Below, piece after piece: positions 1 to 64,000 of a stretch of DNA of 64,000 nucleotides. Position 1 is the stretch's first letter; each line of letters opens with the position of its first letter. The notes under the pieces were generated by a model. That model was not told the origin of the DNA, ran no database searches, and saw only the letters and a list, made by a program, of their open reading frames with translations. The stretch is from positions 51,336,001-51,400,000 of the forward strand of contig OZ287750.1 of NCBI GenBank assembly GCA_965649765.1, written 5' to 3'. The stretch is from Bispira polyomma (lineage: Eukaryota). The position numbers were made by a program, and so were the translations under genes.

Positions 1-566
1 CTGGTGTCTAAATTAAGCAGATGAGACCTTGGTACAGTGATTTAATATATTGAGCCTTTGAGCAGGCTGGTGTCTACATTAAACATGTGAGACCTTGGTG
101 CAGTGATGTAATAAATTAAGTCTTTGGGCAAGGCTGGTGTCTACATTAAAAAGATGAGACCTTGGTGCAGTGATGTAATAAATTAAGTCTTTGCACAAGA
201 CTGGTGTCTACCTTAAACAGATGTGACCTCGGTGCAGTGATGTAATATATTGAGTCTTTGGGCAAGGCTGGTGTCTACATCAAACAGATGAGACGTTGGT
301 GCAGTGATGTAATTAATTAAGTCTTTGAGCAAGGCTGGTGTCTACATTAAACAGTGCAGTGATTTAATATATTAAGCCTTTGAGCAAGGCTGGTGTCTAC
401 ATTAAACATTGCAGTGATGTAATATATTGAGTCTTTGAGCAGGCTGATGTCTACATTAAACATGTGAGATCTCGGTGCAGTGATATAAGATATTGAGCCT
501 TTGGGCAAGGCTGGTGTCTATATCAAACAGATGAGACCTTGGTGCAGTGATGTAATAAATTGATCC
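1..566. repeat. Minisatellite, ~62-63 bp unit, ~9 copies, runs off the left edge
   Basis: The unit GGCTGGTGTCTACATTAAACAGATGAGACCTTGGTGCAGTGATGTAATA..TTGAGTCTTTG recurs throughout; two units have a ~13-14 bp internal deletion. Confidence 0.95.
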
Positions 567-869
567 TTGAACAAGGCTAATGATTCCAATAAGCAGGTGT
601 CAGCTGATTACATTGATGTCACAAGGTGGAAGCTGTTCAAAGGCTCGGTTCTGTGTATTCTTTTATTGCCAATTATGATACAGACTATCTTGTCAGGGAG
701 GCTTGAGTTTCAGTCTGTCTTTTACCTAGATACAGGAGAGATAACACACCTGTATTACCAGCTTGTAGAGCATTCTAGCAATTTGTTTTCTATATCAGAA
801 GCCAGCCCTGAAAAATACAAACTTTCTTGAGTTATACTTTTTATTTACAAATGTAGGCATCAAAAATAG

Positions 870-1910
870 TCATCGAACACAACATCTTAAAAGACACCTG
901 AACTTAAGAACTTGGGTTGGCAATAAAGGCCTCGCCCTGGAGTGGATTGCATCATACCCAACAGAAGCCAAAGAATCAAAATCGATGACCATCTGCCTAT
1001 TCCTTTTAATTTTAAGCTTTTCTCCTGGAGATTTGTTTTAGGGCCAAATGTCTTGACTCGATCCAAGATTGGATGAATTTTGCCAAACTCAAACTCAATC
1101 CTGACAAAACAGAATTTATACTAATTGGCACTAAAAGACAGGGATAAACTTAATCCCAGCCAATAAAGTAAAGAACTTGGGTATTACTTTTGACTCCCTC
1201 TTCTCCTTCAACAATCATATATTTCTAATATACGTCGATTTTGCTACCTTTATATTCCCAACCTAAAGAGAATCAGAAAACACCTATCCCGTTAACCTGT
1301 CATAGTCATAGCAAATTCACTCGTCAGCAGTTGGTTGGACTACTGCAATACTCTGCTCCTTGTACTAAAGAAGTACCAGCTACAATGGCTACAGTCAATC
1401 CACAATCACTTGTGCAGATTTGCCTGTCTTGGATCTCGTGTCAGTATGACTCCTTTCCTCAAAAGGCTCCATTAGCTAACTGTCAAGTACCGCTTCATTT
1501 TCAAGATCAGTGTTACTACATACAAAATTATAAGCCTTTGTCAGCCCCAATTATCTTGCCTCATTATTGTCTTTTAGCAGGCTTACCAGGGGAAACAGAA
1601 TTTCAGTCTCTAATACCAGTAAATGGATTGGATCCTATACCATCTATGTTGCAGCACCTACCCTATGGAATAATTTACCAACCAACATAAGATCCCAGGA
1701 AACTCTCTCTGGCTTTAGAAGTAACCTTAAAACCCATCTGTTCACCCTCGCTTACCCTCCATAGATTTCCTTCTCATCCATCTCACCCCCCTGATCACGA
1801 ATTTGCATTGGAAATGGACTATAGTCTAGTCAACTTTGTCAATGATGTTGCGAGTTAGAAGATGCCTTGCATCAATTAGGCACGTTTAAAAATCAATTAT
1901 ATCATAATCA
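870..1910 (+). mobile_element. Degenerate L2-clade LINE, 3' fragment (RT C-terminus plus 3' tail)
   Basis: Broken-frame motifs LEWIASY, KLKLNPDKTEFILIG, LDYCN and APTLWNNLP..FRSNLKTHLFTLAYPP. The 3' tail hairpin GATGC-CTT-GCATC is shared with copies at ~5880, ~41955 and ~49580. Confidence 0.9.
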
Positions 1911-4900
1911 TCTTCCGCTACTTCCGTTATACGTCATATCGATGTCATAATTTACGTAATTATGATGTCATCCCACCTCTGAACCTCATGCCTGCGGCAC
2001 AGGTAATAGTTAATTATAGTTATTGTGAAAACTTAAGGATCTAATGGCTAAATTGTGTCGTCCAATTCGATTAGTTCAAAAGTATGGTCAAATCTTTGAC
2101 TACATTGTAGGAACGACCCAGACCGTATTTCTCTATAATGTTTCTTGTGCTCAATGAAATAGTTCCTCCACTAACATTATCTAATTTTTATTATTTCAAA
2201 GTTGTTAGATAATAATTGTAATATGTCAAGTCGGAATCGTAATAGCCCATTCCAAACGAAGGATATACAGTAACTTTACAGTGGTTGATGGCGTAGTAAA
2301 CACAAAGGCGGATCACTGGTTTGTCATTGGTTATTTCTCAACAAGATTTGTCTTTTCCAAAAGACACATGTGCACAGTATGAAACACACTAACATTGATA
2401 TGGTCACGATGACCATTAATCTGTCACTTCTCAGTTTGAACAGGTCAATCGCTTTTAACCAATCCATAATGAATGCCTTTACATATTTTTGAAGATGGTC
2501 GTACCCTTTTCAAAATGAAATCAATTTCACTGTGCAGGATAAAAATATTAATTGTTACAAGAACAGTACATCCTAGAATGGTGAGAGGGGACTTGTATTA
2601 ACCTGTCACACCGGCTTATGGCAACCATCCTAATTTCCCTGTTATATAGTATATATAGATCAACTCAGTATTTAGCAGAATGGGCCCAAGTGTGACTTTC
2701 AGGTAACTAGTGTTTCGTGTCTTATAATGACACAATCTGTCTGTGATATGACACATATGGCCTCCCAAAGGTCAAACAAACAAGGCTTATCACCAGCTAG
2801 CACAGACAATAGGACAGCTAAGTGCTACAATGACATGAGGATTTAGGAGCCATATGCTACTGCACAGAGAAACTTAAACTCAAATTTAGGCCTGAACTCA
2901 ATTGATAATCTTAAATATAGAAGTAGTTGTGTATCTACTTTAAACATATACTTATGGTCATTTATTTATACTGAAGTTTTCTAATGCTAAAAGTTTAAAA
3001 TAAAATCAGATTTAGAATGGATTTTACTGAAATTTGAAATGAATATCTTAAGTGCTTTGTTTAAATGTGTCCATTTGCCCCTCCAATAAACAAGAATGTG
3101 GGAAAACAGCATTGAAATTACAATGACAAGAGCAAAAAACAAACATTAACACTAAGGATTGTATGTGTTAATGTAGGTTTACAGAATGTGGGAAAATTTA
3201 AACAAACTTAATGAGACATAGATATAATCAACTGCATTCATATCTATATGTGAAAATCAATCTTTTTAATTGATGTGGGAAATAAAAAGAAATTTACAGC
3301 TTGGAAGAAAAATACAGTTTTAAAACTTTTGGCGGATAATTTTCTAGAATTGAAATGTAAAATGCCATAATTTTTGTGTCACATTCTCTTGGACCAATAC
3401 CTGTCAACATGTAGATCACTGTAAATGTTTATACTTTGGCCATATTCATTTGCATACCCTGATTTTTTATTACTAATTTACAAAGCTATGTGTCATTGTG
3501 ATATCATGTTTTATGGTTCTTTTCAATGTTCCGATCACTTTTTGTTATTTTGTCTGATTTTTGCCACAATTGACTTGGCCACCATTTTGACATTTTAGAC
3601 AGTCTCTGAAGATTATTATGGCTATTTGAATAATGTACCATGTACCAACCTGTGCAACTGGAAGGAACAAAGAACTTAATCCTGGGTCTCATTAGATGTG
3701 CATCCATGACCCTTTGTTGCGGGAGGTTACACTACAAATGGACTGTTACACCACATATACCCCGCCTCGCATCCCACAAATCTTGCCTTAGCTACACTGC
3801 CACGAAGATGAAGCAAGTTCGAAATGAAAAAGCAATGGCCGTGCCGCAGAAATCACAAATACACCCACTAATGACAAACAAAGAAATAACATACTGAACC
3901 GCAACAAAGATTCCCTAACTGCTAACACAACCTCCTACCGACTTTTGAATATTTCAAAACTTTTGTGATGGCGCATCTAATGCTTACGAATATAAACAAA
4001 CAGTTACAAAGCCATGCCAATGTAGACAAATCCGAAATGAAAAGTTGAAACCTACTGTCACTGAGCGCTACATATACGTTTGTGGTGCGTTCATGGCAGC
4101 CCTCCATCTAAATTAGGTATTAGTTCTAATATTTTGCATAACACTTCATAACTATGTACTGTTAAGATTTTTAAAATAAATTAATTTATCCAGAAAGGAT
4201 GAATATTATACAGACATTTTGTTTTATCAGTGTTCTTTTTATACCAAATAAGACAATGTCGGAAGCAAATGTTGCAGTTAAATTCTGAAAAAAAGTAGTG
4301 TGTAAAACAGTAATATCTAAAAAAAAAAAAAAAACACATTAAAAAACTGATAAATTGGCAAAAGTATTTATTTCTCAACCAATACGGAACATATCTACAT
4401 AGAAGTAGGATTACACCAAATCTGTCTGCTGCTACAATTAAGTTATTTTTAATTTTTGTCTTTAACATTTGTAGCATCGTGATCAGTAACATTATTGAAG
4501 TAGAGAAACCTGCCATTGAGCTTAAACCGGGGTTTAATCACTAACTATTATGTCTACGTCTATATTTTCCATAGAAACTTGAGTTTAAACTCAGACACAA
4601 CTCAAGTTGAAGGCTTATTCTGTTATCACTATTCTACATGGAAATAACCCATAATTGTAACCATTCACTTTAATAGAGCTTTCAGTACTGGATTCAAATA
4701 TAAAGTCAGGTTTGAAATATGCTTATTTCAGCTAGAGTAAATATGTCTACGTTAAATTTGAGCTTGAATCTGAGGTAAGTTACAGATGTCTGGAAAATGC
4801 ATACCCTGGAATATATACACACAAACACACACATATATATATTTCATCAGATCTTTGCAAAAACTAGATAATAAATTCCTATTTAATTCTATGTTGACCA

Positions 4901-5599
4901 TAGGTGGATATTTAATATAAACTACAGTCAAAATTATGGAGATTTTTGATAAAAAAAATTTTATATCAAATAATAACCAGAAATAAAGACTAAATATGAG
5001 ACAAGACTGCCACAGACACTACAGCAGTTGTATACCAAGTGTTAGAGGGAAATGTTCTCATGGTTAGGTGAAAATGCAAGGTGTAAAGTTTCACTGATAC
5101 CAGCAGCTAAATGAGATAATTCTCCATGTTAAAAATTTATTGTTTTTGTGTGTTGTGTATCAAATCTGGCTGAGAAATAATATAATGTAATTATGGACGA
5201 TATAAGCTGGTTTCATACACACACCATTACATGCACGAGAATGGTGTCCAAGTGTTCTGAATGGTAACTCTATTTGGTTAAACAGCCTTTCAAGCCATTG
5301 AGGTTATATATACATGTTTAAATGACACAAATTGACAAAAAAATACAATTAAACTTGGAAATATAATTTTAGAAAAAAAAGCTACACAGAGTTGTATCAG
5401 TTATTGCAAAAAGAAATTAGTGATTTTAGTTCAATTTCAGAGGAGAAAAATTATGCAACTTAATTTCAGACCTCTGCATATTTATATTAAAAAAGCAGGA
5501 AATATAAGAAATGTTTAAGTGTATTCTTAAAAGTAAATAATGACTTTATCCTATCTATATATTCTGTAACCTCTGCAAGACCAAAGCTGTCAATTTTTG

Positions 5600-5915
5600 A
5601 CAGCCCCCATATTTTGCCTCATTGCTGTCTTTTTAGTCTCCAATACCAGAATCAATAAACGGATTGGATCCTATGCATTCTATGTTTCAGTACCAATCAA
5701 TGCCATGGAACAATTTACCAGCCAACATAAAATCCAGGTCACCCTTTCTGGTTTAAGAAGTAACCCATCTCTTCATCCTCGCTTATCCTCCATAGAAATC
5801 ATCACTTCCTCAATCACGAATTTGCATCGGAAACAGACAACGATTTTTGCAACTTTGTCAATGATGTTGCGCTGTAGAAGATGCCAGGCATCAATTAGGT
5901 ATGTTAAAAATCTAT
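5600..5915 (+). mobile_element. L2 LINE 3'-end fragment, same family as 870-1910
   Basis: Collinear similarity to 1540-1895 (GGATTGGATCCTAT, TCACGAATTTGCAT, CAACTTTGTCAATGATGTTGCG, AGAAGATGCC..GCATCAATTAGG). Confidence 0.85.
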
Positions 5916-6045
5916 CATATCTTATAACACACAATTGAATACGTCAAATGTATTCACTTTCCTCATCACCATTTTTGTCTAATATGTCTTTATTTCCATA
6001 TGAGAACCACTGTCATAATTTTTTGTACAAAACTATGATATACTT

Positions 6046-6290
6046 GGCTCCCAAAGCCTACTGGTTAGGGAATTGGTCTTGTGATCAAAATGTCCCCGGT
6101 TTGACACCTGGTAATACAATAATAGTTAATGGGCAATACTATCCTTTGGCAAGATGTGAACACATCATTGTCAACAGATGACGATCATAGCCATGTAATA
6201 TTTTGGAATGTGATTAACGGTTTATTAATTCTGGTGTTTATTTAATTCTGCTTTAGAAGAGGCTCAGTATTAATAAGGCATGTTAAAAAA
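6046..6290 (+). mobile_element. tRNA-derived SINE, family B, degenerate
   Basis: A-box-like AGCCTACTGG, then GATCAAAATGTCCCCGGTTTGACACCTGG (B-box-like). Similar to 19480-19780 and 14205-14312. Confidence 0.6.
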
Positions 6291-6677
6291 TGAAACAAAA
6301 CTCTCTCATATTCATCTGAATGGATAAACAGCACTTACTTCAGATGCAAAATGTATGAGAGGCGCTTCATTCCAGTAGATTGATTCAGAGACCAGCACCA
6401 ATACTTTGGAATAACACAGTTTTTACCTCCACAAACCTTTGTTCCTCAATTTCTCCCCCAGACAGGACTCATCAAAACTAATGAACCTATTGTCTCAGAA
6501 ACCCATATCAGTTATTGTTCTTACTATTCCAATGGTGTTAGTTTGGCTGGCCTACCCAGCCCAGAGAGATATAATAGAGACTGTTTCTTCTCTTCATTAG
6601 CTAAAAAGGTGGAAACAGGGGTGGAGATAAGGATTGTGGAAGAGACCACCAACAGGCTGGGAAAAAAAGACAGACTA

Positions 6678-6866
6678 AGGCCACGTCTCCATAAGTACCA
6701 TTTTTGCTGTACAATTTGCAATTCCGAAAGAAAAAATCACAGAAAAAAAATCAGACGCAAGTGATGCCATGACAATATGAAATCCATACTAAATGTTAGT
6801 GTCAAAAAGGCAATCCTTGTTTCGTACGATGGTACATCGCCAGATGGTATTGTGGAGACGTGGACT
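6678..6866. mobile_element. MITE of ~190 bp (Tourist/Harbinger-like or TA-target type)
   Basis: TIRs AGGCCACGTCTCCATAAGTACCA / TGGTATTGTGGAGACGTGGACT, with TA (or TAA/TTA) on both sides. Confidence 0.8.
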
Positions 6867-7759
6867 TAGCTTACCTTCTTATATATATCATTCACAACAA
6901 CCTACAGCCAATAGGTGACAACGCATGTTTAATCTCTTCAGAAATTCCCTTTACTTGTTCTCATGTAAACGAATGTGATTTGTGATGTCTGACATGTAAA
7001 TTTGAATTTTTTGGCTCAAGTAGCCCGACAAAATAGCATTCAGATGTAAAAATCGAATGGTGCTATATGTGTCTCTAAAATCGGTTGTCGCAAATCGGGT
7101 TGATGAGATTGAGGCTATAGTTGTTGTTTTTTGTCTAGAAAGAAGGTTTATCTGAGGGAAACCTCCAAGAAGAGTAAATGAGGCATAACCAAAAACAAAT
7201 TGTTTTCACATGGTCTCTGTGAACAAGAGTGTTTGCAAGTGTGCTTATTGAAATCATGTTTTTTTAAAACAATGTACAAACACAAATCTAAAGAATAACA
7301 GACACACATACATACATTTATATACAGGGAAAGTGAACAAGTTGCTGAGAGGTTAGACTATGGGTGACAAGTGTTGTTACTTGGGTTGGTTTTTTTTAGT
7401 TACAACTTCGTCTGACAAAAAACAGCCACATACCTCGGCATTTGTCTGTCTGTGGAAATATGAGCCACACATATTTATATACACATACATGACTGGTTGT
7501 AGTCTTTGTTTAGGCTCATTGAGTGTCGTGTGGCATTAAATTTTACTTGAATTGAAAAAAAAAATCAAAGATGTAGAAATATAAATTATCATAAATGTAA
7601 TCTTCATATAATACCATCACATTTCCTTGCCAGAAGTCGACATATTCATTAGTATAAGAAGCGTGCATTCACATATATATACAAGAATCTGAGCATTCAT
7701 TATTATATGTGTTTATACATTTTTTACCCTTCGACGTCGCTTTCACTAACACTATGATC

Positions 7760-7990
7760 AAATGGGTAGCATACTTACTTAGGAACACACAAGACCTACG
7801 TTCAATCCCAGCTTAGTCCCCCGGGTACAGGCACATATAAAGTGACTCCGATGACCACTTCTAAGAATGGAAGTTACTCTGTCACTGAATTCTATATCCT
7901 GAGTGGCAGGCAAAAGAACCTTGGTGACATTGATATAAATGGTTACCCTCAAGCCTTTCTGGTACTGGTGTGGGTTCATCATACCTTGAT
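7760..7990 (+). mobile_element. Old SINE remnant
   Basis: B-box-like GTTCAATCCC followed by a body containing GAATTCTAT..GGCAGGCAAAAGAACC, reminiscent of Nin/Deu-type SINE domains. Heavily degraded. Confidence 0.4.
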
Positions 7991-8249
7991 AGTCAAGACA
8001 AGGTTCTGGTGCTTTCAAAATACCAGGCAAATGTAGATAAATGGGTTGAGCATAAATCTGACTACAAATATAGAAATGAAACCTGACAAACCATGGTATA
8101 GGCAGAATTTTACCATGAATAAAAGTTTAGGCACACGAAGCAGAAAACCATGGTCTGGAGTGTGTTATCCCTATTCTAACATTTCAAAATAATTTTTAAA
8201 AAAAATAAAATTATTTTAAATGTAAAAATAACGTCATATAAGTGTATAA

Positions 8250-8366
8250 ATGCAGACTGTTCCGTCTTACTTACCTTGGAAGAGGAACTGATGAAACAGT
8301 CCATGAGTATATGCTGAATTTTATACCAATACATTCGGGCACTTCGAAACGCCGACACAGCTGCAT
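8250..8366 (+). ncRNA. Degenerate type III hammerhead ribozyme-like fold
   Basis: GTC triplet at 8264-8266, CTGATGA at 8288-8294 and GAAAC at 8346-8350, in type III order. Outer stem ATGCAG-A-CTGT/ACAG-CTGCAT. Stems I and II are imperfect. Confidence 0.5.
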
Positions 8367-10344
8367 CATGTTAAAATACAAATTCTATTGGAAACCTGGA
8401 GTCTTATGCAAGACTAAAAAGACTGAATAAAATACCTAAAAAAATAATCTGGGCATATAATACAATTGTTTTATATGTCACCTTTTGTTTTTAGTCAGGT
8501 CACATATTGCTGTGTATTAGTATCTCTAGTTTTTAATGTGAAAGAAGGAGACTCTGTCAGTTCTTTCTATTGTGTCACATTCCATTGAAGTTAATAATTT
8601 CCTTTGTTGTTGGCTCAGGTTCTCACTTATCAATTGCTCTTTGAGTTCGTGTGAGCCCCTTTTTTTTCTTTTAGTTCTAAAAATATATACATGCGAGTGT
8701 CTCAGAGGAGATGATCTGAGGGATTTATGGGAGACATCTAAAACAATAATTGCACCTTATTATGCCTTTGACCTTAAAAATATCCATGATGGATTCTTGA
8801 CTTTTTTTCTTCTAATTTCCGGGCCATAAATATGAAGCATGTACCCAGTGAGATATCACAAATAATTTGTTACACACAGCCTGGACTTATACCTGAGGTG
8901 AGTTGTACTTGATCAAATTTGAGTTTAAGCTGAGTGTAGTAACACTTCTATCAAATCAATCAAGAATGTCAACAAAGTAAAATTCAAATTACAGTATTTT
9001 TATTTTGTTTACACCAGTTTGACTATGATAACAGATCCTGACTGTTTTTAGGTTCAATCTTAATAACATGTCATGTAAACAGTAGTAACACGAATGGCTA
9101 ATGTTCAATTTTCTAAATTATCAAATTAACTAATAATCAGAAACTGTTCTCCAATATAATTTCGTGCCACCTTTTTGACAAGACATGAGTCGATTTATGC
9201 TCTAATAGAAAATAAATCCAAAAATGTGTGGATTCCCACTGTGAAACGCTGTTATAATGATTGTCAGTTCCCGCCCAAACATAATTACTACAGTTCTGGC
9301 AGACGACATTTTGTCAACATAAAGGTAACCAACAAAAAAATGTGTATTTGGTTTTATAATTTAAGTAAGGGGTGTTGTTTGAGCTACTTGTAAATAAGTG
9401 TAGTTATTTTACATTTGGCCTTCATGTTGAAACATTTATAACATAAGCCACATTTAAGTTCACAAAAGCACTTGCTTAAGTTGAATAAATAGGGTGTAAA
9501 TTTAAGTCAAATCTTAACACAAGAATGTTATACTAAATCATTGGCGAGGGTAATTAATAAAGTCTCAGTATGTGTGACAAGTAGATTAACCACACTGTCC
9601 ACAAAACCGTCTATTAGGATATTAGACGAAATCTGCCGAGTGTGACCGAATGCTTCCAAACACCCAGCGTGCGTTTGCGTGATTCACAGCGAGATCCCTC
9701 GGCCCACAACCGACAATCTTAGAGAGAGCAATTACACCTTGATTAATTCATGATTTTAAAAGCTGGCAGAGAAATCAAGATGGATGGCTAGGGGACGTAC
9801 TAAAAGACAGGATAAGAGGGGGGAAAAGGGCCGGCCGATTGTGCACGGAATGGCATTTTGATTGTTCATATAGGTTACACAAGCAACTATTGAATAGAGT
9901 GGCTATCAGTTATGTGTGGACTGGGACATTTTTTAAAGTTGCCTACTAAATTTAAGTATTAGACTTATATACAAAAAAGGCACTCTTTTCTATTTAATAA
10001 ACAAAGTATGTGTAAAACTACAATAACTATAACCACTATTATTATTATTATTATTGTATTGTAGAAAGTGACTTACAAGCCCATTTGGGGGCTGGGTAAT
10101 TTTTATTTACTTGTGTTGCATATTGCTGTCATTATATTGCATGTCGCTATAATAAATAAATAAAATTAAATTGTATGTGTTTTAATTACCCCCCTTATAT
10201 GAAAAATGTATATAGTTATTTCAAGGAACTTGGGGTGAGTTTAAGGTTTCATTTTCCAACTATACCCTTTATGCTTTGTTTTCTTCCTAAAATTAGTAAA
10301 ATATTGAAGATATCTAGTCACAGTTAACGTTTCTTTTGTACATG

Positions 10345-11607
10345 TTGGAGCCTAACTTCCGATTTGGCCAATCGTAAGATGGGCTATAGCCCAACTTAGG
10401 ATCCTAAGTTTGGTAGCCTATCTTAAGATGGGTCAGCCCATCTTAAGATTGGCCAGAAAAACTAGCCAAACTTAAGATTGGATTCAACTTGAGATCTTAA
10501 ATGTTTAAATTGTATGATAATTAATTCACATTATGATGATTCAGTGTTATTTTTTTTAATATAATGACAGGTTTAAAGTTTATTAATAAATGTTCTAGTT
10601 ATTGCTTGTTTTACTGATAAATTTACATTTATAATGTATGTTTTCTATTAGTGTAATTCTATTAGTGCAAAATTGCCCTAAATTGCTGTAAGGTAACAAT
10701 AAGCTTATCTTTTCACTGTGCTTAAAACATATTGCTTATTTTAATGATGAATTTATAATGTATGTTTCTGTCACTAATTCTCTATTAAGAACTGCCCTCA
10801 TTTGCAGTAAGATAACGATTAGCTTATCTTTTCACTATGCCTTTTTCACAGATTAATTCAAGAAACCTTGAAATAATGGGAAGCCAGGTATAGCTTGATT
10901 TGTGTGCAAGTACTAGATCTGTGAATAACTGGCTTACCTGGATTTAATGTTAGTAATCATGTCCAACCTTTCATCATTGAAATTATATAGGAAGCCACCA
11001 CTATATGTTGATTTGTTTGACCCAACTGGATGTGTGATTAAATAGCTTAACTGGCTTTAGTGTTGGGTAATCATGTCCACCCCTTGAATAATGAAATAGG
11101 AAGCCACAGCTCTAAGTTGATTTGTTTGTTTTAACTGGATGTGTGATTAGGCAGGTAACTGGCTTTAGTGTTGGTAATCAGGTCCACTAATAGAAGAGTG
11201 ACTAAATGCTTAATATTTATATTATTACAATTTTTTTAAATAAATTAAAAATACTGAATACATAATAATAATAACATCTTTTTATGTTTGTTTATACAAA
11301 ATATAGTTTGTGTGCTATGTAAATTTTGTAGCCAGTTTAAAGAGTAAGAGAAAAGTCACTGAAATGTAATTTTATAAATATCATTTCATATTTTATTATA
11401 TTATATTCCTGTATACAAAATCTCAAGTTATGCTAGGTTTGCATTTTAATCCAATCTCAAGCTTGGCTGGTTTTCCTAGCCAATCTTAAGTTGGGCTAGC
11501 CCATCTTAAGATGGGCTGACCCATCTTAAGATAGGCTGCCAAACTTAGGATCCTAAGTTGGGCTATAGCCCATCTTAAGATTGGCCAAATCGGAAGTTGG
11601 GCTCCAA
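10345..11607. mobile_element. Non-autonomous DNA transposon (foldback/MITE-like) with ~140-160 bp TIRs
   Basis: The left end TTGGAGCCTAACTTCCGATTTGGCCAATC..AAGATGGGCTATAGCCCAACTTAGGATCCTAAG is mirrored at 11448-11607. The AT-rich interior has ~115-120 bp tandem units. Confidence 0.92.
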
Positions 11608-14204
11608 AATATATATATGTACCAAATTAGTTGACAATAACTCATGCTCCTTATGTTTCTACCTTTAGCCACCCACTCAGCTATTAAGTTCGTCTTTCTA
11701 CTTAACTTAAGGGTTGTCTTTAAAATAAAACCCACCTCCCAGAATATTTAATAACTCATTCTGACCAGATTACATCAAATAGTATGGGGGTAGGCACCCT
11801 CTACCACCTTTTGATTTAAATCTGTCTTTTACCATTCACCCTGTTTCCCTCTATAAATCCCAAGAACACCGTCCCATTTTTTTAATTCTATGCTGACGTC
11901 ATGAGTCTTTGGGGACTCCAGGTAAAGTAGGGACATTTCTCATAGAAGGACTCCCAACCTTATAACACTAAATCCCCTTCCCCCCCATCCCCTAGCCAGC
12001 ATGCATCTCCCCCTTACCCCAGTAGCAGTACCAGGCACAGGGTTGTGGGGACTAATGGGCCATTGCCCGACCCCTCACTTTATCAACAGTCACCTTCATT
12101 TGCATATAACATCACTATACCTTTTACCTGCCATAGACATCCTGAAGAAGAAAGTCTGTAGATTCCCTGAGCTAGAAGTATTAAGGGTGGTCATCAATAT
12201 AGGGCAGCTATAACACAGAGCATAGCTATGAGTGTTTTAGGTAGTTGATGTAGGAATGATTTACTAAATTGTATATAAAAGTTTAACATTTGCTCAGAGA
12301 TTTATTGCAATAATTACAATACTTTCCTTATTTCCAAGAGAGATTGTATGAAACTGACAATAGACGTATAAATATAGATAGTTGATTTGGGTAAATTACT
12401 TTGACTGTATTAAGTATAAATTTGGTGGATTTATTGGGCTTTGTGGTAATAATATGTAAGTTACCCCCCCCCCCCCCCCCCCCCCCAACAAAAAAAAACA
12501 CTAACAACTACACCATTCATCTCAGGATAAACGTTGATGCATATATCTTCCACTTATAAGTTTCTAAAACGAATAATTCATTTGTAATATTTGCCTAAAC
12601 TGGGTACTAATTTCTCCGTTTCTTAAATCAGAAAGCAGCATTAGGTTTAAGTGATAACTTAAAATGAATATTTTTAACAGTGATTTGATGCATGAACCCT
12701 GAATATAGCTAGATGGGATTATGCACATATCTTATACTCTTTACAAAACTGTTACTTTTGAAGTTAAAAAACCATATTTCCATCTCCAATTTTACTCCCC
12801 AGTATAAAGACACCGTTTTCTAGATGAGACCATTTAGCCCATTATTAGTAGCAGTAGGTGCCAGCCAACAGTTGAGTTTTTAGAAGCTATGTGATGCTGC
12901 TATATGATGAGGGTGGGCCTGACCCCCTCTATACAGACCCACTGACCCGAGTGTGTGGGGGGAGAGGGAGATCTCCTCCACCCCCTAGACACACCAGTGA
13001 CCTGACTGATGGATGGCCGGACATGGTAAGCTGACACACTACTAGTCGGTGAAAACCATTTGAGCCACTCTGCTAATGGCTGACAAGGTAAACTTGGATG
13101 AGACCTGCTCACGCAAAACTCAACTGGTTTATTTAGTCTAGTAGTAGTCTGTATCTGAGGCCTCCCTCCCCCCTCTACCTGTCCCCTTCCCTAAAGTGTG
13201 TGTGTCCCCCACTCTGGCGACAAATTACTATTCCAAGGTAAGGTGACTAAAGAGGCTTATTAATTCCAGTTGTATTCCTTTCTCTGGTTGTTGGTGTCTT
13301 AAAAATGAGAGAATGCCAATTTGGTAACTGTTGATTTCTTATGGACAGGCTCCTCCACCATCCTACCCCTTCATGCAAAGAAGGGGACAGAGATATCAAT
13401 GTAATTTAAGTTTAGTTTTTTTTGTGGTACAAAACAATATTTGAACTCAATTCCACTCTTCCAAGTACTAAATTCACTTAATTTATTGACCTTACTGAAT
13501 ATATTGTAGTGTCTTAGTAAACGGCAAACTATAACAAAAATGTGTAATAACTCCTAGAAAACTGTTATTATTAATAAAAGAAGCCAAGGTCTAAGGCGAA
13601 GATAAAGAGGATGAGGTGGTTCTGGAAGGAGTAATTTCCATTAATGATCTGGTAAATATAATTAGCAGGGTGCTATTGTTTGTGGATCTCTCAGCAGATT
13701 TCATAAGGAAGCTGGGATGAAGGAGGTGGATGCCAATAAAAAGACACAGACAAGTGTCTTATCAATTGTGGCCATATGTCGCCGTCCCCACCAACCCCTC
13801 TCCTACTGATGGTTGTGTAGTGTCTTCTGCTATCTCTACTGGCCATATAGAGATCATATCCTGAAACCAGAGCTTCTGCAGGAATACACAGCACTCCAGA
13901 CGAGGGTACACGGGAAATAGGGGAGCGGAATACTCGGATCTTATTCTGAAAACAGAGGTTTTCTAAGAATACAATACTTCTGTCCATGTAGAGTGAAAAT
14001 AGGGAATCGTACCAAAAAACAAGAGGTTTTCTGTCGGGATATATCGGGGACGGGGGTATAGTGGAATTAAGGGAGTGGAATACTGAGATTGCATTAGTGG
14101 ATGAGATAACAATTCTGTCAGTTTATAGGAAAAGGTGGTGATTGAAGGGAGAGAAGCCACATTAAATATGGGAGCAGAAGAATTGAAATAGCATAGACAT
14201 AGTA

Positions 14205-14312
14205 ACTAATGTAAGACGTTATCCCCCAGTCACCAGTATGGCTTTGCTAGGAGTCAAACAGTGACCTTCTGATCAACAGACTATAACTCTCGACCCACTC
14301 GGTTACAAGGGA
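14205..14312 (-). mobile_element. tRNA-derived SINE head, family B
   Basis: The minus strand reads TCCCTTGTAACCGAGTGGGTCGAGAG..GATCAGAAGGTCACTGTTTGACTCCTAG, similar to the copies at 6046 and 19480. Confidence 0.5.
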
Positions 14313-15199
14313 CCACTCATATATATATACATTGGATAACCATGGTAAATGTATAGATATAGATAAAAGGCACTGTGGGCCACTAATTGGGTTCAATGTG
14401 TTCATTCAAATTCAGTTTCAGTACAGTTTCAAATCATTCTTCCAAAGATGCCAGTTACTCAGAAATGATTATCCAGCTGACAAGAACCAATGCCAACGAT
14501 TTTTTTCTGTTATTTCTGCCACGATGTAAACCAACTCCATTCTTATCTAAAAAAGACAACACTTTTGTAAACCCAGGAAGTAACTATCAGAGGCAAAATT
14601 TAATGGGGAGCAACCTATGGATGGCTTTAAAGATAACAATACTGTAGTTAAAAAATAAGGTCATACAGGCATCAGCATCCTGTAAGATAAACCTATAGAC
14701 AGTATTTCGGTGATTGTAGCATGCGTCACAAAATTTCCAAAATGCTTCCATAGTTTGATTAAAGCAGAAAATGAATGGTAAACTTCCTAGATGAGACAAT
14801 CCAAAATATTAATATATTACCAAAGCTTGGCATTTCATTATAAACTTTTTTAAACATAGGTTCTTTTATTATCTTCTTTGTAAACGCTTTCTATACACTA
14901 AACACATTTGCTATAGACTCTTGAATAATTGTGGAAAAATGTACGTAATTCATCTTAGTAATTCATATTTTACTCAAGTATTCCCTAAAATTCCATTCCT
15001 GACATATACCCGTATAAGACTAGAGTGAGCTTGTAGACTCAGAAGATACAGCCTAGCGATTAATACTTTCACTGAAGTATCCCTAATGTTCTATTCTCAA
15101 AACTTACAAGTACCAAACTGAGCTAATTAGTAGAACCAGCAGATACATCTTTGTCTTCAGTTTGTTTATAAAATTATATCCTAAAGAACAGATCAAGCA

Positions 15200-15716
15200 T
15201 ACACGACAGTTAGCCAGTAAAATGACCAGATACATCTAAGTTGTTCCCTAATGTTCCATTCTTGACAAATGCCTGTAAAAGCCCCTACAGTTAACCAGTA
15301 AATGAGCAGAATAAGGCTAAATTGCATCCTAATGTTTCATTCCTAACAATTTGTAGCACACACTACCGTTTTGCCAGTAAAATGAGCAGAATAAAGCTAA
15401 ATTCTACCCGAATATTGTATTCCTAGCAATTACCTATATCACACACACTACAGTTAGTCAGTAAAATGAGTAGATACATTTAAATTCCAACCTAATGTTC
15501 CATTCCTAACAAATACCACACACACTACAGTTTGCCAGTAAAATGAGCAGTTACATCTAAATTCCAACCTAATGTTCCATTCCTAACAAATACCTGTACC
15601 ACACACACTACAGTTAGTAAAATTAGCAGATACACCAGAATTGCACCCTAATGTTTCAGTCCTCATAAATACATGTACCACACACTATACGGTTCGCCGG
15701 TAAAATGAGCAGATAG
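15200..15716. repeat. Minisatellite, ~75-85 bp unit, ~6-7 copies
   Basis: Recurring CAGTAAAATGAGCAGA..CTAAATT..CCTAATGTTCCATTCCTAACAA..CACACACTACAGTT. Confidence 0.9.
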
Positions 15717-17194
15717 CTGAACACACAAAAGACGTAGGTGAGCACTTGTCATCTCCCCCTGACGACAACTGTCACCTTCCTTTTATCATGTCTTATCTCT
15801 GACTCTCCAGTCAGACTGGGGCCCCTGGTATAATATTTACACACCTTCCTCGCTAGCCTCTCCTCATCACTGTTTTGCCAGCTACTCTCAGAGGAGGAGG
15901 ATGGGAATGGGGCTGGGTGATCACATGACCTCCAGGGGTCAAGCCTCCTCTAGCAGAGCAAAGTAGCAATCCAGACAGCAGCTTTATGGAGATGAGATAC
16001 TGGCCTTTTATATAATTAATACAGATAAAGCATTTATATTAATACAGAGATAAAGAGAAAGTATGAGGGGGAGGGAGGGGGGGGGGTTATATTGCCTACG
16101 TCACAGGGGGGTTTCTATAACAGAGACTTAGCATTAATTTAAGGTGCTCTTGTATAGGAAAACTTATAGAATAGGGTTATTGATATTGGAAGTATTAAAG
16201 TAAATTGACTAAATTAAGTAGTAATAAAGTATTAATATCTACACCAGGTGATGGATTTATGGTTATTGTTTTAATGAGAAAACACAAGAAAAGACATGCA
16301 AACTCTTAATAAGGATGAGAATTACTTTGAAACTTGAAGAAGTTATCAATTTAGTGACCAAAAAAAGTCTTTTTAAAATAAGAGTCTTTGAGTGCTCTAA
16401 GCAGGCTTTCAAAAGGGTTTTGTTTTTTACATTTTTTTTCAGAAATCTGAAGTACTCATTTTGTCTTGTGCAAGGAAAGATATTGTCACTTCTTCTGCAT
16501 TATCACTGTCGGTAAAGTAGTTATGACATTTTTTCATTGCAAAGTACTTAGGTTTATAATATCGCATTGCAGTGTGTACACATATTTGACTTAACTAATC
16601 CTCCAAATATTAATAGATTTTTTTCAATTGATAAATTATATGATTTTTTTTTATCATAAAGCATTAATCTCTACAAAATATATATCCTCCCAAGTTCTGA
16701 TGCAATATGTATATATTGACATACAAATTACCTCCTCTTTAAATCCTACTTTTACTTCTGCTTAAAAAAATATAGTACTAAATTCCTCCTTTAACTGTAT
16801 TTTTTCTTCTGTATAACACAACAAAGGAAACCATTTGCAAAAGGCAACTGTGAGCAATATCAGTAAATAAGAAAAAAAGGAATTTCTGGTTTATCAAAAA
16901 TCGGAGGGGCAAGTCTGCAATTGTCTATTGATTACAAAAATGTAGGTTAAAGAGGGGCCAACTTTGATGTGATATAGAATATCCCCGAATTCTCCCCAAA
17001 TTACTGAACAATGTCTGATGCATTACTCAGACAGCTCATGTTTAATTGTGCAGGTTGTTATTTTATGCCACAATTTCTTAATACCATATTTTTTTATAAA
17101 AAGAGAAAAATTGTTCACTGCTGGGGAAAACCGAGTGTTTGATATGACACAGTGTCAAAGATAAGAGAGTAGTTAGCCTGGATAGGCTCTGATT

Positions 17195-17360
17195 ATGGGG
17201 AACTAATAATAAATAATAAAATAATATCTGATCATTGGAAACAAACAATAAATAATATCTAATCATTGGAGCCTAATAATAAATAACATCTAAATATTGG
17301 AAACAAATAATAAATCATAAAATTATATCTAATCATTGGAGACTAATAATAAAATAATAC
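17195..17360. repeat. AT-rich minisatellite, ~30-40 bp unit
   Basis: Recurring ATATCTAATCATTGGA..AATAATAAAT. Confidence 0.8.
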
Positions 17361-17754
17361 CAACTTTCAACATTTATTGTTTTTTTTTTTACAGTTGAAC
17401 CATTGAAAAAAGTATGAAATTTCAATAATACTAATCATCAATATTACATTTTTCAAAAGGAATTTATACCTTTAATGTGATTTGAGATGATGCTTTACTA
17501 AATTATTCATTGCCTACATCAAATGTTAACCTTTTGATTTGAAAAAAAATGTTTTTAAAGCTTTACATTTATGTATCGAAACAGAGCTGATACTCTTTGG
17601 CATAATTTATTGGTAGATGGGTACATTTGGCATTCCTACATATATATATCCAATAAGTATTAATAAGCTATTTTAACGGCTCTGAATATTGTATAACTTT
17701 TTGAGCCATCAGTATTTCGCCAATCCTCCTTCAGGTGTGTTATCCACAACCATA

Positions 17755-17804
17755 TTTTAAGCTTGGCTGCCAAACTTAGGATCCTAATTTGGGTTCCAAC
17801 AGTG
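17755..17804. mobile_element. TIR fragment of the 10345-11607 transposon family
   Basis: GGCTGCCAAACTTAGGATCCTAATTTGGG..CCAA matches 11534-11562 and the terminus of that element. Confidence 0.75.
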
Positions 17805-19095
17805 AGTAACACTTTATGAATAGTTATTATGGAAAATGACTACACAAAACTCTTATCAGCAAGGCTAGCACATCCTGAATAAGTCACATCTTGTCAGGAT
17901 CAATCCCGGACACAACCCCCCCCCCCTTCCATCCCCCCTTCCCGGTGGAAGGAAGTCTCCACTGATTACTGCATATCTTGTTTGAACAGATAGCAAATTG
18001 TTGGGTCGTGATTCAGAAATATTATCTATTTGCCTGTTTACATATGCACGCAGTTGTATGTTTTCTGCTTATTTAAAGTGTCGAACCAAAACGGAAAACT
18101 GAACTACAAATGATAGTGTTTTTTTACGAGGGGGCGGAGGGTGGGGGTGGGGGGGGGATACAAAGAGGAGTGTAGAAAAAATAGGCTACATTTTCTAGGA
18201 AACATTTCATTCAGCCCATGGTAATATTGATATCGAGGAAGTTAATAAAATTAGGCCTAGCTCCCACTTCAGCGATTTTGAATCAAGATCCTAATAGGAT
18301 ACTAAAACCTTGTGGATTATCGGTGATCGCCCCGTGATGGTGTTTTAAATGACTTGAAAAGACTTAAGTTGTGTCCAATATGATAATACGCAAGCCAGGA
18401 CAAACCAATGTGTCAATTTAGTTTTAAATTACATTTCTGCAATAGGTTACTTACAGCTGGGCCTTGAGTTGATCATGCATTGCTATTTATTGCAAGGATC
18501 GCACACTAGTTGGATCAGGATTGCCCATTGTACCGATCATCGCATATTTCACAATCGTGAAAAGAACATGCTAGTTGCAGAAAGAACGAGTTGTAGTCAA
18601 GTTAGGGTGAGTTAAAAATACAACTTGCAAACAATCAATTATTAAACTTAAGTTACCCTAAATTAAGTCCGACCAGTGTATAAAAGCCTAGATCACCTGG
18701 AAGTCACCAGCAATGGTCGTGATGGTGGGACTAGGCCTAAATAAAGGAAGATGGATTCCTTATCATACCTTTTGATTATCTATGGCTTTCAACCGATAAC
18801 AAGAAGTTTTTGTTGAGAAGTCTTAATGCTTGAGTTGAGCTTATTACTTTTATTGGCATTCATGACTTCATGCAAAGAATGTTATAACTCAATTTATTCC
18901 CCATTTTGAAGGATTAACACATTGGAGATTTATCTTTTTGACAAGATAAACATACCTTGGAATTAAAAGGAGTATCTGGTGATATATAGCTTATAACCTA
19001 TAACCCCAATATTTGACAATGTATGCACTTTTTTGGGGTGAATGCAATAGTTTCAACCAAAATATCCATCCTAATACAAGTCAAAGTTTCCTAAA

Positions 19096-19320
19096 ATTAC
19101 CTGCGTCAGAGATGTTATGTTTTTGCCCTGTTGGTTTGTTGGTTCTCACAAAGATTACACAGAAACAATAGAACCAATTTACATGAAATTTGGTGGATTC
19201 ATATAGAATTGGACAAGGAATAACACATTAGATTTATAAGTGGATTCAGTTAAAATGGCTCATCTGGGGTTTTGTTACTATGCACACTTAGCAGAGGTAT
19301 GTGCTCTACCTAGTATACGT
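19096..19320 (+). mobile_element. Degenerate HINE/Helentron-type non-autonomous element
   Basis: TTACCTGCGTC..GTTATGTTTT start, (GTTT/GTTG)n microsatellite, ACCAATTTACATGAAATTTGG, and a 3' GCAGAGGTATGTGCTCT subterminal/palindrome region. This is the DINE-1-like layout. Confidence 0.65.
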
Positions 19321-19479
19321 TTGGTCTATTCTATTTCAGTTCCTTCAATTTAAATTTTCCTTCTATTTCTTCTTGATATATAACTAAGCATGAGGTTTAA
19401 GCTTGAAAAGCAATGAGGTGGGATGTAGCTGTAGTATGGATTTCGTCAGAAAGGGGGACTAATGCCACTACTGACACAA

Positions 19480-19780
19480 GTAGCCAAGTGGTTAGGGAGT
19501 TTGTTTGGTGATAAGAATACCCCTGTTTACCGTTGGTTGGGGGGTGGTCTGGAGATCAGAATGTCCCTGGTTCGACTCCTGGCTAAGGAGGTGGTCTAAT
19601 GATAAGATAGTCCTCGGCTTGACTCCTGATAACACAACAATGGCCACTGAAGGAAAGCATGCTTTGTTAAATGTCTGCCGATGAATGCCAAATGATCTAA
19701 TGTATTAGCATTGTGATTAATAGTTTAGTGATTCTGATGTTGTGTTTCAGAAGATACCTGACCAATAAGGACAAATTAAA
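19480..19780 (+). mobile_element. tRNA-derived SINE, family B, with a duplicated head
   Basis: TAGCCAAGTGG A-box and GATCAGAATGTCCCTGGTTCGACTCCTGG B-box; the body resembles 6120-6290. Confidence 0.65.
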
Positions 19781-22312
19781 ACTATAAAATACAATATACC
19801 CAAATATAATATATTCACCAAACTTTAACTTTTGTCTCATTTCTGATAATTATAAACCTCAACAGCTGGGTATTCTTTCTTATTTTTGCCTTTGCCCTAA
19901 AACTATTTATCTAATATGGGCAATATTTTCTTATTTAAATAATGTTGTCACAAGTGAACAATAACTAATGTAACTTAGCTAGGTTGTCTGTTATATATTA
20001 TACTGTATACTAATTAGTATAACATCAATGTCCCCATATATTATTGGTAAACCAATCATTGTGGCAACATACCTTCCTAGAAGTTCCATATGCGGTTTAC
20101 AGAGCAGGTGTGTTCTCTTTTTTTTTGGGGGGTGGGGGGTGGGGTGGGGGGAAAATATTAACTTCAACCTACTGTATTTTATAAAAAAAACCTAACATTG
20201 GGCTAAAGATCAGCCTTAGAGATCATCATATCAGAAAAATGAGTAAGGGTACAGGTGTCTTAGATTAAAAGGTAAAAAAAACACGAAACAAGCCACAATG
20301 TATGCTAGAGACTGTGGTGGAAGAAATACATCTTGATGGAGTATTAAGTTATAAGCTGGAAACAGCCTTATCATAACTCACTCGAAACTCGGCTTCAATT
20401 CTATCAAATTGTTGGTGACTCAAAGTTTTATCTTAATTTCCTAATAAACACTGGCGACTCAAAAAAATGGAAGCATAATGAAAAAAATGGCTACATTAAA
20501 AAAGGGTCAAAATTCTCCTGAAGTTTATATTGCAAATACAAAAAAATGATGAAGATAATAATGCAAAATCCAGGTTTTTCTGTTGGGTTTTATTGCTTCT
20601 GTAATCCATACACCTTTTATCTGGTGATGTAATATTCTTTCTTTTAACCTCTTTTAAATGGTCGTTAGCCGTGTGTTTACAGTGTCAAAAGTGAAAGAGA
20701 AGTATTTATGTTTTTTTTCTCAAATAATGCACTTAAACAAGAAGCAAAACAGGAACATAAAAGTTTCAATGTTTACCAACTTCTAGTAGTATTTTGACAC
20801 TATTCCAAGTACACTATGTAATGAATTATTACCCATAGCACCTCTTCTTGTTAAAGTGTAAAATACTTTCATTTGTTAAACTAATTTGGGGTTTTTCTTT
20901 TTTCACTTTATAAATTTATATTATTAAATTGTCCAATAATTACTGACTTTAAAAAAAAATAATTCCTTCCCTTTTGTGATCACTGCATAAAAGTACACCC
21001 TGTTTTTTTGTACAATATAGATATAAATATATATACCACACAAAAACACCTATATAACTCATGTGACCATTTTCATATTATCTCAATAAAGAATAGAGAT
21101 TATCAATTTCCGCTTTTTAACACTAATATTATAAACAATATGACACTACTGGTTTTTTCTTTATTTTTTTTTTTTTTCACTTTTTTTATAAGCTCTTAGT
21201 TTGGGATGGATGTATATTTAACCCCCACAAAAGAAAAGAATCCAAATGTGTTCAATAGCACTCTTCCTTCCTCATTTTATATAGAATCTACTAGAAAAAT
21301 ATCTTTTAAAAACAATTGAAAAGATGTCAGTCCTCTTGTCTTGTTATTTAAAAATCCCCCCTAAAACATTATAAGAGATGTGTGAAGGTTGTGCTTTGAT
21401 TACAAACAGGGGCAGGTAAGATCAATAGAGAAGACTACTATACTGAGAGATGGGGTGTGGTAGGGAGAGGGGGTGGTGGGGTGGGGAGTGTTAAGGAGGA
21501 CACGCAGTGTGAGAAGGGTTCAGTCAGTCCACATAGTCACCTCTGTAAACCACCCCTCTCTTCTTGTATTATAGATATATGTATTTAGTCAATAGGCAGC
21601 CTTTATATTACTGAAGTCAGCTGTACATGGATATCATAAGGCACAAGGTGTGGGGAGGAGATAGATGTGATTGCTATTGTTACTACAATTATTGGTAGAG
21701 AGATATCCTGAAGTCACCCTAGAGCTATCCTTGGCAAGGCGCAGAAATGATAGTTTTGTTTAGAACTAGAGTTGCTGTACTCGGAAGGCTTTAATTGTGA
21801 TTGTAAATTATACTTTAACATGGCACACTAAAGGTTGGTGGTTTGCATAGCAGAAAACCTTGACCAAATAACATTGCTCTATTTTTCTTTACCACACTTT
21901 CAAACTGACCAATTTTCAGGGATAAATGAGTGTTTGTGATGTTTTTGGTTAGTTTATGTTTTGCGGGATGCTTATAGTCATTATTTCTAATTCTTTGTCA
22001 ACAAAATTGATAACCTATGTGAATGAAAAATATTCTGTCCTTAAATTTCTAATCTGGGCTGCTTGTTCTACGAATTGCACTAAGTTATAAACACATGTGT
22101 CCACTAAATATTTGCTGTAAATGTTTGAGCCATCTGTTTACCTTTTCTTTTAAGTAGAGCTTACACCAAAATATTCAACACCAGTTCGAATTTTTCATTA
22201 TTCTACTAATAGAACAATAAAATTAGAATGAAAAATGGTGTATCCAGGTAATAATTGATTTCCTTAAATAACAAAGATGTCCCACATTCCCTTCCTATAA
22301 ATTTTACTTTCA

Positions 22313-22637
22313 GGTCTCTGTAGCTTAGCCGTTAGAGCGTCAGACTTTGGATCTCAGGAATCTGATGGTCCACGTTTGAACCTCACCTTAGGCCTGGAGA
22401 TTGTACCTTGGACAAGGTATTTCACACACAGTTGTCCCTCTCCATCCAGGTGTAAAATGGTTCTACCTGGTGGCTAATAAGTGTTAGTCTATGTGCCGTA
22501 CATGGCACCATGGATAGTATATATGCTTCCTAAGGGAGCTGAGAGTGAAGAATTGGTTAACAAGTGGCTTGGAGTGTAAACTGTGTGCAGCGCTTTAAAA
22601 GAAAGTGCTATATAAATGCAAATTTACATTTATTTTT
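22313..22637 (+). mobile_element. tRNA-derived CORE-SINE, family A, copy 1
   Basis: tRNA-like head with GTCAGACTTTGGATCT, CORE-like CCTTGGACAAGGTATTTCAC..TGTCCCTCTCCATCCAGGTGTAAAATGG, and an L2-type tail GCAGCGCTTT..AAGTGCTATATAAAT. Confidence 0.88.
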
Positions 22638-25600
22638 TCAGACATGTCAATTTGCGCCATGTAAGGCTAGATGTAGAGCCAATACCCCCCCCCCCCCCGC
22701 CTTCACTGGTAACAAAACTGGAGCAGAAGTTTGAAGGAAACCACAACAGAAGCTGGCCCTTCTGATGAACAAAAGTCAGTGGTGTTATGATGAGGAAAAA
22801 CTGTTGATCTTACCAATAACTTGTGGCAGCCAGTGAAGCATGCTAAAGCCTAGGTCACAAACCAGCTTAGTTTTCACTGATGAAAAAGGGAAAAGACTGT
22901 ATAAAAATGAAGCACAATTAATCTAAGTCAATCTTTTCTAAGTCACTCAAATAGACCACTTTACAGTAGTTAAAGTAAGTCAAGCAATGTGCTATTATTC
23001 AGGCTAAGTAATCTTTTAAGATGTAGTAATATATTAAATTAAAGGACATAAATTCTTGCATAAATTATGTTAATATTATATCAATTATTAATTTGATAAT
23101 GGTCATTTTATTTAGCATAAAACTCTATTTTTCTCTCCAGATATATTCCCGAACTTAGAAAGTTAAGTTTTCACTTTCTATTCTATTTCTTGTTTGTTGA
23201 TGTACAGGGGACAGATAAGAAAGAGCCTAGTAGAAGACTAATGAAGGGTGCTAACTCCAGGGTTAAGACCTAAGCTGGGGTTTCATGCGTGCTGCCCTGT
23301 ACCCAGGCTGATGTACCCAATGACTTGTCCGATGGACAAGAAGATGAGCCAGTAACCAAGTACACATACATCTCCTTGACAACACCCCGCCTTGCTCTGG
23401 GAAACTTAAAGTCAGGCTTAAACTCAAATATCCCACACAGTCTAGTAAAATAATATTGAAAAAAATTAATTCACAACAATGCTACCCCACAGCAGGTTAT
23501 AATGTAATTTTTTTATGTAAAATGGAATTGAAAAAAAAAACAACAAAAAAAAAAAAACAACTAAAGAACTGATCCCAAGATCCAAAGGGAAGAGGTATAT
23601 CTAGCTCGATCAATGAATTCAAATGAAGAATGTTAGGAAATTTAAAAAAAAAAAATATAATTTTGAGCAACACTGGTTACCCATATTAACATAAAAATCA
23701 CCCCACATGAGTGATATCGTAAAACGATGAAAATAGGACAAGGTAAATTTTTACCCCGACTGAAGCAAAGGACAATACAGATTTCTATATTACAAGGAAT
23801 GACCTGTCAGACATAGTCATCATCACAACTTCAGTGAGGAACTCGAATATACTACCAGGATGACATATTTGGAGATTATTTTGAATATTAGTTTGACACC
23901 TTCCATAAAAAAAATACTGATCCTTGTTACTCCCGACACTTTTGGATCTGTACAATCGGGAGGAAGATCCAGTAGATGACAACTTTCATGCTTTCACTTG
24001 ATTTTGCCTTGTGTTCGGTTGAGTACAACTTAAAAGTATTTTAATACATCTTCCTGAACTCACACAGACCTGCCTTTGACTAGTCTGACACATTGTGCAC
24101 TAAGTTAGTGACAGATAGTCTTCATTGCAAATGCCCATTTACTAATACATCATATACATAAAACTGTCCTACATGCATATAACACTGATGATATTGCAGT
24201 CCTTTTAAGTCAATGGCAATCAAAACCTGACCAAGAGGGCAAAGGTCAAATTGAAAGGTGATCAGATTTAAAGTAAAGTTCTCTAAGGAAACTGAAGCCG
24301 AAGCAAAGATTAAATTTTACATGCATGTGTCAAATAAAATCTGGATAAAAGGATGTTAGAAAAAAACAGAGATTTATCAAACATCTTGTCAGCAATACAA
24401 GCCTTATTGTGAAACAAATCATATCAATTTTCATTGTTTTATTTAATTTTTCAGGAAGATAGGGGGGGGGGGGGGTAAACAAAACAGGAGGAAATATTTG
24501 AAGGTGTAAAGTATGTGAAGTGAGTATCGGGAGGTTTGTCCAAGCCTTGTCCTTGTTTGGGTTCACTTTACCACAACCTGTCCACATAAACCACAGCTTT
24601 AACACTTTACAAACTGACTACAGCCGTCCCAACAATACCTTGAAGTGTTGATCAATAATAACCACCCCCTTTTTGCACACAAAAAACTACTACAGTGGTG
24701 TTATTTCTACAAATTGACGAAGAAAACCCCAAAGTAAAAAAGAAATCGCAGGGTTGTCTTCTTTAGGCTTTGGTTTAGACATTATACCTTCCAATAGTGG
24801 AATATTTCTGGCTGTTATTAGCCCTGATGTAGATGATTCCATATCCCAAAATCCTCAACCAACAGTATTTATCCAGATACCATATAGGAATACCATAGTT
24901 TCGTAATGCCATTTGTTATTTATAACTTTCTTCTTGGCTTGAGTCTAAACTTAAGCTGAACTGGTAATTCTGCAATGTAGATGGATCTGTATTAGGCAAT
25001 TTAAGTACTTTACCCCCAGAAAGTACTCATATATTTACAGCAAAAGTAGCCTTTTATCAAGGCTCTCATTAAAAGTCAGTTCTATAATAAATAAATAAAG
25101 CTATGTACTCAAGATTGTATATAGTTATTTACTAGCTTACTGACCCGGCTGCTCTTCTTTTGGTGGCCACCCCATGTTATGGTGTAAGTAAGGTAATGGG
25201 CAACAGCAAGCAGCCGATGTTTATGTTTTCACTACCAGGAGCAAAAAAATGGCCTGGCCTTGCCCGCTGCCTATCGGTGACACTCACATGGAAATAGATA
25301 CTTATAAATCAATGAAACCGATAAAATTGCCATCGGCCATTGGCAGATTGTCTGGGAAAGTTGCTTGGAGGGAAACTCCAAGCTCAGCTCAGATCACGAC
25401 AAACAATTTATTGGTTTTAGGAGAAAACTTTGCATCATCTTTTTAAACTTGCTCACCCAAGCTAAATCATTTCCCGGTCACTTCTTTCATACTATAAGAC
25501 TTGGTTATGTTTTTCGGACTATCTCTCCCTTTTTTATGTTGATGTTTCAATACTCTGTGTTAAGATCCATAATCCATTGAATAATATACATAGAAAGAAA

Positions 25601-25639
25601 GCATGTACCAGGCAAGGTTAGTTGTGAGTTGGGGTTTCT

Positions 25640-26105
25640 ATTACAATGGCTGTACGAAGCAGACTTCGGGTAAATTTTGGGAATGACAATATACAAGAGG
25701 AAATCTTTCTATATATAAACACAAACAAGGGCTTCTGACAAGCTAGGGTTAACTCTACATATTTCCTTTAATATGGTACAGATTTCAGGTAGATTTAAGG
25801 AATATAAGGGGACATCTATCGTTCTCTCTCTATATATATGCACACAGAAGAGCTTGTGATAGGCTAGGATTAACTGTAGATTGTTTTTGTCTTTTAATGG
25901 CTGCATAAGAAGAAAACTTCAGGTAGATTCGAGGAGGGTAACATACAAGAAGAAATCTCCCTCTCTCCATATATATATATGTATATATACACAAACAAGA
26001 GCCTGTGGCAGGCTAGGGTTAACTCTACACGTTTCCTTTAATATGGCTGTAAGAAGCAGCCTTCAGGTAGATTTGAGGAGCACAATACAAGAGGAAATCT
26101 CCACC
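25640..26105. repeat. Tandem repeat, ~120-140 bp unit, ~3.5 copies
   Basis: Recurring TTCAGGTAGATT..ATACAAGAGGAAATCT..(TA)n..ACAAACAAGAGC..GGCTAGGGTTAACTCTACA. Confidence 0.85.
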
Positions 26106-26649
26106 TCCTGTTGACAATGACCAGTTCACTTCCTTTCATCTATGTCATCTCTTTTATCTAAGCATCTTTAGTCTTGACGTAGTCACCACCACATACAGAA
26201 ATGGTGTCAAAGTTCACTTTATTATATGATCAGAAATGGATATTATTATTATTAATAAAAGAGATGTACTTATAACTCTCACATCTAGCCTTGTTCAAAA
26301 GGCTTACATTGTCACCACAAATATTTGTATTTTATATAGGTTATTTAAAAAAAAATTATTAAATTGTGTTTTAAGAATGCCTCTTTTTAGGTTACACCCA
26401 AAACCAATGTGAAATCACAGCAGTTTATAGTGGATAAATTGTAAAAATAGTAACTGTTTAACTTTATATAGGGAACAGATTAGGACCCACTCCTTGTAAC
26501 CATTGTAATAATCTTTTCATATAAGTTTGTACTACTTGTATTATATTTTTCCCCAACATTCACCTATCTATTTTTACCTAACATAACTAACTGGACCAAT
26601 TCATAAAATATGTGCTGTCGAAATTGACCCCTTGCAAAAGTTCCATTTC

Positions 26650-26736
26650 AATCCAATCTCAAGTTTGGCTAGTTTTCCTGGACAATCTAAAGATAGTCTA
26701 GCCCAACTTAAGATTGGCAAAATCGTTTATTGGGCT
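26650..26736. mobile_element. TIR fragment of the 10345-11607 transposon family
   Basis: AATCCAATCTCAAGTTTGGCTAGTTTTCCT..GCCCAACTTAAGATTGGCAAAATCG..TTGGGCTC matches the right TIR. Confidence 0.75.
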
Positions 26737-27431
26737 CTTAGAAATACATTGAACCAGACCACACAGTTAAATACAAATTACATCAATACGTATTATTCGT
26801 TTCCTGTACATTGTCTCGTTTTATCTAATATATTTTATTAGGGGTTATAACTTAATTAATTCTAGTTGATACGCCCGATCCAGACTAGCTGAAGTGATTG
26901 AAGATTTTTGGACAAGCAAACAACACCTGTATCTTCTTATGACAACGTCTTTTGTTAAACAGCCTCTTGTGAGTGTGTGTGTGGGGGTGGGGGGCATTTC
27001 TATCAATTTAAATCTATTTAATACATTAATCCACATGGTCCTTTTGATATAAACTGCCACCAATATATGTGGTTTATATACAAGTCCCGTCTTAACATTT
27101 TAATAAAATGGTGCAAAGTATAAACACTTCAGTCTCTGGGGCTTAACAGCATCGAAGGTCACACAATGGAAGGAGTTATCTGTAACAATGGCTTGTAATA
27201 ACACTTCATGTATGGCCACACATAGCTAGCATTCCACATAGCTAGTACTTACCAATGGTAAGTTATAAGAGATTTGATATAAGTTTAATAGCATGATAGG
27301 GTGTTCCATCTTTTTGTAATTCCCCCCTGATCAGATAGAGCACACATACAGCATCTAAAATTATTATATACAAGAGCATTGAGCAATTTGTAAAGTCTAA
27401 CTGAAAAATCTACCTATGTTTATATAGATTT

Positions 27432-27780
27432 GGCCTCTGTGGCCGAGCGGTTAGAGTGTCAGCCTTTGGATCTGAGGGATCTTGAGTGTCCTGTTACGGT
27501 CCTCGCTGCAAGCTTGGAGATTGTACCCTGGAGATTGGACGAGGTACTTTACACAAAAGTTGTCCCTCTCTATCCAGGTGTATAAATGGGTACCTGGCCG
27601 CTAATAGGTGTTAATCTTTGTGCGCCGCATGTGGCAGCAGGGCCAGTATGCTTCCTGGGGGAGCTGAGACTGAACAATTGGTTGACAAGTGGAAGAACCA
27701 AGTCTGGGGGTGTAAACTGTAAATTGTAAAGCCTTCAATTGAGGTGATATCAGACTTTTATCCTACACACATTTACATTT
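27432..27780 (+). mobile_element. CORE-SINE family A, copy 2
   Basis: GGCCTCTGTGGCCGAGCGGTTAGAGTGTCAG head; the CORE domain and body are collinear with the other three copies. Confidence 0.88.
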
Positions 27781-30700
27781 GAAACAGATAGGAGAAAGTC
27801 AGCGCCAATATCTCTAGATGGCTTGCTTCAAGTCAAGGTGGAATTGCTATTTGGAGCACAACAAATAAAATTTATTCCTGAAATTAAACTGTCTGATGCA
27901 TGTTCCATGACAATATAAAACTGTCATTTAGTTTAATTTTTTTATTTATTTAATCTTTATTTCGTGCACAAATAGTACATGAACAACTTAATAGTTTTTA
28001 TGATTCATATTGATAAAATGATAAAAACAAGTTATAATTTAAATACAAGTATTTGTAGTTCCAAATGAAAGTTTTGTAAAAGTCTTTGAGATTAATTAAA
28101 TTTAAAATAATAAGTTTTATTGACTATTAGAACTGGCATTAACTGAATATTTAAAACATAATTCTGACAATGCATTTTGTCTAGTCTAAAACAAAAGTAA
28201 TGAGAGATATATCATTACGTAGATCGATCATCTTTCCTTTATGTTGCAATTAAATTTTTGAGGGTGATTCAATTTGCGAGCCAATTACAAACAGAACATG
28301 TTTATAGACAGCCTTGTAGGGTGGGGAAACATTAATCTTGTGTCCCCCCCCCCCTTCTCCCATCTTACATTAATTACTAATCCTGTGATATAAAAGCCCG
28401 GAGAACTGTACACATCACAGAGAAAACAAACACTGAGAGATTTATAGTTTGCCGTTGGCAAGGTGAGCTTCCTGTCACGTTGCGTTCGTTCATTTCCCCC
28501 AGCAAGATAATGGACTTGTTAATTAAAACTCAGTGCAGCGTAAAACCCCGGGAATAGTAGGACGCACAGACAGAAAGGGAAAAGTGCAAATATGACACAG
28601 AGGTTCATTCAGTCAAGTATTAAGGATCCAGCAGAGAAAACCAGACACTGCTGCTATCTGGCATTATCAGGATCCTTCAGGATACACCAGTGAAACCCAA
28701 AGCCAACCTGCGAAATCTCAAATCATCGGCCTCATTTGGCACAAGAGAAAAACCTTCCTGATAATCACCTTCTTTCCTATCAGAAGTTAGCCGGCTTGTT
28801 TTGTTTAGTGGTGTGGTATCATCCGCCTTTGCATCATTTTACTCTAATTTATACATCCCCCCTTCTTTAGTAGCACCTCAGTGCCTGTCTGATAATGCCG
28901 TCAAGATTCCGTAAATAGGCTGGCTTCAAAGTAGGCAGTTTTTTGGTGCTCAGAGCAGTATTTCTTAGAGATACCAAGCCCCTTCATCATACCCTCGCTG
29001 AACGGCCAAATCATCTGCGATATCATGAAAGCAGTGTGGAGGCGCACGGGATTGAACCTGTGAAGAGAGCAATGGGCGTCAGGGGAAGCATAGAGAATTT
29101 GAATGGTGAGAGAGAGGGAGGTTTTGAGTGTAAGTAGAATTATAAAAGTCTGGCACTTAATCTCCTCACTGAAAACTTCTCTGAATATAGTTTTAATAAT
29201 CATCCCCAATTGTGATTATAATAATACCAGTTTTAAAGACCTTCCATAGTTGGAACACTTAGGGAGAACCAAGAGCTATACTACAAATTTTGTCATTGGT
29301 TATGTGTTTTTGCAATCCTCTAACATATTTCTGTGATAGTTAACTTTTTAAGTTCAGCCTCTCCAGCTTTTAAGGCAACAGTGATAATTATCATCTCTAG
29401 AAAGACAAGCTCTGTGATGGAAACCTGCTGCAGCTTGTTTTCTTCTCTCTCTCTCATGGCAAAACAACCAGGAGAGAGATATGGAAGACTTACGTAACCC
29501 TGATTAGAGTCAGTCAGCATCTATGTAGGTTCTATTCTAGAAATTACACTTGTACCTTTATTTGATTTCTGTATTAATCACTTTCATTAGACAACAAATT
29601 TCATTGCCAAAAAAACTAAAACTATTTTGCACCATAATTATACATTTTTTGGGGGTTAAGTTGAAATAATCATTATTGGTGAAGCTGTTAGAACCACCTG
29701 TGCTATTGAAAAAGGGGAACTCACATAAGTTAAGTGGCCTTGGGTTTGATGAGTAACACTAAAAGTAGCTGGTGAGTAAAGCACTTGTTTACCAAAGTAG
29801 GCTTATCTAATAACCAGAGCCCCACTGGCTAAAGTTGGTGCGAACCTTAAACTGAAAATAACTTTTCACAAATAAGTAGATATCCACAAAATTACTATGG
29901 AAAAAGTAATACATAAATAGAATGTTCTATGTCTAAAAAGAAGTCTGTGTGACTGCATCTACATTTCCTGTGGTTTGTCATAATACCTTAAAATACTAAG
30001 ATTTCCATATCTACCTATGTAAATTCAGTGTTATCTTCAAACTTTTACCAAAGAGACTTGCCCTCAAGTCATTCTGTATAACTATATATCCCTCTTACCA
30101 TTCCCTCTCTCCATAGATCTCTCCAACCCCCTCCTCAATCCTAAGTGGGCCAGGTAATATCAGCCCCACAGTAGCAGTAGCTCCCCACCAGGCTCTTGTA
30201 TACAGGGCTGTATTCACCAAATATCACACTCACACTCAAGCTCATATCTTTAAGATCAAAATATCTCTGACTAAAGTGGAATTGAGTCAAATCTGACAGC
30301 ATAGAGGAATTCAGCACTGAAAGCTCTTTCAAAATGAAATGTTAAAAGTATAGGTTGTTGGTTTTTGTACAGAGGGGATTTAATATTTGAGTTGAGTCTG
30401 ACTTTGAGCTTGAGTTTGGTCTGAAGAAACCATGTATAGGAGTGGGAGGGTTGTAGGACTAGTAGATGATGGAGAGCATATCCCTGTCTCATCAGCAGGG
30501 ATGCTACTTGTCCTAATGACCAGCTAATTGCCTGCCAATTATCAGACAAACTGTTTACACACAGTAGCTGATGGAGTCTCTGCTTGCCACAGGACTGATA
30601 GACAGACTGTGGTGAGGAGACCTACAGGGTGTGTTAGTTGAACCAAATCACTAGATCTAACTTGATGTCACAATCCACAGCACTAGCTTCTCTGTGGAAT

Positions 30701-33700
30701 GAAACAACCATAAAAACTTAAGAGAGATTGGCTGTACCTACTTTTCTCTGTATTTTGTCTATTTTGTGAGGAACTTTTAAAATTTTATTTGTTGTTTATA
30801 TGTTTAAATTTCCACTTACCTATGAGAGGCATACTTCAATCTAAATCTATATAGGTATATATATATCATGGTTATTAAGTTTGGTAATTAAGTGCAGTAG
30901 ATTTTAGACCCTATATCCTCCACCATTCACTCAGTCATTCTGCTAGTCTCTGACCACCCTCCCACCTCATCACTTGTAATAAGTAGACATATACATACCC
31001 TGCTTCTTCTTATCAGTGTGTGATTAGGTTTAAATCTACTCCCCGCGTGACTACCATGAGGGGCTCAGTGACATATTGTTATCTAAACAGTGGGAGGGGG
31101 ACATGTCTACAAAACTGGCCATTGTTCACTAGATTAGAAGCAGAAATAGCATGGAGTATGTTCATCTAATGCAATTCTAGATGCTGCTGTCTTATAAATC
31201 TGTGGTGTGGTTTTTAAATATTTCTGTTAGAATTTTTGAATATCTCTATTTGTGGATAAGTAATGGTACCTAGTAAACAGTTATAGCTGCTTTTTTTAAA
31301 TGTTTATGAAGTACCAACAGTTTCTTATTTCTACATTAAATTCCACGAAATTTCATTTTTTTTTTTGCTTTTTACACGAGAAATAGTAGCAGTTTTCAGG
31401 TAGTATACCCTTGATCCAGATATAATATAAATTCTATGTTTTTCTTAGAAGTTCTAATTTAAGATAACCTCAGATAAGGGATCTAGTAAGATACTGGCCT
31501 TATCACATACACACACACATACACCACTCCTGACACAATAGAGGTTTGTACACAACACAACATGATGCTAAGCCCCGTATGTCATCACGTATGGCCATAC
31601 AGACATACACCCAGCCATACACAGTTTGGTTGGTGTCACTTGCCCCCCCCCCCCCCCCACACACACACACAGACAAGGACAGATAGCAGGCCATTCATAT
31701 GGAAATGAGATGTGATAATTGCTCATTTTGTTTGTTACAAAACTTGTCATATCACTCTGTCTTTGATGAGTAGGAATTTAAAACACTCTTAAAACGATTT
31801 ACCCTTGACACAGCCTAATATACTGTATAAGAAGCACTGAATTTGTGAACAATTAATTATGTTACCTGTAATTATCAGAAGTTTGTTGTTCATAGGGCTA
31901 TTTCTAAAGACAAGACAAAGTCATTACTGTCACAGATATGGCAGACAGATATGGGTTGTAGAAACAAATGTAAAGTTTTGAAGGTAAAACTAAAACTCTG
32001 AACTACAACTGCCAAACATGAGGTATGTCAGGATTTCTAAATATTGGCGTGCAATTAAAATTATTCTAAAAAAAGTACTATATCTCAGCTAATAGTTGTA
32101 TGACTCTATCGAAAGACCCTCAAGAGAAAGAACTAAAGAATGTCACTTTCTTTTCAATAGCCCCCTCTTTCAAGCAGTTTAATTTTATATAGCACTTAAT
32201 CCTCCTTGGTTATTTCTTACAAATTGTTCTTTTCTTTTCATCTTTTTTTACATTACCAGTTCTACAACAAACTGTAGTCAACTAAGACCACATACTATAT
32301 ATACTTACAACTTGTACATGTCACCCCAGAGCTTGTTATAGCAGTTAATGGGGTCTCCCCTCAATATTAGGACAGTCAGTAAAAGTAATGAGGAGTTAAG
32401 AGGCTGAGAGGTTTGAAGAGAAGTGGCGAAGAGGCCACTAGACGGGGTATCATCAGCATAGGACAATCTTCCTCTTATGTCCTTTTCAGAATCAGCCATA
32501 TATTGTTATACAGAACTAAATAACTTAAAAAAACTCTCTCTCTGGAAAACACATAACTCATTTCATGTCAGGGAAGTTAGAATTCTACTAACCTTGTTCT
32601 GGCTCAGATTTGGAGCAAATATGATAACCCTGCTTCAACTTGTGTAATTCAAATATATGATAACTTTTCAGGTTCCTCGGTTGCATTATTGTCGTATTGT
32701 TACCTGGGTGGCTCTTGATTTCCACCAGGTTCTCTTCATGCGATTTTCTTTATTTTTGTTAACTTCCTGAAAACAAATATGGAACGAGGTTTAATTTGAA
32801 TTTGTCATGTTAGAATCGGTACAACACATTTAAAACTTATGATATACTGAGATTTGGATGTACTTTGCCTTTGTGTTACTACGACCCCATGGTAAACATT
32901 ATCCTCATTATCTTTAAATAGCGGTACAATATCCTGCATATCGCATTTTAACCCTATTTAAAATGTACAGGGAATATCGTCCTTACTAGAAAAAGGGTAG
33001 ATCCTGGACCATACTCGACCCCAAATCGTTGTAAAACTTACCATATATCGTGCTTTGTCATGTGTTATTCTTTAAACAAGAGCAAACAAGAAGGATATCA
33101 ACCGAGATATATTATAATGTAATAGTTATGACAATTTACAATTACAAAAAAAAATATTGTAATTTATTATTATTAAAAAATTATTATTACTTTTTATTAA
33201 CTTTTATTTAGCTTTTGTTACCAATTAGAGATGCTACAAAGATTAAAAAAATAGAATGAATATCTGACCGTAAGAAATTCATACACCTTCTTGTGTCTTA
33301 ACATATTTAGTGGGTATAGCTATTTTTTTTATTAAAAAGGGACCCCCCATGAGTCTTGGGAAGTCTACATACTTTTCCACCCCATGGTTTTAATTGTATG
33401 TCCCACTCTGCTCTTTTTTGGAGTATATATTATAACAATTTGAGAGTTCTAAACTGTTATACAGATAAAAGGGGTAAAAATGAAAAGGGATTAATACTAG
33501 CCCATCAGGTAATAAAGCAGTAAAGTGTCCTTCAAATACACTACTGCCACAAATCTCAAGTGTCACCTGCTAAACGGTTTTGTACACAGTAGATTAACTG
33601 GAGGCCAATTCTACTGACTAGCCTTTATTTTGGTAGAAAGTCGCAACTGATTTAGAACAAATTCAAAATTTACTTTATCAAGATGTACTCTTGACTTATG

Positions 33701-34659
33701 GATAATAGGATATGTCCTCAACTGATGATAAAAACAGATCTTTGTGTGAAAAGACATGATTTCTAAGAGCACATTATTTCTTTTTCACGTGTGATTTTGG
33801 ATAAATCGATTTCTAAAAAAAACATCATTTTTATGAAGGAAACTGGAGACTTAACAAGGCTAGTCTATTAGTAAAAGTGTGACGTCAGTTCAGCTCCCTC
33901 TGTACGGAAGTATAGAAATATATACAGGAGATTCTTACAGACAATACATTGGAATCATAGAGCATTAATATGGGTGGAAAGTAGAAGTGCATCCAGTCTC
34001 ATAAAGGTTAATCTTAATATGTGTTTAGATATGTTAAAATGTCAGTATAAAAACTCCATAATGTGAATTATAATGGTATAATTGGCAGATGATAAAGATT
34101 TAAATTTGTTGTTGCTTTAAATTTAAACTAATTCATATATAAACAGTTATTAGTTTATATATGACAAAAAGGCAATATAAGAAACAGGTATGTTTAAGAT
34201 AGCCTTAAATAACCGACTTTACAACCACAGATTTGTATATAGAATTCATTACATGTGTATATTTGATATCATTATATTGTCACCAAACGTGCATGATATG
34301 AACAACAAAAGAAGGTATGTCACTTCAAATGGCTATTGTAAGACATTCACAGTGCTTAATATTATGACATCAAACAGAAAAATGAAATAGCTTTTCTTTA
34401 AGAATAAATCACTTCAGTTACAGTTAAAAACTATTTTCAGGAAAGTTAATTTATTTGCTCTCTACTTTAAGAAGCATTTAATAGCATAACTTCTATGAAT
34501 GGAATGCAATATTTTTTGCTCTTGCAAAACTCCCTTTCATAATTTCTGCTTAGATAAATGGAATCTATTATATATAATAGATTTTAGTCAGTTGTTGTTT
34601 TTACCTTTTTACCTTAATTATTTGCACTGTTGGCTTACATACGGAATCCTGTATTTAAA

Positions 34660-34850
34660 CTGGTAATGGAGGGTAACACCGGTTGATATATGTTTGTTGG
34701 TTTGTTTGTTTGTCACCAGAATTATATAAAACAACTGATATAATTTACAAGGAAATTGGTGGAGGGCTGGGATATATTACCTAAACAAGAATCTTTTAAA
34801 TGTAGCACCTGATCCAGATCCAAGAGCGGGTTTTTTTTCATATTTTTGCA
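34660..34850 (+). mobile_element. HINE/Helentron-type fragment
   Basis: (GTTT)n followed by AGAATTAT..AAAACAACTGA..AAATTGGTGGAGGG..GATCCAGATCC; similar to 19125-19270. Confidence 0.5.
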
Positions 34851-36803
34851 TGATGGAAAATTTTTTAGCTTAAAAATACAAAATTTATATGTTTTATTTG
34901 TAACACCTTGTTTGGTAACAAAATTGCACCAGCAAAACAAAACACATTAAAGAATACCTTTACAAAAATATCAAATCAAATAGGACTTCCTTCAACAGTA
35001 ACTTTGAAAATGTGCAAAGTTTGTGTTTAACTAAAAAAATTTTTTTTAAATAATTACCCAATAAAACATATTGAAACCCTTGAAAATAGGAAAAAGAGCA
35101 TATTTCAGGAACGTGTGTGATTTTTGTTTCACACAAATGCCAATATATTGGTACATTACAGTTTAATATGTCATGTACCATTTTAATGGGCCATTTATGT
35201 GGAAGTCTATTTTTCAGATCCCCCGAAGAAAATATCCTAAAGTTAAAAAAGGGGTATAGTTGCTCAGTGTCACATTTTCTTTGCAATCTTTGCACTATTT
35301 ACACAGTGGTAATTTGCAGTAGTGGTAGTAGTAGACAGTCATTATACCAAAACAAGTAATTTCTCTTATGAGATCAAACACCCTTATAACATGTTACCTT
35401 TAGAAGGGAACCTGTCTGTTCACAGCCTGTAAAACACAAAAAACAAAGCTATATACTACAGACCGTAAAAATATGTTCTTGTAAATATACAACAAAATAA
35501 CACAGGATGAAGATAGACAACAATCCACCCAAACACACACACACACACTGGTACATACTAAAATATGACTCAACTCAACCCGTCCCCCCCAAAAAAAATA
35601 AGAGTGAGGTAGAGAGATACCTTGGGGGCATATAACACTACACAGTTTTTATCTGTGATGTCAGCACTATTTACAGGTAACTCGACACAACAGCCACTTT
35701 GTTTTGTCATCTTGGTGATTAAAACTAAAGTGGGGAAGAAGATTTAGAAAGAGAGGGAGAGAGAGATTGTTTCCACTTGCTTTGAGAGAAGTAACCAAAA
35801 AAAATCAAAGAAATGGGAGAAAATGGAGGAGTTGTAGTGGGGTTTTTTTTCAGCTGGTTTGTTTTTCTTAACTTTTCTAGTTTTTTGTTATACAGTGTCT
35901 CTATGCACAGTTTGCATCACATTACAAAGCTGTCTGTAAGCCCCAGTGATTTATCCCAAATTACAAAAAGATAAAATTGTCAGGAAGATATATAAACAGG
36001 TAGTATATTCCCAGGGACGAAGGTCGGCTGCAAATTGGCGGGGTCAGATTGGGGCAGGACTGATTTGGGAGGTGGTGGGGGAAGGATGTTTGGATACTGT
36101 CAGATGTGTGAGTAGATCAAACTATGAGGAGATACAGGCATAGGGAACTCGGTGGTTATGTGATGTGTGTGATGTGGTGGGGGGGGGGGGGGGGGGGGGT
36201 CTGTGGAATATATTGAATAAGTGGACATTTGATCTGAGGGCAAATTTCACTAATTTATAATTTGTGAGAAATTCACTTTAAGTAATTTATCTCCTTTTTT
36301 TTCAGAAACCCCTTCTCTTTCGTGGATTTTTCTGTTGTTATAGAAAAAGAGTTTTTAATAGTAAATTTTATTTCCAGTGAAATTTTAAAATGAAATTTAT
36401 TTTAGTGAAATGGGATCAATATATGAAATAAATTAAAATTAAAATTCCTAAAATGAAAGGTAAATTGATAAAATTTTATTCAAGATAAAATTATCATGTG
36501 TGTACAGTATATATGTATTCAAGGCATGACGAAAAATCAGTATGTTAGTTTAATTTCAAAAATGTGTAGAAAGATGTTCAAAATGTCTAGGCAGTACATT
36601 AATTGTACCACTGTGGTGTCAATCTGTTCTTAAATGGCGGTGTGTCAGTGCAGAAGGTAACCTTGGATCTAAGAAATAGTTATAATAATTTAAATGTTAA
36701 AAGTTTCTCTAAACTATATTAAAAATTGTCGGTTTGCAGTTAAATAGAAACTGCTTTTTTTAATTAATTTACTTATTTTTTAAAAAAATATATATATATA
36801 TAC

Positions 36804-36834
<31 letters not shown>

Positions 36835-39304
36835 TTGGGGGGGGGGGGGAGGGGGGGGGGGGACACACCACATACATGCCATCTGATAAATTTAATGAAA
36901 ACTTATTTTTCTCCAGTTTGTTTTGCCTTATAAGATTATGTAAACAAAACAATGTTTTGAAGTCCACATTATGTGTAGTTACTGAAACCACATGTGTATT
37001 TATTAATTAACATTACTGTGGAATTACTCACCCCTGCCAAACAAAATGCCATCCAGGGTAGTTTGAGAGGTATAAAGGTTAGTGGTAGGATATCTAGTTT
37101 AACATCCAGCTGTTCAGACTAGGTGGAGTATGTCAACATTTTTCCCACTTTTACTATCAACTAAATAAAAACAATAATAATAATAAGCAAGGCTCATATT
37201 TTGATTGTTCCTGACACTTAAATCGATGTTTGTCACTTTAAAATCACCAACTTAGTTTAACTACCGTAAACCACCCCATTAATGCTCTGTGTATGTTTCA
37301 AGTGTCAATGCAGTTTATTTAATTTGTCTATTAATAGTAGTTATTAATTTTGAAATGCCAGTATATTATTTCATGATAGAGAGAAGTTTGTAAAAAAAAA
37401 AAAAAAAAAAAAATTGAATTTGAATCACAGGCATGTACCAATTTAGATATGTGATTGTAAAGTAGACGTCAAATTGAAAGAGAGCAGTAATTCCGTGATA
37501 TACTGTATTTGGGGGGAGCAAGTGGCTATCAGGACGGCAAGCTCCCCCCTGGCAGGTGGTAAGTATCCGTGGTTTAGGTACAGAGATAAGCTAACCCTTG
37601 TGTACACATGACGTCACCCCACTTATCACTCCTTCCCTACTGTGTACCTCTGCATATTTACCCCTAGGGGGATTTCCACGGGTGAAAAAAATATCCAAAA
37701 CCAAGAGACACAGTGGCTTGATCATTGTTGATCTATCAAACCGCCCAGTTAAAACAAACACTTTGGTGCTGATTTATTTTTTTAAAGTGAAATACTTGTG
37801 TTTTTTTTTTATTATTTTGTAGTTTATGTATTTGTTTCTTGTCCCCTTCTTTACTAGGCCTAATTTAAAGACATGGCAGGATAAAGGACACATCGTATCC
37901 TAAAATGCCAAGTCAAATGTGGAGTCTGTCAGCATTGTAGGATGAAACAAGAGTTGTTGTATTTCAAACAGACATAGGCGCACAGTGAAAAATACACCCA
38001 CCTTGACATAGCCACTATATACTCAGGCAGGCTACGCCTGATAATAATAGATAAGACACCGCTCACTCTAGCTGGATCGATTGCTTCTAATCAATCCAAA
38101 AAGGTCTTACATATTTTCTAAGATGGCCGCGCCTGATAAAAAAACAGTAGTGAGGAAAAGATGTGCACTGATCATTTATCTCTGAACTGTAACAAAATAA
38201 ATGTAATTTAAAGAAAAAAACATAATATTTCATGGTAAATTTTCTGGTTTTACTTTACCGGTGAGATGACAGTTCATTGGACTTTGGATACAAATTTAAG
38301 TCAATTGTTTGACCTGTAATGATTCGTACATTCATCATACACATGTTTGTATAAGAAGACTATATAGTCCCCCACCTATAGATCTTTGACTTACCATTTT
38401 GGCTATATTAACTTTGACTTATCATTATTTCACATTTTACTTGTTTTAAACTTTTAATACTAGTTTTAACCTTTTAATAATGCTGTACTTTTAACTGCCA
38501 ACATAGATAGGCATTGTTAAGAATTTTATCTTATTTACAATGTTTTATGTCAATATCAGATTTAGTTTTGGTTATGAAAGCATAACATAAGTGTTTCAGT
38601 CATCTGTTTTACTGATTATGTAACTGGGTATTATATGTTATTAAGATGTGTACCATTACCACTAATTAATATAGTAATAAATAAATATTCCCAATAGTGG
38701 GGGGAAAAACAACTTTATTTGGAGTGGTGGGCGTTAGAGAACTCAAAATATAGTGCACTGCATGTCCCTGGTGACCTTCAATAATGATGAGAGTTCACTT
38801 TATTCTATTATACTACAGCTCAGTGTCTGCTGTGTACGATAAATGGCTATTCTTATTATTATTAACACATAAGTTGCAGAAAGAGCTTACACCTCAATAA
38901 TTTATGCTATATCTTTCTTCTGTTTTTGTAATATTGTAGCAAATCGGCATTTAGTGGTGAAATCAAAATATGCAAAGGTCACTTCCGGTGATGGTTAGGG
39001 CTGGGTTATGAACTGTCATAACACTGCCGAAATAACACCTTTATAAAAGACTGTACCGAGGGCACCTTTTAATCAAGTTATTCCTCTTACTGCAACTCAA
39101 TAGATTGAAAAATATTGACTGAAGCAGAATCCACTTCTATTTGTGTGGCTTTAAAGCTGTAAATGATCACCTGCAGTGTCAATAATAGGCGGGCCTTATT
39201 AGAAGTGTGTGTCCCCTCAATAGACAGGGTCTGCATAACAATTTCATACACAGATTGGGACACAATGGGGTAAGTAGCCTTGCACAAGGCCATAGATGTA
39301 TTTA

Positions 39305-39383
39305 TATTTTTGATTTGATTTTGGGTTTAACGGCGCTTTACAACACATTGTATTGGTAGGTAATATTACGATGGGCAGTTTTA
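39305..39383 (-). mobile_element. 3' tail of a Meta/V-type SINE, cut off by the CORE-SINE copy 3
   Basis: Reverse complement of 40310-40384 (AAAACTG..CGT.ATAT.ACCTA..AATGTGTT.AAA..G..AAATCAAATCAAA). Confidence 0.65.
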
Positions 39384-39388
39384 CCCCT

Positions 39389-39720
39389 AATGGTTAGTGT
39401 GTCAACCTTTGGATCTCAGGCATCTTGAAAGCCAGGGTTCAATCCTCGCCTGCAGGCCTGGAGATTATACCAATGGACAAGGTGCTTTACACAAAGTTGT
39501 CCCTCTCTATCCAGGTGTATAAATGGGTACCTGGCCACTAATGGGTGTTAGTCTTTGTGCGCCGCATGTGGCAGCACGGCTAGTGTGCTCCCTGATGGAG
39601 CTGACACTGTACAATTGGTTGACAAGTGAAACAACCCAGGCTGGGGTAATAATGTCAAAACGCATTTGATAACAGTGATGCTGGAAGTGCGAAATATTAA
39701 ATTGAACAAATATAATTTAT
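39389..39720 (+). mobile_element. CORE-SINE family A, copy 3
   Basis: B-box GGTTCAATCCT and GTTGTCCCTCTCTATCCAGGTGTATAAATGGGTACCTGG, identical to copy 2. Confidence 0.88.
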
Positions 39721-39949
39721 AATATTTGATTCTAAGGCACGTCAATCAGAAATAATAATTCTGCCAAAAAAGGCAACAAAAAAACTATGGTGGGAAGATT
39801 TTGTCAAACAAACAAAAATTTTCAAGTTTACCTTCAAAACTTTTTACTATTTTGTCACAGCAGCTAGATATGGTCTTTGTGGTGTAGTGGCACCATGCTT
39901 GTCCCCTACCTCTGTCGTCTGGAGGTACTGGGAGAGGTATGTGGGGAGA

Positions 39950-40384
39950 TAGCAGTAGATTTGCTGAAAGCTGGTGTGTTGCAGAGCAATTACCTGTTCT
40001 GGTTTCCTCCACCAGTGAAGTGCTTGTCGTGATATGACACAAAGACAACATGTTGAAACTGACATTAAACACACTAAAACCCTAAAAGTAAAGCAACAGT
40101 AGCTGCATATACTATCAAGGGCTAGGGAAGAACACCATATACTTGAATGAGTAATACATTAGACGAGTAGATATTTAAACTTCTAGTTAATTCAAGGAGG
40201 CTGTTAGACTCAAGTCGAATCTCGGCCAGGGCTTTTAAGTGGGAAAGCTGGAAGTTACTTGCCAATGGTTGCTGATTTAAAATGTAGAATCTTGACCACC
40301 TAGTATACACTAAAACTGACCGTCGTGATATGACCTATACAATGTGTTAAAATTGATGATGAACCGAAAATCAAATCAAATCAA
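39950..40384 (+). mobile_element. Two Meta/V-type SINE remnants
   Basis: CTGGTTTCCTCCACC..GTCGTGATATGAC..TGTTGAAACTGACATTAAAC at 39995-40075, and a second head plus tail at 40185-40384 ending in (AAATC)n. Confidence 0.6.
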
Positions 40385-52783: not shown

Positions 52784-54600
52784 CAAGAGGAAAGTGACCT
52801 TGCGGTCACATATCTCGGAGACATGTATCTATTTCTCAAGCTTACTACCTAAAAGTAAACCAATATTATCTGTCAATGTATAAGTTACAACAAAAAAAAA
52901 TACCTGTCTACCTATAACCTAAAATACAATTGTCAATATATAAGTTACAAAAAAGGAAATTATTTGACAACCTATTTAAATATTAAAAAAATATTATGTC
53001 TGCCTGTCAACTTGTCAACCTGTCTACCTAAAATTAAAAAAAAAAATGAATCAACTGTCTATCTGTCGACATGTCAACATGTAACCTGACAGGTCGACAA
53101 GTTAAAAAAAATTTTTTTAATATTTTGATTGAAGGTAATTTTGTATGGTTTAGAGTTAAGGTTTAGGGGAGTTAGCCATCATTCTTTAGCCTAAATATCT
53201 CTTACATTTAAATTTAGGTACACTTAAAGTTAGGGTTTAGGTTTAGAGCTTAGGGGAGTTAGCCATCATTCTTTAGCCTAAATATCTGTTACACATAAAG
53301 TTAGATATAATCCCCTAACCCCTTAAGCCTAAAATAATTTCGACCTGACAGCTTATATTTCTTAAATAATTAAAAAATTAGTCTACCTGTCGACCTAACT
53401 ACCAGAAAAAAATAAAATTTCTACCTGTCTACCTGTCGGCCTGTCTACCGAAAAGTTTTTTTTTTTTTTTGTTAACCTGTTGACCTGTCAACCTAGGAAA
53501 AAAAATATGTATTTTTTTTTTTTTTTTTGTCAACCTGTCGACCTAGAAAAAAAAAGTAATTTTTTTTGGGGTCAACCTGGGGAAAAAAACATATATACTG
53601 CCTGTGATATAATTCCGCCGCCTGTTATACATCGGCCACCATATAATAAACTTGTCATAACTTCAAATTAAATCAATTTATTGGCCTAACAATACTGTAC
53701 TCACTTGAATTTTGGTGCTGTAATTGTTTTACTTGAATCTCATGGTCCATTTTGTACCTAGATTGTTAATAATTACCATTTAAAATTTGACGTCCGATTT
53801 ACAACTGGCGGCCGAATTATAACCAGAGGCAGTATATATAATAGGATCTATATTTCAAATTATTTAAATATCCCTACACGGATATAGATGTATTCATACA
53901 CCTACGGGGGAATACTAGACTTCTTCATATATCCCAATATAGTTTCTAAAAGCAATATATTGCGATACGAAATTTAAAAGGAAGTACGTATCGATACAGT
54001 ATTTTCACTATAAATCCTTTAATGTCGCTCACTTCCGGGTCGCGTTTTAGACGAAACCTTGCCTCGTGTGTTAAATAAAAGATATTATAGTGAGGGCGGA
54101 AGTTCTGAAAGCCAAGTACCCGCATAAAACGCCCCAAATATGATGAGAATGTAGGCGAAAATAGAAGGAGTTCGCAGACTTTGCCTCGACTTGTGCGTTA
54201 ATAAAATATATTCTAGCGAGATAGGAAGTTTTCAAAGCCGAGTAACAACCGAAATTCCCCAAAAGTGATGAGAACGTAAGCGATTTGCAAGCCGCTTGTG
54301 TCAAATTAAATATGGGATGCATACAAAGTGATGACGTCAACATAAAAATGGCGAGAAATGCTAGTACCGAGTATCTGAAATACTTAAAAATAAAAAGACT
54401 GTAGTGTGGCGCCGCCTAGCGGTCCAAACCAAAGTTAAAAGGCGTGCGTTCTCGCAAGTTAGAAGCAAAATTAGAAAAAATAGACTTTCCCGTCAGTATG
54501 GGTGTACATATATCGTATATATATCCCCAACCCTAGTCTTTGTCACATATATATACCTATTGAAACCTACGAATCTGACTGGCCCCACAAAAAATTGACA
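52784..54600 (-). mobile_element. Helitron-like non-autonomous insert nested in the Harbinger (right boundary approximate)
   Basis: Hairpin GTGACC-TTGC-GGTCAC (52794-52809) plus CTTG|T terminus on the minus strand. The interior has CCTGTC(G/A/T)AC mini-repeats and TTAGGG-like tracts. Confidence 0.55.
53598..53832. mobile_element. MITE of 235 bp nested in the Helitron-like insert
   Basis: TIRs CTGCCTGTGATATAATTCCGCCGCC / GGCGGCCGAATTATAACCAGAGGCAG, flanked by TA runs. Confidence 0.8.
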
Positions 54601-54697
54601 TAGCAAAATATGCGGTAATCATGAGGTCAAAGGTTAAATCTTATTTTACAAACAAAATAAAAAAATAAATAGATATATTAAGTCTTCTGACTCGTCC

Positions 54698-56440
54698 TTA
54701 GTACCAACCACACATAACTGCCAAAAACGGACTTAAAATAATGGACGAAACTGGTAGAAAGTGCTGTCTACAGACCAAAAACATCTTCTTAATACATGAT
54801 CTCGGATGGCTCCGCCCTCCAAGATAAAAACACTTGGTGAAAAGTCTTCCTAGAGTATTATGTCTAGCACCTTTCCAAACTATCCTATACTGCCACTCTA
54901 CCTCTCCTGCTGGAGAGCAAAAGTAATCTTTCAAGGTGTTTCGTAACTCTTTTGCCTCTCTTTTCGCATGATTGCCACTGAACGCACTAGGCACTATGCA
55001 TTGAACTCCTTGAAATGAATCAATATTGTTGTTTATCAGAGGAGCAACACCATCACCATCTGAAGCAATACCTTGTATGCCGGGTAACTGTGCTGGTCTA
55101 TTTCTCTTCTGCAAGAAATTGTAGAGAATGCAAGTAGCTTTCACAATTTTTTCAGCCATATCAGGATGCACGTTTAACCTCCTTTGATAAAGTCTCCACC
55201 TTTGGGTTAAAATGCCAAAAGTATTTTCTGAAATCCTCCTGGCTCGAGAAAGATGATAGTTAAAAATTAATTTATCCTCAGACTGGTTTTTTACCAGGGT
55301 AGAGCCTCATCAGGTATGACTTCAGGCGGAAGGCTGGGTCACCTACTATACAGTGGAGGATCAAAGCTCTTACTGGAGCATTTGGCAATTTGTCAGGAGG
55401 AGGAATCTGTAGCGAATTTGATTCTAAAGATTTACCTAATTGTGATTCTCTGAATATACCACCATCACTATTACTACCATAGCTTCTAACATCGATAATT
55501 GTGAAACAGTAATTGGCATAAACAAGGGCCATCACAATGGAGAAGGCACCTTTGTAATTAAAGTATAAAGAGCCTGAGTTTAGAGGGGCTTGAATGATGA
55601 CATGCTTGCCATCTATTGCCCCAATACAGTTGGGGCAATTCCAGCAAGCTTGGAATTTTTCGGCAATTCTTTTCCAAGATTCCATTGTAGGAACTGGCAT
55701 GTAGTCATTCACTAGGACATCCCACAAGGCCCGACACGTTTCGTCTACAATTTTCCCCACTGTACTTTTTCCAACTCTAAAACTAAATGCTACAGTCGTA
55801 AAGTAATCGCCTGTAGCCAAAAATCTTAGGCATGTGACTAATCTTTCTTTCAACAGATATGGCTCTTCTGAAGTCAGAATTTTCCATTTTAATGAGTGGT
55901 CTTACAAGGGAGACCAATAAGTCACACTGCTCAAAGTTTATGTGGAAGTATGTAAAAAATCTGTATTCATCATCATGTAGTTCTCTAATTATTCTGTGGT
56001 AGCGCCCTACTTCCTCACGTTTTCGGTTGATTTGATGAACCCATTCCCTACTTCTTTTTTGTTGCTGCATATAGTGAGCTAATAACAGTAACAGCATCTT
56101 TTCTCTCGTCTTACGTTTCTAAAAGTTTTAAATAAACATATGATGTTATTCACTAGATTAATTTGAATTTTGAATTACTTACCCCAAAATAACTATATCA
56201 TTAACCTTATTATAAATTCAACACAGACCAAAAAAAAAAGTTTTGAGAAAGCTACACATATATTAAAAGGGAGTATCTTCAACGCGTATCTTTTCAAAAG
56301 ACTAAACACTGACATTGTACACTTATGAAAATAAATTTAGATTTTTGGATGAATATAACATTACATATATGTTTACTACTGAATAACTTGCTATTTCTAT
56401 CTTTTTATATAATTTTATATAAAGACAAGGCACTTACCAT
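54698..56440 (-). pseudogene. Harbinger (HARBI1/DDE_Tnp_4-like) transposase with two frameshifts
   Basis: ERLVTCLRFLATG, NCIGAIDGKH (D), YFNYKG, GSNSDGGIF, VGDPAF (D) and FNYHLSRARRISENTFGIL (E), spread over ORFs 55783-56097, 55278-55853 and 54698-55171. A putative ATG-only first exon at 56438-56440 splices in frame to 56118. Confidence 0.92.
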
Positions 56441-56804
56441 TTTAGAGTTTATTATCCTTTAAGTGCCGGGTAGAATTTATTCTCTCCTCGAGCATAGGAT
56501 AGTAAAAACGTAAACAAACCAAACAACTTAGAAGTTTCCAGAAAGTTTCACAAAAGATGGAGGTACTGAGTGAAATGGTAAGTACATGTTTGAATAATAT
56601 GTATTGAAAAAAAATATGGATCCAAGAATATTTATCTATAGTACATACGATAATGGGCGAAAATTTGTATACATGTGAATAGGTGAAAAAATAGTTGGGA
56701 TTCTCGTCGCACAGCGCCGCATTGATTCTCGTTGCACCGCGTAGATTTGCAATGGGCTCAAGACTGTGTGGCTAACTCGATTTAACTGTGGCTAAATACC
56801 TTGT

Positions 56805-57112
56805 AAGTAGTCGCCCCGACTACTGCAATTCCCTTTTGTTTGGGGTTACAAAATGCTGACAAAAAAGTCCTACTTTTAAAGCTGGTGTTTTTCAACAACC
56901 CTTCTACCTTGCTACTCATCTTTCTTTCAGTAACCTTAAGAGGAGAAACAGATTTTGTTTTCTATGTAAAACCTACCAAGAGGGCTGGATCTAGAGCCTT
57001 CCCTATTACTGCCCTATATTATAGAATAGTCTCCCAGTTGAGCTTAGATTACTAGAATACTTTTTGTATTTAACATGAAACTTAACATCTATCTCTTCAA
57101 ACACACTTACCC
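56805..57112 (+). mobile_element. Degenerate L2 fragment lacking its 3' tail
   Basis: SSRPDYCNSLLFG, KPTKRAGSRAF and KLNIYLFKHTYP; collinear with 49040-49480. Confidence 0.75.
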
Positions 57113-57164
57113 CTTACTGGGTTAAGACTACACAGTATACAGCCAATCTGTCCACTAGGGTAGG
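57113..57164 (-). repeat. 52-bp duplicate of the 3' end of the interrupted SRM exon plus GTAAG
   Basis: The minus strand reads CCTACCCTAGTGGACAGATTGGCTGTATACTGTGTAGTCTTAACCCAGTAAG. This equals the exon end at 60522-60549 joined to 57194-57217, with one mismatch. Confidence 0.95.
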
Positions 57165-57198
57165 GTTAATACAGTTACCTTGTAGTGAGTGTACTTAC

Positions 57199-57217
57199 TG
57201 GGTTAAGACTACACAGT
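57199..57217 (-). CDS. SRM: SRM interrupted exon, 3' remainder, 19 nt (..LCSLNP)
   Basis: A CTG TGT AGT CTT AAC CCA followed by GTAAGT, directly after the LINE (TTA)n tail. Together with 60522-60648 it gives a 146-nt exon in frame with both neighbours. Confidence 0.9.
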
Positions 57218-60200
57218 ATAATAATAATAATAATAATAATAATAAAAGTTCTTCTATAGCGCAAAATCTACACAAAGTAATCAATGCGCTTAACAGCATA
57301 AATTATAAATTAATGTTCAAAAGCAAAACTGAAAAAGTGAGTTTTTAGTTTCTTTTTAAAAACACTGACTGCTGTACAGGTTTTCAGATGCTTTGGTAGA
57401 GTATTCCATAGCTTAGGTCCACAAACAGAAAATGCCCGATCTCCAAAGGTTTTTAACTTTGCCTTAGGAACTGTTAGCAAGTGTTTACTTGATGACCGCA
57501 GTAGTCGTGTGCTTTTGTGTGGAAGCAGCAGATCTTGGATATAAGGAGGTTCCAATCCTCTGATTGATTTAAACACCAAGAGAACAATTTTGTATTGAAT
57601 CCGGTATTTGACAGGTAACCAATGCAGTGTTCTCAAGCATTCAAGTGAACTTCTGTGCTCCATATTTGAATCTAACACAAGTCTAGCTGCACAATTTTGA
57701 ACTCTTTGCAGTTTATCTAATAGTGTTTTTGATATGCCAAAGAGAATACTATTACAATAGTCTAATTTTGACATGACGAGGGCTTGAACCACTGTTTTGG
57801 CTGCATCCATTGAGAGATTTGATCTAATGTATCTAATGTTCCTCAGCTAAAAGTAACAGGATCTGCAAAGTTGACTGACTTGCTTTTTCATATTGAGGTC
57901 TTGGTCAATAAATACTCCTAGATTCCTGACATATTTACTTGAACTGATGAGAGACTCACTCACTTTTATGGAGTTGATTGACATTTTACTTCGGTGGATG
58001 GAATTGCCGAGTAGTATAAATTCAGATTTATCCTGGTTTAATTTCAACTTGTTGTTGCTCATCCACTTGTTAATAGCATCAATACAGTTTTCAAGATTAC
58101 ATACTATATCGGCTTGATTGTCTATTTTGGGACTGAGGGATGTATAGAGTTGTGAGTCATCAGCATAAAGGTGATATTGAATGAGATGTTGTCCTATAAT
58201 CCCAGCCACTGGCTTGGTATACTTGCAGTAGAGGTCAGGTCCCATGACTGACCCTTGAGGTACACTATACTTCAAAGTATGTGGTTCAGATTTAGCACCA
58301 TCTATCACTACACTTTGACTTCTCTTATCCAGGTATGAGTGAAACCACCGGTGAGCTGTGCCTTGTATACCATACATGTCGTTCAATCTATTTAAGAGGA
58401 TTTTATGATCAACCGTGTCGAAGGCTGCTGAGAGATCAAGAAGTGTTAACAGAACAACCTTCTTGTTATCCAGTTCAAGCAGAATATCATTTACCACCTT
58501 CAATACTGCTGTTTCAGTGGAGTGACAGGGTCTGTATGTGGATTGATAAGGTTCATTTAGGCTATTTGAATCTATGTATTTTGAAAGTTGTTGGCATACA
58601 ACCTTTTCTACGAGCTTTGAGAGAAAAGGTAGGTTTGAAATTGGGTGAAAGTTTTTGAACACAGGATCAGCCCCTTCTTTCTTGAGAATTGGTGTGACAA
58701 CAGCTTGTTTAAAAAACTCAGGCATTTTTCCAGTTTGCAGAGACATATTTATTATGTTAGTTATGCAGGGTAGAAGATCAGACAAGCAATGCTTCAAAAG
58801 ACAAGTAGGAATAGGATCCAAAGAGCAGGATTTGGATGGGGCTCTAGTAATGAGTTCAGCTACCTCATCATGAGACAATGTCCGGAACTGTGTAAACTGA
58901 GCGGTAGATGCTCCAGTAGAGTCCCCTCCCTTCGTTTGTCTACAGTCCAAAAAATTCTTCCTTATATTATCAATCTTTTCAACAAAGAAACCACTGAAGC
59001 TATTCACCAGATCCTGTTTGTTACTGTGCGGTGGCAAGAGTTGAGGAGCCTCAGAGTGAGTAAGTTTGGCAACTGTCTTGAAAAGGGCCCGATGGTTGCC
59101 TTTGTGAGAGTCTATGTAGGTGCTGAAATACTCTGATTTGGCAGATCTTATGAGGGCATTAACCCTGTTTCGCTGAGCCTTGAATGAATCTCTGTCTGTT
59201 TTATTTTGAGACTTCCTCCATGCCCTTTCAAGTTTTCTGAGATTCCACTTTTCAATCTTTATTTGGTCACAGTTCCATGGTTGTTTTGGCTTACTTCTTA
59301 TAAAGCGGTCAATAAGAGGTGCATGATTGTCCAAAACGTTAAATAAACACTGATTGTATTGATCAACAAGTAGATCCAGATCATTGGTAGGTTTAGTGAT
59401 AACTTCAGATGCCTGTATGTCCTGTCTAAAAAGGTCAATGTCAATGCTGTTAATTTTTCTATAAGATACTCTTTTCTTTTCAGGAAGAGGTTTAGAGAGC
59501 TGAATATCAAAGATGAGTGACACATGGTCTGAGATGTAGAGATCATCTACAGGAGTGGATGAAATTAGTCCATCATCCTTCCTTGTAATAATCAGATCTA
59601 AAGTATGGCCAGATTGGTGGGTGGGACCTTGTACATGTTGAACTAAGTCATATGTGTCCAATATCTCATCAAGATGTCGGCGGTTGTTATCATTGATTTT
59701 GTCATAGTGGATGTTAAAATCACCTAGTATAAGCAACTGCTCCTTTTCTGGACAGATGATGTCTAGTAGTTCAAAAAAGTCGTGAAAAAACACTCCCATG
59801 GGATAAGAGTTTGAACCAGGTGGCCTATACACCACTACAAGTGTTAGACTCTTTGTGTTTTTACTAATTGAACTCAGGATGTATTCAAATGAGTCAAACT
59901 GTCTTTGATCATTGGGCTTAAAAACTAAGGCATCATTGTATATAACTGCAACACCTCCACCAGATTTAAGTTTCCTATGGACACTATGAATGCTGAAACC
60001 ATCAGGAGCTAAATCCTTAGTCATTGCATTGTCCTCATCCCTTAGCCATGTTTCAGTAAGTACAGTTATATCAAGCTTGTTTCCAATGATATAATCTGTC
60101 AGCACATTCACTTTATTCCTGGCTGATTGTGCATTCAACAAACACACATGTGTCAGAGAAAGGGGGTGGGGGGACTGGTTCACATCTAATGTATATCAGA

Positions 60201-60521
60201 TTGCTTTCATTAACACCAGGTCTTTTCAGTTGGTGTTGCCTCTTTACTCCTCCTCTTTTGCCACGTCTTGTTGATTTAGCATTTAACCCCAGGCTTTTTA
60301 TAGTACTAGTTATATCCTGATGTATCCTAGTTGCTGAGCTAATACCTGTTATTGTTAAGAGGTAATTTCTTGTGTATTGAGACAATTGTGAATTATCCCA
60401 ATTACCACTTGACACACACATTTCTACACAACAGCTGATCAAAAGAGTAATGACCTTGACACTAAAGGGCATTTTCAAGTCAACAAGTTTGAAAAATTAG
60501 CAAGAATATCCACATAAACAC
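57218..60521 (-). mobile_element. Young, near full-length single-ORF L2-clade LINE (APE endonuclease plus RT) inserted in an SRM coding exon
   Basis: LLNAQS, LTETWL, GGGVA, VYRPP, GDFN, HTLDL, SDH (APE); LDLSAAFDTVDH, VPQGSV, YADDSQ (RT). 3' stem-loop AGCGCA..TGCGCT and a (TTA)n tail at 57218-57244. Confidence 0.97.
57310..60472 (-). pseudogene. L2 ORF (EN-RT) with one frameshift near 60160-60180 and one in-frame TAG at 57847-57849
   Basis: ORFs 60113-60478, 57847-60183 and 57310-57810 join into one protein; SCYF*LRNIRYIRSNLSMDAAK continues in frame across the stop. Confidence 0.9.
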
Positions 60522-60648
60522 ATACAGCCAATCTGTCCACTGGGGTAGGTAGGAATGGTACAGTAAGAGTAATCTACCACTGGGTACAGCTGTCTACAGA
60601 ACTCCTGCATACTCCTGATCAGCTCCAAGTGTAGCCACAGGCATTCTC
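60522..60648 (-). CDS. SRM: SRM interrupted exon, 5' part, 127 nt
   Basis: TATTTAG acceptor; (G)[41 protein letters not shown], then an abrupt transition into the LINE 5' end. Confidence 0.95.
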
Positions 60649-60689
60649 CTAAATACAACACAGTGAGCTGGGAATAGAGGAGTCTATAT

Positions 60690-61500
60690 GGAAATCACAG
60701 TCTTTGCAGGCAATACCTTAGTCAAAAAGAGGAACTCAGTGTGCTAAAACCCAAAATCATTACAACGTACTATCACATGCAGTTACTGACATATAGTATG
60801 CACAAGGATTTTTAGGTCATAATTCCAAAGTTTAAGGTTGAAACAAGATCAAATCTTAACCCAATAAATATTTGTAACAAATACGGACCTTTTCAAACAA
60901 GCATGCAGTACTTAATGAGTTAGAGCGCACATATAATTTTGAGGTCAAGGTCAAAACCAGGGTTGGGGTCTATCACATGCCAAAAAAAATAACGAACTAA
61001 ATAAATACTATACTTATCACAATAATATTTGTTAAAAGCTTAATAAATCAGATACAAAATAGTCTTAGAGAAATCCAAGTCTATGACAGGCAATACTCTT
61101 TTGACTCAAAACTAAAGGTCATGATCAAATTAGATCAGCCTATGACATTTCTTAAGAGAATATGTATGTCACGTATACACTTCCAGTGGCACATAGTTCC
61201 TGAGATCTGCCGGGACAACAATTGTTTAGGTTAAGATCACTTCTCCAAGGTTAAATGTCAAAATGAGATAATGTACATTAGACAACAATTGTTTAGGTTA
61301 AGATCACTTCTCCAAGTAAAATGTCAAAATAAGATAATGTACATACCCTAGGCTAGCACACATTTCTACCAAATATAAAGTTCCTGTGACAACCAGTTTC
61401 CCAGATATGGTCTGCACAATAATCATAAGGACAAAAGTCACAAGCCCAAACTAAAAGATCAAATTGAAGTAAGACCTTAATTTCCCCCCAAATACCTTAC
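60690..61500. mobile_element. Degenerate Helentron/HINE-type repeat remnant
   Basis: Recurrent AGGTCA(A) motifs (GAGGTCAAGGTCAAAA, AAAGGTCATGATCAAA), AGTTCCTGAGAT, ACCAAATATAAAG, and a ~65-bp local duplication at 61213-61345. Confidence 0.45.
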
Positions 61501-61571
61501 AAATTCGAAAACCTACAGTAATATTACCCCAACAAGACATTAATTTTTATAAATATTTGGCCAGTTTTTAC

Positions 61572-61655
61572 CTTGTGCACAAATAATTCCACCAGGCCGC
61601 AGGGCAGACTTCATCAAGGCATAGTACTCCTTCTGGAATAATGACACAGCTGGTC
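61572..61655 (-). CDS. SRM: SRM internal exon, 84 nt
   Basis: TGTAG acceptor; (G)PAVSLFQKEYYALMKSALRPGGIICAQ(G); GTAAAA donor; phase 1/1. Confidence 0.95.
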
Positions 61656-62459
61656 CTACAGATACATAAACACTCTAAAGTAGTGTTGCGTGTTAGTAGT
61701 GTTATATATAACCGGCTTGTGAAAGAAAATTCTGGGCAGGTTTATTTTAGTTCTCACCTTTATACGTCTAGTGACACATAAAACAATAAAAATGTGTACA
61801 TGAGCCATAACTGTAAAGAGGATATGGATTTTCAGTAGCTTTTTAATACATAAATATATTAACTAAGCCCATAAGATGGGTATGATGTGAATATGGTGAA
61901 ATTACAAGGATTTCAAAGTTTGTACACAATTTTTTGTTCAAACCGGTTCTTGATTTTGACTTCCGATAAGATTGTTTTAGCATTTAAACCAAACTAAAAG
62001 CTATTATCCAGTCTTCTACACTACTGTAAATGTTGTCATACATACTATGATCCTTGGCCAACAGTCAGTCACTAAGAAATTTGTCCTTTTTTCTCAAGGT
62101 ATGATACACATACTGATTGTCAGCTGATTTTAGAGCTGATTTTCTAATACATAATTGTAAATGCAAAATTTACTTTTGCAATTGATTTGTTAGTAAATTC
62201 CACAGATTGATTTGTGCGGATTTTTCAACAGTAGAAATAAAAATGCAACATTGCACATATAGTGGACGATTTTAACTATGTTGTTTTTCCCCCTTTTTTT
62301 TGTCAGCAAGAAATCTCAATTCAGAAATAATTTCACGCCTTCATCAACCATTGAATTCACACTTTTGTCTACAACTAGAATACATATGAAAACATTTCTT
62401 TGTGATGAAATAATATGGACAAAGGATTATTAGGTCAAGGTCATAATTCTATATTGGGT

Positions 62460-62760
62460 GGTCTCAGTGGCCTAGTGGTAAAGAGTGTCAGACTTTGGAT
62501 CTAAGAGCCCCAGTTCGATCCTTGCTTCAGGCCTGAAAGTTTTCCCTCTCTACCCAGGTGTATCAATGGGTACCAGGCTGTTAATGGGTGTTAGTCTTGT
62601 GCGCTGCATGTGGCAGCATGGCTAGTATGCTTCCTGAAACAGCTGAGACTGAACAATTGGTCGACAAGTGAAAGAACACATGCTGGAGGTGTAAACTGTG
62701 AAGTCGACAGAGACCTGAAAATAGGTGATATCATACTATAAACCTACACACATTTACATA
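62460..62760 (+). mobile_element. CORE-SINE family A, copy 4 (antisense in an SRM intron, internal deletion in CORE)
   Basis: TGGCCTAGTGG A-box, AGTTCGATCC B-box, CCCTCTCTACCCAGGTGTATCAATGGGTACC, and the shared body. Confidence 0.88.
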
Positions 62761-62784
62761 ATGGCGAGACCGTGCTATATTTAC

Positions 62785-62938
62785 CCACTGGGTCCGAAGA
62801 GTCTGTGATGATCACATCAAACTGGCCCTTGTGTTTCCCCATGAAGTCAAAGCCATCACCAATGTGTAGGGTCAGTTTAGGACTAGAAAAACCAGTGGAC
62901 ATGTAGCCCAGGTACTTCTTAGACACTTCGACAACTTT
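62785..62938 (-). CDS. SRM: SRM internal exon, 154 nt
   Basis: TTTTCAG acceptor; [51 protein letters not shown](G); GTAAAT donor. Confidence 0.97.
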
Positions 62939-62972
62939 CTGAAAATTAAAAAATATGCCACTGATTAGTGTC

Positions 62973-63074
62973 GTGACGATTCCAGGAACGTCTAAGCAAT
63001 AGATGGGTTACGATTCCAGGAACATCTAAGCAATAGATGAGTGACGATTCCAGGAACGTCTAAGCAATAGATGG
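62973..63074. repeat. 34-bp tandem repeat, 3 copies
   Basis: GTGACGATTCCAGGAACGTCTAAGCAATAGATG(G/A) at 62973, 63007 and 63041. Confidence 0.95.
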
Positions 63075-63859
63075 TGTAAAAAGCCATTGACGTCTATTGA
63101 TTAGGAAATCAAAGGAATCGATTATTTAACTAAAATATAATAAAAGTACATGAAACCAATTTGGCAAATAACATTTTTATAATCTATTTACAAAATATTT
63201 TAATATCTGATCAAATTTAATGCAAAATTGTTGCAACTTGCATAGTTTACAATTTTACCGCCATATTGAGTGAATACTAACAACCAGACCAACCAAACTT
63301 ACCGGAACCTATTAATTTGCAGTGTTGTGTCCAGAAAACAATTCTTAAAGTTAAATATCGATTCTGAGTCCATGATCAGTCGGAAATATTTCGGATTAAT
63401 CAAACTGGTAAAATTGCCCAAGTCCCAATACTATCACAGATCTAGAGCTTGTACAATATTTAACAATTTGAGGGAAATATTGCTTTTTTAGCCTCAAAGT
63501 TGGTATGTTTTGCCATATTAACCCTATTTTAAACATACCTTTGATAAAATTTGGTACATTTTACTAATTCTTTCATTTGAGCATTTCTTAAATTTCATAT
63601 ATAACCAGTTTTAGATTCCCTTCCCTTCAACAACATTTATTGATCATAAACATGTTACAATGACCATTAGCTTTCTCAGTATCAATAATTGGTTGTAAAC
63701 AGACAGACAGTATAAATTTAAAATATAGTACAACTGTTTGAATCAGCTCATATCAATTTATAGAGAAAGTATATCAGTACTTTAGAGAATACATGATCAA
63801 TTCTTTGCTTTGTAAATCCTTCTACATTAAGTCTATGTGTAGAGTAGCTTAGAGCTGAC

Positions 63860-63953
63860 CTCATCAATCTCACACATGGTAATCTGCTTGACATCTGGGA
63901 TCTTGTCCAATTCTCTCACTACTCCACCGTCTCCGCCCCCAATCACTAAAAAC
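63860..63953 (-). CDS. SRM: SRM exon with the dcSAM-binding GGGDGG motif (94 nt; probable extra T)
   Basis: TGTGTAG acceptor; GTTTTTA then GTG ATT GGG GGC GGA GAC GGT = (VL)[29 protein letters not shown]; GTCAGC donor. Confidence 0.93.
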
Positions 63954-64000
63954 CTACACATACAACACATATAACCACCATATAAGTGACATATTTATAA

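Follow-up and report, generated by a model that had tools for sequence, protein, structure and literature searches.

The spermidine synthase (SRM) gene of Bispira polyomma has probably moved to a new site by duplication followed by loss of the parent. The copy that runs through the window (the whole 64,000-nt stretch analysed here, positions 51,336,001 to 51,400,000 of contig OZ287750.1) would be the dead ancestral gene, copy A, and an intact copy on the same chromosome, copy B, would be the derived gene, carried in a unit bounded by the TIRs of a MITE; we put the probability of this reading at about three in four. A LINE lies within a coding exon of copy A, and the framing of this insertion as the knockout of an essential gene dissolves because an intact spare exists. 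The LINE insertion by itself is ordinary. What is unusual is the direction of the outcome, a dead parent and an intact daughter, together with the size of the TIR-bounded cargo. Coordinates are collected in Table 1, where C3 is the chromosome of the window and positions given by number only, there and in the text, are those of the window.

Table 1. Positions of the SRM exons, the LINE and the elements of the duplication.
Feature	Position	Strand	Remarks
SRM exon 1, copy A	C3:51401716-51401577, beyond the window	-	
SRM exon 2, copy A	C3:51400630-51400510, beyond the window	-	
SRM exon 3, copy A	63860-63953	-	94 nt, extra T in run 63948-63952
SRM exon 4, copy A	62785-62938	-	154 nt, open
SRM exon 5, copy A	61572-61655	-	84 nt, open
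SRM exon 6, 5' part, copy A	60522-60648	-	127 nt, AG acceptor
L2-like single-ORF LINE	57218-60521	-	3,304 nt, same strand as SRM
SRM exon 6, 3' part, copy A	57199-57217	-	19 nt, GTAAGT donor
Second, terminal minisatellite unit (exon-6 3' end and donor)	57113-57193	-	81 bp
SRM exon 7, copy A	50770-50892	-	123 nt, open
SRM last coding exon, copy A	50326-50343	-	stop included; VLEDK* (copy B VLEEDK*)
Parental block	39947-64000, on to position 77655 (C3:51413655)	.	duplicated at C3:79652892-79684050
SRM copy B	C3:79663262-79678181		same chromosome, 28 Mb from copy A; LINE-free
Inner element	C3:79684051-79698185		foldback-like, 14.1 kb

Sequence inspection places copy A on the minus strand, with exon 6 cut by the LINE into two parts. 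The exons match PF01564 and PF17284 and are nearer to SRM than to spermine synthase, and exon 6 matches residues 210-249 of human SRM with an E value of 1.7e-17. The reading frame of copy A is not open over all of its exons, owing to the 94-nt exon 3 as well as to the LINE. Where exon 3 of copy B has four consecutive Ts copy A has five, giving 94 nt instead of 93, and the resulting frameshift leads to two in-frame stops upstream of the LINE; the extra T is at a homopolymer site, outside the stretch that was compared with read contigs. Copy A also has isoleucine at the methionine of YQEM, a position occupied by methionine in 19 of 20 homologues. Translation running from exon 6 into the LINE would meet a stop after nine further codons, and skipping of exon 6 shifts the frame because its 146 nt are not a multiple of three. 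The initial annotation had described the split of the exon into 127 and 19 nt, the product of read-through and the frameshift upon skipping; every one of its coordinates for the split proved exact, and the frame check bears out both consequences. It had likewise described a 3.3-kb, sense-oriented LINE with only TAT shared at its tail junction, and this too agrees with the element as we find it.

We take that LINE to be L2-like from its domain content, its tail and its sequence motifs. Endonuclease and reverse transcriptase (RT) domains (PF03372, PF14529 and PF00078, in one ORF) lie within 57847-60183, and a (TTA)n tail at 57218-57245 abuts the target. At the other end about 175 nt of the 5' UTR are absent, all five siblings extending that far upstream, and the junction shows 2-nt microhomology, AT being common to element and target. 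Because AT is shared at the 5' junction and TAT overlaps at the tail, the target duplication amounts to 0-3 nt. The ORF has gained one base at about 60166 and carries an in-frame stop at 57847-57849, and a hairpin is predicted near the 3' end at 57254-57296 (z -1.17). The first 352 nt are found in ten copies in the assembly at 97-100%. Over 1,595 nt the element differs from its nearest sibling at 13 positions, and eight changes, including the extra base near 60166, are private to it when set against at least four of the five siblings (about 0.5%); in two siblings the ORF is open across the 1.6 kb compared. Judged by these counts the LINE is young, though not brand new. Insertion of L2/CR1-group LINEs into exons of redundant duplicates is of a known type, and the element in the window resembles these LINEs in that endonuclease and RT share a single ORF, the tail is a short tandem repeat, the 5' end is truncated at a microhomology and there is little or no TSD. 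An older, decayed, antisense L2-like fragment lies at 48040-49420, downstream of the SRM 3' UTR.

The 3' end of exon 6 in copy A is also the first unit of a minisatellite with units of 81-85 bp, each made of the exon end and a donor; the array at the end of exon 6 in copy B has 4.8 units. The repeated unit (57113-57217; L015:9258-9656) corresponds to the 3'-terminal ~65 nt of coding exon 6 together with the donor, the codon for a conserved phenylalanine differs among units (TCT, TGT or TAT), and unit-to-unit exchange may be rewriting coding sequence. A stretch of 52 nt in the second unit (57113-57164) echoes the empty LINE insertion site; it was considered as a target duplication and rejected, since it is a minisatellite unit that is present in copy B as well. 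Might copy A still give enzyme, the LINE being spliced out by way of this repeated exon end? The insertion does create a strong donor (GCT/GTATGT at 60526), but one that lacks an in-frame acceptor, and among the 14 in-frame routes found by a local donor-acceptor frame check all use weak donors and all delete or add residues. No route gives the native exon, rescue through the 52-nt echo was therefore rejected, and the exon-3 frameshift would end translation earlier in any case, which leaves a productive copy A scarcely credible. It is also highly improbable that the LINE was misassembled into the minisatellite. The site does lie within a tandem repeat, and the junctions are those of the assembly, none of the contigs listed crossing either of them; however, the element is truncated at a 5' point of its own, where there is 2-nt microhomology, its tail stands against the target, it has private mutations, and the frameshift in exon 3 is a separate lesion.

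Searching the complete assembly by protein family and with the exons, the latter one by one and by reference, found exactly two SRM loci, copies A and B. Two other matches to PF01564 were rejected as additional SRM copies, both being divergent spermine synthases at separate loci (C3:77338443-77338580 and C1:41087265-41087405). Copy B, read exon by exon, is open over all eight exons (137, 121, 93, 154, 84, 146, 123 and 21 nt), with GT-AG introns and no internal stop. Some of its residues are odd: it has serine where six of six homologues have phenylalanine (cysteine in copy A), phenylalanine where all 16 homologues have leucine or isoleucine (isoleucine in copy A), and aspartate where 104 of 110 have proline (glycine in copy A). 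As the only in-frame SRM of the assembly, copy B most likely supplies the enzyme. The initial annotation had proposed a genome search for other SRM copies, and the intact, LINE-free copy that this search found on the same chromosome supports its reading of copy A as a dying duplicate and speaks against gene loss in progress; a recent null allele of a single-copy gene, which it had also offered, is unlikely in view of the eight private changes of the LINE and the second frameshift. It had further held that an intact, expressed paralogue or allele would reduce the case to a tolerated pseudogene or a heterozygous insertion; copy B, intact in its frame and probably expressed, is such a paralogue and tells against the more dramatic readings.

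A spliced contig of 968 nt from a related organism joins the whole of exon 6 to exon 7. Exon 5 begins at base 509 of this contig, after 508 nt (140+121+93+154), and this arithmetic puts the start of the contig precisely at the first coding exon's acceptor, a start that could reflect alternative 5' exons or spliced-leader trans-splicing.

Copies A and B lie in a shared, collinear block that takes in the whole SRM gene and about 10 kb on each side, measuring 37.7 kb in A (39947-77655) and 31.2 kb in B. When a query of 10 kb was used to gauge how far the duplication reaches, it matched repeats only. Substitutions between the two blocks range from 2 to 10% overall; they amount to 2-4% in the 5' half and, in the 3' half, mostly to 4-10%. 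A dozen insertions are specific to one copy or the other. The coding sequences differ by 18 synonymous and six non-synonymous changes, and the pN/pS of 0.09 implies that divergence took place mostly under selection and that the decay of copy A is recent. A broken Harbinger-like element (PF13359) at approximately 54700-56230, in intron 6, is common to both copies and is therefore older than the duplication. At the left breakpoint, position 39947, the block has a 3-nt AGA microhomology to the MITE, which taken alone is weak evidence. The right breakpoint (C3:51413640-51413690) cuts an exon-like, ATG-bearing stretch with a GT donor on the plus strand, which is whole in A and truncated in B. A neighbouring gene in head-to-head orientation may begin with it; the 16 kb that follow yielded no other exon of this candidate.

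Which of the two copies is the parent? The flanks of A are single-copy on both sides and continue beyond both block ends, with no counterpart near B, and A is not bounded by the TIR element and contains no TIR of it. The first 265 nt of the right flank of B are unique, and there are no N gaps in the 66 kb around B or in the 94 kb around A. Since the flanks of A run on as single-copy sequence past the block ends and B lies inside a TIR/TSD unit, A would be the ancestral site and B the derived copy, judging from the structure of this one assembly.

The unit that holds copy B (C3:79652830-79698222, 45,393 bp) contains the block and the inner element between perfect 37-bp inverted repeats (37/37), and it is flanked on each side by a perfect 9/9 TSD, GACGATACA, for which the chance of a 9-mer match is ~8e-6. 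The block begins ~62 nt inside the left MITE end, to which it is joined through AGA, and on the right it meets the exact terminus of the inner element, whose far terminus adjoins the final 37 nt of that MITE. The inner element has 35 matches, at up to 98%; together with a second copy at C1:41145146-41157721 it represents a 12-14-kb element with inverted satellite arms of 3-4.5 kb (49-, 80- and 129-bp units) and no long ORF. The 37-nt inverted match beside B was considered as a private rearrangement scar and rejected, because this sequence is a TIR that is conserved among the copies of a MITE. Free copies of this family are 200-245 bp long (~240 bp), start with TAG and end with CTA, and 12 of 18 have an exact 9-bp TSD. 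MULE and AcademH, both of which produce 9-10-bp TSDs, are candidates for its superfamily; no autonomous partner was found in the assembly searches. Another unit, 10,567 bp long and likewise bounded by these TIRs and an exact 9-bp TSD, lies at C3:47999992-48010558; the coding remnants within it, pogo-like DDE_1 and PHD-finger, are all degraded and probably belong to a nested element. At five independent loci (L053-L056 and L018:2560-2830) the TAG...CTA MITE has another repeat family as its neighbour, always facing it with the same end and at a distance of ~10-60 nt, the spacers differing; this may reflect a target preference.

The read evidence consists of assembled contigs, which drop variants. 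In sample S2 both the A and the B type are present as exact matches over 61329-61676 (0 and 21 differences, 21 being the count between A and B), although the assembly may itself have been made from S2, which does not count as independent support. Its A-type and B-type depths are 6.8 and 9.6 in one comparison and 6.9 and 14.7 in another, the B type being 1.4-2.1 times deeper, and two depth calibrations disagree on copy number. Sample S1 has B-type bases over 60522-60839 and A-type bases beyond, and the A-specific base at 57169 is absent from it, a faint hint that either the dead haplotype or the duplication has not reached fixation.

Might A and B be alleles of one locus, one of them misplaced, with the LINE a heterozygous null of a single-copy gene? 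Patchy divergence of 2-10% is possible for alleles of a polymorphic invertebrate, S1 seems recombinant between the two types, and in S2 the depths of A and B, added together, could be that of a single diploid locus. Misassembly, however, does not create the perfect TIR pair and TSD that bound B, the sequence is free of gaps, homology ends on both sides and the flanks of A have no counterpart near B, and such a false duplication is very unlikely. We also consider it unlikely, if less strongly so, that B is passive, unexpressed or weak and that the working gene is an intact allele which the other homologue carries at the ancestral site, the LINE haplotype being a heterozygous null. The odd serine, phenylalanine and aspartate of B would suit this explanation, the deeper B-type arm of S2 allows for a hidden third copy, and S1 is an A/B mosaic without the A-specific base. 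Against it, B has no frameshift, stop or splice lesion across an indel-rich block, two independent lesions and an aged LINE in A would be unlikely for an unsheltered null, and SRM loss in zebrafish is maternal-effect lethal (PMC4920196). Because of that lethality, the doubly broken state of copy A is best explained by shelter from copy B.

How, then, might the relocation by duplication and parent loss have come about? A duplicate of the SRM gene, with ~10 kb on each side, would have been placed 28 Mb from the original within one chromosome, in a MITE-bounded unit. The likeliest route would be break repair with template switching, begun by the inner element or by a break in the MITE, because the right junctions are exact element termini and the left one is a 3-nt microhomology; alternatively, the two exact termini would be compatible with a one-ended event of the inner element. 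The perfect TIRs and TSD, and the inner element only 2% from its family, suggest an event younger than the divergence of the 3' half implies, and part of the difference between A and B is probably older allelic variation. With B as a backup, selection on A would have relaxed. The LINE would then have entered exon 6 by target-primed reverse transcription, as its 5' truncation, microhomology and lack of a clear target duplication suggest; its ~0.5% of private changes would place it later than the duplication, an order that the 98% match of the inner element to its family fits. The 1-nt insertion in exon 3 and the change at the conserved methionine are observed in A, and relaxed selection would be their presumptive cause.

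The dead A haplotype may conceivably be polymorphic. A larger version of this idea, which we find rather doubtful, is that the move itself is still polymorphic, the working SRM of some animals lying solely at the old site and that of others solely in the 45-kb unit. Crossing-over within the intervening 28 Mb would then yield SRM-less chromosomes, a within-species incompatibility arising from a giant Pack-TIR that is perhaps still mobile. If the two states do segregate, they would allow divergent resolution of duplicates to be tested directly in a wild animal.

The unit around copy B is reminiscent of Pack-TIRs (Tan et al. 2021, PMC8277862), in which host DNA lies between the ends of one non-autonomous TIR element with a TSD, the parent is on the same chromosome and the breakpoint shows short microhomology. 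Both termini of the B unit belong to the same TIR element and are flanked by a TSD, copy A is a single unambiguous parent not bounded by the element, and AGA provides the microhomology at the left junction. The gap-filling model of Pack-TIRs that exist as single copies predicts two of these features, a source on the same chromosome and the microhomology (PMC8277862). Unlike the surveyed Pack-TIRs, the B unit packs a 31-kb eight-exon gene block and a 14-kb element, it is not chimeric, and it is single-copy rather than present in several loaded copies with differing TSDs. In the animal survey the median cargo was 224 bp, the internal lengths screened were 100-5,000 bp and the largest human case was 3,585 bp (PMC8277862); the ~45.3 kb of the B unit falls outside this range. 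By its sequence the B unit appears to work like a Pack-TIR beyond the surveyed size class, and it shows that TIR-bounded duplications can carry a complete eight-exon housekeeping gene; at ~9 times the limit of the published animal screen, such events would escape that screen.

The closest case is Drosophila Ssk-FB4, which took almost the whole of an essential gene and has TSDs of 9-10 bp (PMC8277862), but the parent of Ssk-FB4 remains whereas the SRM parent is dead. Plant Pack-MULEs and gene capture by Helitrons are alike in that a DNA transposon takes up host sequence, although Pack-MULEs are mostly 1-2 kb and capture of a full-length gene is exceptionally rare (PMC6431247). With both breakpoints, the vehicle and the parent-killing lesions readable, the SRM case records the relocation of an animal gene in fine detail. 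In its outcome it resembles pTAC14 of Mimulus, an essential gene that was duplicated and whose ancestral copy is non-functional while the derived copy is kept (PMC5896889): in both, the ancestral copy is lost after duplication and the derived copy stays. Unlike pTAC14, the SRM move is in an animal and within one chromosome, its vehicle was a pair of transposon ends and its parent was killed by a LINE, and it is known from genome structure, not from incompatibility.
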